Shown here: positions 1-64,000 of the stretch, piece after piece
Position numbering within the stretch: position 1 is the stretch's first letter
Layout of the letters: each line of letters starts with the position of its first letter
Assembly: GCA_963710605.1 (NCBI GenBank)
Contig: CAVQBA010000004.1
Location: 480,001 to 544,000 of the forward strand
Origin: an uncultured cyanobacterium
GTDB lineage: Bacteria > Cyanobacteriota > Cyanobacteriia > Cyanobacteriales > Cyanobacteriaceae
Length of the DNA: 64,000 bases
Direction of reading: 5' to 3'
The notes under the pieces: generated by a model
What the model saw: the letters and a program-made list of their open reading frames with translations, nothing else
Databases searched by the model: none
What the model was told of the DNA's origin: nothing
Made by a program: the position numbers and the translations under genes

Positions 1-235
1 TCCATTCATCAATAGACATAATATTAACGATCGTTCCTCCCATCATGCTAATCCGTTTCATCTCTTGATTCATCCGAGAATAAGGAACTTTGAGAAAAAT
101 ATTGTTACTACTACGAAAAGGATAGTTATTATTATCGTTTTCATCGTTTTGTCTGAATCCTTTTACTTCATACACAAAAACACGATTTGTTGATGCTGAG
201 CCAGCACCCGAACTGATGACAGATTTACCTAACAT
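1..235 (-). CDS. cpcD: Phycocyanin rod-capping linker CpcD (3' end runs off window)
   Basis: Own translation from ATG at 235: MLGKSVISSGAGSASTNRVFVYEVKGFRQ...LKVPYSRMNQEMKRISMMGGTIVNI; AGGAGGA RBS; last gene of cpc operon. Confidence 0.92.
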   Translation of the reverse strand, partial: MLGKSVISSGAGSASTNRVFVYEVKGFRQNDENDNNNYPFRSSNNIFLKVPYSRMNQEMKRISMMGGTIVNIMSIDEW

Positions 236-267
236 CTGTTTTATTCCTCCTAAAAATACGTTTATTG

Positions 268-1129
268 TTATGCTAAAGTTATACTGGCAACCTTACCGCC
301 CATTTTTTGAATCTTTTGCAAGGTTGTAGAAAGTTGATCGTAAGGAACTAACCAAGCTTTATTAACTCGAAGTACTTTAGGATAACGAGGTCGATTCATT
401 GCTGAGACTTCGATCCGATAAATACGACCTTCTTGGGTAGAATTTCTAAAAGTTTGATTAGGTGTTACTTTACGAGTAGAAGGTTGATATCCCCAACCTT
501 GTCCGCCTCCAGAAGGAGCAATAACTGCGGATGCACTATTACGCCCTAAGTCTTTGGCTAAGCGAGATTTACTCCCAGCAACTTGAGATTCGATCGCTAT
601 TAGCATAACCTCTGTACAATTGAAACATCCGAGTAAAACCAACAGTTTTTTGGTCAGTTTGAGTCGAAAATCCTCGGTAATAAGGAACGATATTATCACC
701 AAAATTATTTTCATATTCAGCTGAATCAAGATAAGAATCAATATCAGCGTCAAAACCTTTATTTTGGTAAAGATCAAGATGATAAATTACTTCTGATTCA
801 TCATAAGCCGCACGACCGAGTAAATGTTTTAAATTCAGCTCAATTACACGGGTTTGAAAATTGTCATACAAAAATTTTGATTTATATAACTCTGATTTTG
901 CCACAGCTCGGACAAAATCTCTGACTGTAATCGAACCATTACATAACAAAGATTCTTCGCCTTTTAGACGTTCAGAAGTCATAATGTAATCGTTACCTAT
1001 CACCTGTCGATAAACTGCTTTGATTACTAACCTTGCTTCTTCTTTACTCCAATTAGAGCGTAATTCAAGAGGTTGCATATCGCTAAAAGCTGACACTCCT
1101 AGTCGAGATGCGGCTGATGTAATTGCCAC
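268..1129 (-). CDS. cpcC: Phycocyanin rod linker CpcC1 (~286 aa), split in this sequence by a +1 frameshift at ~589
   Basis: ORF 569..1129 gives the linker N-domain; the distal part of ORF 268..777 gives the CpcD-like C-domain; the span is 861+1 bp and removing one base gives [16 protein letters not shown]. Confidence 0.9.
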
Positions 1130-1373
1130 TTTTAGTTTTCTCCTATTTATTTGTTAATTGTTTAAAACAAAACTAAATGAATTGATGAGCATAGCAACTA
1201 ATAAGTTATTTAAGACTTTGTCACCTCCCGAATTCCGACTGGCATCTCCAAATCCCCTTAGTCCCCCCTTAGAAATGGGGGAAAGAGACAGGGAAACAGA
1301 TAAGGAAAAAGAGCAAAATGTCTTAATCTACTAGTTTTGTGCTATGCAAGTTCATTTAGCGTTCCAAGTCAGT

Positions 1374-2192
1374 TTAGGCATCAGTTATGCTTAAAACCTG
1401 ACAGTTGCTTTTATTTATTTTTTGTAACGTTACTGAAAGTCGGTCATAAGGAACAACATACTCTTTGACACTACGTCTGAGTTGAGTGTTACCCATTTTG
1501 CCTCTTTGAATAACTCGTATTTTATACAACTGACCTTGTTGATCAATTGTTGTACCAGCAAGCTCTTTACCCATATTGGGTGTGTTGACAGGAGTAGCTG
1601 TATTACGGGCTAAATCGTAAGTTAGGCGAGGAGTGCCACTATTTCCTTGAGCTCGATCGCTATTGGCATAACCTCTATATAATTGAAACATACGGGTAAA
1701 GCCAACGGTTTTTTGTCCTCTTTGGGTTGAAAAACCACGATAATAAGGAACTATATTGTCACCAAAGTTTTGCGTATATTCATCTGAATCAATATATGAA
1801 TCAATATCAGCAGAAAATCCTTGATTTTGATAGGTATCAAGATGTTCAATAATTTCTGATTCATCATAAGGCGCTCGACCAAGTAAATGTTTGATATTTA
1901 ATTCGATCGTGCGAGGATGATAATTAGGATAGAAAAATTTGACTTTATATAATTCAGATTTAGCAACTGCTCTGACGAACTCACGTACGCAAATAGAACC
2001 ATTACATAATAAAGATTCGGCACTAGACAAACGCTCTGATTTCATCAAATGTTCATTTCCTAGTACTTGCCGATAAACAGCTCTGATTGCTATTTGGGCA
2101 TCTTCTAGAGTCCAATTAAAACGAAGTTCAACAGGGCTAGTATCACTAAAAGCAGATGTTCCTAAATTAGATGCTGTTGTGGTGATTGCCAT
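1374..2192 (-). CDS. cpcC2: Phycocyanin rod linker CpcC2
   Basis: [27 protein letters not shown] linker motifs; position after cpcA. Confidence 0.88.
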
Positions 2193-2245
2193 TAAACAAT
2201 GCTCCTAATTTTGATAAGTTTTGATAAAAAATTTTTGTTAAAGTA

Positions 2246-2316
2246 TTGCTGGGAATAATAACTAACCTCATTAGTCTAATTAGCTCCAGACTAGGGCTGG
2301 TTGCCATTCCCAACAA
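2246..2316 (-). terminator. Long imperfect stem-loop between cpcA and cpcC2 (probable partial terminator/RNA stabiliser)
   Basis: TTGCTGGGAAT...ATTCCCAACAA arms with inner TAGTCT/AGACTA pairing, just downstream of the cpcA stop. Confidence 0.55.
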
Positions 2317-2333
2317 ATTATTATAATTAAGGC

Positions 2334-2822
2334 TTAGCTTAAGGCATTGATCGCATAATCAATATAAGAATTAGCTTCTACTGCTGGATCTCCACTTAGT
2401 CCATGATTTGATTTAATATGCTTTAGTGCTTCTATATACCAACTAGGAGAAAGTTCAAATGTTCTGTTAATTTCATCGATACCAGAAATTAAATACTCAT
2501 CCATGGGGCCTGTACCACCAGCAACTAAGCAATAAGTAATCATACGAAGATAGTAACCGATATCTCTGGCACACTTATCTTTACCACGTTGATCGGCGGC
2601 GTAATTATCTCCTTTCATTTGGGTGGTGTAAGGAAATTTTTTATACACAGCTTTAGCGGCACCATTGGTTAAACTGTCTGCATTTTTAGTTAAAGATTGA
2701 GCGGCTTCTAAACCTGATGTTGCTTGACGAAAACGTCCAAAAGCTACTTGAATTTCGGTACTACTTAAAAAGCGTCCTTGGGAATCTGCTGTTGATAATG
2801 CTTCAGTTAAAGGGGTTTTCAT
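2334..2822 (-). CDS. cpcA: C-phycocyanin alpha subunit
   Basis: MKTPLTEA...[19 protein letters not shown] chromophore Cys motif, 162 aa. Confidence 0.99.
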
Positions 2823-2930
2823 TGTTTTAATTGCTTTTGATATTTGATAAAGTTTTTGAAGGTTGGGAGAATGTAAAAGCTAATTTTTGCTATTTATCTA
2901 CATTCATAGTCTATTTGTTAATTAAAAATA

Positions 2931-3449
2931 TTAGCCAACTGCTGATGCGGCACGATCGAAGTAGGTTGCAACTTCAGCCATTAAAGAACTACAATCACCA
3001 TCAGTAACATTGTTTTTATCGTTAGCAATTGAGATGGCGGCATCTTTCATTTTGTTAACACCGACTGCAACAGAAGAGCCGGGTGTACCTAAAGCTAAAT
3101 AGGTTTCACGAAGTCCATTTAAACAACGATCTTCTAAAACACTAGCGTCACCGCTGAAAATAGCATAGGTAACATAACGCAAAATAATTTCCATATCACG
3201 CAAACAAGCTGCCATACGACGACTGGTATAAGCATTTCCACCAGGAGCAATTAGTTGAGGTTGCTCAGCAAATAAAGAACGTGCCGCATTAGTTACAATC
3301 GCAGAAGCATTGCTGGTAATACGATTAACTGTATCCATGCGTTTATTGCTATCGCTAACCATTTGACTTAAAGCATCGATTTGGGAAGTAGTTAAAAATT
3401 CACCACGAGCATCAGCCTGAGATACAACTCTAGTAAAAGCGTCAAACAT
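2931..3449 (-). CDS. cpcB: C-phycocyanin beta subunit
   Basis: [29 protein letters not shown], 172 aa. Confidence 0.99.
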
Positions 3450-3776
3450 ATAAGATTTCTCCTTGATTTAAAATTTAGTTTTTAAAACTGAACCCTAACT
3501 AGTTTATTTATTACTAAAGAGTTGGTAAAACGGAGAGCTTAATGTTTTACTGTCTCAATTAACTAAAAAATTAGCTTTCTTTCTAGTAGTAATACCGAGT
3601 TAGGAATTCAGTGGCTTTGGACCTGACTATTATTCAACCAAAACTACTGTGCAATTTTCGTGCAATTTTTAAGCAAATTAGTAAAGTTTTATTGCTTTTT
3701 ATCACAAACAATCAACAACTATAGCAAAAAACACCTCGATCGAGTTCTTCAGTCTCCTGCACCCCTTTTGTAAGGG

Positions 3777-3964
3777 CAGGACTGATTCATGTCTTATTTC
3801 TATAATTTCTATACCTAAGAAATAGCAATAAATGTAGTTGTTTTTTTCGCTTTCGTAAAAAGACAAGATAACCAAATAGCTCGATCGTCTATGTAGTAAT
3901 AGCTTCTAGCTATTTATTCTGAGCAGATAGCTATTTTCTTCTTCCTTTGAATGAAACAGCCCTG
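3777..3964. mobile_element. MITE-like dispersed element (CAGG(A/G)CTGATTCAT...GAATG(A/T)AACAGC); second copy at ~44273-44415
   Basis: Imperfect terminal inverted repeats and shared TGTAGTAATAGCTTCTAGCTATTT...CTTCTTCCTTTGAATG block in both copies. Confidence 0.55.
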
Positions 3965-4068
3965 TTTTTCTAAGGGGGGACTAAGGGGAATCGGGGAGAT
4001 ACAGGCAGAAGGGGTAAAAGAGGGGTTAGGGGTGGTTAAACGTCTGTGACTGAATCAACAACTATCAA

Positions 4069-5889
4069 TTATGAACAAGTGCCTAAAGGATTTAATTCAC
4101 TTTCGTCACAAAGACAAACAACTCCGGGGGGGCAATCTTCTTTTTTAGGTTCAGGTTGAAGTATTATTTCGGGTAACTGATTACTATTATCAGGAGTAAT
4201 TGGTTGTATATTTACATTTCCCTGATCTTTTAAACACTTTTCAGCTTTATCAACTATTTTTTTGGCTTGTAATAACCAATAATCAGTGCCATATATTTGA
4301 CTCGCAGTTTTAATTGCCGCACTACAATATTCGTATTCTAAATCTTGATTAGCTTGATTAAGTAAACTTGTATTTTTTTGATGTTCTTCTTGCCATTGAC
4401 TCAGGTTAATTAATGCCGCTTCTTTTATTTTATTAGGGGGAATGGTATCTATTTTTTCTAATGCTTCTTCAAGATTACCATCTATTTTGTAAGAGCTTTT
4501 TGCTTTTTCAAAAATTTTTTTGCTCCAATCTTCTGTTTGTATTTGAACTTGGGTATAGTATTCATACTCTTGAGAAATAGGGGCGAGTATTTCTAAGGCT
4601 TCGTCATATCTTGTAAGTCGTGCTTTTTGTTTCGCTTCTTCAAAACGACAAAGTCCGATATATTCAGTTAAAACTTTATTCGGAATGACATTATTTTCTT
4701 CTTCTTTTGAGTCTTCTGCTGACTCATAACATTGAGTATAAGCTTTTTGATCGTATTTATTTTTTAAAGTATTGATGCCTTCTTCTTTTCGCTCAGCAGT
4801 ACGAGTTATTTCACTTTGATTCATTAAATAAATTCCTCCTGTGGCAACTAAACCGATCGTTAAAGCGGTGGTAACAGTTGAACCGAGGGGAGACTTTAAC
4901 CAATCAAGAACAACGTTTAATTTAGTCACTGGAGCAGGATTATTAGTTAAATTACTATTACTATTACTATTACTAGATGAATTATTATTTGGTTTAATTG
5001 AAGATTGGCTAGTTGTTTGTCTTACTTCTATTTCAGGTGGAGTTAGAAGATGACGATCGTTTTTGATACTTGATGGTTGCTGATAATTTTTTAATGCGGT
5101 TAATACTTCAGGTGCTGATTGATAACGTTTTTTATAACTACCAAGGGTCATTTTGTGCAAAATATTGGCTAATGCAGGATTTATTCCCTGTTGTGAGACA
5201 ATAATTTCTTCGTCATCGTTTTTATCAAAATCAGCGGGTTTTTTTCCTGTTAATGCTTGAATCGCAATAATACCTAAAGCATAAATATCGCTATTTTTAT
5301 AAGGTTTACCATCAAACTGCTCTTTGGGCATATACCAAGGAGTACCAATGGCACTAGTTCGATCGATTAAACGACTTTGATCTAAATTGAATTGTTTAAC
5401 TGCACCAAAATCAATCAAGACTAATTTTTGGTCTGCCACACAACGAATTAGGTTGTCTGGTTTAATATCTCGATGAATAATTCCTTGATTATGAATTACT
5501 TTAAGTATATCTAAACATTCTTGTAATAAATTAATTACCTTTTGTTCTGACCAAGGTTGACCAACAATCAACTCACTTTTAAGAGTCTCACCTTCGATGT
5601 AATCTTGAACTAAAAAAAATTGTCCTTCTTGCTCAAAATAATCAATCAATTTAGGTACTTGAGGATGATTAATTTGTTTAAGAATTTCAGCTTCTTGTTG
5701 AAAAAGTTGTTGAGCTTTCGCCACAAAATTTTGTTGTGCAGACATCAAATATAGTTGTTTGATGACGCACAAAGTTTGAGTTTCACTATTTTTAACTAAA
5801 TAAACATGACCAAAACTACCACTACCGATCGTTTTCACCATTTGATATGGAGAAGGTAAGTTGATTGTATTGGTAGTAGAATTATTCAT
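4069..5889 (-). CDS. Membrane-anchored Hanks-type Ser/Thr protein kinase with extracytoplasmic helical domain
   Basis: GSGSFG, VIK, HRDIKPDN, DFG, GTPWYMPKE; TM around aa 338-356. Confidence 0.93.
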   Translation of the reverse strand: MNNSTTNTINLPSPYQMVKTIGSGSFGHVYLVKNSETQTLCVIKQLYLMSAQQNFVAKAQQLFQQEAEILKQINHPQVPKLIDYFEQEGQFFLVQDYIEGETLKSELIVGQPWSEQKVINLLQECLDILKVIHNQGIIHRDIKPDNLIRCVADQKLVLIDFGAVKQFNLDQSRLIDRTSAIGTPWYMPKEQFDGKPYKNSDIYALGIIAIQALTGKKPADFDKNDDEEIIVSQQGINPALANILHKMTLGSYKKRYQSAPEVLTALKNYQQPSSIKNDRHLLTPPEIEVRQTTSQSSIKPNNNSSSNSNSNSNLTNNPAPVTKLNVVLDWLKSPLGSTVTTALTIGLVATGGIYLMNQSEITRTAERKEEGINTLKNKYDQKAYTQCYESAEDSKEEENNVIPNKVLTEYIGLCRFEEAKQKARLTRYDEALEILAPISQEYEYYTQVQIQTEDWSKKIFEKAKSSYKIDGNLEEALEKIDTIPPNKIKEAALINLSQWQEEHQKNTSLLNQANQDLEYEYCSAAIKTASQIYGTDYWLLQAKKIVDKAEKCLKDQGNVNIQPITPDNSNQLPEIILQPEPKKEDCPPGVVCLCDESELNPLGTCS

Positions 5890-5917
5890 TATTTACTAAT
5901 TATTAAGAGCGTTCTAA

Positions 5918-7069
5918 TTAATCACATAAAACAGGAGGACATTCAATCACCTCCCCCGTTTTAGGTAATGGATCGGGTTTAGGTGGTTGTGGATTTGGTT
6001 GTGGATTTGGACGAGGTTTGGGTACAGGAGGGCTAATCACTGTTGGGGATGAATCCATTAAGGGTGCTTGAGTGAGATATTTTTCCATGTCTAATACTCT
6101 TTGACTTCTTCTTACTGGCATAGTACCAACTTTTACCGCTTGTTGAAATAAATCTTTCATTACATCATCAGGATTATCTTTTGGTTCTAATGTTAATAGT
6201 AATCCTGATGAATTACAGGTGATATTTGAGCCCGGTGATATTTGACCTCCAGAAACACAGATAACGTTATATTTGTAGCCATTATTTCCTGTCATTTTAC
6301 CTGTGGCAATATATCTTAAGTTACCTGTATCAGAAAAGCTTTGAAATCTTTTTGTAACTTCATCGCATCTTTTTTGTGGTGTCCATTGAGATTGGCTACT
6401 TTCAAAGAAACGACTTTCCCAGACAATCAGTTGTATTCTACCTCTAGAAGTATCCACGATCGTCATCGGCTTTCCTTGGTGTTGAATACAGCTATAAACT
6501 CTTTGAGATTTTTGGGCAACGATTTGAGTTGGTGATTTATTTTCTTCTAGTAACGGTGCTTGATCTAAAGTTGATTGAACTGATACGGTGTAATTAGTAG
6601 TTTGTACACTTCTAACCACAGGTGAGCCACCTTTTCTGGTTGCCTTACTAAATAGGTCTTGTAATACTTGATTTGGGTTATCATTTGGTTGTAAAGTCAT
6701 CAACAATCCATCTGACATACATTTATAACCACTACCTGCTGTACGTGTACCTGTACAAATTACAGGTTGATTATTCATTCTTCCTGTAGTGATATATCTT
6801 AAAGTGCCGTTATCGGAAAACTTTTGAAATCTTTTGCTTATTTCTTGACATCTTTTTTGAGGTGTCCATCCCGAATTTTTAAAGTATTGACTTTCCCAGA
6901 CTATTAACTGTATTTTGCCTCTAGAAGTATCAGCGACTGTTTTAGGTTTTCCTTGATGTTGAATACAACTGTAATTTACTTTTCCCTGTGCTTTGACTTG
7001 ACTCAATGAGCTAAAAGAAGTGAATGTCATCAGGATGACTAAAGTTTTTGTTAGTAAAGAAATATTCAT
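5918..7069 (-). CDS. Secreted protein with two tandem COP23-like domains and Pro-rich tail
   Basis: Signal peptide; two copies of W.S..F...WTPQKRC.E...RFQ.FSD.G.LRYI.TG...VIC. Confidence 0.8.
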   Translation of the reverse strand: MNISLLTKTLVILMTFTSFSSLSQVKAQGKVNYSCIQHQGKPKTVADTSRGKIQLIVWESQYFKNSGWTPQKRCQEISKRFQKFSDNGTLRYITTGRMNNQPVICTGTRTAGSGYKCMSDGLLMTLQPNDNPNQVLQDLFSKATRKGGSPVVRSVQTTNYTVSVQSTLDQAPLLEENKSPTQIVAQKSQRVYSCIQHQGKPMTIVDTSRGRIQLIVWESRFFESSQSQWTPQKRCDEVTKRFQSFSDTGNLRYIATGKMTGNNGYKYNVICVSGGQISPGSNITCNSSGLLLTLEPKDNPDDVMKDLFQQAVKVGTMPVRRSQRVLDMEKYLTQAPLMDSSPTVISPPVPKPRPNPQPNPQPPKPDPLPKTGEVIECPPVLCD

Positions 7070-7437
7070 AGTATTTTTACAAAAAGATATTGATTAAATT
7101 CAGTAATGATTGTTAATGTTTAATTACCCGACACGACACAAAAGTTAGGATTACACGTTTAAATTTAATAATTTTACAGCTTATCTATTATTGTTTAAGC
7201 GAGCATAATCTATACCTAATAAATTCAGGTGTTACTGTGCTATGTATATATAGGTTGACATTTTTGTGTCTATGCAAGTTCCTTAAATAATTAACAAATA
7301 AATTTTCCGACTGAATCAAATAGCTAATCTGAACAGAAAAATCATCATTTTCATTCTACAGATAAAACTCACTATTTAACCATACTTATTATTTATTCTT
7401 AAAATTTGTTAACTTTATCTGAACGCTAGTTTTTTTT

Positions 7438-9117
7438 TTAGATTTGCCAAATCATTACACCGCCTTCTTTTAATGTACTTACAAATAAATTTCCTGTTTT
7501 ATTTACAGTAGTTAATTCCCCAATTTTTTCAGGAAAGTTAAAATCAAATATTGCTACATCTTGAGTCCGATCGATTATACTAAGATGATTATCTTGAAAT
7601 ATAGACAATATTAATTTTCCGTCATTACTTAGACTTAAATATTCGATCGCTGATTTACTATCAGTTTTAATTGTTTTTTCTTCTTCCGCAGTTTCTAAAT
7701 TCCAGATTTTAATTGTTTTATCTCCACCACCACTCAACACATATTTATTATCTTGACTCAAACATACACTATTCACGGCTAATTTATGACCTGAAAAACT
7801 ATTTATTTCGGTTTGTTTTTCTACATCCCAAATTTTAATTGTTTTGTCACTTCCACTACTTGCGACTATCTTACCGTCATTACTAATAGCTAAAGTATTA
7901 ATCGCTTGTTTATGCCCTGATAGACTAGCTATTTCGGTTTGATTTTCTATTTGCCAAAGTTTGATTGTTTTATCACTACCACTACTGATTAAAGTTTTAC
8001 TATCATCACTAAAAGTTAAACTATTAATTGACATTCTATGAGCTTTATTTATCGTTACTATTTCTTTTTTGTTTTGCCAATCCCATAGTTGAATACTTTT
8101 ATCTTTTAAAGCGATCGCTAAAACTTGATTTTGAGAATTTAAAGCTAAACATTCAATATTTTGGCTATCTATATCTAAGGTTGCAACTTCTTTAATTTGA
8201 ATTATATCCCATACTTTTTTTGTATTAGTTAATTCAGGAATAGCGATCGAAGATAAATCAATTTGTGGTTTATTTTCTGCTTCTTCTTCGGTTACTTTAT
8301 TATCTGTTTTTTTCGATTCTCTTCTTTGATTTCTTTTCGTTTTACTTTTAACTTCTTCTTTATTTTTATAGGCTATATCTTTGTTTTCATCTTCCGCTTT
8401 TGTTGTAAGTTTTTCCGAATCATCAGTTACTTTTTCAGATTTACTTTCTTCACTTGCCGATACATCTTTTTCAGCAACAGGAGTAGGTTTATTTTCTGTT
8501 TCTTCTATCGATTCTGAAGGTTGATTATCATCGCTAGTAGATTCTTCCTCTTTTTCTGGTTCGTTTTCTTCGGCAACAGGGGTAGGTTGATTCTCTGTTT
8601 CTTTTTCTGCCTCTTTTACCGATTCTGATTCGTTTTCTTCGGCAACAGGAGTAGGTTGATTTTCTGTTTCTTTTTCTACCGATTCATTTACTTTTGAAGA
8701 AGAAGTTTCCTCTGAGTTTTCTGTTGTTAAATCTACTTGTTTATCTTCAGGAATATCCATTAAAACAGTCGCTTCAAGTGCTTCTGTGATAAACAAAAAT
8801 TCTGGTCCTTTAAAACCTAATGTAATAGTATCTCCTGTTTGTAAAGCATGAGGATGATCAATCTTTTTACTATTAATTAATGTACCGTTAGTTGTACCTT
8901 TATCGACAATTTGCCATAAAATTTGATGATTATTTTCAATTAATTCAATTTGAGCGTGATACCGAGAAACTGTTGGGTATTCACTAGGATTAAGGACAAT
9001 TTGACAATCAGGAGAACGACCAAGTAAAGTTGTTTGTTGAGGTGCTAAAATATAATGTAATTTTTGATCTGAAGTTGGATTTTTTAAGGTTAAACTAGCA
9101 GATGAATAATTTTCCAT
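7438..9117 (-). CDS. FHA domain - acidic repeat linker - WD40 repeat protein
   Basis: LGR...VSRYHA...TNGT FHA motifs; three ETEN(Q/K)PTPVAE repeats; GH....SL..S.DG....SG.DKTIK.W WD40 repeats. Confidence 0.9.
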   Translation of the reverse strand: MENYSSASLTLKNPTSDQKLHYILAPQQTTLLGRSPDCQIVLNPSEYPTVSRYHAQIELIENNHQILWQIVDKGTTNGTLINSKKIDHPHALQTGDTITLGFKGPEFLFITEALEATVLMDIPEDKQVDLTTENSEETSSSKVNESVEKETENQPTPVAEENESESVKEAEKETENQPTPVAEENEPEKEEESTSDDNQPSESIEETENKPTPVAEKDVSASEESKSEKVTDDSEKLTTKAEDENKDIAYKNKEEVKSKTKRNQRRESKKTDNKVTEEEAENKPQIDLSSIAIPELTNTKKVWDIIQIKEVATLDIDSQNIECLALNSQNQVLAIALKDKSIQLWDWQNKKEIVTINKAHRMSINSLTFSDDSKTLISSGSDKTIKLWQIENQTEIASLSGHKQAINTLAISNDGKIVASSGSDKTIKIWDVEKQTEINSFSGHKLAVNSVCLSQDNKYVLSGGGDKTIKIWNLETAEEEKTIKTDSKSAIEYLSLSNDGKLILSIFQDNHLSIIDRTQDVAIFDFNFPEKIGELTTVNKTGNLFVSTLKEGGVMIWQI

Positions 9118-9154
9118 GATTTTTAAATTTTTAATAGTTGGTTATATGAACAGT

Positions 9155-9260
9155 TATAGTAGTTTCAAATAAAAACTAAACGTTTAAATTACCTCAAATA
9201 CAGATAAAACGATCGTCTATGGATAAATTTGATCTACCGAACTTATTTGAATTGACTATA
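9155..9260. mobile_element. Short MITE-like element
   Basis: Ends TATAGTAGTTTCAAATAA / TTATTTGAATTGACTATA, related to the ends of the ~160-bp family. Confidence 0.55.
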
Positions 9261-9349
9261 ATTTAAACATAAAACGATCGATGCGTTAAAAATTTAGATA
9301 GTCCCAAGGATAAAAATAAAAAGTATTAATTATAAATTATATTCTATAT

Positions 9350-11113
9350 TTATTCAGGACATAATGGACCTGGACAAACTTCCACCACACCATCTGTTAT
9401 TGTCGGAGTAGTCAAATCATTTTCTGTTTGCAGATTAGGGCATTTAGAAATCAAATCTAACGCCTGCTTTTTCCATACGCTACTTTCAGGAATACTTTCT
9501 AATCTCTGATTAGCTTGTGCAATATCACCTCCATTTTCACAAATTATTTTAGCTTCTTTTAACAGTTGTTCTGACCAATCATCGATAAATTTTCTGGCAC
9601 GAGTATAGTTAGGTGATTTATTATTTACTTTCACTGCTATAGTAATCGCCTCGGCGAAGTTTCTTGCTAATGCTTGTGATTCGGCTAAACCTAACCAGCA
9701 TTTACCTAAAAATTCTTGTGTCAAACTATCAGCTATGGCTAAAGATTGAGTTTCGGTAGAATTAATTAAGCTGATACAATTATTAAATTCGTCGTTTTGA
9801 TAATAAGTTTCAATTTGACTAATTAAGTTTTCAACTTTTTTTTGATAACGATAATTGTTATAAATACTAACTCCTAAAATGGTCATAAAGATTAAAATAA
9901 CGATCGTGATTATTCCTTTAGTTGTTTTGATTTGACTACTTAAGTTATTAATAAAAGTTAACTTATTGTTTGCTCTATTTTCTTCATTTTCAGGTGTAGA
10001 AATATTCTGCTCGCTCGTCGTATTATTATTTGTTAAAGTAGGTATTTCTGAGTTATTAGTTATTGCTTGATCAGAAGTATTTTCTAAGTTATTAGTTTGT
10101 TGATTATCTTCGGTCTTTTTTTCTTGAGGTATAGTTTCTGGGGTAACTATTTGCGTAGCATCTAAAATTAATGGAGGTGTATTTTTTTCTGGTTGAGGTG
10201 CTTGTTTTTCTTCTTCGACTATTTTGTCTTCTTCTGTTTCAAAGGTAATTATTTGTGTACGGGTATAATCAGTTTCAGTCGCCAAAATCTGCTTATTTTC
10301 TAATTGAGGGAAAGATTGATTAATTGTATCTAAAATCTCGGCTACATTTTGATAACGTAAACGATTTTTACGGTGAGTCATTTTATCGATTATATTCACA
10401 AATCGATCGCTAAAATTTTGATTTTGACTTTGATTCCAATTCCAAGTACCCGAATCGTTTTCTTCTAAACTAGAAACATTTACACCAATTATTGAAGTGA
10501 TAATTACCATTCCTAAGGCATATATATCAGTACTAAATGTGGCTTTTCCTTTAAGTTGATCTTGAGTAATATATCTAGTATCTTCAAATGATATAGTTGC
10601 CATTGAAGAAGAATATAAATCGGTAGTTACTTTACCATAGTTATTAAAAATAATCTGTTGATTAGTATTAGTTAAAGTTAGGTTTTGTGGTTTAATCATT
10701 TGATGAATTAAACCTCGATCGTGAATTAATTTTAAAGCTAATAATAAGTTTTTAAGTTGCTTTATAATTTCTATTTCTGTTTGATTATCAGCATTATTTA
10801 TTTTAGTTTTTAAACTTTCTCCCGCTATTTTTTCATAAACTAAATCGATCGTATTTTCTGCTTCAATAACTTTAATTAGATTCGTAAAATCTTTGTTTTC
10901 TAATTCTTGACTAGATAACGACTTTATGGTACTAATAGTATCTTGAATTAACTTATTTTCTTCTACCGATCTATTTTTCAAATCAATATGTTGAACCCAA
11001 TATTGCTTAGTTGAATCATCTTTAGTTGTGACTAAATATAATTGCTCAGCTTCAAAATATTCTAAATTTTCGACTATGTTATAAATAGAAGCGATCGAGT
11101 TACTGTTGTTCAT
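9350..11113 (-). CDS. Membrane-anchored Ser/Thr pseudokinase, paralogous in architecture to 4069..5889
   Basis: Kinase-fold remnants (IHQMIKPQNL, DIYALG) but no Gly loop, HRD or DFG; TM around aa 400-418. Confidence 0.8.
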   Translation of the reverse strand: MNNSNSIASIYNIVENLEYFEAEQLYLVTTKDDSTKQYWVQHIDLKNRSVEENKLIQDTISTIKSLSSQELENKDFTNLIKVIEAENTIDLVYEKIAGESLKTKINNADNQTEIEIIKQLKNLLLALKLIHDRGLIHQMIKPQNLTLTNTNQQIIFNNYGKVTTDLYSSSMATISFEDTRYITQDQLKGKATFSTDIYALGMVIITSIIGVNVSSLEENDSGTWNWNQSQNQNFSDRFVNIIDKMTHRKNRLRYQNVAEILDTINQSFPQLENKQILATETDYTRTQIITFETEEDKIVEEEKQAPQPEKNTPPLILDATQIVTPETIPQEKKTEDNQQTNNLENTSDQAITNNSEIPTLTNNNTTSEQNISTPENEENRANNKLTFINNLSSQIKTTKGIITIVILIFMTILGVSIYNNYRYQKKVENLISQIETYYQNDEFNNCISLINSTETQSLAIADSLTQEFLGKCWLGLAESQALARNFAEAITIAVKVNNKSPNYTRARKFIDDWSEQLLKEAKIICENGGDIAQANQRLESIPESSVWKKQALDLISKCPNLQTENDLTTPTITDGVVEVCPGPLCPE

Positions 11114-11272
11114 GATTTATGTAGCAGATAGTTTAGCAATTAACAATTAATAATTAAATATTAATAATTGTTCAGTAAGAGAATTAAGGTGGAAGCGGTG
11201 CATATGTCATATATTCGCTCATAAAATCTCCCCTTAGATACAACAATGGACAATAAATATAATTAACTTCTC

Positions 11273-11375
11273 ACTCCTTACTCCTTACTCCTTGCGGTGG
11301 AAGCCCGCGTCGGCGAAAGACGCAAGGGAACGTCCACCAAGACACTCCTTACTCCTTACTCCTTACTCCTTACTC
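11273..11375. repeat. (ACTCCTT)n heptamer array interrupted by a 50-bp hairpin element at 11294-11343
   Basis: Direct reading of sequence. Confidence 0.9.
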
Positions 11376-11395
11376 AAAAAACTATCAACTATTAA

Positions 11396-12745
11396 CTATA
11401 CTAAAGAGACTAATTCTTCGGCTGAAGTAGGATGAACACAAATAGTAGCATTAAAATCAGCTTTAGTCACACCCATTTTAACAGCCACGGCTATAGCTTG
11501 AATAATTTCTGAAGCATGATTACCTACCATATGTACACCTAGTATTCGATCGTTTTCTTGATTTACCACCAACTTCATCATCGTTTTATCTTCTTTCCCT
11601 GCTAAAGTGTAATACATCGGGCGGAATTTGGTACTATAGATTTTGATTTTGTCTTTACCATATTCTTTTTCTGCTTCAGTTTGAGTCATGCCGACTGTGC
11701 CACCTTCAGGATTACTAAATACAGCGGTGGGAATATTTTCGTAACTGATAACACGAGAGTTACCACCAAAAACAGTATCGACAAACGCTCTACCTTCACT
11801 GATAGCAACTGGGGTTAGATTTTTCTGGTTAGTACAATCTCCCACGGCATAAATATTTTCGACATCGGTGCAGTTATATTTATCCGAAACAATTGAGCCT
11901 TTTTCAACTTTGACACCAGTATTTTCTAAACCAAGTTTTTGCAGACTAGGTTTTCTACCTGTTGCGGCTAAGGTAATCGCATCGGTGCTGATAACTAATT
12001 GCGAGTCCCCTTTGAGGGTAATGTTATATCCGCCTTCAGTTTTCTCGATTTTTTGTGGTTCACTGTTGTAAAGAAACTTAATACCGTGTCGTTGCATATG
12101 TTCGGTAATAGTCTTACTTAAATCGTCATCAAATCCTTTTAAAATACGATCGCCTCGTAATACCATTGTGACATCAGAGCCTAATTTATTCATGATACAA
12201 GCAAACTCAACACCAATATAGCCACCACCAATGATAACTACATTTTGAGGTTGTTCGGTTAGTTTAAACATATCATCAGAAACGATCGCATGATCAATTC
12301 CAGCGAAATCTGGTTTGACAGGATGCCCACCTACAGCAATCAAAATTTTATCGGCTGTAATTTGACGCTCGTTTATTTCTACTGTATGGTTATCAACAAA
12401 ACGAGCATACCCACGAATAATTTCGACATCCTTATCTTGCAACATTTTTTGATAGACACCATTCAGCCTTTTGATTTCAGCGTGAATCTTCTCCATCATA
12501 GTTGACCAATTAAACCGACTTTGTACATCTTCCCAACCATAACCAGATGCCTCTTCAAACAAATTAGCAAAACCAGAAGCATATACCATCAGTTTTTTAG
12601 GGATACAACCACGATTAAGACAAGTACCACCCAATTCTTGATATTCAGCAATCCCTACCTTTGCACCATATTCAGCCGCTTTTCTGGCACTAGAAACACC
12701 ACCACTACCACCACCGATAACAAAAAGATCAAAATCGTAACTCAT
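11396..12745 (-). CDS. gor: Glutathione-disulfide reductase
   Basis: GGGSGG, GGTCLNRGCIPKK, HPTSAEE. Confidence 0.96.
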   Translation of the reverse strand: MSYDFDLFVIGGGSGGVSSARKAAEYGAKVGIAEYQELGGTCLNRGCIPKKLMVYASGFANLFEEASGYGWEDVQSRFNWSTMMEKIHAEIKRLNGVYQKMLQDKDVEIIRGYARFVDNHTVEINERQITADKILIAVGGHPVKPDFAGIDHAIVSDDMFKLTEQPQNVVIIGGGYIGVEFACIMNKLGSDVTMVLRGDRILKGFDDDLSKTITEHMQRHGIKFLYNSEPQKIEKTEGGYNITLKGDSQLVISTDAITLAATGRKPSLQKLGLENTGVKVEKGSIVSDKYNCTDVENIYAVGDCTNQKNLTPVAISEGRAFVDTVFGGNSRVISYENIPTAVFSNPEGGTVGMTQTEAEKEYGKDKIKIYSTKFRPMYYTLAGKEDKTMMKLVVNQENDRILGVHMVGNHASEIIQAIAVAVKMGVTKADFNATICVHPTSAEELVSLV

Positions 12746-13009
12746 AACTATAATTAATTGTGATTAAATTTTCAGATACTATCTATTATTATATTCAATC
12801 AGTAAGCCAATATAGGGCTAGCTAGCTAACAACAAACAATGAACGAAAAATAATGGATACAAGCCTCGTCTTTTAATCTCTGGAAAAAAATAAAAATAAT
12901 ATTCGCACCTAGGCAAGCGTTGTACGGACGTTGCATTGCAACGTCTCTACAGGTGAAGGTAATTCTTAATTCTTAATTCTTATAGCACTGAACAATTCTC
13001 AATTTTGAT

Positions 13010-13750
13010 TTATCTCACACTCACATAATTACAATAAGTTTTAAGAGATTTATTTTCATCTATTTCAATAACTCTATAACCTGGTTGAGTATGAGAGATT
13101 TGGAAATGAGGTTGATGTCTATCAATTTGAAATATGGTTGAGGGAGTAAGAAAAACCTGTATATTATGATCAAAAAAACAACTCTCTTGATGATAATGAC
13201 CACAAAAGAATCTAAATGTTTTTTCTGGTATAGCTAAAAGTTTTTCTCTTAAAATCTGCCAGTTTTGTAGTTGATGACTATTGTCCATAAATGGTGAACC
13301 ACAAAGTAAGGTAGGATGATGAATAAAAGTAATTGTATTCTCATCAGTTGATTCTATTAACCAATTTATTTGAAAATTAGAAAGTGTTTTTTCGCTAGTA
13401 TCTAAACATAAAATATTTGTGTCTGCTAAATTCAATTGATAATTGAGTTTATTTTTCTCTAGATTAACTCGAAAAGGAAAATCAAAAACTTGCTCCATGT
13501 TATGGACATCATCGTGATTACCAGCCATCCAAACAATTTTATCTGAGAAATCTTTCGTTTTTTGAGCTAACCATTGATAGGCTTTTAAATTACCTTTGTC
13601 ACTTATATCTCCTGAAAAGATGATCAGATCAAAATTTTCTTTTTCCAGAGTTTGTTGTAAAACTAACGACAATTTTCCGTAAGCATCATATCCATGAGTT
13701 GTCGGTTTTTCATCCAGATGAGTATCTGTAATTTGTAATATTTTTTTCAT
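13010..13750 (-). CDS. Calcineurin-like metallophosphoesterase (CpdA/Icc-like)
   Basis: TDTH, GDISD, GNHD, HHP, GHYH motifs. Confidence 0.88.
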   Translation of the reverse strand: MKKILQITDTHLDEKPTTHGYDAYGKLSLVLQQTLEKENFDLIIFSGDISDKGNLKAYQWLAQKTKDFSDKIVWMAGNHDDVHNMEQVFDFPFRVNLEKNKLNYQLNLADTNILCLDTSEKTLSNFQINWLIESTDENTITFIHHPTLLCGSPFMDNSHQLQNWQILREKLLAIPEKTFRFFCGHYHQESCFFDHNIQVFLTPSTIFQIDRHQPHFQISHTQPGYRVIEIDENKSLKTYCNYVSVR

Positions 13751-14028
13751 TGCTTATTTCGATGATAAAAAGAGCAAAATCACAACTGATAACGATCGAT
13801 AATTGCGATTAAATGTTTAGAGATTTCCTATCATTATATTCAATCGGTGAAGCAATCATTTTACCCTTTTTTCAACTAACTACATACGATCGATTTTTAA
13901 TTGAGATAACAAAAACTTAAGACGATTTCGATCGACTACATACAAATATCCTAATAAAGTTTACAACCCACCTTGAATTCGGTCATTTAAGGCTAACAGC
14001 AAAACGTTTAATAAATTAAATTAAAATT

Positions 14029-14188
14029 TAGTCATTTCAATTAAGATTAAGACAGTAATAATAACCCTGAAGCCAAGGTATTAAAACCGCCTTGAACTAT
14101 CGTGCAAGGCTAATATCCTGTTCGTTTAATAAATTAAACTTAAATTCAGGTACAGTAAAGTCTCTCATTTTTATTTGAAACAACTATA
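14029..14188. mobile_element. ~160-bp MITE family copy (partial extra copy immediately upstream, ~13966-14028)
   Basis: TAGTCATTTCAATTAAGAT...TATTTGAAACAACTATA; matches 27595-27755 and 47967-48128. Confidence 0.75.
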
Positions 14189-14267
14189 AACAATACGATC
14201 AAGTTACTTACATATTCTTCTGATATAGGGGTGTAAGGTTTGCCATGTGTTTCAACTTTATAATCAT

Positions 14268-14292
14268 AAAAAAAGGTGGGCATTGCCCACCC
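14268..14292 (-). terminator. Rho-independent terminator downstream of NDH-2 gene
   Basis: GGTGGGCA/TGCCCACC hairpin followed by a T-run on the minus strand. Confidence 0.7.
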
Positions 14293-14318
14293 TAAGATTA
14301 TTTAGATAAATTAAATGA

Positions 14319-15692
14319 TTAAACTTGAGTCGTTTCTTTTTCTTCGGTAGTTTTAGGAGTATAATGCTCATTATCAAAGGATTTATTGACAAGATTTTTC
14401 TCACTAATTTGCCCTGTAATCAGTCTTGCCCCTCTACCACGGGTGAAGTAATTCCAACCCCATTGTAATAGCACCACCAGTTTGTTATCAAATTCAATCA
14501 GATAATAAACATGAGCAAATACCCAAACAAACCAAGCAAGGAAACCAGAAAGTTTGATAAAACCTAAATCAGCAACAGCGTGATTATCACCAATAACCGC
14601 TAAACTACCTTTATCAATATATCTAAAAGCCTTTTCCGATTTACCGACTTTTTTAGCTCTAATTAACTTAGCGACATATTTACCTTCAGCCATCGCTACA
14701 GGGGCAATACCGGGTAATGGTTTTTCTCCTTGATGGGTAAAACTAGCCAAATCACCGACAACGAAGATATTCGGGTAATCTTTAATACTTAAATCTGGCT
14801 CAACAATAATTCTACCAGCTCGATCGCATTCTACATTAGTCCGTTTAGTAATCACTTCAGACATACCAGAAGCTTTAACACCCGCCGCCCACAAAATAGT
14901 TCTCGCTTTGATCGTTTCTTCGGCTTCTCCATGACGAATAGTTAAAGTGTTGTTGTCTATATTCGTCACCATTCGCTTAGTTAATACCTCTACACCTAAT
15001 TCTTCCAAAGATTCTTGAGCTTTTTGAGATAAATCTTCAGGATATGGAGGTAAAACACGATTCATCCCTTCAATTAAGATAATTCTGGCTTTGGTGGTAT
15101 CTATTTCTTGGAAATCTCTTTTGATCGTTTTATTCGCAATTTCAGCGATCGCCCCTGCTAATTCTACCCCAGTAGGGCCACCACCAACGATCGCAAAAGT
15201 TAACCATTCTTCGGTTTCTTTAGGAGAAGATAATTTTTCGGCTTCTTCAAAAGCGAGGAAGACTTTACGACGAATATCAAGGGCATTCTCAATACTTTTT
15301 AGCCCTGGTGCGTCTTTTTCCCAATGCTCGTTACCAAAATAATGGTGGCTCACCCCTGTACCGATAATTAAATGATCGTACTCTAATACGCCTTCTCGCA
15401 TCACTACTTGTTTTTCTTCGGGGCGAATATCAACAACTTCATCCAAAACAACACGAGTATTTTTGTTTCTACCAACAATTAATCTTAAAGGAGAACAAAT
15501 TTCGGCGGGGGATAAACTACCTGTAGCGACTTGATACAGTAAAGGTTGGAATAAATGAAAATTACGTTTGTCAATCAAAGTGATTTGTACAGGTGCATTA
15601 CCTAATTCTTTAGCGGCATATAAACCAGCAAAACCACCACCGACTATTACCACATGAGGTCGATCGGATTTTTGAGAAAAATGATTATACAT
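14319..15692 (-). CDS. Type II NADH dehydrogenase (NDH-2, Ndb family)
   Basis: GGGFAG, FQPLLYQVATG, GGGPTGVELAG, WAAGV. Confidence 0.92.
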   Translation of the reverse strand: MYNHFSQKSDRPHVVIVGGGFAGLYAAKELGNAPVQITLIDKRNFHLFQPLLYQVATGSLSPAEICSPLRLIVGRNKNTRVVLDEVVDIRPEEKQVVMREGVLEYDHLIIGTGVSHHYFGNEHWEKDAPGLKSIENALDIRRKVFLAFEEAEKLSSPKETEEWLTFAIVGGGPTGVELAGAIAEIANKTIKRDFQEIDTTKARIILIEGMNRVLPPYPEDLSQKAQESLEELGVEVLTKRMVTNIDNNTLTIRHGEAEETIKARTILWAAGVKASGMSEVITKRTNVECDRAGRIIVEPDLSIKDYPNIFVVGDLASFTHQGEKPLPGIAPVAMAEGKYVAKLIRAKKVGKSEKAFRYIDKGSLAVIGDNHAVADLGFIKLSGFLAWFVWVFAHVYYLIEFDNKLVVLLQWGWNYFTRGRGARLITGQISEKNLVNKSFDNEHYTPKTTEEKETTQV

Positions 15693-16169
15693 AGTCTAGT
15701 TTGTCTAGTTTAAAAAAAATGAAAAGCTATTTTACTTATTTAGTATTAACTCTTACAGTAAAGGATATAGAAAAATTTAAGAGTAATTAACCATACATTC
15801 TGGTTAAAACTTTGTCGATTAGTTTGGGCTAAATAATTGAAAATTTTGTTTATTTCAATAGATAATAACATAATAACCAACTATTTTTAATAAAACTTTA
15901 CATAGATAAAATACCCTTGAGATAAAGAGCCTAGCAATTTAGACAACTTTACTCTCAGTTACTTTTTTATTATCAATAAGATTAATTTTATTAATATTGT
16001 GTTCTTTGTAACTAAAAAATAAACTCTAATTTTGACCGTAATTATTAATTATCTATTTTCTATTTCCTATTCTCATTATTATTGATTGTCAATTAGTCCT
16101 GTCTAGTTGCAAATAAAGTCCTAAATAAAGTATGATAAATGGATAAACCATTGACAAACCAAATTATCT

Positions 16170-16679
16170 ATGTCTTTAGATATAACGACATCAATCAAGA
16201 AAAAACTAAATTCTAGAGGTTGGCGGATGACACCGCAACGAGAGAGAATTTTAGATATTTTCCACCATTTACCCCAAGGTGATCATTTAAGTGCAGAGGA
16301 GCTTCATCACGCATTGACTGAGTCAGGAGAGAAAATTAGTTTGTCAACTATTTATCGTAGTGTCAAATTAATGACGAAAATGCGAGTACTTAGAGAGTTA
16401 GAATTAGCTGAAGGTCATAAACATTATGAATTAAATCATCCTTACCCTCATCATCATCATCATATTGTTTGTATTCAATGTAATAAAACGATCGAATTTC
16501 AAAATGATTCTATTCTCAAACAAAGTCTCAAACAATGCGAGAAAGAAGATTTTCAATTAATAGATTGCCAATTAACTGTAATGACTATTTGTAAAGAAGC
16601 GGTAGAAATGGGTTGGCCTTCAACTTTACCTGATAAATGGTGTTGTAGTCAAGCTATCGTAGATAAAGCAAATCACTAA
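16170..16679 (+). CDS. fur: Ferric uptake regulator family protein (FurA-like)
   Basis: HLSAEEL, STIYR, HHHHHIVCIQC, CxxC-type Zn site. Confidence 0.88.
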   Translation: MSLDITTSIKKKLNSRGWRMTPQRERILDIFHHLPQGDHLSAEELHHALTESGEKISLSTIYRSVKLMTKMRVLRELELAEGHKHYELNHPYPHHHHHIVCIQCNKTIEFQNDSILKQSLKQCEKEDFQLIDCQLTVMTICKEAVEMGWPSTLPDKWCCSQAIVDKANH

Positions 16680-16828
16680 CTACTGACAATTGATGACTAT
16701 CTTTTTGTCAGTATCAAATTAAAGTTAAATACATTATTTAAGATTAACCATTAACTAAACTCTATACGATCGTTTTTTTAAGCTAACCATAACAATAGCC
16801 AAAACTTTATTTCAACCAACATCAACAG

Positions 16829-17569
16829 TTAATTATCAACTGGTAAATCAAATAACACAGAATTTAAATAATTTTCTGCCCATTCTACACCAAAAGCTTT
16901 TTCCAGAACTTTTCTAGTTTTATCATTTTGTTGTTGTTGGAGGCAGTAATTTTTTTGTCCTTGTAAATAAACAAGTTTTTCTGTTTCTGAAACAGGAGTA
17001 GATGCCACCGCAATCTGGCAATGAATAGTTAAAAAATCTTCAACTCGATTGAGAAACAATCTTTCCTCTTCTTCATCAGCAGGGCGAATAAATAAACAAT
17101 AAGGAGAAAAAATATCTCCCCATGCAGGTAAATCTCTAGTTTCACTAAAATTCGGGTTACCTAAATCTGATAACAACTTTTGATATTGCGGTGATAAGGT
17201 TTTATCTTCACTTGTAGGAGACAAATCCACAATCGCTGCACTGATTCCCACTTTCCCCGCCACAATATCACAACCAAACATCGGTAAAGGATAATTTGTA
17301 TTAGGAAACATCACACAATGAAGAATATCAAGGTTTTTACCAACTTTTGCTAACTCCAAGTGCATTTTACGAAATTGAGGGGTTTGGTGACAACGATTTT
17401 TGATGGTTAATCTTTCTCCTTCTAAGTCACCTTCTACATAACCTAATCCTAATGGTAGTTGGTAAGGTGATAAATCTAAGCAGGTTTCCCATGTTTGTAC
17501 AATTGTATCAGCTAATTGATTAATCAAAGGATGTAATCGATGTTTTAAATCAGAAGTAGAATTGACCAT
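16829..17569 (-). CDS. pcyA: Phycocyanobilin:ferredoxin oxidoreductase
   Basis: [33 protein letters not shown]. Confidence 0.96.
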
Positions 17570-17855
17570 AAAAAATCTTAGGAATAATAATAGTTAGTTG
17601 ATAATTGAGCGTGAATATTTGAGTCTTGATGATAATTGTCTTACTCTATATTCTACATTTTCGATCGTGACACCGTTAATTAGTATAGTAAAGTTGTGGT
17701 TTCATCGTCAGGATATTGTTTTTTTTAATTAATATTTTTTAATAAATTTAGACTTAATTCGCCAAATTATTCAAGTAGATATCTTGATTTCCCCACTATG
17801 AAGTATATTTGTAAGGAAATGATAAACTAATCTTTTATTGTTAATCCTTAATTGA

Positions 17856-19190
17856 TCATAAATCCAAAATCAATTGTTCAATCACTGATTCTCTTAAATC
17901 TTCTTTCCAAAACAAAGATAACTTGTTATATACCGAGTCTTTAAATTTCTTGATAATCATTTTATGATCGTTATATTCAGACTTGAGTAAGAAAAATTTC
18001 TCGTTACCGTTTGTTTCTACTTCCGAAACCGTAAAAATATCTAAACCAATTAAAGATAACAAACAATGATTAATATTTTCGCTTTCAATTTCACTATAAA
18101 GAAGATTAATTTCTTCTAAAATTGTTTCTAAAGTATATTCTTGCTGATTTAAACAAGCAATACAAGCCGTAATTTTAAGAAAATTTGCGGAATTTATTAT
18201 CCTGATACGAGGGTTTCCTGTTGCTAAAATAGATTGATAATTTTCGACTGAATGTAAAAAGTCATCACCTAAAAAAGGTAATGGTTCAAATTCTTTGACA
18301 TCTGTATCACGAAAAGCTATTTTAGTTTGAAATTTATCTGAAGTGACTACTTTTAAATTTGTCTCACGGCAAATGTATTGTAAAAACTGAATAAATTTTG
18401 ATAAACCAATTCGAGCAGAATCAAAGTTTTCGATTCCGTATTTAAACGCTTCTTTCATTACCGAAAGATGAATTCCTGCGTGAGATAATTCTCTATTTCC
18501 TTCTTCGTCTTTAATAAACCAATCTAATATTTTTAATGATTGTTCAATAATATCTTGACGGTTATTACTAGATAATCTGGGAATAGATTGAGACATTTTA
18601 AGAACTAAAGGATTAGTAATTTTCAGAGTTTTTTCGAGTTCTTTTTTTTCTTCGTCTAATTCTTCTTCTGGTTCTTCAATTCCGATAAAATGGTCACAAA
18701 TTGATTCTAAAATATAGTTAGTTGATGACTTGTAACCACAACCGATTACATACTTACCATATTCATGTAACTTCTTGGCTACGGCGGAAAAACCACCATC
18801 ACCTGATACAATCACAAAGACATCTACAGATTCTCTGACATAAGCTAAATCGATCGCATCTACAGCTAATTGTATATCAGCGGCATTCTTTTTTTGGTAA
18901 TGAGAGAAACCAAAAATTTGAACGGGTTCAATACCTAATTCGTTTATTTCTCTTTTCATAACCGATAAACGAGAATCACTCCAATTTGCATAAGCTTTTT
19001 GGACAATAACACGACCTACATTAGGTACTTTTTTAACTTCTTTAAAAATAGTTTTTAAGGAGATACTACTAATATAGTCTTTAGAGGCATTATAGCCTTT
19101 GAGTAAATTTTCTACGTCATAAAAAATAGCCGTATTACTGTTCATCTTTTTATCCGTCACTAAAAATAAATCGCTAAAAAGAATAACCAA
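17856..19190 (-). CDS. NYN-domain (LabA/DUF88, PIN-like) protein; true start may be ATG at 19144
   Basis: FYDVENL, KNAADIQLAVDA, VSGDGGFS. Confidence 0.85.
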   Translation of the reverse strand: MVILFSDLFLVTDKKMNSNTAIFYDVENLLKGYNASKDYISSISLKTIFKEVKKVPNVGRVIVQKAYANWSDSRLSVMKREINELGIEPVQIFGFSHYQKKNAADIQLAVDAIDLAYVRESVDVFVIVSGDGGFSAVAKKLHEYGKYVIGCGYKSSTNYILESICDHFIGIEEPEEELDEEKKELEKTLKITNPLVLKMSQSIPRLSSNNRQDIIEQSLKILDWFIKDEEGNRELSHAGIHLSVMKEAFKYGIENFDSARIGLSKFIQFLQYICRETNLKVVTSDKFQTKIAFRDTDVKEFEPLPFLGDDFLHSVENYQSILATGNPRIRIINSANFLKITACIACLNQQEYTLETILEEINLLYSEIESENINHCLLSLIGLDIFTVSEVETNGNEKFFLLKSEYNDHKMIIKKFKDSVYNKLSLFWKEDLRESVIEQLILDL

Positions 19191-19764
19191 AACAAAACTA
19201 TAAAAGATAAAATTTATTGTCTAAATATGACTATATTTTAAAAATAATAGTAGTTTAAGATAATCAATTTAGTTTAAGGAAATTCTTTTCTTTTATGATA
19301 GTGTTTTTTTCAGTTAAATAAAGTTTATTTAATAAATTTATAATTATTGGATAATTTAAAGAATTGACAATTGATAATTCCGGAAATGGTGATTGATAAA
19401 ACTAATATCTCTCTATTCCCAACTCAGTTGATTTGAGGTCAAAAATTGTTAATCGGCAAAAAATAAGTTTTTGTAATTTATGGTTGTTGGGTTTCATCAC
19501 TTCAACCCAACCTACAAGTAAATAATGTGCAAATATAAATTTTCAATCATCGTGGACTTTTTTTCTTTAATATTTCGTTACCATAAAATAATCAACCAAA
19601 TATATAGTAACCGTCGGTATTAAACAACAATCGATCGAGGATTTTTGATTTTTGCTTATTGAATCTCAAAGATAATCAAAACCTCGTTTTTGACTTTTAA
19701 TTTTTGGCTTACGCTATATAAAAAATAAATTGAATTTAAAATAGAAACCATCTCTTCAGATATT

Positions 19765-22710
19765 ATGCTTGAATTAGAGAATCTCCATAGTACAACTACA
19801 ACCTCAGAAAACTCGACCAAAACAATACCTAATCATAACTTAGTCGTATTACCTCAAGAGCAATTTGATGAGCGTCATATAGGCATTACATCAACTACCC
19901 AACAAACGATGTTAAAGGCGTTAGGCTATGAAGATTTAGATAGTTTAATTAACGATACCGTACCTGAGTCTATACGTTTACATAAATCTCTAGATTTACC
20001 TTCTGCCCAAACCCAATCTCAAGCTTTACAAACCATAGCCAAAATTGCTGATAAAAATCAAGTATATCGATCGTTAATCGGTATGGGTTATCATAACTGT
20101 ATTACTCCTGCGGTAATTCAAAGAAACATCTTAGAAAACCCTAATTGGTACACAGCTTATACTCCGTATCAACCCGAAATTGCTCAAGGAAGATTAGAAG
20201 CACTATTGAACTTTCAAACCATGATTATGGAATTGACGGGTTTAGAAATTGCTAATGCGTCACTTTTAGACGAAGCTACCGCAGTCGCCGAAGCAATGAC
20301 GATGAGTTATAGTGTATCTAAAAGTAAAGCTGATGATTTTTTTGTTGATTCTAACTGTCATCCGCAAACGATCGAAGTTCTTAAAACTAGAGCTAAATAT
20401 CAAGATATTAATTTAATCATTGGTAATCCGCAAACCTTTGATTTCACAACACCTGTCTTCGGTTGTGTCTTACAATATCCCTCTACAGATGGCACTATTG
20501 TAGATTATAGCGACGTTATTAAGCTAGTTCATCAGCAAAAAGGATTAGTTACCTTTGCCTGTGATTTACTGAGTTTAGCCTTACTCAAATCTCCTGCCGA
20601 ATTAGGAGTTGATATCGCTGTCGGAAATAGTCAACGTTTTGGTGTACCCTTAGGTTATGGTGGACCTCATGCTGGATTTTTTGCCACTCGCAAACAATAT
20701 CAAAGACAAATACCAGGTAGGATTGTCGGTGTTTCTAAAGATGTTCACGGCAAACCTGCACTAAGACTTGCTTTACAAACTAGAGAGCAACATATTCGTC
20801 GGGATAAAGCCACTAGTAATATTTGTACCGCACAAGTACTTTTAGCTGTTATCGCTTCTAGTTATGCTGTCTATCACGGGCAAACAGGAATTAAAAATAT
20901 CGCTACACGAGTTCATACTTTAAGCAAACTTTTAGCTAGTGGTTTAACTAAGTTAGGTTACAGACTTCGATCGAATAACTTTTTTGATACCATTACAATA
21001 GATAAACTCGATCGTGATTTGGTTTCAAATATCCATCAACAAGCCGAGCAACAGCAAATAAACTTCCGTTACTACGATGATAATGCTATCGGTATTAGTT
21101 TAGATGAAATAAGTACGATCGAGGAAATAAAGTTAATTTGGTCAATATTTGCTCAAAAACAAGAGATTAACTTTGAGATACAACAATTAGCGATCGATAA
21201 GCTTGGTATTCCTACCTCTTTAACTAGAAAAAGTAGTTTTCTCACCAAATCTGTTTTTAACCTGTATCATAGCGAAACCGAATTACTACGTTACCTTCAT
21301 CGGTTAGAAAGTAAAGATTTATCCTTGACAACTTCTATGATAGCTTTAGGCTCATGTACGATGAAATTAAATGCCACCGCTGAGATGTTACCGATTAGTT
21401 GGGCAACCTTTAATAATATTCATCCTTTCGCCCCGTTATCTCAAACAGAAGGCTATCAAACTTTATGCCAACAATTAGAAGTATGGTTAAGCGAAATTAC
21501 AGGATTTGCCGGTATCTCTTTACAACCTAATGCCGGCTCACAAGGAGAGTATGCAGGATTACAAGTCATTCGTCAATATCATCATAGCAGAGGGGAAGAC
21601 GATCGTCATATTTGTCTTATTCCCGAATCTGCTCATGGTACAAATCCAGCCAGTGCGGTAATGTGTGGATTGAAAGTAATTGCCATTAAATGCGATAAAC
21701 AAGGTGATATAGATATTAACGACTTGCAAACCAAAGCTGAAAAATACGCTGATAAATTAGCCGCTTTGATGATTACTTATCCATCTACTCATGGAGTGTT
21801 TGAAACTAAAATCAAAGATGTTTGTCAATTAATCCATCAATATGGAGGGCAAGTTTATCTTGATGGAGCGAATATGAATGCTCAAGTTGGTTTATGTCGC
21901 CCTGGTGATTTTGGTGCTGATGTTTGTCATCTAAATCTACACAAAACATTCTGTATTCCTCATGGTGGAGGTGGTCCAGGTGTTGGTCCAATTGGCGTTA
22001 TGGCTCACTTATTACCTTTTTTACCTGCTACTAATTTAGACAATACTAGTGATGAGAATAATCAATCTATCGGTTGGATTTCTGCCGCCCCTTGGGGTAG
22101 TGCCAGTATTTTACCTATTTCTTGGATGTACATTGCCATGATGGGTGGTAAAGGTTTAACTCAAGCGACAAAAATAGCGATTTTGAATGCCAACTATATT
22201 GCCAAGCGTCTGGCTGATTATTACCCGATTTTGTTTACTGGTAAAAATGGTTTGGTTGCCCATGAATGTATTATCGATTTACGTCCATTTCGTAATTCTG
22301 CTGGGGTAACTGTTGAGGATGTGGCTAAACGTTTGATTGATTATGGTTTTCACGCACCAACTATGTCATGGCCAGTTAATGGTACGATGATGATTGAGCC
22401 GACTGAAAGTGAGTCTTTGCCTGAAATCGATCGTTTCTGTGAAGCGATGATTAGTATCTATCAAGAAATAAAATCGATCGTTGATGGTAATATAACCTCT
22501 GAAGATAATTGGCTAAAAAATGCTCCTCATACCGCCGAAAGTTTAGTTAGTGATGATTGGCAACATCCTTATACTCGTCAAAGTGCGGCTTATCCTACTG
22601 ATTGGATGAGAGAAAATAAATTCTGGAGTAGCGTCGGTAGAGTTGATAATGCTTTTGGCGATCGTAATTTGGTATGCTCTTGTTTAGGCATGGAAAACTA
22701 TAAGAGTTAA
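19765..22710 (+). CDS. gcvP: Glycine dehydrogenase (glycine cleavage P protein)
   Basis: [32 protein letters not shown]. Confidence 0.98.
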
Positions 22711-22876
22711 GAGTTAAGAGTTAAAAGTTAAGAGTTAAGAGTTTCGTAGGTTGGGTTGAGCTTCAAAACACTCTATATATAAATGATAGATAAACAAAGC
22801 GAAACCCAACACCTAATAAATACTTTATGCAATTTAATTTATGATAAGTGTTGCCACTATAACGTAAAAAAAGATA

Positions 22877-22900
22877 AGGGCAGAATAATATTCTGCCCCT
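22877..22900. terminator. Hairpin between convergent gcvP and phosphatase genes
   Basis: AGGGCAGAATA/TATTCTGCCC inverted repeat. Confidence 0.55.
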
Positions 22901-22913
22901 ACAATAAAAATTA

Positions 22914-23543
22914 TTAATTATCCAAATGCGATACATCCCCATTTAAAACTAATTGCCATTCTTCTTCGTCACTTTGAATTAGTTTCGTTAATGAGCAAAG
23001 TGAAGTTTTAATGGTTTCTTGATTATTACTCTTACCAAGTAATCCTTTAGCTATTCCTAAAACGGATATTTGATGCCCGATTAATAATAGATTACCTGAA
23101 AATTCTGAAGTGAGATAATGGGCAGTTAATTTCATTCTGTTTAATACTTGTGCTTCGGTTTCTGGATACTGAGGTACAATTTTCGATCGATAACTGGTAT
23201 CAATACGAGGATACAAAGGTTTTAATTCTGATAAAGGATGAATCTGCGGTGATTCACTCATCCATTCGCCATTATGCCATTCACTTAAACCTGCTTCTAA
23301 TTGAATTGATAAATCAAGGGTTTGAGCGATAATATGTGCTGTTTGAATAGTACGCAAAAAAGGAGAAGCAACAATATAATCTATTTTTTCGTTAGCTAAT
23401 CGATCGGCTAATTGTTGAGCTTGTATTTCACCGTCACTATATAAAGGAGGATCATATCTTCTTTTGGCGGTGTCAAACCATTCAGGATGAACAAAATCTA
23501 GTCTATTTCCGTGTCTAGCAATAAGTAGTTGAGAAGAAGACAT
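22914..23543 (-). CDS. Histidine phosphatase (phosphoglycerate mutase family)
   Basis: RHG motif, SPFLRTIQTA, GH. Confidence 0.9.
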   Translation of the reverse strand: MSSSQLLIARHGNRLDFVHPEWFDTAKRRYDPPLYSDGEIQAQQLADRLANEKIDYIVASPFLRTIQTAHIIAQTLDLSIQLEAGLSEWHNGEWMSESPQIHPLSELKPLYPRIDTSYRSKIVPQYPETEAQVLNRMKLTAHYLTSEFSGNLLLIGHQISVLGIAKGLLGKSNNQETIKTSLCSLTKLIQSDEEEWQLVLNGDVSHLDN

Positions 23544-23621
23544 TTGATAATTGATACTTAAAAGTATATTTTATTGTGAATTATTGTAGTAAAATTTTTA
23601 TTTTTAACATAACTTAGAATA

Positions 23622-23824
23622 TATAGCAATTATTAGTATTATGAATCACATATCGATCCCCCGCTCATCCCCATCCCCCTTGCCACGGGGCTTACAAGCA
23701 CCTAAAATCAATTCAGGTGACAGCCCCTTCCCTTTGTAAGGGGGAAATTTAAGGATGCTTCGCTTTTATTTTGTGGGGGACTTACAAATATAAGCTGTAC
23801 CTCGTAAAGATGGGAAATGCTATA
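23622..23824. mobile_element. MITE-like element (TATAGCA...TGCTATA) carrying a nested ~43-bp hairpin at 23686-23729
   Basis: Terminal inverted repeats; right half matches 59845-59940; nested unit matches 43000-43043. Confidence 0.7.
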
Positions 23825-24191
23825 AATGAATACAGTTATATCTCTATTTAGTTTACGAATTAAAATTATCATAGATAAGAATTAACCATTTATATTTAAC
23901 CTTAAACCAACGATCGTTTTATCGTAAATTGTTAACTCTTGATAAGTTTTGCTTTGATTTGCAACTAAATTTTAACATCGTTACTCAGAAAGTTAAAAAA
24001 TGTAAATCATAATTGATGTAATAAGTCAAGTTATTTAATTTTGTTTTAAGATTCTTGACAAATAAGTGACAATCTAAAATTAAACGATTAACGTGGAAAG
24101 TAAGAAATATTAAATAAATATAAAATTCAATCAAGCACTGATAATTGTGAGTTGATTAAGTAGATAGGTAATTTATTAAAGAGGTCAAAAA

Positions 24192-24566
24192 ATGGATGTG
24201 TGGTTATCGTTATTTTTTTCAGTAGTACTAACTAGTTTAGTCAGTTTTTCCATTCCTTTAATTATTTGTTTATGCTTACTTGGTAGTCTGAATGTAATGT
24301 CTCATCTGAGTTTAATTGAAGGATGGGCGAATAGTGCTTACGAGAATACATGGCGGTTTTTTGCTGTGTTTGGGGAAGGCTCACCTTGGAGTGGTATTTT
24401 GATGATTGCTTCGGCTAGTGCTATTGTTGGTTTAGCATTTGAGTTGTTAAATTTTTATCGTTACGAGACTTTAATTAATCGTCGTTTTTCTAAGTCTTAT
24501 TTACCAAGTAAAAAAGTAGTTGAATTAGTTACTAAAATTGTTTATCAATCGAACGGTCGTAAATAA
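24192..24566 (+). CDS. Small membrane protein, unknown function
   Basis: GAGG RBS; two hydrophobic segments. Confidence 0.7.
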   Translation: MDVWLSLFFSVVLTSLVSFSIPLIICLCLLGSLNVMSHLSLIEGWANSAYENTWRFFAVFGEGSPWSGILMIASASAIVGLAFELLNFYRYETLINRRFSKSYLPSKKVVELVTKIVYQSNGRK

Positions 24567-24653
24567 TGAATAATTAATAATTAAAGAAAACGTAAAATGT
24601 CTTAACCTAAAAGGTAGTAGTAATTGTTAACTATTAACTCATAACTATGAGAG

Positions 24654-25454
24654 TTAGTCACCTAGATAAGCAGAAAGCACCGATTCATTTTGTTGAATAT
24701 TTTCAGGAGTGCCATCAGCTAAATTACTTCCTTCTGCCAAAACCCAGACATGAGAGCAAACAGACATAATGACATCCATATTATGTTCAATAATTAAAAA
24801 AGAAATTCCTCTTTTATTCCAAGTGATAATATGTTCACAAATTTGATTGATTAAAGTAGGATTAACACCAGCGGCTGGTTCATCTAATAAAATAAGTTGA
24901 GGGTTAGTCATCAAAGTTCGAGCTATTTCTAGTAATTTACGTTGCCCGCCAGATAAAGCACCTGCATAATCATATGCTTTCTCGATTAAACCCACAGATT
25001 CTAAAATACTCAAAGCTTTTTCTTTACTTTCTCTTTCTTGACGGCGAATTTTTTGAGGTTGAGTGATTACTGATAATAAATTTTCACCGATTTGATTTTG
25101 AGTACCTAATAACATATTTTCTAGCACTGTTAGACGAGATAAGACTCTGGCAACTTGAAAAGTACGAACAAAACCTTTTCTTGCAATTTGATGAGGTGGC
25201 AAATTTTGAATTGATTCACCATTAAACAAAACTTGACCTTCGTCTGCCACAATAAAATTGGATAATAAATTGAATAGGGTGCTTTTTCCTGCACCGTTTG
25301 GTCCAATTAAACCTGTAATAGTATTGGTTTTTACCGCTAAACGAGCTTGATTAACTGCTTTTAAACCACCAAAACTTTTAGATAAATTATCTGCTTGTAA
25401 AATAAATTCGCTCGGTTGAGATTGATGACTCGAATCCATTGTAATTAATTTCAA
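24654..25454 (-). CDS. Branched-chain/neutral amino acid ABC transporter ATP-binding protein (LivG/NatA-like)
   Basis: GPNGAGKS, LSGGQ, LLDEPAAG, IEH. Confidence 0.92.
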   Translation of the reverse strand: MKLITMDSSHQSQPSEFILQADNLSKSFGGLKAVNQARLAVKTNTITGLIGPNGAGKSTLFNLLSNFIVADEGQVLFNGESIQNLPPHQIARKGFVRTFQVARVLSRLTVLENMLLGTQNQIGENLLSVITQPQKIRRQERESKEKALSILESVGLIEKAYDYAGALSGGQRKLLEIARTLMTNPQLILLDEPAAGVNPTLINQICEHIITWNKRGISFLIIEHNMDVIMSVCSHVWVLAEGSNLADGTPENIQQNESVLSAYLGD

Positions 25455-25963
25455 ATTGCCTTAAAGGTGATAATTATAACATCGTTACGCAGATAGTTTG
25501 AACAATCAATAAATTTGAGTTTTTACTCTTCTTAATTTGTTTTCTGTTTTGCCATATAATAAGTAATAAAATCAGCTAATTAATTAATAGATAACGTTCT
25601 TAATAGTACAAAACCATGTTGAAGCAAGATAGTCAAGACTAAGACAAACCAATCAAAATATTAGCTAATTGACTCGGTGTGGTATTAAATTATTTATAGT
25701 TTAGTCTTCTAAATCGACTTTGTTGGGTAAATTAGTAATTAAGGTTAATTGATCAGATTAATTTTTATAAGTAGAACAAAAGTAAGCAGTGAGTAATTCT
25801 TTAAAATAAGGACAATTATAGCCAAAAAGTTCGCAATAATTGATTAAACAGATTAAACTGAATTCAGTTAATCAATATGATATTTAAAGATAAAATTAGT
25901 AACTATAAGATTGTAGTTAACAAAAACGTTATTTGAAGATAAATCGTTAAGGGAAAATAATTT

Positions 25964-27544
25964 GTGTTGTATTTGGCAGAAGTTAAAGCTCAAAATAGAG
26001 GTTTCGTTGGTGGCTACAAAACTGAACTCAAGTTGTTGGCTTCACAAGAAGCTGATCAAACGTGGAATAGCGTGTCGTCTAGTAATCATGTAGTTAATGT
26101 CGAAAGTATTAACGAATCAGCTAGTAAGGGTACTCTTTATATTCTTAATTTAGATAGTAATCAACAGTCTCAAGCACAACCTGAGTTAGCTGGAAATCGA
26201 ATTGTTAATTATTTGAGATATCTATCTCGTGCCTTGGAAAAATCCAAAAATTTGGAAATAGAGATTGAAGAATGGAAAGATTCTTTAAAATTACAAGGGG
26301 AGCAAATTGGAAAGCGACAAAATGAATTAGATCAACAACAACAAATAATTAGTCAACAACAGCAAAATGTCGCTAAGTTAGAACAAGAAAAAGAACAACT
26401 TAACGGTGCATGGGAACAATTAAGATCTGAGCAATCACGTTCTAATCAAGCTAAAAACAAGTTAGCTGAGTTGTTACAAGAATTAAATAGTAATAGCTCT
26501 CAACCACAAAATATAGCTGATTTCCTGACTATTATCGATCGACAACAGCAATTGTTAAATACTTATTGGCAACAATTAGAGTCAGAAAAAAATTCTTTAT
26601 CAAGTGGCGAAAATGACTTAAAAACTAAACAAAGTCAATTAGAAGAATCTCGTCAACAATTAGATAACTTACAAAACCAACTACAATCAGTTCTAATCAA
26701 GCTCACATCTAATCAAAATTTGGTTTTAGAAAAAGAAGAGGCACTTAAACAATGCTCAGCTCAATTAGAAATAATTGAGAGTCTAGAACAAGAAGTGTTG
26801 ATGATTGCGGATGATGATGAAGATAACGTTACTGATACAAATGTTTTAGAAGGTATGCCTTTAGGAGATTTAGAAAATATAGTCAATCAATTACAACAAG
26901 AAACTTCTAAATTAGTTAATTTTGTTAATTTGCAAGAAGAAGAGCTTTCTTTACAATCAGATGAAGTAAAATCAATCGAGCAACAAATCAATCAATCAAA
27001 TGCGGTTGAAAAATTTAGTCTTGAAACCGAGCTAGCTGATGCTAAAGAAGCAATGAAGTTATTAAATGAAACTTTGGTTGGGCAAAGAAAAACTTTAAAA
27101 AGACAACAAAAAACTTTAAACAAACATTTAAAAATTTTAACTCGTCGTAAAGGTGTCGCTGATATTGATTTTAGCCAAAATATAAATGTCAAACCATTAC
27201 TAACTCAAATTACTAATCAACGTCAACTGGCGATGGAAAAGAAAGCGAACCTAACTAGCGAAATAGAGCAGTTAAATTTACTCATTAATCAATTAGAAGA
27301 ACAATTACCTACATTACAACAAGAATATCAAGAACAAAAAGAACAAGCTCAAGCTAAAGAAAAACAATTACTACAGATTTATCAACAAGTAACCGAGACA
27401 GAATGTAATCTCAGTTTATTAGAACAACTACTTGAACCAATCCAAGAGCAAGTAAGTATCATGACTGAAAAGATTTCAACTTTCCAACCACAACAAGATA
27501 GTAACATGACTGATTTACTTAACCAATTGCAATCGCTTCTTTAA
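25964..27544 (+). CDS. hmpF: Pilus motility/taxis coiled-coil protein HmpF
   Basis: MLYLAEV N-terminus, EIEEWKDSL, FVNLQEEEL, LNETLVGQR, long coiled coil. Confidence 0.8.
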   Translation: MLYLAEVKAQNRGFVGGYKTELKLLASQEADQTWNSVSSSNHVVNVESINESASKGTLYILNLDSNQQSQAQPELAGNRIVNYLRYLSRALEKSKNLEIEIEEWKDSLKLQGEQIGKRQNELDQQQQIISQQQQNVAKLEQEKEQLNGAWEQLRSEQSRSNQAKNKLAELLQELNSNSSQPQNIADFLTIIDRQQQLLNTYWQQLESEKNSLSSGENDLKTKQSQLEESRQQLDNLQNQLQSVLIKLTSNQNLVLEKEEALKQCSAQLEIIESLEQEVLMIADDDEDNVTDTNVLEGMPLGDLENIVNQLQQETSKLVNFVNLQEEELSLQSDEVKSIEQQINQSNAVEKFSLETELADAKEAMKLLNETLVGQRKTLKRQQKTLNKHLKILTRRKGVADIDFSQNINVKPLLTQITNQRQLAMEKKANLTSEIEQLNLLINQLEEQLPTLQQEYQEQKEQAQAKEKQLLQIYQQVTETECNLSLLEQLLEPIQEQVSIMTEKISTFQPQQDSNMTDLLNQLQSLL

Positions 27545-27594
27545 AATAGACGATCGATCGTATTAATCTAAAAATAGCATTCTTTAATTGATGA

Positions 27595-27755
27595 TATAGT
27601 CATTTCAATTAATATTGAGACAGCGTTAATAATAGCAAAAATGTGAGCATAAACACCGCCTTGAATTGTCATTACAAGGCTAAAATAATCCGTTTAATAA
27701 ATTAAACTAAAATCTAATTTCAAAAATTGTCTCATCGTTATTTTAAACTACTATA
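27595..27755. mobile_element. ~160-bp MITE family copy
   Basis: TATAGTCATTTCAATTAATATTGAGACA...TGTCTCATCGTTATTTTAAACTACTATA. Confidence 0.75.
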
Positions 27756-27762
27756 ACTTGCC

Positions 27763-28476
27763 GTGAATCTATCTTCTATCTCCTTACTTGTTCTTACTCT
27801 ATTTATCTGCCTGATAGATAATTGCCCAACAAATGCTCAATCATTAGATATTCCAGAAGCGAGTATTGAGTTTGATGTTGATCCAACTATCATTGAAAAC
27901 AGCCCTGTTATCCAAGAATGGATACAAGAAATTCCTGATATATCAGAAAAAATTCGTAATGAGCCAAGTTTTCCTACCTTAGTCCGTTTTGGTTATAGTC
28001 AGTTTCCTTCTAATTATCATTCTGGTGGAATTTACATCGGGGTAGAAGACGTTTTTTTAGGTCAGACTCCTTTGACTTTTAGTGGTGAATATAATACTAG
28101 TGTAAGTGATGATTCTTCTAGAGATAATCGGCTTTCAGTGGGTGGCAATCTCAAATACTATCTTTTACCTTTAGGAAATTATGTTAATATCGCTCCAATT
28201 GTCGGTTACAAGTATATCGAAACAGGAGATTATCATACCGATGGTTTAAATGTAGGAGTTAAATTGATTTTAGCTTTATCGCCTAAAGGGGCGGCTGATG
28301 TTTATTTTGCTCATAGTTTTATTTCTCCTACTAGTGACGATGAAGTCGCTATCACTGAGTTAGGTGCAGGATATGCTATTACTGAAAGTATTCGTTTGTC
28401 TGCTGGTATAAAATGGCAAAATTCGATCGAAAACAATGATTCTCAGGTTAATATTGGTTTGGAGTGGATACCCTAA
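27763..28476 (+). CDS. Secreted/outer-membrane beta-barrel-like hypothetical protein
   Basis: Signal peptide, alternating beta-strand pattern, terminal aromatic residue. Confidence 0.6.
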   Translation: MNLSSISLLVLTLFICLIDNCPTNAQSLDIPEASIEFDVDPTIIENSPVIQEWIQEIPDISEKIRNEPSFPTLVRFGYSQFPSNYHSGGIYIGVEDVFLGQTPLTFSGEYNTSVSDDSSRDNRLSVGGNLKYYLLPLGNYVNIAPIVGYKYIETGDYHTDGLNVGVKLILALSPKGAADVYFAHSFISPTSDDEVAITELGAGYAITESIRLSAGIKWQNSIENNDSQVNIGLEWIP

Positions 28477-28788
28477 TAGTTAAAAGTTAAGAGTTAAGAG
28501 TTAACAGTTGTAAGCTATAGGCTATAAGCTCTAAGCCCTAAGCTAAAGAGTAAGTTCAAAGTTAATTATTTTTTATCCTTCATCCTTCATTTCTCATCCC
28601 TCATCCTTACTCCTTACTCATCATCTGTCTGCGTAGTTTATCTAAGGTATAATTAGCACGAAGAAGGCGTATTTGTTCTTTAGACCTTTAATATATTAGA
28701 CATGATTTTTTCTTTTGACTGAAAAATAGAACTTAATTGAATTTACGATCAACTAAAATTTAAAATGTGAAAATTATCACTAATAACT

Positions 28789-28863
28789 CTCAACTCTTAA
28801 CTCTTAACTCTTAACTCTTAACTCTTAACTCTTAACTCTTAACTCTTAACTCTTAACTTTTAA
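28789..28863. repeat. (CTCTTAA)n heptamer array overlapping the cinA stop codon
   Basis: About 9-10 units read directly. Confidence 0.9.
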
Positions 28864-30123
28864 GAGTCGGCGTAGTTTATCTAGGGCATAACTAGCACTG
28901 AGAAGACGTACTTGTTCACGAGATCTTTTTTGACCTAATTTGAATTCGTAGCTTTCTACACTACCATCAGGCTTAGCTATACCTGCATAAACTAAACCTA
29001 CAGGTTTAGCTTCACTTCCGCCATCTGGTCCGGCAATTCCTGTTAGACTTATACTCCAATCAGTTTTCATTATTTTTTGAATACCTCTTGCCATTTCCAT
29101 AGCGACTTGAGGGGAAACTGCTCCGTATTGTGCCAAAGTTTGGCGAGAAACTCCTAAATGATCGATTTTAATTTGATTGCTATAACTAATTATGCCACCA
29201 TGAAAATAAGTTGAACTTCCGGCAACTTGAGTCAACATAGCACCTAAACCGCCACCTGTACAAGATTCGGCAACGCTGATAGTTTGCTTTCTTTGAGTTA
29301 ATAATTGACCGACAACAGAAGCGATCGTATCTTCATTATCACCGAAATAGTCATCTCCTGCGATCGTTTTGATTTCTTCAGCGATCGGATTAATTAATTG
29401 TTGAGCTAATTCAGAAGTAGTGGTTTTAGCGGCAACTCTTAAACGAACTTCTCCCATTGAAGCATAAGGTGCAACTGTCGGGTTAGTTAAATCAAATAAA
29501 TGATTAACTTTTTCGGCTAAATTAGATTCTCCTATACCCCGAAAACGCATCATCCGACTATAAATAATTTCTTTTCCCCATCCTTGACTTTTAAGAAACG
29601 GTACAGCAGTATCTCGCCACATCTGTTTCATTTCTGAGGGTACACCAGGGAAAGTTAAAATGGTTAATTTAGCTTGAGGGTTATTTGTCTGGTTTAAAAA
29701 AGGTTGCCAAATCATACCTGGTGCTGTACCTGTTACGTTAGGTAATATGTTCGCTCCTTCTGGAATTAAGGCTTGTTTGAGGTTATTAGCCGTCATTTCT
29801 CGACCTCTAGTGGCAAATTTGTCTTTAATATCCGTCACTAATTCGGGCTGACTAACTAATTCAGTCTTCAAAAAAGAGGCGATCGCTTCTGTGGTTAAAT
29901 CATCAGGAGTTGGTCCTAAACCGCCTGTGAAAATTAATATTTGCGATCGCCCGCTAGCTTTTTTAATTACAGAATGAATTCTCTCTAGGTTATCACCTAC
30001 TACTGTTTGATAATAATGGGGAATACCTAAATTCGCTAATTCTTGAGCTAGATATTGGGAGTTACTATTTAATATATCGCCTAATAATAATTCGGTTCCG
30101 ATACAAATAATTTCTGCACTCAT
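28846..30123 (-). CDS. cinA: Competence/damage-inducible protein CinA (MoCF-like + PncC domains)
   Basis: IGTELLLG, GGLGPTPDD, PGVPSEM, AESCTGG, TGIAGP. Confidence 0.95.
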   Translation of the reverse strand: MSAEIICIGTELLLGDILNSNSQYLAQELANLGIPHYYQTVVGDNLERIHSVIKKASGRSQILIFTGGLGPTPDDLTTEAIASFLKTELVSQPELVTDIKDKFATRGREMTANNLKQALIPEGANILPNVTGTAPGMIWQPFLNQTNNPQAKLTILTFPGVPSEMKQMWRDTAVPFLKSQGWGKEIIYSRMMRFRGIGESNLAEKVNHLFDLTNPTVAPYASMGEVRLRVAAKTTTSELAQQLINPIAEEIKTIAGDDYFGDNEDTIASVVGQLLTQRKQTISVAESCTGGGLGAMLTQVAGSSTYFHGGIISYSNQIKIDHLGVSRQTLAQYGAVSPQVAMEMARGIQKIMKTDWSISLTGIAGPDGGSEAKPVGLVYAGIAKPDGSVESYEFKLGQKRSREQVRLLSASYALDKLRRLLKVKS

Positions 30124-30261
30124 TTTTGATAGGTAATAGGTAATAGGGAATAGGGAATAGGGAATAGAAAAGTAAGTAATAAATATTAATTGTTATCTGT
30201 TCACTGTTAACGCCTTTTGCCTATTTTAACTGTTAATTGTTCATTGTTCATTGTTCATTGT

Positions 30262-31410
30262 TTACTGTTTTAAGCCTGATAATTTGAACAGTAAAAACTG
30301 ATTTCTTTGTTCTCCTGCTTTACTAAAATTATTATCACTAAGTAAGATTAAACTACGACTGCCATCAGCAAAACGAGGACCAAAAGTCATTCCTTCTAAG
30401 TTATCTAATTCTACGTCTTCTAATGTGCCTAAATCAAAAAGTAATTTTTTACGAATTGGTGCAACATTATCGATATTACCAGCCAAACTTTTAAACGTGG
30501 AAGTATCAGTAGCGTTCGCCATTACAATTTGATATATTTTGACTCCAAATCCGGTTAAACCAAAAGTTCTTTCTACACTTAATAAATTTCCTTCTTGAGG
30601 TAAGGCAAGTAAATCAGAAATACCGTGATACAGTGTACCAAAAATGGGATCATCCATCATATATAAATGTTCAGCTACAAGTATCGGTTGACCGATCGGG
30701 TTAATGACATAATGGAGCAAACGGCTTCTATTAAAAGTTTGAGGATTTTCTAAATCAATGTCTTGTCTTAATGCTGATTCGGTAACTGTGAATAAACGAA
30801 AGGGATCTTGTGGCATAAAGCCGTTAGCCTTAATAGTTAAGGATTCAAACCCTTGATTATTTTCAATGCCTGTTTTTTCTTCTCGATTAGGTATATATCG
30901 ATCGGGAATTCTGATGATGTTTAAAAGATTTCCTTCTAAGTCAAATTCTTGAATAAAAGGTGGTACATCTTTATTAGCAAACCCTTCACTACTAACATAT
31001 AAAGTTTTTTTCGGGCTTAGTGAAACAGCTTCAGTATCGATCGAGCCAACCGAATATGTTTCTCCTTCTTCATTTTTAAAAAAATTAACGTCTTTCAATT
31101 TAATTTGTTGAATTTCTTCGTTATCAATATCGATATCGAGGGTATAAAAACGAGCAGGAGAAAAAAAAGCACGATCGTCAGAAACGACATAATATTGATT
31201 TAATTGACGATCGTAAGTAATACCTGAAAAACCACCAACTGTTGTATCTTGATAAGTCGTATCGGTTAATTCAGACTCACCTAAAAATTCTAAGTTCAAA
31301 TTTAAAAATAATCGCTCATCTTTTGCCGATGCCGTCAAATTACTATTAGTAAAAATCAAGCTCAAAAAACAAACACAAACGATTAACGATCGAAATAACT
31401 GACTAAACAT
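30262..31410 (-). CDS. Esterase-like activity of phytase family protein
   Basis: GGFSGI, SDD, NQGFESL, DNLEG, SDNNF. Confidence 0.85.
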   Translation of the reverse strand: MFSQLFRSLIVCVCFLSLIFTNSNLTASAKDERLFLNLNLEFLGESELTDTTYQDTTVGGFSGITYDRQLNQYYVVSDDRAFFSPARFYTLDIDIDNEEIQQIKLKDVNFFKNEEGETYSVGSIDTEAVSLSPKKTLYVSSEGFANKDVPPFIQEFDLEGNLLNIIRIPDRYIPNREEKTGIENNQGFESLTIKANGFMPQDPFRLFTVTESALRQDIDLENPQTFNRSRLLHYVINPIGQPILVAEHLYMMDDPIFGTLYHGISDLLALPQEGNLLSVERTFGLTGFGVKIYQIVMANATDTSTFKSLAGNIDNVAPIRKKLLFDLGTLEDVELDNLEGMTFGPRFADGSRSLILLSDNNFSKAGEQRNQFLLFKLSGLKQ

Positions 31411-31486
31411 ATTAACTATTAACTATTAACTATTAACTATTTATACTGAGTTTCGACTATCGCTCAACTTCCGCTTAGTCGAAGTA

Positions 31487-32092
31487 TTAGAATGATTGCT
31501 CAAATAATTCTCTAGTCATTGGTTGATCAACCATCAGCCCTTCACCACCTAAAACTTCTAATGGTTCTCCATCAATACTAATCCAGACAGGGGCATTATT
31601 ATCTAAAGAAGTCGCTGTATAAACAATTTGACCTAAACGTCCAATCATCGAAGCTGAACCACCACCTTCAGTGAACTGCGAAGACAAATCAATATGGATA
31701 CCATCACCTTCGACTGTCAATTCTTTTAATTGAGTCTGATTAGGAATAGCGGAGTCAGTAAGTTCATTCGTTAATAGATAATTAAAACTACTAGTCAAAG
31801 TATCTTGAGGATTATTTGTTTGTTTAATGCTAACAGTTTGAGGTGATACTTCTAAATCATCATTCAGTAAATAAATCGCAACCTCTTGTTGCGGTATCTC
31901 ATCTGGCGTTTTTGTTGTTGTATCACCAGGTTGTACTTCTACAGGTGGATTTTGCTCGACTACAGGAGATTTATCTTCAAACTTACCATAAGTATATAAA
32001 GCCGCCAAACTTCCCCCAACTAATACTGCCGTCGCCACGGAGGCAATTAGTTTTCCTGAAAAAAAAGAATTGTTTTTTTGTTCTTCTGCCAT
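31487..32092 (-). CDS. GerMN domain protein
   Basis: TM then AIP..T.L, DLS..F..GGGS, QIVYTATS. Confidence 0.85.
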   Translation of the reverse strand: MAEEQKNNSFFSGKLIASVATAVLVGGSLAALYTYGKFEDKSPVVEQNPPVEVQPGDTTTKTPDEIPQQEVAIYLLNDDLEVSPQTVSIKQTNNPQDTLTSSFNYLLTNELTDSAIPNQTQLKELTVEGDGIHIDLSSQFTEGGGSASMIGRLGQIVYTATSLDNNAPVWISIDGEPLEVLGGEGLMVDQPMTRELFEQSF

Positions 32093-32135
32093 AATTTTAA
32101 TAGTTACCTAAGATACGATTTATTTTAGTCAATTT

Positions 32136-32933
32136 TTATGGAGATTGAGGCTGAATATGAGCAAATCCTGCCACTGCTATCTTATCTTCATTTATCTCAA
32201 ATTGTAGTAATCTCAGGGTTATACCTGATTTTTCTAACCCTTGTAAAGTTAAATTACTATTGATATTCTCACTAAATCCTTTTAATAGTGTAGATGATAG
32301 TTTCCGATCGTTTAATGTTCCTTCAATATCCTTAATTTTCAACTGATAACCTTTAATTACCTCTAAACCAAATTCTAAACGAATATTCAATTCTTCTTCA
32401 CCTCGAAAAGCTAATTTTACTTTACTATCTACAGCCAAACGATTATTTGGTAACAAATCAAAATCTAGTGCAACAATATCTATGCGCTCATTTTTTTGGG
32501 ATATTTGTTCAACAACCGACTTAACTTGATTTGACAAAAATAAATCATTCAAATTTTCTTCAGTCACCACAACACGCCATCCCATATTCAAAGGAGTTTG
32601 CAATATTTGTTGTAAATTTGGTCGTTTTTCCTCACCGCTAGTCGATGATAAACTACGTAATATTGGTAAATCTACTTTTACCTTATCCGTTTCTAATTGT
32701 AATAATTCAACTTGAATATTTTCTCTTATCTCCCACTCCTTCAAGTTAAGTTTGATACTATCTATTTCTCCTTTTAGCAATTGATGAGTCGGCACATTTT
32801 CCACTCTGACATCTACTTCCTCTATTTCGATTGATTGTCTAGTGATGATTTTAGTTAAAGAATTGTTAATAATAATTCCACCCACTGATAATCCAGATAT
32901 TATAATCGTAAGCAAACTAACTACTATTTCCAT
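32136..32933 (-). CDS. DUF2993/LmeA-like protein
   Basis: N-terminal TM; VEN.P..QLLKG.ID, TEENLN pattern. Confidence 0.7.
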   Translation of the reverse strand: MEIVVSLLTIIISGLSVGGIIINNSLTKIITRQSIEIEEVDVRVENVPTHQLLKGEIDSIKLNLKEWEIRENIQVELLQLETDKVKVDLPILRSLSSTSGEEKRPNLQQILQTPLNMGWRVVVTEENLNDLFLSNQVKSVVEQISQKNERIDIVALDFDLLPNNRLAVDSKVKLAFRGEEELNIRLEFGLEVIKGYQLKIKDIEGTLNDRKLSSTLLKGFSENINSNLTLQGLEKSGITLRLLQFEINEDKIAVAGFAHIQPQSP

Positions 32934-33660
32934 TTTAGATACAGTTACTGATTGAGTATAAATATTGTATTTTACTATTTAATAATTTTTAATTAAATTT
33001 CAATTCTCTTATCTAGCAAAAAATGAATAGATTAGGATATTTTGATTCCGTGTGCATTTTTCTTTGATTACGGGGTACAGTAATACTATAATGTTCACAC
33101 TCACTGGCTAGTTGCTATACACTCAAAACAAAATATATTATTTTAATTTGAAAGATATACTTGTTATTATTAAATAAATGATGATTACCTTAGTACAATA
33201 ACTATTTAAATAAATATAATCATTTTTCATTGATTACCTATTTCACTTCAAAAGCGATAAATCAGTTATTATCTGATTTAGCTTGTCTTTTTGTCTTTTT
33301 GTCGATCGTGTAATTGTGAATATGTGAATCGAGAAATTTAGCTAAATGTCTGTTATTAGTAATTTATTTAATTAATAAAAAACAGAAATTGTTATTGAGC
33401 GTTGATATTGACTTAATGTAAGTAGATAAATATTTTTATTCAACTAAACTAGATTAACACTTATCCAAGTTTAGGATCTATTAAATATTTTTAAGATAAT
33501 TATTTACAGTGGGAATAATCTGATCAAGAGTTCGGATTAATTAATTAGTTGTTAGTAATAAATAGTAATCAATTTGGTACATCTTATTAATTAACGTTTT
33601 TATTAAGATCATTCACAAATTATTAATCACTTAAAGATTATTAATCAATTCCATAAAAGA

Positions 33661-35391
33661 ATGAAAAAAAGCTTGCCTGAATTTGAACAAAATAATGCGA
33701 CAAAAACAATTGTAGCTAATCAGTCTTATTTGGTGTACATCATAGATGACCAAATCATTCATTTGAAAGTTATTCGTGCTTTATTAGAAAAAAATAATTT
33801 TCAAGTGATTACGCAAAAAAAAGTTACAGAAGGAATCGAAGAAATAAAATATTTACTCCCTGATTTAATTATATTAGATGTTGTTATGCCCAACATGAGT
33901 GGTTTTGAGGCTTGTAAATTATTAAAATCTTCCCCTATCACTCAATCTATTCCAATTATATTTTTGACAAGTTTAGATAGCCCTCAAGAAAAAATCAAAG
34001 GTGTTGAGTTAGGTTGTTTTGATTATATTACTAAACCCATTAAATCTTCTGAATTATTAGCTAGAGTTAATAATTGTGTTCGGATTATTAATTTAACTCA
34101 AAATTTACAACATCAAAATCAATTATTAAAAGCCGAAATAAATACCAGAAAAGAAGTACAAATAGCCTTAGAAGAAAGTCAAAATACTTTAAAAGCTATT
34201 ATTGATAATAGTCTCAATGGAATGATTATTGTTAATAAAAACGGTGATATTTTATTTCTTAATAAACAAGCAGAATCCTTATTTAGCGATTCTGAAAAAT
34301 GTATGCTAGGTAAAAATTTTGGTATTCCTATTCATTTAGAAAAAACAAGTCAATTAGACATATTACGATCGTCTTCTAATCGGACAAAAAACCACGAATC
34401 TTCTTTAGAATTAGTTACTGTAGAAGTTAGATGCGTACCTATAATTTGGAATAGTAATAATGCTTATTTAATTTCGGCAACTGATATTACTGAACGCAAA
34501 AAAATGGAAGAAAAACTGCATGTTTTATTCCAAGCTTCAGAACAAAGTCCAGCTTCAATTATGATTATGGATATCACCGAAAAAATAGAATATGTTAATC
34601 CCAAATTTTTAGTTACTACTGGTTATTTAAAAACAGATATTGTTGGTAAAAGTTTTAATAGTATATATTCAAAAACTATTAGTGAATCAGATTACCAAAC
34701 TCTATGGGAAACAATTAATAATGGGCAAGAATGGTCTTCAGAATTTAAAAGTAAAAAGAAAAATAATGATTCTTACTGGGAAAAAATGTTGATATCTCCA
34801 ATCTTCAACGAAATGGAAGATATTACTCATTATATTATTATTAGCGAAGATATTAGTCAACAAAAAAATGAAGAAATAAATCTTTTATATCAAGCTAAAT
34901 ACGACAATCTAACTCAAATTCCTAACCGTAACTATGGATTAGAGCAATTAAATGATTTATTAAAACAAGCAGAAGAAAATAATAACAAATTAGGTTTGAT
35001 GTTTATTGATTTAGATCACTTTAAACAAGTAAATGATAACTTAGGACATGATTATGGTGACGAATTACTGATTCAGGCAACTGAAAGAATGAAAAGCGTT
35101 GTGCGTCAGACAGATTTATTAACACGTTTAGGAGGAGATGAATTTTTTATGGCTATTCCTTTACTTCAACAAGATAATTATTTGGCAACAATTGCAAGTA
35201 AAATAATTGATATTTTGAAAAAACCTTTTATCATTTTTGAACAACCTGTTTGTATATCTGGAAGTATCGGGATTGCTATTTTTCCTCAAGACAGTGATAA
35301 ATTAAAACAACTTATGCGTCAAGCAGATTTGGCGATGTATAAATCAAAAGAAAACGGGAAAAACCAGTTTCAATTTTATAATTGTGATTAG
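33661..35391 (+). CDS. REC-PAS-PAS-GGDEF diguanylate cyclase
   Basis: IIDD...LDVVMP...KP receiver; PAS segments; DLDHFK, RLGGDEF. Confidence 0.92.
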   Translation: MKKSLPEFEQNNATKTIVANQSYLVYIIDDQIIHLKVIRALLEKNNFQVITQKKVTEGIEEIKYLLPDLIILDVVMPNMSGFEACKLLKSSPITQSIPIIFLTSLDSPQEKIKGVELGCFDYITKPIKSSELLARVNNCVRIINLTQNLQHQNQLLKAEINTRKEVQIALEESQNTLKAIIDNSLNGMIIVNKNGDILFLNKQAESLFSDSEKCMLGKNFGIPIHLEKTSQLDILRSSSNRTKNHESSLELVTVEVRCVPIIWNSNNAYLISATDITERKKMEEKLHVLFQASEQSPASIMIMDITEKIEYVNPKFLVTTGYLKTDIVGKSFNSIYSKTISESDYQTLWETINNGQEWSSEFKSKKKNNDSYWEKMLISPIFNEMEDITHYIIISEDISQQKNEEINLLYQAKYDNLTQIPNRNYGLEQLNDLLKQAEENNNKLGLMFIDLDHFKQVNDNLGHDYGDELLIQATERMKSVVRQTDLLTRLGGDEFFMAIPLLQQDNYLATIASKIIDILKKPFIIFEQPVCISGSIGIAIFPQDSDKLKQLMRQADLAMYKSKENGKNQFQFYNCD

Positions 35392-36056
35392 TAAAATAAT
35401 TAATATAATAATCTTTTTTACTCAAGCTTTTACTAATGAAGAATAAAAAATAATTAATTAACTAGTTATTTAAATTAATTCAGAAAAAGGAGTTAATACA
35501 GTATCGATCGTTACTATTACCAAAATTCAAAATATCAAAGCTGTAGCTAACGTTATTGAAACTCAAATCCTATTTATCCCGATGATTGACTTGACAAATA
35601 AATAATCTGAGTAGATTGTACCAATCAGTGAGCTAAAGTGCCAAAGATATTGATAATTAAACAACTATTACTCGATCGTAATCATCTATTTATTGTATTC
35701 TCTTAATTGTCGGTGACTAAATTCTTACAAATACTACTGACTACAAATAGTATTAGTTATCGGATGCTTTTTTCCTTGCATGACAGGTATTTTTAGGTTA
35801 AGATTGAGCGGAACATTAAGATTTATTAACTAAAACTAATTGCTTTTTCAAAGATACAAGTGAAATAAATTTTGCTCACAACTATTATTTGTGTAAATAC
35901 AAAGATAGGCAAAAAAATGTTTAATACACAACCAGATGATCAAGATGCCAAAGTTTAGGGCAGAATATTTAAATTAGTAGCATCTCAACTAAATATAGTA
36001 ATTATAAAGACAAAAAGCTTAAATAGTTAATTTAAGTATCATTAAAAAAATTCGTA

Positions 36057-37742
36057 ATGCAAATAGTAAATAAAATTCACTTCAATAATGTCCGAGGAGA
36101 TATCTTCGGCGGGTTAACAGCGGCAGTAGTGGCTTTGCCAATGGCATTAGCTTTCGGGATTGCTTCTGGTGCTGGTGCTTCTGCTGGTATGTGGGGAGCA
36201 ATCTTAGTCGGTTTTTTTGCGGTTTTGTTCGGGGGTACACCTAGTCTGATTTCAGAGCCAACAGGACCGATGACAGTAATTGTTACCGCTGTAATCGCTG
36301 AGTTGATGGCAAAAAATCCTGAAACAGGTTTAGCAATGGCTTTTACGGTCATTATGATGGCAGGAATATTTCAAATTTTGTTCGGTGTAATGAAGTTGGG
36401 TAAATACATTACTATGCTTCCTTATAACGTCATCTCAGGATTTATGACGGGTATCGGGGTGATCCTTATTTTCTTACAGATAGCACCGTTTTTAGGTCAA
36501 CAAACGCCTTCTGGTGGGGTATTAGGTGTCATTAGAAATTTACCAAGTTTGATTGTTAATCTTAATCCTTTGGAAGTTATTTTAGGTGTCTTGACCTTAG
36601 TAATTTTGTTTGTATATCCTTCTAAGTGGAAAAGCATTGTACCACCACAGTTAACTACTTTGGTAATTGGTACGATCGTTGCTTTAGTCTTTTTTGGTAA
36701 TGCTGATATTCGTACGATCGCTACTATTGGTGAAATTACTCCTGGATTACCTGAGTTACAAATGCCTGTTTTGAGCTTCGAGAATTTACGCTTAATGTTT
36801 ACTAATGCGATCGTGTTAGCGACTGTAGGTTCGATCGATTGTTTATTAACTTGTTTGGTTTGTGATAGTTTAACTCGTAGTGAACATCAATCAAATAAAG
36901 AATTAATCGGGCAAGGGATTGCTAATTTAATTACCGGTTTTTGTGGTGGTGTAGCAGGTTCGGGTGCAACTACAGCTAGTGTCGTGAGTATTCAAGCAGG
37001 TGGACGTACTGCTTTAGCTGGTATTGTTCGGGCTTTAGTCTTATTAGTAATTGTGCTTTGGGCGGCACCTTTAACCTCAGGTATTCCTTTAGCTGTATTA
37101 GCAGGGATTGTTTTAAAAGTCGGGATTGATATTATTGATTGGGGTTTCTTAAAACGAGTTCACAAAATATCTTGGAAAGCCGCAGGGATTGTTTATAGTG
37201 TGGTTTTATTGACTGTATTCGTCGATTTGATGGTAGCTGTGGCTGTTGGTGTATTTGTCGCCAATATTTTAACGATCGATCGTTTAACATCTTTACAATC
37301 TAATGCAGTTAAAGCAATCACTGATGATGATGATCAAATTTTGTTAAATCAAGAAGAAAAATACATTCTTGATTCAGCACGAGGACGTTTATTATTATTC
37401 CATTTAAGTGGTCCGATGATTTTTGGTGTCGCTAAAGCTATTTCTCGTGAACATGATGCGATCGAGAATTACGATGTTTTAATCGTTGATTTATCAGAAG
37501 TACCTGTTTTGGGTGTTACTTCTTCATTAGCGATCGAAAATGCGATTTCTGAAGCGATCGATGTTGGTCGTGCAGTGATAGTAGTAGGTGCTACAGGGAA
37601 AGTAAAAAGCCGTCTGCAAAAATTAAATACTGGTGCAATACCCGAACATCTTTGGATTGACGATCGTCTTCTGGCATTACAATCTGGGTTAGCAATTGTC
37701 AAAGAAAAAGGGCATGGTAGTTTTACAAAAGTAGTCAATTAG
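36057..37742 (+). CDS. bicA: SulP-family Na+-dependent bicarbonate transporter BicA
   Basis: GDIFGGLTAAVVALP, SEPTGPM, NKELIGQG, STAS domain. Confidence 0.85.
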   Translation: MQIVNKIHFNNVRGDIFGGLTAAVVALPMALAFGIASGAGASAGMWGAILVGFFAVLFGGTPSLISEPTGPMTVIVTAVIAELMAKNPETGLAMAFTVIMMAGIFQILFGVMKLGKYITMLPYNVISGFMTGIGVILIFLQIAPFLGQQTPSGGVLGVIRNLPSLIVNLNPLEVILGVLTLVILFVYPSKWKSIVPPQLTTLVIGTIVALVFFGNADIRTIATIGEITPGLPELQMPVLSFENLRLMFTNAIVLATVGSIDCLLTCLVCDSLTRSEHQSNKELIGQGIANLITGFCGGVAGSGATTASVVSIQAGGRTALAGIVRALVLLVIVLWAAPLTSGIPLAVLAGIVLKVGIDIIDWGFLKRVHKISWKAAGIVYSVVLLTVFVDLMVAVAVGVFVANILTIDRLTSLQSNAVKAITDDDDQILLNQEEKYILDSARGRLLLFHLSGPMIFGVAKAISREHDAIENYDVLIVDLSEVPVLGVTSSLAIENAISEAIDVGRAVIVVGATGKVKSRLQKLNTGAIPEHLWIDDRLLALQSGLAIVKEKGHGSFTKVVN

Positions 37743-37819
37743 TTTAATTGATAATTGATAGTTGATAATTGATAATTGATAATTAACTATCAACTATTAA
37801 CTATTAACTATCAACTAAT

Positions 37820-38413
37820 CTAACCTATCTTGTCTTTGCTCAATTTAATTTTATTGAACATTGCGGGAGCTTTAGTTGCAACAATAATCATGACAATTAT
37901 CAATGCCGCTATGACGATAATACCTGTCCAAACAGGAAAAGTTAAACCGAGAATAGATAAAGATACAGAGCCTATTCCTTCAATAGTTGCCACAATAAAA
38001 TTACCGAATCCTGCGGTGACACCCGTAGAAGCTAAACGAGTAGTACTAGCCAAAGTCCCGATTAAACCGGCTGTACCTCCCCCTGCGATTACTGCTAGAG
38101 TCCATTGTGCAACTGGATCTGTATGACCTAAAGTAGCCGCAGTTAATACCGTTCCGATGCCGATCGCAAGGGGTACTTGAATCGTATCTAATAAATTATC
38201 GATAATCGGGATATAATATGCACCAACTTCTAAAAAAGTTGCAATAGCTAAAGCGATCGCCGCTTCGGTTGTACCTAACCATTCAAAATTTTCGGGTAAA
38301 GGAAAATGACCAAATATAGCCGCCAAGCTCATCGCTAATGGTGGTACAAAAACCCGAAAACCACAGGCGGCACTAAGAGTTATCCCTAAACACAAACCAA
38401 TAACAACTTCCAT
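37820..38413 (-). CDS. DUF4126 membrane protein
   Basis: LSAACGFRVFVP, YYIP..DNLLD. Confidence 0.8.
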   Translation of the reverse strand: MEVVIGLCLGITLSAACGFRVFVPPLAMSLAAIFGHFPLPENFEWLGTTEAAIALAIATFLEVGAYYIPIIDNLLDTIQVPLAIGIGTVLTAATLGHTDPVAQWTLAVIAGGGTAGLIGTLASTTRLASTGVTAGFGNFIVATIEGIGSVSLSILGLTFPVWTGIIVIAALIIVMIIVATKAPAMFNKIKLSKDKIG

Positions 38414-38686
38414 TATTTCACTAAAATAGTATTTAATTTACAATTTACTTTCTTTAAATTAATCCTTTAATAACTACTCATTTATCATAAATTTAACAGT
38501 TACAAAAGAATTTAATTACCAGAAAAATAATCAACTATTTCTATTTTATCTAGATCTTTTATTTTTCGTTTTAGATTGAGAGTGAAATAATTTTTGAGAT
38601 AATTGATAGCTATACGTCAACAATTAAGAATTTTAATCTGTACTCTTTACTTTTTACTCCTTACTCCTTACTCCTTACTCAATTTT

Positions 38687-40363
38687 TTATTCCCATTCGA
38701 TCGTGCCAGGAGGCTTAGAAGTAATATCATAAACCACACGGTTAACACCATCAACTTCATTAACAATACGATTAGAAATAGCCTCTAAAAGATCATATGG
38801 TGGTCTTGCCCAATCCGCAGTCATGCCATCTTCGCTAGTAATTAGACGTAAAACAATCGGAAAAGCATAAGTTCTTTGATCGCCCATTACCCCAACACTT
38901 TTAATCGGGAGTAAGACAGCGAAAACTTGCCAAAAATCATGATACATACCCCATGTTTTTATTTCATCTCTGACGATAAAATCAGCATCTCTGAGCATAT
39001 TCAATTTCTCTGATGTAACTTCACCTAAAATCCGAATCGCTAAACCAGGTCCTGGGAAAGGATGACGAGAAACTATCTCTTCAGGTAAATTAATCGATCG
39101 ACCAACTTTACGAACTTCATCTTTAAATAATTTACGTAAAGGTTCAACTAATTTAAAACGAAGATTTTTAGGTAAACCACCGACATTATGATGGCTTTTG
39201 ATTTTAACCGCAACTCTTTCTCCTGTTTTTGGATCAACATTAGTATCAGCAGATTCAATCACATCAGGATACAATGTTCCTTGAGCTAGATAATCAAAAG
39301 GTCCTAAACGGTTAGATTCTTCCTCAAAAACTTGAATAAACTCATGTCCAATACGGCGACGTTTTTCTTCTGGATCGGTTACTCCTTCTACTTTAGCTAA
39401 AAAACGCTCACGAGCGTTAACATATTCCACATTAATATCAAATTGCTTATCAAAAATATCAACTAATCTTTCAGGCTCACCTTTACGCATAAAACCTTGA
39501 TCAATAAACATACAAGTAAGTTGATCACCGATCGCTTTATGAAGTAAAAAAGCTAAGGTAGAAGAATCAACTCCACCTGATAAAGCTAATAATACTTTTT
39601 GATCGCCAACTCTTGCTCGAATTTCTTGTATCGACTCTTCCACAAAAGTTTGCGTAGTCCAAGTTGGTTCGCAACCACAAATATGATAAACAAAATTACG
39701 AATCAAAGCTGTACCAAACTCAGAGTGTATCACCTCAGGATGGAATTGAACCCCAAAAAGTTTTTTCTGATGCTCAGCAACTGCCGCACAACGAGTATTA
39801 TCGGTATGGGCTAGAATTTTGAATCCTGTAGGCAACTGCACGCAAGAATCGCCATGACTCATCCACATCGTTGATTCATTTTCAACATTAGTTAACAAAT
39901 CTGTGGGATCATCAATTTTTAAAGAAGCTTTACCATATTCTCCTCTATTTGCTTGTTCAACTTTTCCCCCTAATTGTTTGACCATCAATTGCATTCCGTA
40001 ACATACACCTAAAATAGGAATACCTAAATTCCAAATTTCAGGATCACAAGCAGGTGCACCTTTGGCATATACTGATTTTGGACCTCCAGAAAGAATAATT
40101 CCACGAGGATTGATTGTACGTAGTTTTTCAGCGGTGGTACGATAAGAAATTACTTCTGAATATACTTCTGTTTCTCTAATTCGGCGGGCAATTAATTCCG
40201 AATATTGTGAACCAAAATCAAGGATAACGATCATTTGACGGACGATAGAAGCCCCGCCTTGCAAAGGCGGGGTCACCTCCTCACGTTCAACGCTTAGACT
40301 AGAAGCTGATTGAGCGATCGATTTGTCCTCTGGCTTGTGGGATATATTATCTACTGTGGTCAC
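38687..40363 (-). CDS. guaA: GMP synthase (glutamine-hydrolysing)
   Basis: [31 protein letters not shown]. Confidence 0.98.
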
Positions 40364-40900
40364 TGGCTCTAATTACTGAGGTATTGGTATTGATTTTGAT
40401 GATTAAAAAATAAATTCTTATCCAAAACAGATCTTAGCTACCGTTTAATTTATATCTAGTAGTCAAGATTATGGACAGTTAAGTATTAAGGCATTCTAAC
40501 ATAAATTTTTGTTTAGATAAATGTCTCTTTTTTTAGGTACTTAAATAGTTACTTTAAATATGTATTAGTTCTCAAAAAAAATATAGTTTCAAATCATTTA
40601 CTTTTGATAGTAGTCCTTATGTGGTCAAAATAAAGAAAAATATCTAATCAAAACTATTGAACTATTCTTGAAAAATAGAAAATCCATACCGCTATTTTTA
40701 GGTTCAGAAAATAAAAGATAATATTTATTTTTAAATCATCTTGTTTCAACTTGGTGAAGACAATTATCAATTATTGATTATTTACCCTTTTGTCACGATC
40801 GAAATATTAAAAAATGATTAGCTTCTTACTCAAAATATTGCTGAGAAAATTATATTAAGTTATCTTGAAAAAGTTAATTAAATAAATTATTTGAAAATAA

Positions 40901-41665
40901 ATGGAATCACAATCTCCACTCGCAACTTCAACACCTGCAACTTCAACAGCCCAACCAATGTTACAGGATATAGAAGATTTGACAATTTCATTAATGATCA
41001 AAAGTTTTAATCCCACAATATTAAGTTACGAATTTCTGACTATGACAGGGATTCTACCGAATAGTTGGGAATTAGCTAAACAACCAATCAATAACCCTCG
41101 TGGCTCTCAAGTTAGTTTCAAAAATGGTGTTGAGATTACTGCTCAAGCTAATGCTCTTAATTTTAGACAACCTCTTAATCAAAAACAAGAAGATTCAGAT
41201 AATGTTGACTTAGCAACTATTGCCCAGCGATGTATTGAAAAAATGTCAAGTGCTGAATATCAAGGGTTAAGTATTTCTCCAAAAATTATTATTCCTTTTC
41301 CTGAAGAAGATGGAGGCAGAGACTTTATTCATGATACTTTTTTTAATAATGGTTCGTGGCGTAATTTTGGTAACAGCTCAGTACAAGCTTCTTTGACTTT
41401 ATCTTATGAGTTAGAGCAATGCCGTTTAGGAGTTAATATTAATCCTGCTAAATTACAACAGCCAAATAATATTGCCATAGCCGCTGTTTTGTTTGCAGGT
41501 AACTTCAACTATAGTTTGGCTAACGAGGCTTCTGAGCAAAATACTAATGCCTTAAAAACACAATTGAACAATTGGGAGCGAGATGTAAAAACTTTTCGTG
41601 ATTTAGTCTATAAAAAATTCTTACAAAAAGCACCTACTCAACAAGAAAGCCTGTTTGACAATTGA
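40901..41665 (+). CDS. Hypothetical protein
   Basis: 254-aa ORF with normal composition. Confidence 0.7.
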   Translation: MESQSPLATSTPATSTAQPMLQDIEDLTISLMIKSFNPTILSYEFLTMTGILPNSWELAKQPINNPRGSQVSFKNGVEITAQANALNFRQPLNQKQEDSDNVDLATIAQRCIEKMSSAEYQGLSISPKIIIPFPEEDGGRDFIHDTFFNNGSWRNFGNSSVQASLTLSYELEQCRLGVNINPAKLQQPNNIAIAAVLFAGNFNYSLANEASEQNTNALKTQLNNWERDVKTFRDLVYKKFLQKAPTQQESLFDN

Positions 41666-41737
41666 CAATTGACAGTTGACAGTTGACAATTAAAAATACT
41701 TCTTAACTGTTATCTGTATCTTTGTTTTTTTATTTTT

Positions 41738-42946
41738 ATGGCTATTCAACCTCTTAGTTGGTCAGAATTAGAATCAATTACTGATTATTCGATTGATTAT
41801 ATTAATGGTGTTACTAATGCTCAATCTCGGTTAAGGCTTTTTGGTCAACCAGAATCGAGCGTTAGAGTAACCCTTTATCGAGATCATCACGCATGGTGTC
41901 CTTATTGTCAAAAAGTGTGGTTATGGCTAGAGGAAAAACAAATCCCTTACCGTATCGAAAAAGTAACCATGTTTTGTTACGGACAAAAAGAAAGTTGGTA
42001 TAAACAAAGAGTACCTTCAGGGATGTTACCTGCGATCGATATTGATGGTCAATTAATTACCGAAAGTGATGATATTTTACTCGCATTAGAAGAAACTTTT
42101 GGCGTTTTAGGTTACGGTATGCAAGACGCACAAGTTATGCCTTTAAGAAAACTAGAAAGATTACTTTTCAGGGCTTGGTGTACTTGGTTGTGTTACCCCA
42201 GTATTTTACCGGGGCAAGACAAAAATAATCGTCGGCAATTTATTAAAGTTGTTGGACAAGTAGAAGATGCTTTAGCAGTTACATCCAGTCCTTTTTTCCT
42301 TGATGATTTTAGTACCGCAGATTTAGTGTTTGTTCCTTATGTAGAAAGAATGAATGCTAGTCTTTATTACTATAAAGGTTATTCCTTAAGAGAAGAAAAT
42401 CCTTATTTATCGGCTTGGTTTGATGGTTTAGAGTCTCGATCGACTTATTGTGGTACACAAAGCGATTTTCATACTCATGTACACGATTTACCGCCACAAA
42501 TGGGAGGCTGTTATGCTAATGGCGATAAACAAACTCAAATTAATCAATTAAAAGTCGATCGAGGTGATTGGTTTGATTTACCTGATGTCAAATATCCTGA
42601 GCCAGAAAATTCTCGATTTGAAGCTTTATCCAGAATTTTAAAGCACCATAATAATATCATTAAAGTTAATCCGACTAATGACAAAAATCTGTTTGACGAA
42701 GCTTTACGGTGTGCTTTGACTTATATGCTCAAAGAGCAAGATTGTCTTCCTCCTGCTAATACTGAAGTCGGTTTACGTTATCTCAGAGACAGAATTAGTG
42801 TACCTCGTGATATGTCTATTTATGCGGGAAAAAGACTGCGTAATGCTCTAGAATATACCGCTAGTTTGATAAGTGAGCGTCAACCCGAACCTTTACCTGT
42901 ACGTCATCGTCGAGATCAAAATCCCGTTAATTTTGCTTTGGTATAA
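41738..42946 (+). CDS. Glutathione S-transferase family protein
   Basis: [14 protein letters not shown]...TESD. Confidence 0.88.
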
Positions 42947-42979
42947 TTAATAAAAAATGAATTGAGATTATTAACCGCA

Positions 42980-43073
42980 GCGAAAAGTGTGGTCTTGGGC
43001 GGGGCGTACAAGCACCTGAAATTAATTCAGGTGTCAGCCCCTTGGCTCTCCCCCATGAACAACTTTTTAAGAC
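42980..43073. mobile_element. Small dispersed GCG...AAGAC element with nested ~43-bp hairpin (43000-43043)
   Basis: GAAAAGT/ACTTTT outer arms; nested GGGGC...CACCTGAA/TTCAGGTG...GCCCC. Confidence 0.6.
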
Positions 43074-43090
43074 GAGTACGCAGAGAACGC

Positions 43091-43191
43091 AGAGGAGGCT
43101 TGGGTTTGAAATCGTGACGCTTGTAAACAGAGGTGTTTAGAGGAGGCTATGGGTTTGAAATCGTGACGCTTGTAAACAGAGGTGTTTAGAG
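43091..43191. repeat. Two-copy ~49-bp tandem direct repeat
   Basis: AGAGGAGGCT(A)TGGGTTTGAAATCGTGACGCTTGTAAACAGAGGTGTTT x2, no spacer. Confidence 0.9.
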
Positions 43192-43281
43192 AAAGCTATA
43201 TTTAGCTTACTGCTATATAGTCTTCAGCTCCAAAATAGAGTACATTAATTCTAGATAATATTTTTTTATTCTCAATTAATT

Positions 43282-44205
43282 ATGAATATCCGAGCTTCTA
43301 AAGTTAGAGCAATTAGTTCGACAGTTAGTAATATGGAACGATCGCTTAATTTTTATACAAAAGCACTTTCATTTAAACTGGTAGATGATATTACGATCGA
43401 TGAAGATTACTATTGTCAGTTAGAAGCAATTCCCCCCACGAAAATTCGGATTGCAACTCTAAGTATGGGAAATGAATTAATTGAGTTAAAAGAATATCTA
43501 GATTTAGAAGGAAAACCAATTCCCTCTGATACTCAAGGTAATGACTTGTGGTTTCATCATTTTGCGATCGTTGTTAAAGATATGGAGCGTGCTTACGAGC
43601 AATTAAGTCAATTTTCCTTTGAAAAAACATCGATCGCACCTCAAACTCTCGATTCAGGCATCAAAGCCTTTAAATTTAAAGATCCCGATGGACACAATTT
43701 AGAATTGATTTATTTCCCTAGCGGTATAGGTCAAGATAAGTGGCAGAAAGAGACAGAAGAATTATTTTTAGGAATTGATCATACAGCAATTTCGGTTACT
43801 AATACCGAAGACAACCTCAAATTTTATCGAGATTTACTCAGTTTAGAAGTTACCGCCGAAACGGTTAATGTCGGGCAAATTCAAGCGAATCTTGATGGAT
43901 TAGATGAATCTAAAGTACAAATTACCTCTTTGTTTCCTGTAGGTGAAGATTTAGGAGTAGAGTTTCTAGATTACATCATACCGCCGACAGGTAGAGCTTT
44001 TGATGCCTCGGCTAAAAGTTACGATTTAACTCATATGCAAATTCAAATTGTTGTTAATGAGATCGAAAAGATTGTCTCAGATTTAAAACAAAATGAAGTC
44101 GAAATTGTTTCACCTCAAATAATTGATTTTCCCGACTCTTATCCTTATAGTAAAGGTTGTTTAATAAAAGATCCCAACGGACATGGAGTGTTGATTATCA
44201 GTTAA
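43282..44205 (+). CDS. VOC/glyoxalase family protein
   Basis: HFAIVV, KDPDGHNLEL, DHTAISV, KDPNGH. Confidence 0.88.
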   Translation: MNIRASKVRAISSTVSNMERSLNFYTKALSFKLVDDITIDEDYYCQLEAIPPTKIRIATLSMGNELIELKEYLDLEGKPIPSDTQGNDLWFHHFAIVVKDMERAYEQLSQFSFEKTSIAPQTLDSGIKAFKFKDPDGHNLELIYFPSGIGQDKWQKETEELFLGIDHTAISVTNTEDNLKFYRDLLSLEVTAETVNVGQIQANLDGLDESKVQITSLFPVGEDLGVEFLDYIIPPTGRAFDASAKSYDLTHMQIQIVVNEIEKIVSDLKQNEVEIVSPQIIDFPDSYPYSKGCLIKDPNGHGVLIIS

Positions 44206-44512
44206 TAGCGAATAGTCATTACCAGATTTGAAGTCAAATATTTTTTTAATTTGTTTATCCCTTTTAATTGAGCAGGGCTGATTCATTGTAAAATTTTGTA
44301 ACTTATACAACGTCAGAAATATAATAGTAAAAACACAATGTAACCACTCTCAATCAATCGTATTGTAGTAATAGCTTCTAGCTATTTTCTTCTTCCTTTG
44401 AATGTAACAGCTTTGCCTTAATTGAAGAGAAATGCAGATAAGTAAAAACGTGCTAATAAAAATACCAAGAGCGATTACCATAAGTTTTTTTTACTCCCCT
44501 CTCCTGCGAGGA

Positions 44513-44563
44513 GCGGTGAGACCCCGCAACAACGGTAAGTTGCAAGGGAACGCTCACCAAGAC
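44513..44563. mobile_element. 51-bp GCG...AAGAC hairpin element inserted in a CCCCTCTCC/GAGGGG palindromic repeat
   Basis: Structural homolog of 11294-11343. Confidence 0.65.
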
Positions 44564-44629
44564 AGAGGGGTTGGGGGTGAGGTAAAATCAAGATGAGGCT
44601 GGTACTTTTTTTCATGGCAATGTCCTAGT

Positions 44630-45583
44630 TTAAATATTTTCTAACCAACTAGTCAAATCATCAATCGAATTAAAATCTAACAAAGCCTCACCTAAATCTC
44701 CTAATACAGGTAAAGGCAAACTCATAACTTTATTTTCTACATCAGAAGGAATACTACCAATTTTTCTTCTCATTTGACGAGCAATTAAGACAGCTTCTCC
44801 TTGTTGAATTCCCCGTTGAATACCTTGCTCGACTCCTTGTTGAATTCCTTTTTGTAATCCAATCTGTTCTCTTTCTTCTAATTTTGCTTTGTAAATTGGT
44901 GATAACTTCATAATTAACTTTTCATCCTCTGGTGTTAATTTTTTGTCCTTACTTCGATTCAATTCTAACATCGAAAATAAATTCGAGATTAATTCTAGAA
45001 CGTTATCTCGATGAGGGTTATCTCTAGGTAGTGCTTTTAATTCATCAATTGCATTTTCTTGTACTTTCCCCTTACCTAGCATCCTTAACCATAAAGTTTC
45101 GCTATTTACCGGTAGCTGATGTATGACAATGATTTGGGTTGACAATGCTGAGGGTAAAAAATAAACCCCTTTTAACCAATCCTCTTTTGATTTTGCTTCA
45201 AAAGAATCTAATATTTGTTGAGATAAAGTTGGCATTAAAATCCACAATTTTGCGATTTCTGGATTAACTAAACTTTTTTTTGGATTTTTTCTTAAATCTC
45301 TTCTAATGGAAGTATGTACATCAAATAATTTGCCAAGGCAATCATTCACTTGATGAGTTTTGACAGGGTTGCGATAAACTTCAAACAAACAGGTATTTTG
45401 AATTATTTTGGATAATAAGCCCAGTGAAGTAGATGTATTTGGTATTTCTTTATTGGGTTGAAAAAACACATCAATTTCTCTTCTTTGAGAAGTGATATTC
45501 TCAGCCGAGGAGGCGATACCATAATCAGAAATTAACTCAGGTAGATATTGTTTAACAAATTCATCGTGAGGAAATTGACTCAT
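44630..45583 (-). CDS. Rpn-like/DUF4351 family protein
   Basis: HDEFVKQYL, EID, FEVYR, (G...Q)n repeats, C-terminal L..LGEALLDF....DL..WL. Confidence 0.8.
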   Translation of the reverse strand: MSQFPHDEFVKQYLPELISDYGIASSAENITSQRREIDVFFQPNKEIPNTSTSLGLLSKIIQNTCLFEVYRNPVKTHQVNDCLGKLFDVHTSIRRDLRKNPKKSLVNPEIAKLWILMPTLSQQILDSFEAKSKEDWLKGVYFLPSALSTQIIVIHQLPVNSETLWLRMLGKGKVQENAIDELKALPRDNPHRDNVLELISNLFSMLELNRSKDKKLTPEDEKLIMKLSPIYKAKLEEREQIGLQKGIQQGVEQGIQRGIQQGEAVLIARQMRRKIGSIPSDVENKVMSLPLPVLGDLGEALLDFNSIDDLTSWLENI

Positions 45584-45738
45584 AATGCTCGATTTTTTGG
45601 ATAAACCAATTTTTAATATAGTTTAAAATAACACGATCGTGTAGTGCTTTATTAAGCCGTCATTATTGTCGTTGTCATAAAAGGTTGACTGGTTTAAAAC
45701 TAATCGCTATATCTTTTGATTACATCTTCTATTTATAC

Positions 45739-46728
45739 CTAACCACCAATTTGAGACATTGTTTTTCGGTATTGATTATTTTGCGTACCAGAGTCTCTTT
45801 CTTTAAAATTTATTTCGGGTTTAATTAATAATAAATCAGCTACTTTTTCTTTAACAACTTCTAAATCTTCTCCATTTCTTAACGCTGTTTTCAAATCAAT
45901 TTGTCCTGTTTCATTTAACAAACAAGGACGTAACCAACCATCAGCAGATAAACGGACTCGATTACATCGATCGCAAAAACATTCAGACATTTGCGAGATA
46001 AAGCCTAACGTCCCTTTAGCCGAAGGAATTTTAAAAACATCAGCAGGACCGTTACCTGTAATAAAACTCTCTTCTAGACCCCATTTAGCCTTAATTGAAG
46101 AGCGAATATCCGCCGAGTCTATCCATGCTTTCTCACCAAAAAGATTTGCATTACCAATGGGCATAAATTCAATGAAACGAATATGCCAATTACGATCGAT
46201 TGTTAGACGGGCTAAATCCAAAATTTCACCATCGTTAACCCCTGGAATTATTACTACATTTAGCTTTAAGGGATTAAAACCAACTTGATAAGCCTTTTGA
46301 ATTCCATCCCATGTTTTTTGCCAACGACTTTTGCCATGATTACCAATAATACGATCGAAAGTTTCAGCTTGAAGCGAATCTAAACTAATATTAATACGAC
46401 GTAATCCAGCCTCAAACAAATCAGTAGCTTTATCAGCTAGTAAATAAGCATTAGTAGTCAACGACAAATCTTGGGTTTGCGGAAAACTACTGATTTCGGT
46501 GACAATATCGACTAAATCAGGACGTAACAAAGGTTCACCCCCCGTTAAGCGAAACTTGCTAAATCCGAGAGGAATAAATACTTTTTTAATCAGAGTTAGT
46601 AATTCCGTTTTTGAAAGTATTTCCGAAGATAAAAGATAACTTAATTCTTCTGTTTCAGGCATACAATACTGACAACGAAAATTACATTTATCTATCAAAC
46701 TAATCCTTAAATAGTCAACTTTATTCAC
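45739..46728 (-). CDS. moaA: GTP 3',8-cyclase
   Basis: [19 protein letters not shown]...C, MSQIGG. Confidence 0.97.
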
Positions 46729-46896
46729 AAAATAAAAAATAACCTAACTAAATGTTTTTTTGAATCTAGAATAAAATAGAGAATTATAATTCTATTATGT
46801 ATCACTATGTTAGACTAATATCTAATTTACTGATAGTTTCAAATAAAAATTAATTCTCAATTCTCACCGAATAATTGCTTCTAGCAAGAATTCATC

Positions 46897-47268
46897 TCAA
46901 TTCTCAATTTTCAAACTGTGTTCTTGTAAAACTTCTAAACGAATGTATTCTAGAGTTTTTTCATGAGTTGCCGCTAAATCTATGGGGGTTGCAAATCCTG
47001 CATCTAAAGCCTCTTTCCAACGAGAAACGCACAGACACCATTTATCACCCGGTTTTAAACCTGGAAAATTGTACATCGGCATTGGAGTAGTTAAATCGTT
47101 GCCTCTATTCTTACTAAACGCAAGAAATTCAGCCGTCATCGTCGCACAAACCAAATGTAAACCCCTATCTTGAGCGCCTGTATCACAACAACCATTACGA
47201 TAAAAACCAGTCATTGGAGATGTACAACAAGTTTCTAACGGATTACCTTCAACATTTTTTGCCATCAT
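46897..47268 (-). CDS. DUF2237 protein
   Basis: TGFYRNGCC, GNDL.TP, WCLC..RW. Confidence 0.88.
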   Translation of the reverse strand: MMAKNVEGNPLETCCTSPMTGFYRNGCCDTGAQDRGLHLVCATMTAEFLAFSKNRGNDLTTPMPMYNFPGLKPGDKWCLCVSRWKEALDAGFATPIDLAATHEKTLEYIRLEVLQEHSLKIEN

Positions 47269-47290
47269 TATTTTTGTTACTTCGATCGAA

Positions 47291-47914
47291 CTATTCTTTA
47301 TTATGCCAAAATTTTAAGTCTTCAGGTCGATCGATGTCTTTTAATATAGGTAAATAATCTATTTTATAACCAAGTTGTCGAGCGATCGACATAGTACGAG
47401 CAAAAACTGTATCTGTACCCCAATCAATCCCCATAAACAAAGATTTATCTAACTGCGTTAATCCTAATAAATAATAACCACCGTCATCCGCACCACCAAT
47501 AACTAAATCGTGAGTATTTAGAGAAACAAAAGCTTGATGTAAAATTTCCGCTGATAAACTAGGGCAGTCTATACCGATAATGACGACTTGTTGGCAATTG
47601 TTAGTAAAACGATCGGTAAAAGCATTATACATTTTATCACCTAAATCACCATCAGATTGAATTTGATAATGATATTTATTACCCAACCATTTTTGCATCA
47701 AATCTAAATTTCCACCATTAAAAAAGATATTTATTTCTACTGCTAAATATTCTTCTAGTTTAGTTACAGTATTCAGAGTATGCTCAGTCATTTCCTTTTG
47801 GAAATCAGCCGCTTTTTGAGCCCCGATAGCAGGAATTAACCTCGTTTTAGTTTTACCTTTTTCAGGATAACGAGTAAATATTATTAATGATTTTTGGCGA
47901 GATAAATTAGACAC
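47291..47914 (-). CDS. DUF2064/TIGR04282 glycosyltransferase-like protein
   Basis: P..GKTKTRL, GDLG, IGIDCP, DGGYYLLG, DIDRPEDL. Confidence 0.85.
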   Translation of the reverse strand: MSNLSRQKSLIIFTRYPEKGKTKTRLIPAIGAQKAADFQKEMTEHTLNTVTKLEEYLAVEINIFFNGGNLDLMQKWLGNKYHYQIQSDGDLGDKMYNAFTDRFTNNCQQVVIIGIDCPSLSAEILHQAFVSLNTHDLVIGGADDGGYYLLGLTQLDKSLFMGIDWGTDTVFARTMSIARQLGYKIDYLPILKDIDRPEDLKFWHNKE

Positions 47915-47966
47915 AAATAAAATTTATAATTGAGAATTTAAAAACAGTGAATTAGCTATCAGTTAT

Positions 47967-48128
47967 TATAATCATTTCGATTAAGATTGAAACAGTGTTA
48001 ATAATACTTAAAACATGAGTCATTACCCCTTCTGGGAAATAAACTACAAGGCTAATAGCAGAACGTTTAATAAATTAAACTCAAATTTTAACCCAAAAAT
48101 TGTCTCATTACTATTTGAAATAACTATA
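47967..48128. mobile_element. ~160-bp MITE family copy
   Basis: TATAATCATTTCGATTAAGATTGAAACA...TGTCTCATTACTATTTGAAATAACTATA. Confidence 0.75.
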
Positions 48129-48174
48129 ACTGTTGGCTGTCAAATATCAACTTTCAACTCTTAACTCTTAACTT

Positions 48175-49590
48175 TTAACTTTTAACTCTTAACGCTGTTT
48201 TTTTAACAAACTTATTAAAGATATTATTGTCTCTATTTTGTTGGAATATAAATTCCATTTTTTGTTTGATTACATTTAAGTTAATCGCATTAGAATTAGA
48301 AGTATCAGTTACTTGATAATATTCAATTAAACTTAAACCACAAATACGAGTTAAATAAGCGGCACTAACTCCTTGCATTAAACCACCAGCGACAAAAGTA
48401 AAAGCATTAGTTTTTAACACATTAGCGACGGCTTGAGTTGAGATTTCGACTATGCCTAATTGAAGCATTAATTTACCTAAAGCGATCGATACTTCTTGTG
48501 CTTGACTAATTGATAAAGGTTGCTGATAAATTTTACCCAAATCAATAATCATTTGCGTATTAATCGCCGCAGTTGCCAACAAATCAAGACTAGCAACAGG
48601 ATTAGCAAAAGTAGCCGTCGCCGACATCAATTGATACTTATCCATTACAGATAATGATTTTACCTTTCTTATTTGATTAAGTATTTCTTTGATTTGTCTT
48701 TCTAAATCTAGTGCTTGACGATAAGCAGTTGAAAGAATTAAATTTTCTTGCTGAGGTTGTATTTTGTTTTGATAAATATTAATTAGTTGTTCGTAATTTA
48801 TTGGTGTAATTTCTTCAGATTCTTGATAATTAAAATTATCTTGATATTTAATTACTTTTACTTTTTGAGTTTGAGTGGTTATTTGAACTATTTCTTCTTC
48901 TTTATCAATAATTTCTTGTAAGCTATTATTAATATTTTGCCAAATTAATTTCTTTTCTTCTGCTAAACTAAATTCACAATCATCAAATAAAACTAAGATT
49001 CTTTGTTGGCTATTTTTAATTTGTTTAATTTTATTTTTGTCTGAATCCGTTAAATCTCCTTGAATTACAAACAAAACTAAATCACGATCGAGTAATAACT
49101 TTTTGTTAACACTTTTTTCTATCTGATTATCTATCTTTTCAACTTGAGTATCAGCAAATTTTTGCTCAAAGGATCTAGATAAATTCAGGCTATTATTTTT
49201 TTTATTAAGAATTCCTATATTTAAATTTTGCCGTTTACTATTAGTCGTAATATCAGCTAAATTTTGCTTAAATAAACCATAATCTTGAGTAGAGTATTTT
49301 GAGTTGTCTGAAGATTTTGCTTCTTTAATTACAGTATTAATTAGATTATCTAACTTAGCAATTTTTTGATTGAAATCTTCGATCGTGATCTGCTTTATTT
49401 TGGATGAAATAGGACTTTTATTTTTCTTTATTTTACCTAAGATGGCAAATATTCCACCGCCAAAAATAATTCCTAAAGTAGTAATATTACTAATGTCACC
49501 TAAATTATTGGTAATACTTTGCCCTAACCAAAGCATAAAAGAAAGACTAACACCAGCAACTAAAATGGGTTTTTTGATTACTATACTCAC
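48175..49590 (-). CDS. DUF697 (YcjF-like) membrane protein
   Basis: FANPV..LDLL, QGVSAAYLTRI.G. Confidence 0.8.
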   Translation of the reverse strand: MSIVIKKPILVAGVSLSFMLWLGQSITNNLGDISNITTLGIIFGGGIFAILGKIKKNKSPISSKIKQITIEDFNQKIAKLDNLINTVIKEAKSSDNSKYSTQDYGLFKQNLADITTNSKRQNLNIGILNKKNNSLNLSRSFEQKFADTQVEKIDNQIEKSVNKKLLLDRDLVLFVIQGDLTDSDKNKIKQIKNSQQRILVLFDDCEFSLAEEKKLIWQNINNSLQEIIDKEEEIVQITTQTQKVKVIKYQDNFNYQESEEITPINYEQLINIYQNKIQPQQENLILSTAYRQALDLERQIKEILNQIRKVKSLSVMDKYQLMSATATFANPVASLDLLATAAINTQMIIDLGKIYQQPLSISQAQEVSIALGKLMLQLGIVEISTQAVANVLKTNAFTFVAGGLMQGVSAAYLTRICGLSLIEYYQVTDTSNSNAINLNVIKQKMEFIFQQNRDNNIFNKFVKKTALRVKS

Positions 49591-49961
49591 AAACTTTCAT
49601 TCCCCTAAAATAGTGATATAAATATAATACTGCGAAATGTCTGTTGTTTAATATAAATTGACAAATAAAAGCAATAAATAGAGAAAATGATTACAGCCAA
49701 TAACTTAAAATATTATCACCACAAATATGATTAAACTGTATTGTTTTTTGAGTGATTAAAAGCTTTATTAAAAGTTATTTGCTCTAACTAACTCTTTACT
49801 AATTATTATAAGCGATCGTTATCGCTTTTTTAAGCAAAGCTTATTCTCTATTCGCTATCTAAAACTGTAATAGGAGAAATAGTTCAAAAACAAATTTGAT
49901 TCCAAGCACTCATTTTTTATACTTATCTACGATTTTTTTAAATATTTTTCGGTTTATCGTT

Positions 49962-50558
49962 TTATTTTCCAGTTTTACTTCGGCGACGTGGTTTTGCTTT
50001 AATTTTGGTACGTACTTTTTTTTGTTTAACTACTTTACTCTTAGTTGCCTTTTTTTTCTGAAATGCTTTGAGACGACTACCAATTTCATCAGCTAGATAA
50101 TGACTCATTGCCCCCAATTCTAAACCAATCAATAAAGCAAAAGTTTGAGTTAAATAGTCATTTATTATTTTTTGATAACTAGTTATAACTAGTTGTTGCC
50201 AATTCCAATCAAAACCCCAAATTAACTGAGCGATGGCAACTATCAAAATAGCCGTTACGAATAAAATTATACTTAGATATAACAGTCTGATAATTGTACC
50301 GATGAGGAAGCCATGAGATAAAAACGATCGATGTTTAAGATTTTTTTGATAAGGTAGCCAGATAAACTTAAACCATCCCCAACGTTTATATTGTACTGAG
50401 TAAATATCTAAATCTGGACCAAACATCAAACCACTAAATACAAATGCCGTTGCTGTTATTATTGCTATGTCTAATTTTTTTACTAATAATAAAGTAATGA
50501 TGACAATTAGAGGAAAACATATCCAAGTAATTCGATCGTGTTTTTTTCCTGAAGGCAT
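49962..50558 (-). CDS. DUF2227 putative metal-binding membrane protein
   Basis: MPSGKKHD, GPDLD, HRSFLSHG, SHYLAD. Confidence 0.85.
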   Translation of the reverse strand: MPSGKKHDRITWICFPLIVIITLLLVKKLDIAIITATAFVFSGLMFGPDLDIYSVQYKRWGWFKFIWLPYQKNLKHRSFLSHGFLIGTIIRLLYLSIILFVTAILIVAIAQLIWGFDWNWQQLVITSYQKIINDYLTQTFALLIGLELGAMSHYLADEIGSRLKAFQKKKATKSKVVKQKKVRTKIKAKPRRRSKTGK

Positions 50559-50580
50559 TGCATTTTCAAAATATAGTCGT

Positions 50581-50586
50581 TATAAT
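50581..50586 (+). promoter_or_regulatory. Putative -10 box for tRNA-Val
   Basis: Perfect TATAAT 15 bp upstream of the tRNA. Confidence 0.5.
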
Positions 50587-50601
50587 AGAAATCGTGTTTA
50601 A

Positions 50602-50673
50602 GGGCGATTAGCTCAGTGGTAGAGCGCCTGCCTTACAAGCAGGACGTCACTGGTTCAAATCCAGTATCGCCCA
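50602..50673 (+). tRNA. trnV: tRNA-Val(TAC)
   Basis: GGGCGAT/ATCGCCC acceptor stem, CCTGC-CTTACAA-GCAGG anticodon arm, GGTTCAAATCC T-arm; CCA tail not encoded. Confidence 0.97.
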
Positions 50674-50994
50674 TTATCTATACTTTTAATGTTGTCTAAT
50701 TTAAGCGAAGAGTCAACAATCTTGTTTATTTAACATTACCATTATTATCTATTGATCTACAAACGTTTTTAGATAAAATGCGATCGTTACAAGCTTTATT
50801 GGTAAAAAGAAAAATGAGTACGATCACGATCGTTTGATTCGTAGATTAGCTTTATTGAAGAAGTAAAAAGTTTTAATCTTAGATTATACCTTCAAAAAAG
50901 TGATTATTTAGTGGCTAGAACTATAAATTTCAAAATGACAAGATGTAATTTTGAGCCAATATTTACAGTTCTTTTTCAAATTTTCACTCAAAAA

Positions 50995-51282
50995 TCAACA
51001 ATTTCGCCATGCTTTAATTTGATGCCCTTGACGGAAAATAATTGATTTGGACAAAGATAATCTTTTCATCGTCTTACTCAATATCGTCACATCTTCTTTA
51101 ACAATTTCGATGTAATGAGGACAAGATTGGAAATCTAAACATAAAACTGTATTGGCATTCCATGTTTCTCTACTTATCTTGCATTCAGACGGTAAAATTG
51201 TCACCAAATCACGAAATCGAGTTAGTACTTCTTGCTCAAAATTATGACTAGTAGATTGAGAAAAAGATTGGTATTCAGACAT
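50995..51282 (-). CDS. Small hypothetical protein
   Basis: 95-aa ORF with GAGGTG RBS-like sequence. Confidence 0.65.
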   Translation of the reverse strand: MSEYQSFSQSTSHNFEQEVLTRFRDLVTILPSECKISRETWNANTVLCLDFQSCPHYIEIVKEDVTILSKTMKRLSLSKSIIFRQGHQIKAWRNC

Positions 51283-51601
51283 AGAGTCTCACCTCTAATT
51301 GATAGCTTGTTTTAAACCTAGCATAAATTTATATTTAATTTTGTATTTAATCATAATTGCGACAAAATTTTCCAGTTATGATTGATAATGATCGACAAAT
51401 TAAATTAATTAAAATGCTTGTATCGTAATATAGGCAAGATAAATGAGTTATATTCTCGATCGTGTTTTGTAATTTATAGTTTTGTAAAATATACACAGAT
51501 GAAACTCTCAAAGTAGTTAATTTTCTTGACAATTGTGGCATAAAAGTAATTAGAGCAGTAATTTATGATAAAAATAATTAACTATTTATTCAATAAACCT
51601 G

Positions 51602-52093
51602 ATGAAAGCTAGAGAAATTATTCAAATTATTATTTTTATTCTGATAGGTTTAGCATTTATGTTTGGACTACAACCTTATTTATTTGATCAAAGAATACTA
51701 TTTGGAGTAGTAAGGAGTGTCACCTATAGTGAATGGATTGAGCAATATACCCTAGCCGCCGCAATTATCTTCGGTATTTCTGTTATTTTCACCATAATTT
51801 GGTGTGTGTTATTGTTAAAAAACCAAGATGGTAGTTACAGTACATGGAAAGCAGTTTGGTATGTTGGTTTATTTGTCTTAACCCTAATTGTGATTGGCAC
51901 AGTTTATATCAACAATCAAGATGACAATGGCGAATTGATTAGAGAAACTTTTATGCCGATGACACTCTGGCTTTTATTTGATTCATTATTTTTGCTTTAT
52001 TGGCTACCCACAGTAACTAGTACGCCCGGATTGTTAAAGAAAAAAGCAGTACCCGGAGCAATTTTAATTAATGATTTAATTGGCAGAAATTGA
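51602..52093 (+). CDS. 4-TM membrane protein, first gene of tubulin-like cluster
   Basis: Four hydrophobic segments; 33 bp from the next gene. Confidence 0.75.
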   Translation: MKAREIIQIIIFILIGLAFMFGLQPYLFDQRILFGVVRSVTYSEWIEQYTLAAAIIFGISVIFTIIWCVLLLKNQDGSYSTWKAVWYVGLFVLTLIVIGTVYINNQDDNGELIRETFMPMTLWLLFDSLFLLYWLPTVTSTPGLLKKKAVPGAILINDLIGRN

Positions 52094-52126
52094 GCGATAA
52101 TTTTAATACTCAGGAGAAGAATTAAT

Positions 52127-53624
52127 ATGGCTTTTTATGTAGTCGGGATAGGTGGCACAGGTGCAAAATGTATTGAGGCAATTATTCAACTAGCTTCTGT
52201 GGGTTTGTTTCCCACTAATAAGCTTAAAGTAATGTTTGTTGATGCTGATGAAACTAATGGTAACTTACAAAGAACACAGACTAGTTTAGGTATTTATCAA
52301 AAATGTCATCAATTACTCAGCGGTAAACATGATGAATGTGATTGGATGACAACTAATATTGAATCTTACTCAGTTTGGTCTCCTTTTGGTAATAAAAATA
52401 CGGATAAAAAACTTGGTTCTTTTTTTGGTTACAATACTTTAAAACAACAAAACCCAGCTTTAGCTAGCTTATTTGATGTTTTATACACTGAAGATGAACG
52501 AAAAGTATCTTTAGAAGTCGGTTTTAGAGGTCGTCCTGCGATCGGTTCTGGTATAATGACTCAGATTGATTCTCGATCGTTTAGAAGAAGAACCATGGCG
52601 TAGTTTCATCAACGAAATTGTCAACAATTCTAGTAGCGGTGGTGAAACCAAAGTATTGCTTTGTGGTTCAATTTTTGGTGGTACAGGTGCATCAGGCTTA
52701 CCCACGATCGGTAGATTAATTGCGAATAAGTTAGAAAAAGAAGGTGTTAGAGAGAAAGTTAAATTAGGTTGTATCTTCGCATTACCTTACTTTAATTTTC
52801 CGAAAGGCTCAGCTAATGAACAAGTTTATGCAAGTTCAGATTTATTTTTACTTAACACCGAAGCCGCTCTTAGGTATTATCGAGAGCAAGCTCAACAATT
52901 TGATGCTAAATATTTAATCGGGAATCAAACCTTTGAAAAACTAGGCGAATTCAGCATTGGGAAAGATACCCAAATTAATCGCCCTCACTTTGTTGAGTTT
53001 TATGCAGCCTTAGCCGCCCGTAACTTTTTTTGTGAGCAACCTGAAGAAGCTGTACACGTTATCAGTCGTCATCAGACAGGTTTACTCCGATGGGATGATA
53101 TACCGAATAGTAATGAAGTCAAAAGCAAATTAGTCAATGCCACTCGTTTTGCTTTTATTTGGTTAGCTGATTTTCAGTTTCAATTACAACTAGGTAAAAA
53201 TCAAGGTATAGGTGAATTAAACGGGTTAGGTTGGTTTGATAAATTTTTTCAAGGAAAAGCTCTATTTAGGAAAACCAGAACACATTTACCTGACTTGAGT
53301 GAAGCTCAACAACAAGAAGCGATTAAAACGATCGATAATTGGTGTCAAGACTACTTACGCTGGCTAAGTGATATTCATATTTGTGATAGCGAAAAAATCG
53401 AGTTATTTAAAGCCCGTGAGCATTTTCTTAATGGTAGAGGATTGAAACCCGAAAACTTCGCCGATTTGTTATTTGACGAATCTCGTACTAAAGATGATTT
53501 AACACAAGATAACCTTGTCAAACTCAAAAATACAATTTCAGAATTGGATACAACTAAATTTGGCGAACCAAATCAGGGAGTAGCAGGATTAGCTAAAGCA
53601 GTCTATGTTTGTTGCAAATTATAA
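52127..53624 (+). CDS. Divergent tubulin/FtsZ-superfamily GTPase (Tubulin_2-like, ~498 aa), split by a +1 frameshift at ~52570
   Basis: VVGIGGTG, DAD, GFRGRPAIG, GSIFGGTGASG signature; span 1497+1 bp; AGGAG RBS at 52112. Confidence 0.85.
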
Positions 53625-53632
53625 ACCGTTCA

Positions 53633-53779
53633 AGAATTTAGAATTTAGAATTTAGAATTTAGAATTAATACCTATTCCCCATTCCCCATTCCCCATTCCC
53701 TATTCCCTATTCCCCATTCCCTATTCCCTATTCCCCATTCCCTATTCCCCATTCCCTATTCCCTATTCCCTATTCCCTA
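53633..53779. repeat. (AGAATTT)n followed by (CCCYATT)14 heptamer array
   Basis: Fills almost the whole intergenic space, ending 5 bp before the ATG at 53785. Confidence 0.92.
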
Positions 53780-53784
53780 AAACT

Positions 53785-56700
53785 ATGGCAGATTTAATCT
53801 TATCCAAACTAAAAGACGACACCAATATTACTAAAGGGCAACCAGCACAATGGGAAGCCCGAAGTGATAAAGCATTTAGAGACGTAGCCGATAGTCTTGA
53901 TTATCAAGCCCCCGGTGTGATCAAAAATGTTAGTTCAGTACCGACAATGTGGGCTCGCCCTCTGATTACTGAAATGGCTTTATATGATCAAAATCACCCG
54001 ATTCATGAGGCGATGGTAGCTCAATGGCGAGGAATGTTAGCTGTTATTGCATTAGCAGAGATAGAAGGATTTGATCTCCAAGTTCAACTAATCGACTTAA
54101 GCACTCAACGTTATCAACCCTTTGGTGAAGCACTTTATCAACTTATTCCCGAACCAATCAATGCCCTTTATACCAGAGAAGGTAAAAACCCGTGGGAAGA
54201 AGTCTATGTTTTTGTCTGGCAAGGTAAACCAGTAGGTATGACCAGCCCTAGTACTCTTGTCTGTCCATCCGAAGAAGGAAAATGGACAGGATTACGTTGG
54301 TGGCAAAATGGTATGATTCAAAGCCCCGAACCATTTTTGAACGAAGAATCAAAAGAACTACTTTGGCGATGGTTAGAAAATATTCAAAATAATCTTACTA
54401 CTTATAATGGCTCTTCTGTAGCTGTTAATAAAATGATTGGTTTGATTGTTCAATTTAGAACCGATTTAGCAATTGAGAATTCCGCACCTGCCCCTTTAAA
54501 TTTAAGTACTAATCCTAACTTTTTTGGTGAGCCAATCAATCGAGGTGCATTAGTTTTACTTAATAACCCCGTGCGAATACCGCCTCAACCTTCAAACCTT
54601 AGAGTAATCCCTAGTGCAGTTAAAACTAGTGTTAAACCCCTAATTATTATTGACGAACAAATAGCTGATTTTTGGGGGCAACCTAAACAAAATATTTGGG
54701 TACATCAAGATAAAACTTTGGCTTCATTAAATATTGAAGATTTAAAAAACGGTAGGTTAGTTTGGGATGATGTTAACTGGATTACTTCTGCTGAATTATT
54801 TCTTGAAGAATTATATTTTATTGATTTAGATGATGCTTTACCTGGTGCTATCGTACCTCAATCAAATATTCCCCTTACTTTTAACAGTGAAAAAGTTACG
54901 CCTTTAATTCCCCTTAATCCCATCTTGTTAGACTATTTCACCCCAGAAGACTTGGTTAGTCATATTGAAATTGAACCATTTAACAATATTAATGGGCAGG
55001 GGTTACGACTAATTCTCAATTTGCCCTTATCAGGTATAGCCAATCAGAAACAATTTCAAGCTTATCGTCTGCAAAAAGAATATATTTTACATGAAGAAAA
55101 CGCTTTTAAATATTTACCTGTTTTAACTTTATGGCCGAATTTTCGATCGACTAACTGGCAACAATATTATACATTTTATTACGATGGTGATTATGGTGAT
55201 GAAACCTTCCGTGTTTTTGTACCTAATCAGGAAGTACGTCAATTCAAAGCCCCTGATGGTACAGGCTCGTATCAACTAGCTACAATGAACCAAATGCCTA
55301 GTCATGTAGTCTGTAAGGATAGTTACTACAAAGATATCGGTTTAATTCTGTTACCGACACTACCAGAAATAAATTCTCGTGGTAAGTGGAATGTAGGGGT
55401 TGATTTTGGTACTTCTTTTACTAATGTTTATGTCAAGGGCGAAAATACAGGTGATTTTCCTTTAGAGATGAATAAAGAATTACAATTGAATATTACCGAA
55501 AGCCCTATCCAGACTCGTTTACCTGCTTTACTTGAAAGTTTTGTTCCTGAAAAGTTTTTACCTTCAGAAGAGCCTTTACCTCTATCTACAGTATTAACTA
55601 CTAAAAACGGTAATGTTGATGATGGAGAATTACAAGCGATTCTTGATGGACGTATGTATGTACCAGATCCAACTGAATTTGATCCGAATAAACAATGGAT
55701 AAAGTTAGATTTAAAATGGTCAAATCTGAAATATTCTAAAGCCTTTTTACGTCATTTGTGTTTACATATTTCGGCTTTAGCCACTCAAGCGGGGATGAAT
55801 AGTATTGACTGGTGTATTTCTTATCCTAGTGCTTTTGCTTATGTCGATCGACTTACATTTCATCGTAATTGGCAAGAAATCGGTGAAGAATTAGCACCAA
55901 AGACTGGTATAAGTTATTCTTGCCCTGACATTGATGATACTCAACGTTTTTGTACTGAGAGTGTGGCTTTAGCTCAATATTTTAATGATAAAGAAAAACA
56001 TCCTTTAGTTTTAAATACTTGTATTGATATGGGTGGTGGCACATCGGATGTATCTATTTGGGAAAATCGTCGTATTGTTTATCAATGTTCGGTTTTATTT
56101 GCAGGTAGAAATATTTTCTCCGAAATTTTAGCCCTTAATCCTCCTTATGCTCAAAAATTAATGGCGGAATTTAGAATCAATAAAGATTGGACAGATTTGG
56201 GTGAAGTTTCGATCATGACTAATATTGATGTAGCCTTAAGACATTATGCAGAAGAATGGTTAGCTCAACAACGAGTTTATAAAAATGATGATACTTATTT
56301 CCAACGTTTAGTTACTCTAACCGCTTTAGGTGTAGCTGGTTTATATTATTATATTGGTCTAATTTTAAAAGTACTTCATACTGAAGGTAAATATAGTAAA
56401 GCCCAAATTACACCTGTTTATATTGGTGGTAATGCGTCTCGTTTTTTACATTGGCTTTCACCAACTGGTAAATACGATCAAAATTCAGAGTTTAATCAAT
56501 TGTTGAGTTTGATGTTAAGTAAGGCTTCTGGTTTTGAAGATAGTCAGGAAAAAACTCGTCTTAGCACTCGCCCTAAACATGAAGTCGCTTGTGGTTTGGT
56601 TTTAAGTAATACTCAATTAGTGGGAATGACAGAAAATAGCGATTGAGATCCTATTGCAGGAGAGAATTATTATGTAGAATATTATGATGATGATAATGAC

Positions 56701-57120
56701 ATTGAATATAAAGAAGAAAAAAGTTCTCATTCTCGTCTCCATTTTCAAGGTAACATAACTGATTTCAAAATAGATAAGTTAGATAATCTCGAAAAATTTT
56801 TATATGAGTTTAATGCAGGAATAAAAACTCTTAAAATTCAAAGTATCAAACCTCTAGCAAAATCAGATTACAAATTACAAAAACCTCAAGATAAAGATAA
56901 AAATCAAGATAAGGATAATTATAATCTTGAGAAGGACGAAACTACGACTAAAGACAAAAATAGTGAGCTTTGGAAAGATGTAAAATACCATCTTGAAAAT
57001 GAGTTATTAGATGTAAGAGGAGATGCCACTAAACTCGGTGAAAAAACTCCTTTTATTATGGGTTTGAAATCTCTTTTACATACTTTGGGTAAACGTTGGG
57101 CTGATTCTTACAAAGAATAA
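53785..57120 (+). CDS. Large actin/Hsp70-fold ATPase (~1111 aa) with an in-frame TGA at 56644-56646
   Basis: GVDFGTS, ESVA, IDMGGGTSD, YIGGNASR, PKHEVACG actin-fold motifs; frame stays open for 157 codons after the TGA to TAA 57118-57120. Confidence 0.82.
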
Positions 57121-57121
57121 A

Positions 57122-57168
57122 TTAGAATTCGGAATTCGGAATTCGGAATTCCGAATTTGGAATTCTAA
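57122..57168. repeat. Palindromic (CGGAATT)n heptamer array
   Basis: TTAGAATTC-GGAATTC...GAATTCTAA. Confidence 0.75.
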
Positions 57169-57253
57169 CTAAAGAAAATTAAAAATAAGAAATATTAATT
57201 CTCAATTCTCCACTTGTACTGAGCGTTAGTCGAAGTATTCTCAATTCATAAAG

Positions 57254-58012
57254 ATGTCTGTTTCTCAAACTAAAAAATGTCCTATTTGTGATACGCCTTA
57301 TACTCAAAGTCAAAAGCGATGTAGTCAATGTAGTTGGGATTTGACATTGTATCACGATGGTTTTTTGTCGAACGAGCAATCATTGAAAGTTCATATTTCA
57401 GCTCGAAAAATTTATAGTTATCTACAAAAATATCGTGAAATGGTTAAACAAATGCAACAAAAAATAAAATTGTCTCAAAAAAAAGAAGATGATTTACATG
57501 ATGAAAACGATCGATTAAAGCAAGAATTAGAGGAATCAAAACTATTACCATTACAAATATATGAACTTGAATTACAAATTAATAAGTTACAAACACAAAT
57601 TAAACAACTAGAGTCAGAAAAAAGAGAAAATCAGATTGAAGTTAATCAAAGTTTGGAACAATATGTAATAAATCAAGATAATCGAAATACTAGTTTTGTG
57701 TCTAAAAAAGGAATTCAAGTAACACCGACTAAAAAAAGTTTAGAAGATATTTATTTGAATAAAGCAGATGAAATCGTTTTTGAGGTATCGAATCAAAATG
57801 ATTATTGGATAGTAGAATTAGAATCAACAGTTTATTGTTTATTACCAAATAAAAATTTAGATATTAAACGTAACTTGAAAGCGATTAGACATTTTTTTGA
57901 ATTAGTTGATTATCAAGATAATACAACTTGGGAAGTGGTTAAATTAGCTTTAGTTGAAAAAATAAATATCGATTGATGGAAGTTTAAAACACAAGGTATT
58001 TTACAGTTTTGA
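57254..58012 (+). CDS. Zn-ribbon - coiled coil - shared C-terminal domain protein (paralog 1); internal TGA at 57974-57976
   Basis: CPIC...CSQCSWDL; conserved tail WKFKTQGILQF lies after the TGA. Confidence 0.78.
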
Positions 58013-58051
58013 TTATTACTAAATAACAATAAGTTATCTTACTATGAAATT

Positions 58052-58822
58052 ATGTCTTCTACTCACACTAAACAATGTCCAATTTGTGATTCAACTTGTT
58101 TATCGACAGAAACAGTTTGTACAAAATGTGGCTGGGATTTAACAATCAATCATGATTGTCATCTAGATGAAAAAATATTGCAGAAAATTCAAACAGTAAC
58201 TCGTAATGTTTATCAAAAATTCAGAAGATTAACGAAACGTTATCGCCAAGAAAGAAATGAATTAAAAACTCAAATGGATGAAATTAAAGATTTACCAAAA
58301 CAAATGTTTCAATTGCAACTACATGCTTCTAAATTAAAAAAAGAAAACGATCGATTGAAACAAGAAATAGAAAAATTACAAGTTGACAAGTTGAAGACGC
58401 AAATTGAACAATTTGACGATAAAAAAAGTAAAGACAAAATGAAGGTTGAAGAAAATATAGAGCAACATTCGATCGTTCAAGATTATCAAAATACTGATTT
58501 TTTAATGAAAAATGGTATTAAAGTAACGCCTACAAAAAAAACCTTAAAAGATATTTACTTAAATACAGTTAAGGAGATTATTTTCTATCCTGCTAAAGGT
58601 AATGATTATTGGATAGTGGAATTAGAATCAGGAATTTATGGTTTACTACCAAATGAAAATCTTGATATTAAGCGTAACTTAAAAGCGATTAGATATTTTT
58701 TTGAATTGATTGATTATGATGATAATTCTACTTCTACTTGTAAAGTGATTAAATTAGCTCAAGTTGAGAAAATAAATATCGATTGATGGAAGTTTAAAAC
58801 ACAAGGTATTTTACAGTTTTGA
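58052..58822 (+). CDS. Zn-ribbon - coiled coil - shared domain protein (paralog 2, chimeric); internal TGA at 58784-58786
   Basis: CPIC...CTKCGWDL; the same post-TGA tail WKFKTQGILQF. Confidence 0.78.
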
Positions 58823-58861
58823 TCATTACTAAACAACACTAAGTTATTCTACTATGAAATT

Positions 58862-59791
58862 ATGTCTTCTACTATTTACCCTAAAAAATGTCCAATTTGT
58901 GATTCAACTTGTTTATCGACAGAAACAGTTTGTACAAAATGTGGCTGGGATTTAACTTTGAATCATGATTATCATCATCTAGATGAAAAAATATTGCAGA
59001 AAACTCAAACAGCAACTCGTATTGTTTATCAAAAACTAAAAAAACTAACGAGCCGTTATCGCCAAGAAAGAGATGAATTAAGAACTCAAATGGATGAAAT
59101 AAAAGATTTACCACAACAAGTATTTGAATTACAATTACGGATTTCAGAGTTAGAAAAAGAAATAGAATCATCGTCTTTACAACAAAAAGATATTGAGCAA
59201 TTAAAGCAAGAAATATTATTAGAATTAGAAAATAAATTTAGAGATATTATTGAAAGACAAAATTTACAATCCACAGCACCTTCATCTAATGTTTTAAAAG
59301 AAAATTTCAAACAAGAAGAAAACGATAATATTCGAGCGACTGAAGATATTGATAACACTGAAAACAAACAAGAAAAAAACGATCGACATGATAATCAGCA
59401 ACCACAAATAAATAATAATGAAGAGAGTTATGTTATTAGAGAGTATTCTCAAAATACTAAAGTTTTCTCTCAATATACTTATAAAGTTACACTAACAAAA
59501 AAATGTTTAGAAAATATTTATATTAATAGAGCAAATGAAATTATATTTGAAATTTCTAATCAAAGTGATTATTGGGTATTTAATCACAATACAATACATT
59601 GCTATTTGTTACCAAAATTAGATTTTAAAATTAATATTAATATTAAAGCAGTAAGAACAATCTTTGAGTTACAACAATATAAAGAAAATAATACTTCTAA
59701 GCAATTTTTAGTTACCAAACCTGCTCGTGTTCAAGAAATAGACAATCAAAAGTGGAAATTAATCGAGCGAGGTATTCTCAGTTTTAACTAA
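58862..59791 (+). CDS. Zn-ribbon - coiled coil - shared domain protein (paralog 3)
   Basis: CPIC...CTKCGWDL; ends KPARV...KWKLIERGILSFN. Confidence 0.85.
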   Translation: MSSTIYPKKCPICDSTCLSTETVCTKCGWDLTLNHDYHHLDEKILQKTQTATRIVYQKLKKLTSRYRQERDELRTQMDEIKDLPQQVFELQLRISELEKEIESSSLQQKDIEQLKQEILLELENKFRDIIERQNLQSTAPSSNVLKENFKQEENDNIRATEDIDNTENKQEKNDRHDNQQPQINNNEESYVIREYSQNTKVFSQYTYKVTLTKKCLENIYINRANEIIFEISNQSDYWVFNHNTIHCYLLPKLDFKININIKAVRTIFELQQYKENNTSKQFLVTKPARVQEIDNQKWKLIERGILSFN

Positions 59792-59823
59792 TTTATTATT
59801 AATATTATTATGAAAAATAAAGT

Positions 59824-59940
59824 ACAAAATAATCCCCCTCTATCCCCCTTTCAAAGGGGGAAGGTTAAGGATACTTCACTTTTGTTTGAGGGGAGACTTA
59901 CAAATAATGAATGTACATCATAATGATGAAAAATTCTATA
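59824..59940. mobile_element. Truncated MITE copy flanked by a 30-bp direct repeat
   Basis: Matches 23730-23824; repeats at 59794-59823 and 59939-59968. Confidence 0.7.
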
Positions 59941-59954
59941 TTATTAATATTATT

Positions 59955-61454
59955 ATGAAAAATAAAGTTATTCAATTAATTATTATCGGCTTTTTTTTAC
60001 CTATATTTTTAAATAGTTGTAATCAAAATAATCAGCAAACTAACCAAACTAAAAGTGAGGAAGAAAAAATAGCTGAAGTAGTTACTATCGAAGAAAAATG
60101 GAGTGATGAAAAACAACAATTATACGATACTCTTAAACAAGAATATATTGCTTTTAATCAATATTTACAGCCTGAAAGCGATTTACTAAATCTGTTTGAA
60201 GAGCAAAGTAAAACTTCACCAACTAATATTGAGTTTAATCCTTCAAATCCAGATACAAATGAAATAGTTAATTTTACCGAGCAATACCAAAAGTTTTTTG
60301 ATTCTATTAGTGAATTAGAACAAGAATTTCCTGTAGAGCAACAAAATGTAGTTGAAAATATAGCTACGCAACTGAAGCAGTCTTCTGAAGATAATATTAG
60401 TTTAGCATCGATTGAATCTTTATTAGATGACCAGCAACTAACTCAAACAGAAATTTGTGAAAATATACAACTACCTTTACAAATAATAACTCAACAAAAT
60501 GACCCTGATTGTGGTATTTTTGGTCAGCAAACTTATACCGAATTAACTAATTTTTTAATACAAGAAAATCAAGAATTAGAATTTAAAATTAATCAACTAG
60601 ATACGATTGTAACACAACTTAAAAACTCCGAGCAAGAATCTTTAAATTCTAATATTAATCAAAATAAAGATAAAACAAATATTACTCAAAGTAAAGTAAA
60701 AACTGATAATTCGTTACCTATAGTTTTGCTTACTATTACTATTATTTTTAGTGTATTAAGTTTAATTGCTAGTATCTTCAACTATTTAGCAATTAAAAAA
60801 TTAAAAACAAGCAATCAACAAGCTAATGAAAATATAGATGAAAATAACAAAACAGAAATTGAACAATTAAAGTCTCAGATTGACAGCTATCTAGAAAAAA
60901 TAGCAATATTTGAAAGTAATACTCAAAAAATTCAAAATACTTTAGAAAATCAATCTATCACAATAAGAGAATTAGAAAATAAAAATCAACCTAAAAATAT
61001 AAACCCTTCTCGTATTAATAACTTACCGCCACAAAAATTATCTTCTAATTCCGAGGTATCAACAAATACTCATTTAGCACAAATTTATCAGCAAAATCCT
61101 AATAACCTACTACAAAATGGAACAAAAGTGGGTATGACAAAACAAACCACTAACAAAATTTTAGGTGGTGTATGGGATAATATTTTTTTAGAAGAAAATA
61201 GACGTACAGGAGAATACATAATTGTTAATCGTAATAACAGCGATAATAACAAATGTTATCTGTTTTTAGATCCTCATTCAATGTTTAATCCTCAGACTTT
61301 GGGTACTATTCATAAATCAGGTTTATTTGTTTGTCATGGTAACTTAGCCCAAAGTAGAAAGGGAGGTGAAATTACCATCAATAAACCCGCAACCGTAAAC
61401 AAAACACAACAAGGCTGGATGTTGATAGAAGCAGGAGAAATTAGTTTACCTTAA
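59955..61454 (+). CDS. Putative lipoprotein with internal TM helix, coiled coil and C-terminal shared domain
   Basis: MKNKVIQLIIIGFFLPIFLNSC lipobox (ATG 59955 preferred over TTG 59886); TM LPIVLL...IFNYL; ends KPATV...GWMLIEAGEISLP. Confidence 0.78.
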   Translation: MKNKVIQLIIIGFFLPIFLNSCNQNNQQTNQTKSEEEKIAEVVTIEEKWSDEKQQLYDTLKQEYIAFNQYLQPESDLLNLFEEQSKTSPTNIEFNPSNPDTNEIVNFTEQYQKFFDSISELEQEFPVEQQNVVENIATQLKQSSEDNISLASIESLLDDQQLTQTEICENIQLPLQIITQQNDPDCGIFGQQTYTELTNFLIQENQELEFKINQLDTIVTQLKNSEQESLNSNINQNKDKTNITQSKVKTDNSLPIVLLTITIIFSVLSLIASIFNYLAIKKLKTSNQQANENIDENNKTEIEQLKSQIDSYLEKIAIFESNTQKIQNTLENQSITIRELENKNQPKNINPSRINNLPPQKLSSNSEVSTNTHLAQIYQQNPNNLLQNGTKVGMTKQTTNKILGGVWDNIFLEENRRTGEYIIVNRNNSDNNKCYLFLDPHSMFNPQTLGTIHKSGLFVCHGNLAQSRKGGEITINKPATVNKTQQGWMLIEAGEISLP

Positions 61455-61577
61455 ATCGAATTAATTAATTATTGATAATTAATCTCTCATTATGTATTTA
61501 TCTTATAATTAGTCAAATAGTAATAATACTTAAAAAAATTAAAGTAAGTAAAATTTTTTTTGTTTGTAATTTAGATT

Positions 61578-62858
61578 ATGACGCAATCTTCTTATGATAA
61601 TGAATCTCAGCTAGAGCCTATTTATGATAAAATTCAACAACTAGATAAAAAGCTACAAAATTTAGAAAAATCTAGCCAGAAAGTAATCGTTACTGGAGGT
61701 AAGAAAAACTTTCAGCCAAAACCGCTATTCGTCAGCCAAGAAGAATTAATTAATTTATATAATTATTTACCAAATACATTGCTTGAGTATATTACTCCTG
61801 TTAATGTTACTGCTGATACCTACAGAGCAAAAACAAATAATAAAGTATATTTAGAATATAATTTGAATGGTTATTATTGGGTGATTTTAACTGAATCTGA
61901 ATCTCAAAAAGATTGTTGGTTAGTACCTAATGCCAATCGTAGAAATAATTTTCATCGTTTGCAAGACAAAATAAAATCTCTATTTATTATTCAAGGAAAT
62001 TTAGATAGTTATGATTATATTTTACAAAAACCAGCAAAAATAGAAATTTTTTCCAACGGTTTAAGATGGATTTTGATTAAGCAAGGTTGTTTACAAATAG
62101 GTAAAACTTCTCCTGCTGAGCAACTAATTAAAAAAATAGAAAATATTGAAAATAATAAAAACAAAGAAATACCAGAAATTATTATTATTAATAGTCAAAA
62201 CAAGATTAGTAAATTAAGTAATCAAATTAAAGAATATCAACAAAAAATTAATTCATTAGAAAATAATATTTATAAGCTTCAGCAAACTATAGAAAGTAAC
62301 TTATTAAGATTAAACAAATTAGAAAATCTAAATTTAAATCAAAATTACGACAATTGTTCATTATTACAACAATTAAAACAAGAAATATTATTAGAATTAG
62401 ATAATAAATTAAAAATAATTATTTCTCAACAAAATATTAATAGTTCTCAAGTAAAAAAAGAACATAATCATCAACTACAAATAAATAGTAAAGAAGAAAA
62501 AAAATTAATTAAATATTATTATTATAAAAGCGAAAAATTAGCTCACTATGGCTATAGAGTTACGTTAACTATAGAAAGTTTGGAAGATATTTACGCAAAT
62601 AGAGTAAATAAAATTATTTTTGAAAAATTTGCTCAAAGTAATTATTGTATATTTAAACTAAAGTCAGAAATTTACTATTTATTACCTGAATTTAATTTTA
62701 AAATTAGGACTAATATTAAAAGCCTAAAAACAATTTTTACAATTAAAAATTATAGAGATAACATTTCTAAACAATTTGAAGTTATTAAACCTGCCCATGT
62801 TAAAAAAATAAAATCTGACAAATGGGAATTAACAAAGCGAGGAATTCTCGAATTTTAA
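61578..62858 (+). CDS. Coiled-coil protein with two copies of the shared domain (chimeric)
   Basis: N-half nearly identical to 62947..63999; C-half resembles paralog 3. Confidence 0.82.
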   Translation: MTQSSYDNESQLEPIYDKIQQLDKKLQNLEKSSQKVIVTGGKKNFQPKPLFVSQEELINLYNYLPNTLLEYITPVNVTADTYRAKTNNKVYLEYNLNGYYWVILTESESQKDCWLVPNANRRNNFHRLQDKIKSLFIIQGNLDSYDYILQKPAKIEIFSNGLRWILIKQGCLQIGKTSPAEQLIKKIENIENNKNKEIPEIIIINSQNKISKLSNQIKEYQQKINSLENNIYKLQQTIESNLLRLNKLENLNLNQNYDNCSLLQQLKQEILLELDNKLKIIISQQNINSSQVKKEHNHQLQINSKEEKKLIKYYYYKSEKLAHYGYRVTLTIESLEDIYANRVNKIIFEKFAQSNYCIFKLKSEIYYLLPEFNFKIRTNIKSLKTIFTIKNYRDNISKQFEVIKPAHVKKIKSDKWELTKRGILEF

Positions 62859-62946
62859 CTTAGAACGATCGCTTTTTGTCTTTACGATAAAAATAAAATT
62901 ATTAAATTAACTATTACTTATATTATCTCTATTTCTAATTTAGATT

Positions 62947-63999
62947 ATGACGCAATCTTCTTATGATAATGAATCTCAGCTAGAGCCTATTTATGATAAA
63001 ATTCAACAACTAGATAAAAAGCTACAAAATTTAGAAAAATCTAGCCAAAAAGTAATTGTTACGGGTGGTAAAAAAGACTTTCAGCCAAAACCGCTATTTG
63101 TTAGCCAAGAAGAATTAATTAATCTCTACAATTATTTACCGAATATATTACTCGAATATATTACGCCTGTTAGTATTACAGCAGATACTTACAGAGCAAA
63201 AACTAATAATAATATTTATTTGGAATATAACTTAAATGGTCACTATTGGGTGATTTTAACTGAATACGAATCTCATAAAAATTATTGGTTAGTACCTAAT
63301 GCCAATAGAAAAAATAATTTTCACCGTTTACAAGATAGAATAAAATCTTTATTTATTATTCAAGGAGATTTAAATAGTTATAATTATACGTTAGAAAAAC
63401 TAGCAGGAATTGAAATTTTAGCTGATGGTTTAAAATGGTATTTAATTGAAAAAGGTTATTTACAGATAGGCAAAACTTCTCCGATAGAACAACTTATTAA
63501 AAAGCTAGAAAAACTAAAAACTGAAAATGGTGAAATACCGCAAAATATTATTGGTTTAGTTGAATCTATTGATTTATATTATCAAAAAACTTTAAATATT
63601 GAAAAAGAACAAAAAGAGCTAACAAAAGCAGTAGTTAAAATAACTGATATAATAATTACTAATAATAATAAGTTAACTAAAACAACTAATAAACTAGAAC
63701 AAACTATTCATAAGTTAGAGAAAGAAGTTTATCAAACGATTGATCATAATCAACAACAAAATTTAGAAAATTTAGCAACTTTTGAACAAAACTTTGAACA
63801 AAAAATAAAAATAATTAGTACTAAAGTAAGCGAAAATTACCAAGAAAAACAAATATTAAGAGATGATTATGAAAAACTAAATAAAGATTTTAAACAACAA
63901 CAAAGAAAAGTTAAAAACATTAATAGTAATCTTGGTTGTCTTAATTTTTTACTCATCGTAGTAGTCTTAGTTTTATCAATAATTTTAATTAATATATAA
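62947..63999 (+). CDS. Shared domain - coiled coil - C-terminal TM (tail-anchored) protein
   Basis: N-terminus MTQSSYDNESQLEP...; ends LNFLLIVVVLVLSIILINI. Confidence 0.82.
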   Translation: MTQSSYDNESQLEPIYDKIQQLDKKLQNLEKSSQKVIVTGGKKDFQPKPLFVSQEELINLYNYLPNILLEYITPVSITADTYRAKTNNNIYLEYNLNGHYWVILTEYESHKNYWLVPNANRKNNFHRLQDRIKSLFIIQGDLNSYNYTLEKLAGIEILADGLKWYLIEKGYLQIGKTSPIEQLIKKLEKLKTENGEIPQNIIGLVESIDLYYQKTLNIEKEQKELTKAVVKITDIIITNNNKLTKTTNKLEQTIHKLEKEVYQTIDHNQQQNLENLATFEQNFEQKIKIISTKVSENYQEKQILRDDYEKLNKDFKQQQRKVKNINSNLGCLNFLLIVVVLVLSIILINI

Positions 64000-64000
64000 T

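Follow-up and report, generated by a model that had tools for sequence, protein, structure and literature searches.

A cyanobacterial gene cluster pairing an FtsZl1-type GTPase with a large actin-fold ATPase and coiled-coil proteins that share one domain

Introduction

The closest described relatives of the locus analysed here are the FtsZl1 proteins (Pfam Tubulin_2; Makarova and Koonin, 2010; PMC2875224), and its GTPase is a member of the same Pfam family. According to the main text of that paper, FtsZl1 proteins include a distinct cyanobacterial clade, co-occur with true FtsZ and have lineage-specific uncharacterised neighbours, many of them transmembrane (TM) proteins, from which membrane-associated complexes were proposed. 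The operons described in that text are built around vWA proteins, P-loop GTPases, protein kinases and OmpA, whereas the present cluster contains none of these. Hsp70 does not occur in the main text, and its six mentions of actin include no ATPase partner; the ATPase described below may figure, unnamed, among the FtsZl1-associated families A1-A2 and B1-B9 of the supplements (PMC2875224).

The FtsZ-FtsA pair of the divisome resembles the locus in that the gene of a tubulin-superfamily GTPase lies beside that of an actin-fold ATPase, which in the divisome acts at the membrane, and FtsA is among the best structural matches of the ATPase studied here. The present cluster differs in that it lacks the dcw context, true ftsZ being located elsewhere, and in its patchy distribution with plasmid-borne copies. 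Its ATPase is also larger, at ~1100 aa including an N-region of ~530 aa and a tail of 150 aa, and remains below the Pfam and NCBIfam cut-offs for FtsA. The fold and the nucleotide-binding motifs of ATPase residues ~532-941 are likewise those of MreB, BeeR, ParM, MamK and Hsp70 nucleotide-binding domains (NBDs), but identity to these actin-like filament formers and Hsp70 NBDs is only 10-18%, no family HMM is passed and the ATPase has large extra domains.

The DO-GTPase/GAP1 systems (Kaur et al., 2020; PMC7159879) are, like the cluster, multi-gene systems in which tubulin- or HSP70-superfamily proteins occur with Zn ribbons, TM components and linked genes that vary. These systems are defined by TRAFAC DO-GTPases and GAP1, whereas no P-loop NTPase family was found in the nine proteins of the cluster. 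Tubulin and HSP70 fall there into separate, non-overlapping themes, which include vWA and FNIII proteins and are seen in Firmicutes and Actinobacteria; in contrast, the tubulin-like and actin-fold genes described here form an obligate adjacent pair.

As far as our literature search reaches, the tubulin-like family (FtsZl1) is the only part of this system in print so far; the gene set has no name in Pfam, NCBIfam or PADLOC, and none was found in the literature. The first-pass annotation of this DNA had proposed a candidate undescribed system, which holds, within the reach of the same search, for the gene set and not for the tubulin-like family and its operon habit, both described in 2010 in the text cited above (PMC2875224).

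Results and discussion

Organization of the locus

The window, i.e., the whole stretch of 64,000 nucleotides from an uncultured cyanobacterium that was analysed, contains nine co-directional genes on the + strand between positions 51602 and 63999 (ORF calls). The six coiled-coil proteins are called adaptors 1 to 6 for convenience.

51602..52093, +: small membrane protein, 163 aa, 3-4 hydrophobic helices, first core gene (ORF)
52127..53624, +: Tubulin_2/FtsZl1-type GTPase gene, in two overlapping ORFs (52127-52603 and 52566-53624)
53633..53779: 7-nt spacer tandem arrays, AGAATTT x4.9 and CCTATTC x15.6, between the GTPase and ATPase genes (Tandem Repeats Finder)
53785..57120, +: large protein, ~1111 codons, with a ~530-aa N-region, an actin/Hsp70-fold ATPase domain and a ~150-aa C-terminal tail
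55380..56615 (approximate), +: predicted ASKHA (actin/Hsp70) ATPase domain, model residues ~532-941
57125..57165: 7-nt tandem array GAATTCG x5.9, 3′ of the ATPase gene (Tandem Repeats Finder)
57254..58012, +: adaptor 1, Zn ribbon, coiled coil, shared domain (ORF 57254-57976)
58052..58822, +: adaptor 2, Zn ribbon, coiled coil, shared domain (ORF 58052-58786)
58862..59791, +: adaptor 3, with Zn ribbon and coiled coil; its shared domain is complete (59417-59788)
59886..61454, +: adaptor 4, hydrophobic/signal-like at the N-terminus, followed by a region of ~250 aa, a single TM helix, a coiled coil and the shared domain (61059-61451)
61578..62858, +: adaptor 5, two copies of the shared domain (61731-62108 and 62490-62855) with a coiled coil between them
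62947..63999, +: adaptor 6, shared domain at 63100-63477, then a coiled coil and a TM helix at the C-terminus

This is the gene content given by the first-pass annotation (one 4-TM protein and one Tubulin_2/FtsZl1-type GTPase, together with a protein of ~1111 aa and six with coiled coils), and all the motifs that it had quoted were found in the window (GIGGTG, GSIFGGTGASG, DFGTS, DMGGGTSD, GGNASR and EVACG). Its observation is confirmed, and its interpretation is partly supported. The cluster does not continue beyond the window, as had been thought possible: adaptor 6 is complete (stop codon 63997-63999), the genes downstream encode an RsmE-type methyltransferase, a Thf1-type thylakoid formation protein (PF11264) and SerRS, and a genome-wide domain search detected no further copy of the shared domain past the window end. 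The flanks consist of housekeeping genes.

The core proteins

The small membrane protein presents three hydrophobic segments at a hydropathy threshold of 1.6 in the window copy and four at 1.5 in its orthologs. Its gene lies upstream of the tubulin-like gene in all seven relatives' loci that were compared, and 4-TM proteins of 163 and 217 aa occupy the equivalent position in Longimicrobiales and Oscillospiraceae loci. In Pfam, it matches DUF4064 alone, below threshold.

The assignment of the second protein to the tubulin superfamily is supported by its intact ortholog L015, which matches PF13809 with 31.2 bits (cut-off 27), and by precomputed data in which 110 of the 120 listed homologs carry this domain. 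In our scans, L015 alone passed the cut-off, the homologs of G027 (L016), Oscillospiraceae and Longimicrobiales remaining below it; of the two pieces of the split window gene, one scored 16.9 bits and the other nothing. Across 25 sequences, there is no variation in the T1, T3 and T4 motifs, among them the glycine-rich nucleotide-binding loops T1 (GGTG) and T4 (GGTGxG), nor in GIGGTGAK and GSIFGGTGASGLPT, both present in the window GTPase. In hhalign comparisons, T3 and T4 fall opposite those of FtsZ, weakly (E 0.016, probability 2.9%), and a sequence-profile search of the PDB with the GTPase found neither tubulin nor FtsZ. The gene is not ftsZ itself, as had been noted: true ftsZ lies on another contig and the dcw context is absent. 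Polymerisation of the GTPase is uncertain, because the T6-H7 elements (FtsZ filament contacts) could not be identified in the FtsZl1 family, according to the main text of Makarova and Koonin (PMC2875224).

The C-terminal half of the large protein, suspected from its motifs to be an actin/Hsp70-type ATPase, is predicted to adopt this two-lobed, RNase-H-like fold: the AF2 model of an ortholog (pLDDT 92, pTM 0.83) matches the ASKHA fold in structure searches with Z 17-20. With model residues 532-941, VIA-align retrieved MreB (4cze, Z 19.6, 288 aligned residues, rmsd 3.8), followed by BeeR (8r2n, Z 17.9), ParM (Z 17.5), PilM (Z 17.4), FtsA (Z 17.4 and 17.2) and the Hsp110 NBD (Z 17.1), and Foldseek gave 417 matches at E <= 0.001 (E ~1e-6, prob 1.00, for these folds). 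Matches to ParM and AlfA range from Z 14.5 to 17.5; FtsA and PilM are membrane-tethering members of the ASKHA group. The phosphate-1 (DxG), phosphate-2 (DxGGGT) and adenosine (GG) motifs of the window protein read VGVDFGTS, CIDMGGGTSD and YIGGNASR, and residues D540/F541/G542, E724, D747/G749 and G880 are invariant in 76 sequences. At the sequence level, the protein stays below the Pfam cut-offs of MreB_Mbl (17.3-21 bits versus 27) and FtsA (16.7-21.6 versus 31.8) and the NCBIfam cut-offs of MreB (15.7 versus 293) and FtsA (15.1 versus 175.85), and it has no match to Hsp70 family HMMs. SrfB (PF07520), suggested only by the Atlas (score 0.82; 19% of a single cluster), was rejected, with no match at E <= 10 in the whole genome and likewise none in three distant homologs.

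Interrupted reading frames

Several genes of the cluster are interrupted in the assembly. The GTPase gene is split by one extra T near 52571, a base absent from four aligned orthologs. The ORF of the large protein (53785-56646) stops at a TGA (56644-56646), and the same frame runs on to a TAA at 57118-57120 (953+1+157 = 1111 codons); this TGA aligns with AAA, TTA or ATA codons of the orthologs. Adaptors 1 and 2 each have an in-frame TGA (57974-57976 and 58784-58786) followed by 11 conserved codons, and in adaptor 1 the domain match continues through it. The GTPase orthologs of relatives (499-503 aa, single unbroken frames) and the ATPase orthologs (1076-1102 aa, no internal stop) are uninterrupted; therefore, reading the window copies through, as in the repaired frames of the first-pass annotation, is justified.

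These lesions, four of them inside 7 kb when compared with orthologs or paralogs, could also mean that the array of this genome, with its frameshifted GTPase, truncated ATPase and two truncated adaptors, is decaying into functionless pseudogenes, and in one other genome (G093) the ATPase is broken by a 1.6-kb insertion carrying a 443-aa ORF on the opposite strand. We consider such decay improbable. Three of the four lesions are of a motif-specific CGAT-TGA type that recurs throughout the genome, where in-frame TGA stops cut essential genes too (ClpB, UvrD, MnmG, a PBP and RNR are all affected). Among the 28 in-frame TGA interruptions of the whole genome, 17 read GAT-TGA and 13 read CGATTGA; the CGATCG motif occurs 8449 times in the genome, and long frames contain 14 C-GAT-TGA versus 611 in-frame C-GAT-CGA. 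The fourth is situated within a GATC at a distance of three bases from a CGATCG, the remainder of each gene is conserved, and the completeness of the genome (84.9% in 7 contigs) is as expected if such errors break marker genes. The frameshift and the in-frame stops are thus probably assembly artefacts, although the GTPase frameshift, unlike the C-to-T type of the other lesions, may be real. The system is probably intact in the organism, since the breaks in the window copies are most likely assembly errors.

Adaptor proteins

The six coiled-coil proteins do have one domain in common, as had been noticed: it measures ~120 aa and is present in seven copies (alignment; HMM E 1e-28 to 1e-37). Seven of the nine copies in the genome are at this locus, and 43 instances were collected over the window and ten further loci, with 2 to 8 per 20-kb locus. 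The AF2 model of the adaptor 3 copy (pLDDT 92.1) has no detectable structural relative (best Z 3.0). In ATPase paralogs of relatives, the shared domain replaces ATPase residues 1 to ~265-330. The Zn ribbons and the TM segments, the latter in adaptors 4 and 6, agree with the earlier description. Walker-A-like strings occur only in adaptors 5 and 6, immediately behind the shared domain.

The paralog shuffling described at first was recovered as tandem duplication of the adaptor paralogs with mosaic, recombined identity profiles. Identity to the nearest relative is 37-52% for the adaptors versus 77-80% for the NTPases, indicating faster divergence of the adaptors. To call them interchangeable overstates the case: the Zn-ribbon, signal/TM, tail-anchored and double-domain types recur in relatives.

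Gene linkage and a proposed mechanism

The co-localisation of the two NTPase genes in other genomes is strong. They occur in the identical 15 of 41 related genomes and are adjacent by coordinates in 14, being located on two contigs in the fifteenth (G018). The order 4-TM protein, GTPase, ATPase, adaptors is kept in all seven relatives' loci that were compared; among four further cyanobacterial loci, two keep this order, the third has an insertion and the fourth consists of the pair only. On Oscillospiraceae and Longimicrobiales contigs, from two other phyla, the GTPase gene lies directly upstream of the ATPase gene and a 4-TM protein precedes each pair. The pair carries consecutive locus tags in six named genomes, and two database representatives (1605 and 1341 aa; E 3e-73 and 2e-83) are GTPase-ATPase fusions.

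The folds and families, the gene linkage, the fusions and the common domain are thus observed, whereas polymerisation, the binding partners and the cellular role are inferred. The reading that we favour, giving it about an even chance, is a single machine composed of a three-gene core and an adaptor set, i.e., a membrane-anchored, FtsZ/FtsA-like module of two NTPases with docking adaptors. The core would consist of the small 4-TM protein, the divergent tubulin-superfamily GTPase (Tubulin_2/FtsZl1) and the ~1100-aa actin-fold ATPase protein. On the cytoplasmic side of the membrane, GTPase and ATPase would work as an obligate pair, much like FtsZ and the actin-fold FtsA that holds and regulates it. 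Anchoring of the assembly would fall to the 4-TM protein and the membrane adaptors, and the family-specific ~120-aa domain, which coiled coils link to a tail anchor, a membrane-spanning segment or a Zn ribbon, would be a docking domain that couples soluble and membrane adaptors to the core.

Distribution and other possible functions

The system is patchy within one family (four of the seven genomes of one genus, none of the five of another) and was detected in 8 of 101 genomes of a phylum-wide sample. Most copies are chromosomal. Matches covering at least 80% of the ATPase occur on five cyanobacterial plasmids; of the six matching records, two are typed as mobilizable, and the system fills about a fifth of a 47.5-kb Gloeothece plasmid. 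Patchy distribution and plasmid copies are as compatible with an accessory or conflict role as with a cell-biological one.

The first-pass annotation had suggested a conflict or defence role. In an NTP-dependent anti-phage or anti-plasmid system, the NTPases would set a threshold or assemble on infection, and the Zn-ribbon and membrane adaptors would be sensors or membrane-damaging effectors. Besides the patchy presence within family and phylum and the plasmid copies, two of them on records typed mobilizable, this explanation would account for the adaptor paralogs that are tandem, mosaic, variable in number between loci and faster diverging than the NTPases, and a published class of conflict systems also employs tubulin or HSP70 components (PMC7159879). 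We regard it as possible but doubtful, and the defence role as such is unsupported by the present tests. No PADLOC-DB 2.0.0 model matches the 4-TM protein, the GTPase or the ATPase, either in the window or in two orthologous sets, and the matches of the adaptors to LmuB, LeoA and JetC (E 1e-5 to 0.09) are coiled-coil noise. Among 26 shared-domain proteins found by a word-index search, none has a fused enzymatic effector or a recognisable nuclease, protease, TIR or similar domain, and the search of a phage collection gave no match. Moreover, the same adaptor types recur in relatives, the genes flanking the cluster are housekeeping ones, the DO-GTPase of the published systems is absent and none of the nine proteins belongs to a P-loop NTPase family.

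The membrane-anchored module favoured above also has to be weighed against a system that positions or segregates a replicon or an organelle, with TubZ-like and ParM-like motors, in which the Zn-ribbon proteins would serve as adaptors for cargo (DNA). Established partition motors include tubulin-fold and actin-fold ones, the structural matches of the ATPase include ParM and AlfA, and the share of the Gloeothece plasmid taken up by the system, together with the other plasmid copies, would suit such a role. We nonetheless judge it very improbable: the majority of copies are chromosomal, and the conserved 4-TM protein and membrane adaptors are without counterpart in type II or III partition systems. 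Neither a centromere-like repeat nor a DNA-binding domain was found, the sole repeats being the 7-nt spacer arrays, and ParM is one third as large as the ATPase.

Organization of the gene cluster

The ORF reading of the window places nine co-directional units on the + strand, and every sequence motif quoted in the first-pass annotation for these genes was found in the window. The main features are the following.

Features of the cluster (window positions)
51602-63999, + strand: cluster of nine co-directional units, the first encoding a small hydrophobic protein of 163 aa (4-TM protein)
52127-52603 and 52566-53624, + strand: tubulin-like GTPase gene, read as two overlapping ORFs
53785-56646, + strand: large protein (ATPase), a 953-codon ORF ending in TGA; the same frame stays open for 157 more codons, to 57120
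53633-53779 and 57125-57165: three tandem arrays with 7-nt units (AGAATTT, CCTATTC and GAATTCG) filling the spacers on both sides of the ATPase gene
Within 51602-63999, + strand: six ORFs with abundant coiled-coil sequence (adaptors 1 to 6)

The GC content is 21-38% (1-kb windows), and a promoter and terminator scan detected sites no more often than in shuffled sequences (69 versus 72.3 and 4 versus 4.2). The 5′ neighbours include MoaA, a GST-like protein, a glyoxalase-family protein and families of unknown function such as DUF697. The suggestion that the cluster might continue past the window is not borne out, since it stops at the window end and is followed by genes for an RsmE-type methyltransferase, a Thf1-type thylakoid formation protein and SerRS.

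Interrupted genes and the CGATCG motif

The orthologs in related genomes are uninterrupted single frames of 499-503 aa for the GTPase and 1076-1102 aa for the ATPase. Compared with four of these orthologs, the GTPase gene of the window carries one surplus T near 52571. The in-frame TGA of the ATPase gene aligns with AAA, TTA or ATA codons of the orthologs, and adaptors 1 and 2 are each broken by an in-frame TGA, beyond which 11 more codons finish a domain common to the six adaptors (the shared domain). All three TGAs have the same form, CGAT-TGA (56640-56646 in the ATPase gene, 57970-57976 and 58780-58786 in adaptors 1 and 2).

Throughout the source genome, a TGA with at least 60 open codons beyond it breaks 28 long frames; GAT precedes this TGA in 17 of them and the full CGATTGA is present in 13, compared with GAT-TGA in only 43 of all 456 TGA-ended long frames. 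Stops of the CGAT-TGA type cut at least 13 long genes. Eight of the cut genes were looked up individually; they encode ClpB, a UvrD-type helicase, MnmG, a PBP transpeptidase, ribonucleotide reductase, a TonB-dependent receptor, a CheB/CheR histidine kinase and a helicase-methyltransferase. The genome contains 8449 copies of CGATCG, a motif commonly methylated in cyanobacteria, together with 988 CGATTG and 1015 of the complement CAATCG, each about twice as many as CGATAG (451); in frame, C-GAT-CGA occurs 611 times and C-GAT-TGA 14 times.

A recoding of TGA (genetic code 4 or 25) was ruled out: TGA terminates 363 of 2158 long frames, the median open stretch to the next in-frame stop is six codons, as for TAA and TAG, and the in-frame cases go with a particular DNA motif. 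Nor does the identity of the codons beyond the TGA, 11 in each of adaptors 1 and 2, speak for translation, since the two genes are 90-95% identical throughout their 3′ ends, non-coding DNA included. In the simplest reading, the in-frame CGAT-TGA stops are probably C-to-T miscalls inside CGATCG in this assembly (GCA_963710605.1), in which case each interrupting TGA would really be CGA (Arg); this also agrees with a completeness of 84.9% in only seven contigs. The GTPase frameshift also falls within a GATC, at a distance of three bases from a CGATCG, but it is not of the C-to-T kind and may be real. Taken together, the breaks in the window copies are probably not real. A true decay of the cluster in this genome, which would be compatible with other readings of the system, seems quite unlikely. 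Users of the assembly should treat in-frame CGAT-TGA stops as probable errors rather than as pseudogenes or recoding.

Elsewhere on the same contig, an open frame some 1286 codons long (locus L056, 1014421-1018278, − strand) encodes ribonucleotide reductase domains followed, about 440 residues further on, by a CHAT domain. This may be a gene fusion, or a pair of genes that share one frame.

A divergent tubulin-like GTPase and an actin-fold ATPase

The intact GTPase ortholog of a relative scores 31.2 bits against Pfam Tubulin_2 (cut-off 27), and PF13809 is present in 110 of the 120 listed homologs; more distant homologs score below the Tubulin_2 cut-off. A language-model search also places the GTPase among Tubulin_2 clusters (0.98). 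Across 25 sequences the T1, T3 and T4 loops show no variation, and a weak hhalign alignment with FtsZ brings T3-T4 into register; a sequence-profile search of the PDB returned nothing relevant. The true ftsZ gene of the source genome is located on a different contig. Judged by its sequence, this family is FtsZl1 of Makarova and Koonin (2010), for which that study (PMC2875224) describes a cyanobacterial clade and lineage-specific unknown neighbours.

Sequence-based methods detect only the phosphate-2 motif in the ATPase, at which FtsA and MreB are matched in a PDB sequence-profile search with E values of 0.2-1. An AlphaFold2 model built with 76 family sequences is confident (pLDDT 92, pTM 0.83), and its structural alignment identifies residues 532-941 as an ASKHA domain (Foldseek E ~1e-6), matching MreB (Z 19.6), BeeR (17.9), ParM (17.5), PilM (17.4), FtsA (17.4) and the Hsp110 NBD (17.1). 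The nucleotide-binding residues are invariant. This domain is flanked by an N-region of about 530 aa and a 150-aa tail; structure searches with the whole model were filled by ASKHA-domain matches. SrfB, a lead from Atlas, was unsupported on follow-up search.

A profile search of 1.84 billion representatives yields 1822 clusters of the ATPase family at E ≤ 0.001, of which 756 remain at E ≤ 1e-30. In some relatives the gene cluster also encodes a shorter paralog of the ATPase (L013:6949-9879, − strand; L017:13574-16687, + strand; L019:12353-14578, + strand), which is absent from the window cluster. In the L013 and L017 paralogs, the shared domain of the adaptors replaces residues 1 to ~265-330 at the N-terminus, which ties this domain functionally to the ATPase.

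Linkage and distribution

The first-pass annotation had linked the two NTPases from the window only; this association holds in other genomes: of 41 related genomes, 15 have both genes and none has just one, and the two are adjacent in 14. In one of these 14, the distant relative G027, an ORF for a Uma2-family endonuclease (E 1e-35; L016:11185-11745, − strand) lies between them. The full gene order is retained in all seven relatives' loci (7/7). Four further cyanobacterial loci comprise two with the full set, one with an insertion in the ATPase gene and one with the pair only. The insertion, in a Nostocales-type genome (L047, 8988-10651 on contig 1 of G093), is 1.6 kb long and contains an oppositely oriented ORF of 443 aa; the 20 kb fetched at this locus revealed no shared-domain gene.

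The ATPase is present in 8 of 101 genomes sampled across the phylum. Beyond cyanobacteria, the pair is adjacent in both contigs with sufficient upstream sequence, each time preceded by a 4-TM protein. A scan of genome contigs confirmed at least five loci, L024 giving a match of about 80 aa only. Two representative proteins are GTPase-ATPase fusions. Six plasmid records match, five of them covering at least 80% of the ATPase; phage records gave no match. The GTPase-ATPase pair is large and old.

The shared domain and its adaptors

The shared domain (about 120 aa) occurs in seven copies among the six adaptors of the window, and 43 instances come from the window plus ten other loci, one of them on a Sericytochromatia contig. 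The adaptors display four architectures.

Adaptor architectures in the window
Three genes (adaptors 1, 2 and 3): Zn ribbon, coiled coil, shared domain
Signal-like segment, TM helix, coiled coil, shared domain
Shared domain, coiled coil, shared domain
Shared domain, coiled coil, tail anchor

The model of the shared domain is confident (pLDDT 92.1). Foldseek returned no solved structure at E ≤ 0.001, and in VIA-align over 48,161 chains no match reached Z 5, the highest being GrpE at 3.0, which does not in itself prove a new fold. Against the ATPase profile the domain has an hhalign probability of 0.5%, so it is not a duplicate of the ATPase N-region. No enzymatic domain was detected in 26 further shared-domain proteins.

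The tandem adaptor paralogs (57254-59885 and 61578-63999) have mosaic identity profiles. Adaptor 1 matches adaptor 2 at 90-95% identity in the 3′ end, adaptor 2 matches adaptor 3 at about 90% across the first ~240 nt, and identity between adaptors 5 and 6 is 100% at the start, dropping to about 50%. This pattern suggests recombination or gene conversion among copies. Adaptors 5 and 6 alone contain a Walker-A-like string, GxLQIGKT, just after the shared domain (~62085-62108 and ~63454-63477), probably by chance because no NTPase domain follows it. Two further shared-domain copies are encoded by a 362-aa ORF about 260 kb away on the same contig (800654-801592, − strand; L061:3652-4740), adjoining a histidine kinase; in relatives, a comparable double-domain gene is placed divergently upstream of the cluster.

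Possible function and novelty

These facts support a single machine, with three core genes plus docking adaptors. As a working analogy, FtsZ with FtsA or a PilM-type actin-fold tether would come closest to the GTPase with its ATPase, a mechanism to which we give an even chance for this cluster. The main rival, a conflict system, is less likely; the defining parts of the tubulin/HSP70 conflict systems described in PMC7159879 appear to be missing from the window cluster. A positioning system, the lesser rival, is improbable. Co-folding of the GTPase, ATPase residues 1-335 and the shared domain scored 0.22 against a mark of 0.32, which, in a run without controls, speaks neither for nor against a complex. 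More broadly, and only tentatively, the cluster could represent a widespread composite cytoskeleton, in which a tubulin-fold GTPase and an actin-fold ATPase would work only together (fused in some lineages), with a dedicated 4-TM anchor and, as readout, an adaptor domain of a fold unseen in solved structures, spread by plasmids over cyanobacteria and at least two other phyla.

The core proteins found no named match in family libraries, and our literature searches found no description of the gene set, although the ATPase may be among the unnamed associated families listed in the supplements of PMC2875224. The cluster is best seen as a variant of FtsZl1-centred systems, apparently new as a gene set. 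Conserved together with a membrane anchor of its own, the pair is fused in some organisms; NCBI/JGI annotate every named protein as 'hypothetical protein'. To our knowledge, and as far as our searches went, FtsZ-FtsA is the only other described bacterial obligate genetic pair of tubulin-fold and actin-fold NTPases. The 15-year-old question of the role of the divergent FtsZl1 tubulins thereby gains a concrete, testable set of partners. Plasmid copies were found in Picosynechococcus strains, which are related to PCC 7002, a tractable model strain.

Follow-up and report, generated by a model that had tools for sequence, protein, structure and literature searches.

Bacterial tubulin- and actin-like proteins have usually been understood via their adaptors: FtsA, ZipA and SepF for FtsZ, ParR for ParM and TubR for TubZ. 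In the FtsZ–FtsA pair, the gene for a tubulin-fold GTPase stands beside that for an actin-fold ATPase, and the ATPase links the GTPase to the membrane and to further proteins. Previous work on FtsZl1/Tubulin_2 neighborhoods described operons in which a divergent FtsZ/tubulin protein is accompanied by membrane proteins and by lineage-specific genes without assigned function, and proposed a membrane-associated complex (Makarova and Koonin, 2010; PMC2875224). Others have described the effector-associated domains (EADs) of NTP-dependent conflict systems and, in the same work, GAP1-N2 DO-GTPase systems, which those authors read as a regulated cytoskeleton-like assembly (Kaur, Burroughs, Iyer and Aravind, 2020; PMC7159879).

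The window analyzed here (the whole 64,000-nucleotide stretch) holds a predicted tubulin-like and actin-like gene pair followed by six tandem genes that share a ~115-aa domain, for which we use the working name DOM (Table 1). A sequence-only reading had noted seven copies of an unnamed domain in six adjacent genes (57254-63999), and this is upheld, as the copies align over ~115 columns and carry the motif it had described. Among the 23,522 stop-to-stop open reading frames (ORFs) of this genome (G000), an HMM of the seven copies matched the six genes and one gene elsewhere (G000:C4:800651-801739, two copies, E 1.3e-16 and 2.6e-8), with the next best match at E 0.19. A profile built from 44 copies of other genomes only recovered exactly nine copies in the same search space—seven in the window and two in the distant gene—at domain E values of 4.3e-13 to 1.4e-29, and nothing else below E 1. 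Within this genome the signal between subtypes is marginal: a C-type HMM reached E 0.11 for the divergent copy of the gene starting at 59886/59955 and 0.22 for an N-type copy, an N-type HMM reached E 1.3e-3 for the divergent copy, and the copies of the distant gene bridge the two subtypes.

Table 1. Conserved gene set and DOM array in the window. Domain coordinates are in parentheses; coiled coils, lipobox and superfamily assignments are predictions.
Feature	Position	Strand	Open reading frame	Basis or remark
Small multi-pass membrane protein, 163 aa, first gene of conserved set	51602..52093	+		No Pfam family
Predicted tubulin/FtsZ-like GTPase gene, split by frameshift	52127..53624	+		Tubulin_2 matches in orthologues
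Predicted large actin/Hsp70-fold (ASKHA-like) protein gene, in-frame TGA	53785..57121	+		Weak FtsA/MreB_Mbl matches in alignment
Zinc ribbon - coiled coil - C-type DOM copy 1 (57674-57973)	57254..58012	+	57254-57976	TGA 57974-57976; last 11 domain codons 57977-58009
Zinc ribbon - coiled coil - C-type DOM copy 2 (58484-58783)	58052..58822	+	58052-58786	TGA 58784-58786; last 11 domain codons 58787-58819
Zinc ribbon - coiled coil - C-type DOM copy 3 (59447-59788), intact	58862..59791	+	58862-59791	DOM profile; Pfam DZR_2
Putative lipobox-like signal (FLNSC) - ~250-aa outer part - TM helix - coiled coil - C-type DOM copy 4, divergent (61086-61451)	59955..61454	+	59886/59955-61454	DOM profile
Leader helix - N-type DOM copy 5 (61728-62111) - coiled coil - C-type DOM copy 6 (62514-62855)	61578..62858	+	61578-62858	DOM profile
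Leader helix - N-type DOM copy 7 (63097-63480) - coiled coil - C-terminal TM anchor	62947..63999	+	62947-63999	DOM profile

The architectures in the array are less varied than the sequence-only reading had held. It had placed each copy on a different module, yet three of the six partner modules are one type of zinc ribbon (CxxC...CxxC, in the 57254, 58052 and 58862 genes; in the last, Pfam DZR_2 matches residues 4-31 at E 2.2e-4, under the curated cut-off). The C-terminal copies it had assigned to the 57254 and 58052 genes are present but cut by an in-frame TGA, so that their final 11 codons (W.F...G.L.F) lie downstream in frame. Its coiled-coil linkers remain predictions, drawn from composition and from weak matches to SMC, Rad50 and KASH coiled-coil families. 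The gene for the putative lipoprotein has its longest ORF from 59886 (522 aa, TM helix near residue 276), and its start at 59955 and its lipobox are our own putative reading of the sequence. The last two genes share 81% identity over their first 203 residues, and the last is complete, with its stop at the window edge.

Upstream of the array, profile and fold evidence place the gene at 52127-53624 in the FtsZ/tubulin superfamily with some confidence. Its orthologues are single frames of ~490-530 aa, and all ten match Pfam Tubulin_2 (best E 1.4e-10) and five of them Tubulin (PF00091); the window copy, in which a frameshift near 52560-52600 leaves ORFs of 158 and 352 aa, has a Pfam match at E 0.004 only. 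GGTGxxG-type motifs are visible, and the AF2 model of an orthologue (pLDDT 76.5) is best matched by FtsZ, CetZ and gamma-tubulin, with FtsZ chains on top in Foldseek (E from 2.6e-4, probability 1.00, ~300 aligned columns, TM-scores of only 0.24-0.41). The predicted actin-like protein consists of a 330-aa N-terminal domain, a core and a tail, and carries phosphate motifs of the DxG (DFGT) and DxGGGT (DxGGGTSD) kinds. In an 11-row alignment, its core was matched by FtsA in nine rows and by MreB_Mbl in seven, all weakly and under curated cut-offs. Orthologues have open frames of ~1085-1105 aa; here, an in-frame TGA (56644-56646) follows 953 codons and precedes 157 more open codons. A homologue of the small membrane protein, whose hydrophobic segments were picked out by eye (a crude scan flagged two), lies by clustering directly upstream of the tubulin-like gene in 9/10 other chromosomal loci, with an 80-aa remnant in the tenth (L035). 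A lipoprotein gene, usually beside the conserved set, encodes a vWA-like DxSxS...TD motif, from which its vWA reading comes, and no Pfam or PDB-profile match was found for it. PDB profile searches with the tubulin-like protein, the actin-like core (FtsA at E 0.3) and the lipoprotein returned nothing significant.

Here, as in FtsZ–FtsA, a tubulin-fold gene adjoins an actin-fold gene. However, both predicted proteins are highly divergent, the actin-like one is three times longer and has an N-terminal domain and a tail, and the organism's own division genes lie elsewhere. We know of no DOM-like adaptor for FtsZ–FtsA. The resemblance to FtsZl1 neighborhoods lies in the divergent FtsZ/tubulin protein, the membrane proteins and the lineage-specific genes without assigned function (PMC2875224), to which the vWA-motif lipoprotein here can be added. 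Yet in the cyanobacterial FtsZl1 neighborhoods shown there, the FtsZl1 proteins are ~910-1127 aa long and stand beside COG2304 vWA and OmpA-family genes, rather than forming a pair of ~500-aa tubulin-like and ~1100-aa actin-like proteins, and the consulted parts of that paper make no mention of DOM (PMC2875224). The GAP1-N2 DO-GTPase systems likewise bring tubulin-superfamily, Hsp70/actin-fold, zinc-ribbon, TM and vWA proteins together in a variable operon; they differ in occurring in Firmicutes and Actinobacteria, in being defined by a DO-GTPase and GAP1, and in keeping the tubulin and HSP70 themes separate (PMC7159879). No P-loop GTPase or GAP1-like gene was seen in the conserved set among the part of the neighboring ORFs that was scanned.

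DOM itself belongs to no named family, as the sequence-only reading had supposed. Neither Pfam nor NCBIfam has a model over DOM in the six window proteins, PADLOC has none in the five scanned (all save that of the 58052 gene) and Pfam none in the 101 relatives scanned of 150 listed; source annotations read "hypothetical protein." The model matches that do occur in DOM proteins are coiled-coil noise or fused WD40, FGE-sulfatase and PG_binding_1 domains outside DOM. Homologous-protein searches for proteins of similar or greater length gave few matches, all "hypothetical protein" or WD40, and the ESM Atlas returned unnamed clusters only (scores 0.92-0.93). A close-relative search found no DOM relative on viral contigs, and a full-text literature search found no paper on DOM or this operon. 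The family counts 877 representative relatives with E<=1e-3, of which 502 reach E<=1e-10, and many of the relatives carry 2-4 copies. The predicted model (pLDDT 88.6, pTM 0.81) is a beta-rich alpha+beta domain with no match at E<=1e-3 in Foldseek against the PDB or in BFVD; VIA-align against 48,161 chains gave a best Z of 2.4 (Z>=2 in 12 chains), and a PDB sequence profile search a best E of 0.037. For a predicted model, this lack of a PDB match is not proof of a new fold. DOM shows no enzyme signature. A basic character of the kind that nucleic-acid binding would suggest was not seen.

We then consider linkage across 401 genomes (G000 and 400 others of the phylum), with DOM detected by profile A3. 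DOM occurs in 36/401, the actin-like protein in 35/401 and the tubulin-like protein in 32/401. Excluding G000, 31 genomes hold both DOM and the actin-like protein, 4 DOM only, 3 the actin-like protein only and 362 neither, counts that overstate independence owing to the kinship of the compared genomes. The link to tubulin-like/actin-like loci proposed by the sequence-only reading is real: in the 400 other genomes, 97/120 DOM matches lie <=10 kb from an actin-like match, with at least one such match in 29/35 genomes. The order is fixed (i.e., small membrane protein, tubulin-like gene, ~1100-aa actin-like gene, DOM array), and order and strand are kept in 11 chromosomal loci (the window and 10 others) and on a plasmid. 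This plasmid (NC_014503.1, 47.5 kb), of Gloeothece verrucosa PCC 7822, carries the whole system, including a membrane-protein homologue, near TIR, WD40 and pentapeptide genes. In two apparent exceptions (G300 and G131), the DOM genes in fact lie directly downstream of the actin-like gene. Actual exceptions are the two-copy gene of this genome, 264 kb from the locus, and a ~550-aa C-type DOM protein unlinked to an actin-like gene in 4/4 genomes searched of one genus, in two of which (G174 and G334) neither the actin-like nor the tubulin-like query matched.

As DOM almost always lies right behind the tubulin-like and actin-like genes, it is probably a coupling piece of a membrane-associated machine. 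Our working reading, held with moderate confidence, is that DOM is a small non-enzymatic alpha+beta protein–protein coupling module of one conserved cyanobacterial gene set; its binding, its partners and its cellular role we infer. Besides the DOM array, this set comprises a lipoprotein with the vWA-like motif, the small multi-pass membrane protein, the divergent tubulin/FtsZ-like GTPase and the predicted actin/Hsp70-fold ATPase of ~1100 aa. We picture each DOM protein as a coiled-coil rod that bears DOM on one end or on both, with a variable head or anchor opposite. The N- and C-type DOM heads may connect these rods to the nucleotide-driven core, to one another, or to both, such that a tubulin-like/actin-like assembly on the cytoplasmic side of the membrane would hold membrane anchors and sensor heads in place.

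The distribution of copies within proteins bears on how such coupling might work. In a survey of 256 near-full-length copies in 158 proteins, 115/256 end <=12 residues from the C-terminus and 109/256 begin within the first 110 residues; N types follow a short leader helix and C types end at a free C-terminus. On the DOM tree, N/C labels need 10 changes, whereas 200 shuffles needed 75 on average and never fewer than 62—a result that shows clustering rather than a probability, since kin share labels—and 91 N, 7 middle and 2 C copies sit together on one branch with support 97. DOM thus divides into two old clades tied to position, N-terminal and C-terminal, which makes a single common site no more likely than two partners or N-to-C pairing. 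Each of the 12 loci examined has a copy near an N-terminus as well as a copy at a C-terminus (the latter detected weakly in L038 and L039). The heads and anchors fused to DOM proteins—zinc ribbon, lipoprotein/TM, tail anchor, WD40 and FGE-sulfatase—are variable, as the sequence-only reading had suggested for its common docking domain, though the domain is not of the single type it had envisaged. That all copies dock on the tubulin-like or actin-like core at a single shared site, with the other ends varying, seems unlikely to us: synteny and co-occurrence with the core genes agree with it, but two position-bound clades kept across genomes, both represented in every locus, would not be expected.

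A natural fusion can be read in more than one way. In L032, a 976-aa protein joins a leader and an N-type DOM (residues 56-177) to an actin-like core and tail, with the DOM part in place of the ~330 residues that normally begin the protein. On the Gloeothece plasmid these two parts are encoded apart, by overlapping genes; overall, DOM sits on an actin-like paralogue in 1/12 loci, and two further loci (L041 and the plasmid) encode the parts side by side. This could be taken as a Rosetta-stone sign of core binding at a common site, but because the fused DOM replaces the actin-like N-terminal domain, a shared third partner fits equally. An hhalign comparison of DOM with that N-terminal domain found no similarity (probability 0.6%), such that simple homotypic coupling to the canonical core is not supported. 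Complex prediction of DOM (121 aa) with a tubulin-like orthologue (498 aa) and with the actin-like N-terminal domain (340 aa) scored 0.00, which gives no answer either way.

If instead DOM heads bound each other (N–C or homotypically), much as head and tail domains do in intermediate-filament-like proteins, the rods might polymerize into their own membrane-attached lattice or filament, and the role of the tubulin-like and actin-like proteins would be limited to regulating or using it. The prevalence of the N-coil-C architecture (the commonest, in 66/158 proteins), the occurrence of up to four copies per protein and the presence of both subtypes in every locus examined suit such a lattice, as does the homotypic coupling proposed for EADs (PMC7159879). 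The subtypes, however, show no complementarity by net charge (median pI 6.6 for N type vs 7.1 for C type), and loci of the most distant group have just one clear and one weak copy; we judge a lattice improbable. We give still less credence, and indeed very little, to DOM as a domain that senses or binds something other than protein (a nucleic acid, a lipid, a piece of cell wall or a metabolite), with the array as receptors rather than adaptors. A fold without known match leaves room for a pocket, and WD40, FGE-sulfatase-like and zinc-ribbon partners are often sensor parts in cyanobacterial conflict systems (PMC7159879). Against this, the nearly invariant residues (Y, L, P, F, A, W, L and G) and the conserved positions at large are mostly hydrophobic or structural, DOM shows no charge bias, and the strict terminal position, two positional subtypes and multiple copies per rod fit coupling better.

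Under the coupling reading, EADs offer the nearest conceptual parallel. Pfam holds EAD models, and no Pfam model of any kind matches DOM, leaving no sign of membership in EAD1-11. Like EADs, DOM is small, non-enzymatic, N- or C-terminal and present in several proteins of adjacent genes; the modules attached to it vary and include WD40-type repeats and FGS (FGE-sulfatase-like) domains, and its copies are closest within a lineage (PMC7159879). The fusion to a core-component paralogue in one genome (L032) is also EAD-like. By contrast, EADs are mostly all-helical (DOM is beta-rich alpha+beta), their cores are MoxR-vWA-VMAP or DO-GTPase-GAP1 rather than a tubulin-like and actin-like pair, and one EAD copy sits on a constant core component (VMAP, GAP1 or similar) and a second on the effector (PMC7159879). 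The canonical tubulin-like and actin-like proteins here carry no DOM, and no enzymatic effector was seen in the DOM arrays.

These data define an unnamed family whose predicted fold matches none of the solved structures searched, and DOM as a recurrent terminal module of accessory proteins in a conserved, unstudied tubulin-like and actin-like operon, which gives a concrete handle on operon function: the domain boundaries, the two subtypes and the natural fusion supply a basis for designing bait and prey constructs. The system is patchily distributed and its loci have decayed repeatedly; together with plasmid carriage and the neighbors found there, this suggests that the system might serve in conflict and not as a housekeeping cytoskeleton. 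Speculatively, and with considerable doubt, the tubulin-like GTPase, giant actin-fold ATPase, membrane and lipoprotein partners and DOM rods might form an undescribed dual-NTPase, membrane-attached cyanobacterial machine, sometimes plasmid-borne, in which N and C types act as plug and socket of a new fold wiring interchangeable heads and anchors to a filament-forming core, be it a new cytoskeletal/positioning device or an assembly-based defense system.

The breaks in this genome have in part a common origin. The 3′ ends and spacers of the 57254 and 58052 genes are ~92% identical (100% around the TGA), and this near-identical tract accounts for their common TGA, which was copied by a single recent duplication or gene conversion. 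Recoding of TGA was considered and rejected (neither a tRNA-Sec nor a TCA anticodon was present among the 39 tRNAs that ARAGORN identified, and the shared TGA traces to the 3′ tract); readthrough is possible. The actin-like tail past its TGA has a dN/dS of 0.18 against an orthologue, and DOM paralogues are under purifying selection (dN/dS 0.19-0.32; 0.19 for the first 203 residues of the 62947 and 61578 genes). In this genome a frameshift and a TGA interrupt the core, and four of the DOM genes remain intact. This means that the core was lost only very recently, or else that the DOM genes can be of use in its absence.

A ~115-aa domain, hereafter DOM, occurs in seven copies across six adjacent plus-strand genes (57254–63999; spacers of only 75–163 bases). 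These copies align with the motif from which the sequence-only reading had counted seven copies in six genes, a count that we confirm. All are connected, directly or via intermediates, in an all-against-all BLASTP comparison, and an HMM built from the seven and run against 23,522 ORFs matches the six genes plus one distant gene with two copies (G000:C4:800651–801739, in the genome of the window, G000), with no further ORF better than E 0.19. The strictest test of the repeat, a profile of 44 copies taken exclusively from other genomes, recovers exactly nine G000 copies (domain E 4.3e-13 to 1.4e-29) and, beyond these, nothing among the G000 ORFs below E 1. The distant gene (L001:1652–2740 in its fetched locus, minus strand) encodes a 362-aa protein with one N-type and one C-type DOM, i.e., one of each of two subtypes named by protein end; it lies 264 kb away from the locus, amid unrelated genes (a sensor kinase, a glucose-1-phosphate adenylyltransferase-like gene) and without tubulin-like or actin-like genes nearby.

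Features of the DOM locus, in coordinates of the window
Feature	Position	Strand	Content
Small multi-pass membrane protein	51602–52093		upstream of DOM genes
Tubulin-like gene	52127–53624		upstream of DOM genes; frameshifted
Large actin-like gene	53785–57121		upstream of DOM genes; in-frame TGA
GAATTCG-type repeat	57126–57170		tandem, partly palindromic (GAATTCGGAATTCGGAATTCGGAATTCCGAATTTGGAATTC); in spacer between actin-like gene and first DOM gene
DOM gene 1	57254 (start)	+	N-terminal CxxC...CxxC zinc ribbon, long polar heptad-rich stretch, C-terminal DOM
DOM gene 2	58052 (start)	+	same arrangement as DOM gene 1
DOM gene 3	58862 (start)	+	same arrangement as DOM gene 1
DOM gene 4	59955 (most likely start, at the lipobox-like signal)	+	lipobox-like signal, ~250-aa outer part, one TM helix, coiled stretch, C-terminal DOM
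DOM gene 5	61578 (start)	+	DOM near N-terminus, second DOM at C-terminus
DOM gene 6	62947 (start)	+	DOM near N-terminus, C-terminal TM anchor

No Pfam, NCBIfam or PADLOC model covers DOM, which bears out the earlier statement that it could not be assigned to a named family. DOM proteins carry the source label "hypothetical protein" in Geminocystis herdmanii, Calothrix sp. NIES-2100 and Calothrix sp. UHCC 0171, and the same RefSeq label on a Gloeothece plasmid. Among 1.84 billion proteins, the DOM profile matches 877 representatives at E ≤ 1e-3, 502 at E ≤ 1e-10 and 50 at E ≤ 1e-30, many of these relatives having two to four copies; fused domains in the 101 relatives scanned were WD40 repeats (n = 7), FGE-sulfatase (n = 1) and PG_binding_1 (n = 1). 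An AlphaFold2 model from a 51-sequence alignment (pLDDT 88.6, pTM 0.81; five models span 85.6–88.6) predicts nine strands and three short helices. With this model, Foldseek returned nothing at E ≤ 1e-3 from PDB and BFVD, and the best Z in an aligner search of 48,161 representative chains was 2.4, to be read beside the aligner's accompanying note that models without a clear match still typically reach Z 7–8; we take this as a predicted structure without a detected known fold, not as proof of a new one. DOM is a new, unnamed domain family within an undescribed conserved operon.

The two subtypes extend well beyond the window, which itself holds two N-type and five C-type copies. A survey of 158 proteins yielded 256 near-full-length copies, of which 115 finish no more than 12 residues from the C-terminus and 109 begin among the first 110 residues; by architecture, 66 proteins are N–C, 32 have C alone and 31 have N alone. 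On a FastTree of the 256 copies the N/C labels require only 10 changes (200 shuffles: mean 75, minimum 62), a figure that comes from few columns for 256 rows and from labels common to kin, and one branch (support 97) unites 91 N copies with 7 middle and 2 C ones. Every WD40 or FGE-sulfatase fusion opens with a DOM copy near the N-terminus. Within G000 alone the subtypes detect one another weakly (E 0.1–0.2), and the copies of the distant gene bridge them.

The gene order is conserved. In the window, 10 other chromosomal loci and the plasmid, the genes run on one strand from membrane protein to tubulin-like to actin-like to DOM array, with a lipoprotein gene usually upstream and divergent. The first array gene has the zinc-ribbon pattern in 7 of these 12 loci, usually followed by a TM–coil–DOM gene and then by proteins with N-type copies; the window, with its three zinc-ribbon genes, shows a local expansion. 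The sixth DOM gene is complete, ending at the window edge, and housekeeping genes come next in the genome. One distant locus, L038 of genome G023, has an insertion between its tubulin-like and actin-like genes: a Uma2-family (restriction-endonuclease-fold) gene at L038:8184–8744.

Co-occurrence was searched in one common sample of 401 genomes of the phylum. DOM was found in 34 of these with the first profile (A1) and in 36 with a deeper one (A3), the actin-like query in 35 and the tubulin-like query in 32, nearly all matching genomes being from the window's own order. With A3 and leaving out G000, 31 genomes have DOM and the actin-like gene, 4 DOM only, 3 the actin-like gene only and 362 neither, and of the 120 DOM matches 97 have an actin-like match within 10 kb; these counts are descriptive, as the genomes are kin. 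The co-occurrence that the sequence-only reading had suggested testing, for Tubulin_2-like genes, is borne out on the actin-like side, 29 of the 35 DOM genomes having at least one DOM match within 10 kb (A3, without G000); the A1 figures are 90 of 111 for matches and 25 of 33 for genomes. Three situations account for the six unlinked genomes. In G122 and G146 (assemblies of 100–120 contigs) the actin-like gene is on other contigs, and G204 and G248, both fragmented assemblies, gave no match to the actin-like query. The remaining two, G174 and G334, come from one genus in which a ~550-aa C-type DOM protein stands apart from the actin-like gene in 4/4 genomes searched (G131, G174, G192, G334); neither core query had a match in G174 and G334. 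G300 and G131 were rejected as exceptions to linkage, since DOM genes lie directly behind their actin-like gene.

Tubulin-like orthologues match Tubulin_2 in 10/10 cases and PF00091 in 5/10, and a fold search with a predicted structure (pLDDT 76.5) places FtsZ, CetZ and gamma-tubulin on top. The actin-like identity is weaker: FtsA is matched by 9 and MreB by 7 of the 11 rows of its alignment (A6), all below curated cut-offs, and phosphate motifs are visible in the sequence. The lipoprotein (~440–520 aa; invariant DGSxS and TD motifs, by which it may be vWA-like) adjoins the set in 10/10 other chromosomal loci. In G000 it is intact on another contig (C7:399849–401357; L042:5837–7357, minus strand), in housekeeping surroundings between hisG and a phytoene-synthase-like gene.

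In one locus DOM is fused to an actin-like core. The 976-aa protein of locus L032 begins with a leader helix and an N-type DOM (residues 56–177), followed by an actin-like core and tail that align with residues 335–1094 of the canonical protein; DOM thereby takes the place of the ~330 residues normally found at the N-terminus. The proteins of DOM genes 5 and 6 in the window start with a leader and DOM closely similar to those of this fusion. With the DOM profile, no similarity to the canonical actin-like N-domain is seen. Matches in L041 and G160:C50 are core-only paralogues without fused DOM that adjoin DOM genes, and on the Gloeothece plasmid a DOM gene overlaps the paralogue's start by 11 bases. 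This plasmid (Cy782204 of Gloeothece verrucosa PCC 7822, NC_014503.1; L043, L044), 47.5 kb and mobilizable, carries a whole system spanning its origin: five DOM proteins (one DOM-WD40) and an 830-aa actin-like core paralogue, with TIR, WD40, pentapeptide and DUF3987 genes as neighbours.

Several genes of the locus are interrupted in G000. The tubulin-like gene has a frameshift near 52560–52600 that leaves ORFs of 158 and 352 aa, and the actin-like gene has an in-frame TGA (56644–56646) after codon 953, followed by 157 more open codons to 57121. As most tubulin-like orthologues, taken from 31 other genomes, are one uninterrupted frame (~490–560 aa), and as actin-like orthologues (~1085–1105 aa) have K or I at the TGA position and continue in frame, the G000 copies are broken. 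The DOM of genes 57254 and 58052 also meets an in-frame TGA (at 57974 and 58784, respectively). Past it, still in frame, come the last 11 domain codons, which include the nearly invariant W, L and G, and then a second stop; the predicted structure puts a terminal beta-hairpin in the lost part. The 3' ends and downstream spacers of these two genes share ~92% DNA identity (100% around the TGA) while the proteins overall are only 46% identical, which makes this a single event, propagated by a recent duplication or by gene conversion. The heptamer CGATTGA at the actin-like TGA is identical to that at the TGA of the two zinc-ribbon genes, which may be chance.

Among 39 tRNAs called by ARAGORN in this 85%-complete assembly there is no tRNA-Sec or other UGA-reading tRNA, nor is a tRNA-Gln called; a "tRNA-Pyl(cta)" at G000:C4:820043–820134 (92 bases, 31.5% GC, weak stems) is probably a false positive. 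Low dN/dS values (0.19–0.32 among DOM paralogues, 0.12 for the actin-like gene, 0.18 for its tail past the TGA) make the breaks look recent, and since ~25 neighbour genes, within the window or flanking it, appear intact, decay in G000 is concentrated in this locus. Core-gene stops or truncations also occur in G059, G274, G180 and G071. In G059 (L045; C1:4678001–4697000) an ORF of 430 aa that matches no Pfam family is inserted in the actin-like gene and splits it; a 107-aa ORF is what remains of the tail, and downstream there is no DOM array.

These data support DOM as a system-specific terminal module of accessory proteins of the tubulin-like/actin-like set. A role in protein coupling would fit the residues it conserves, its position at protein ends, its multiple copies on rod-like proteins and the pattern of its fusions. 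The sequence-only reading had proposed a common docking domain for the tubulin- or actin-fold core: this is partly supported, in that the tie to the set stands, and docking at one site on the core becomes one of three candidates, beside two sites (one per subtype) and N-to-C pairing among the rods.

As for the system as a whole, its parts would suit a membrane-attached device with a cytoskeletal or positioning role. An assembly-based conflict system, of a kind described in the part of Kaur et al. (PMC7159879) considered here, would also fit, given the patchy distribution (DOM in 25/156 genera), carriage on a mobilizable plasmid with TIR, WD40 and pentapeptide neighbours, the fusions to WD40 and FGE-sulfatase domains and the recurrent decay. 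The systems in that part of the paper have defining DO-GTPase/GAP1 or MoxR/vWA/VMAP cores, which the DOM system lacks. Cyanobacterial FtsZl1 neighbourhoods, as they appear in part of the Makarova and Koonin supplement, have a different gene set.
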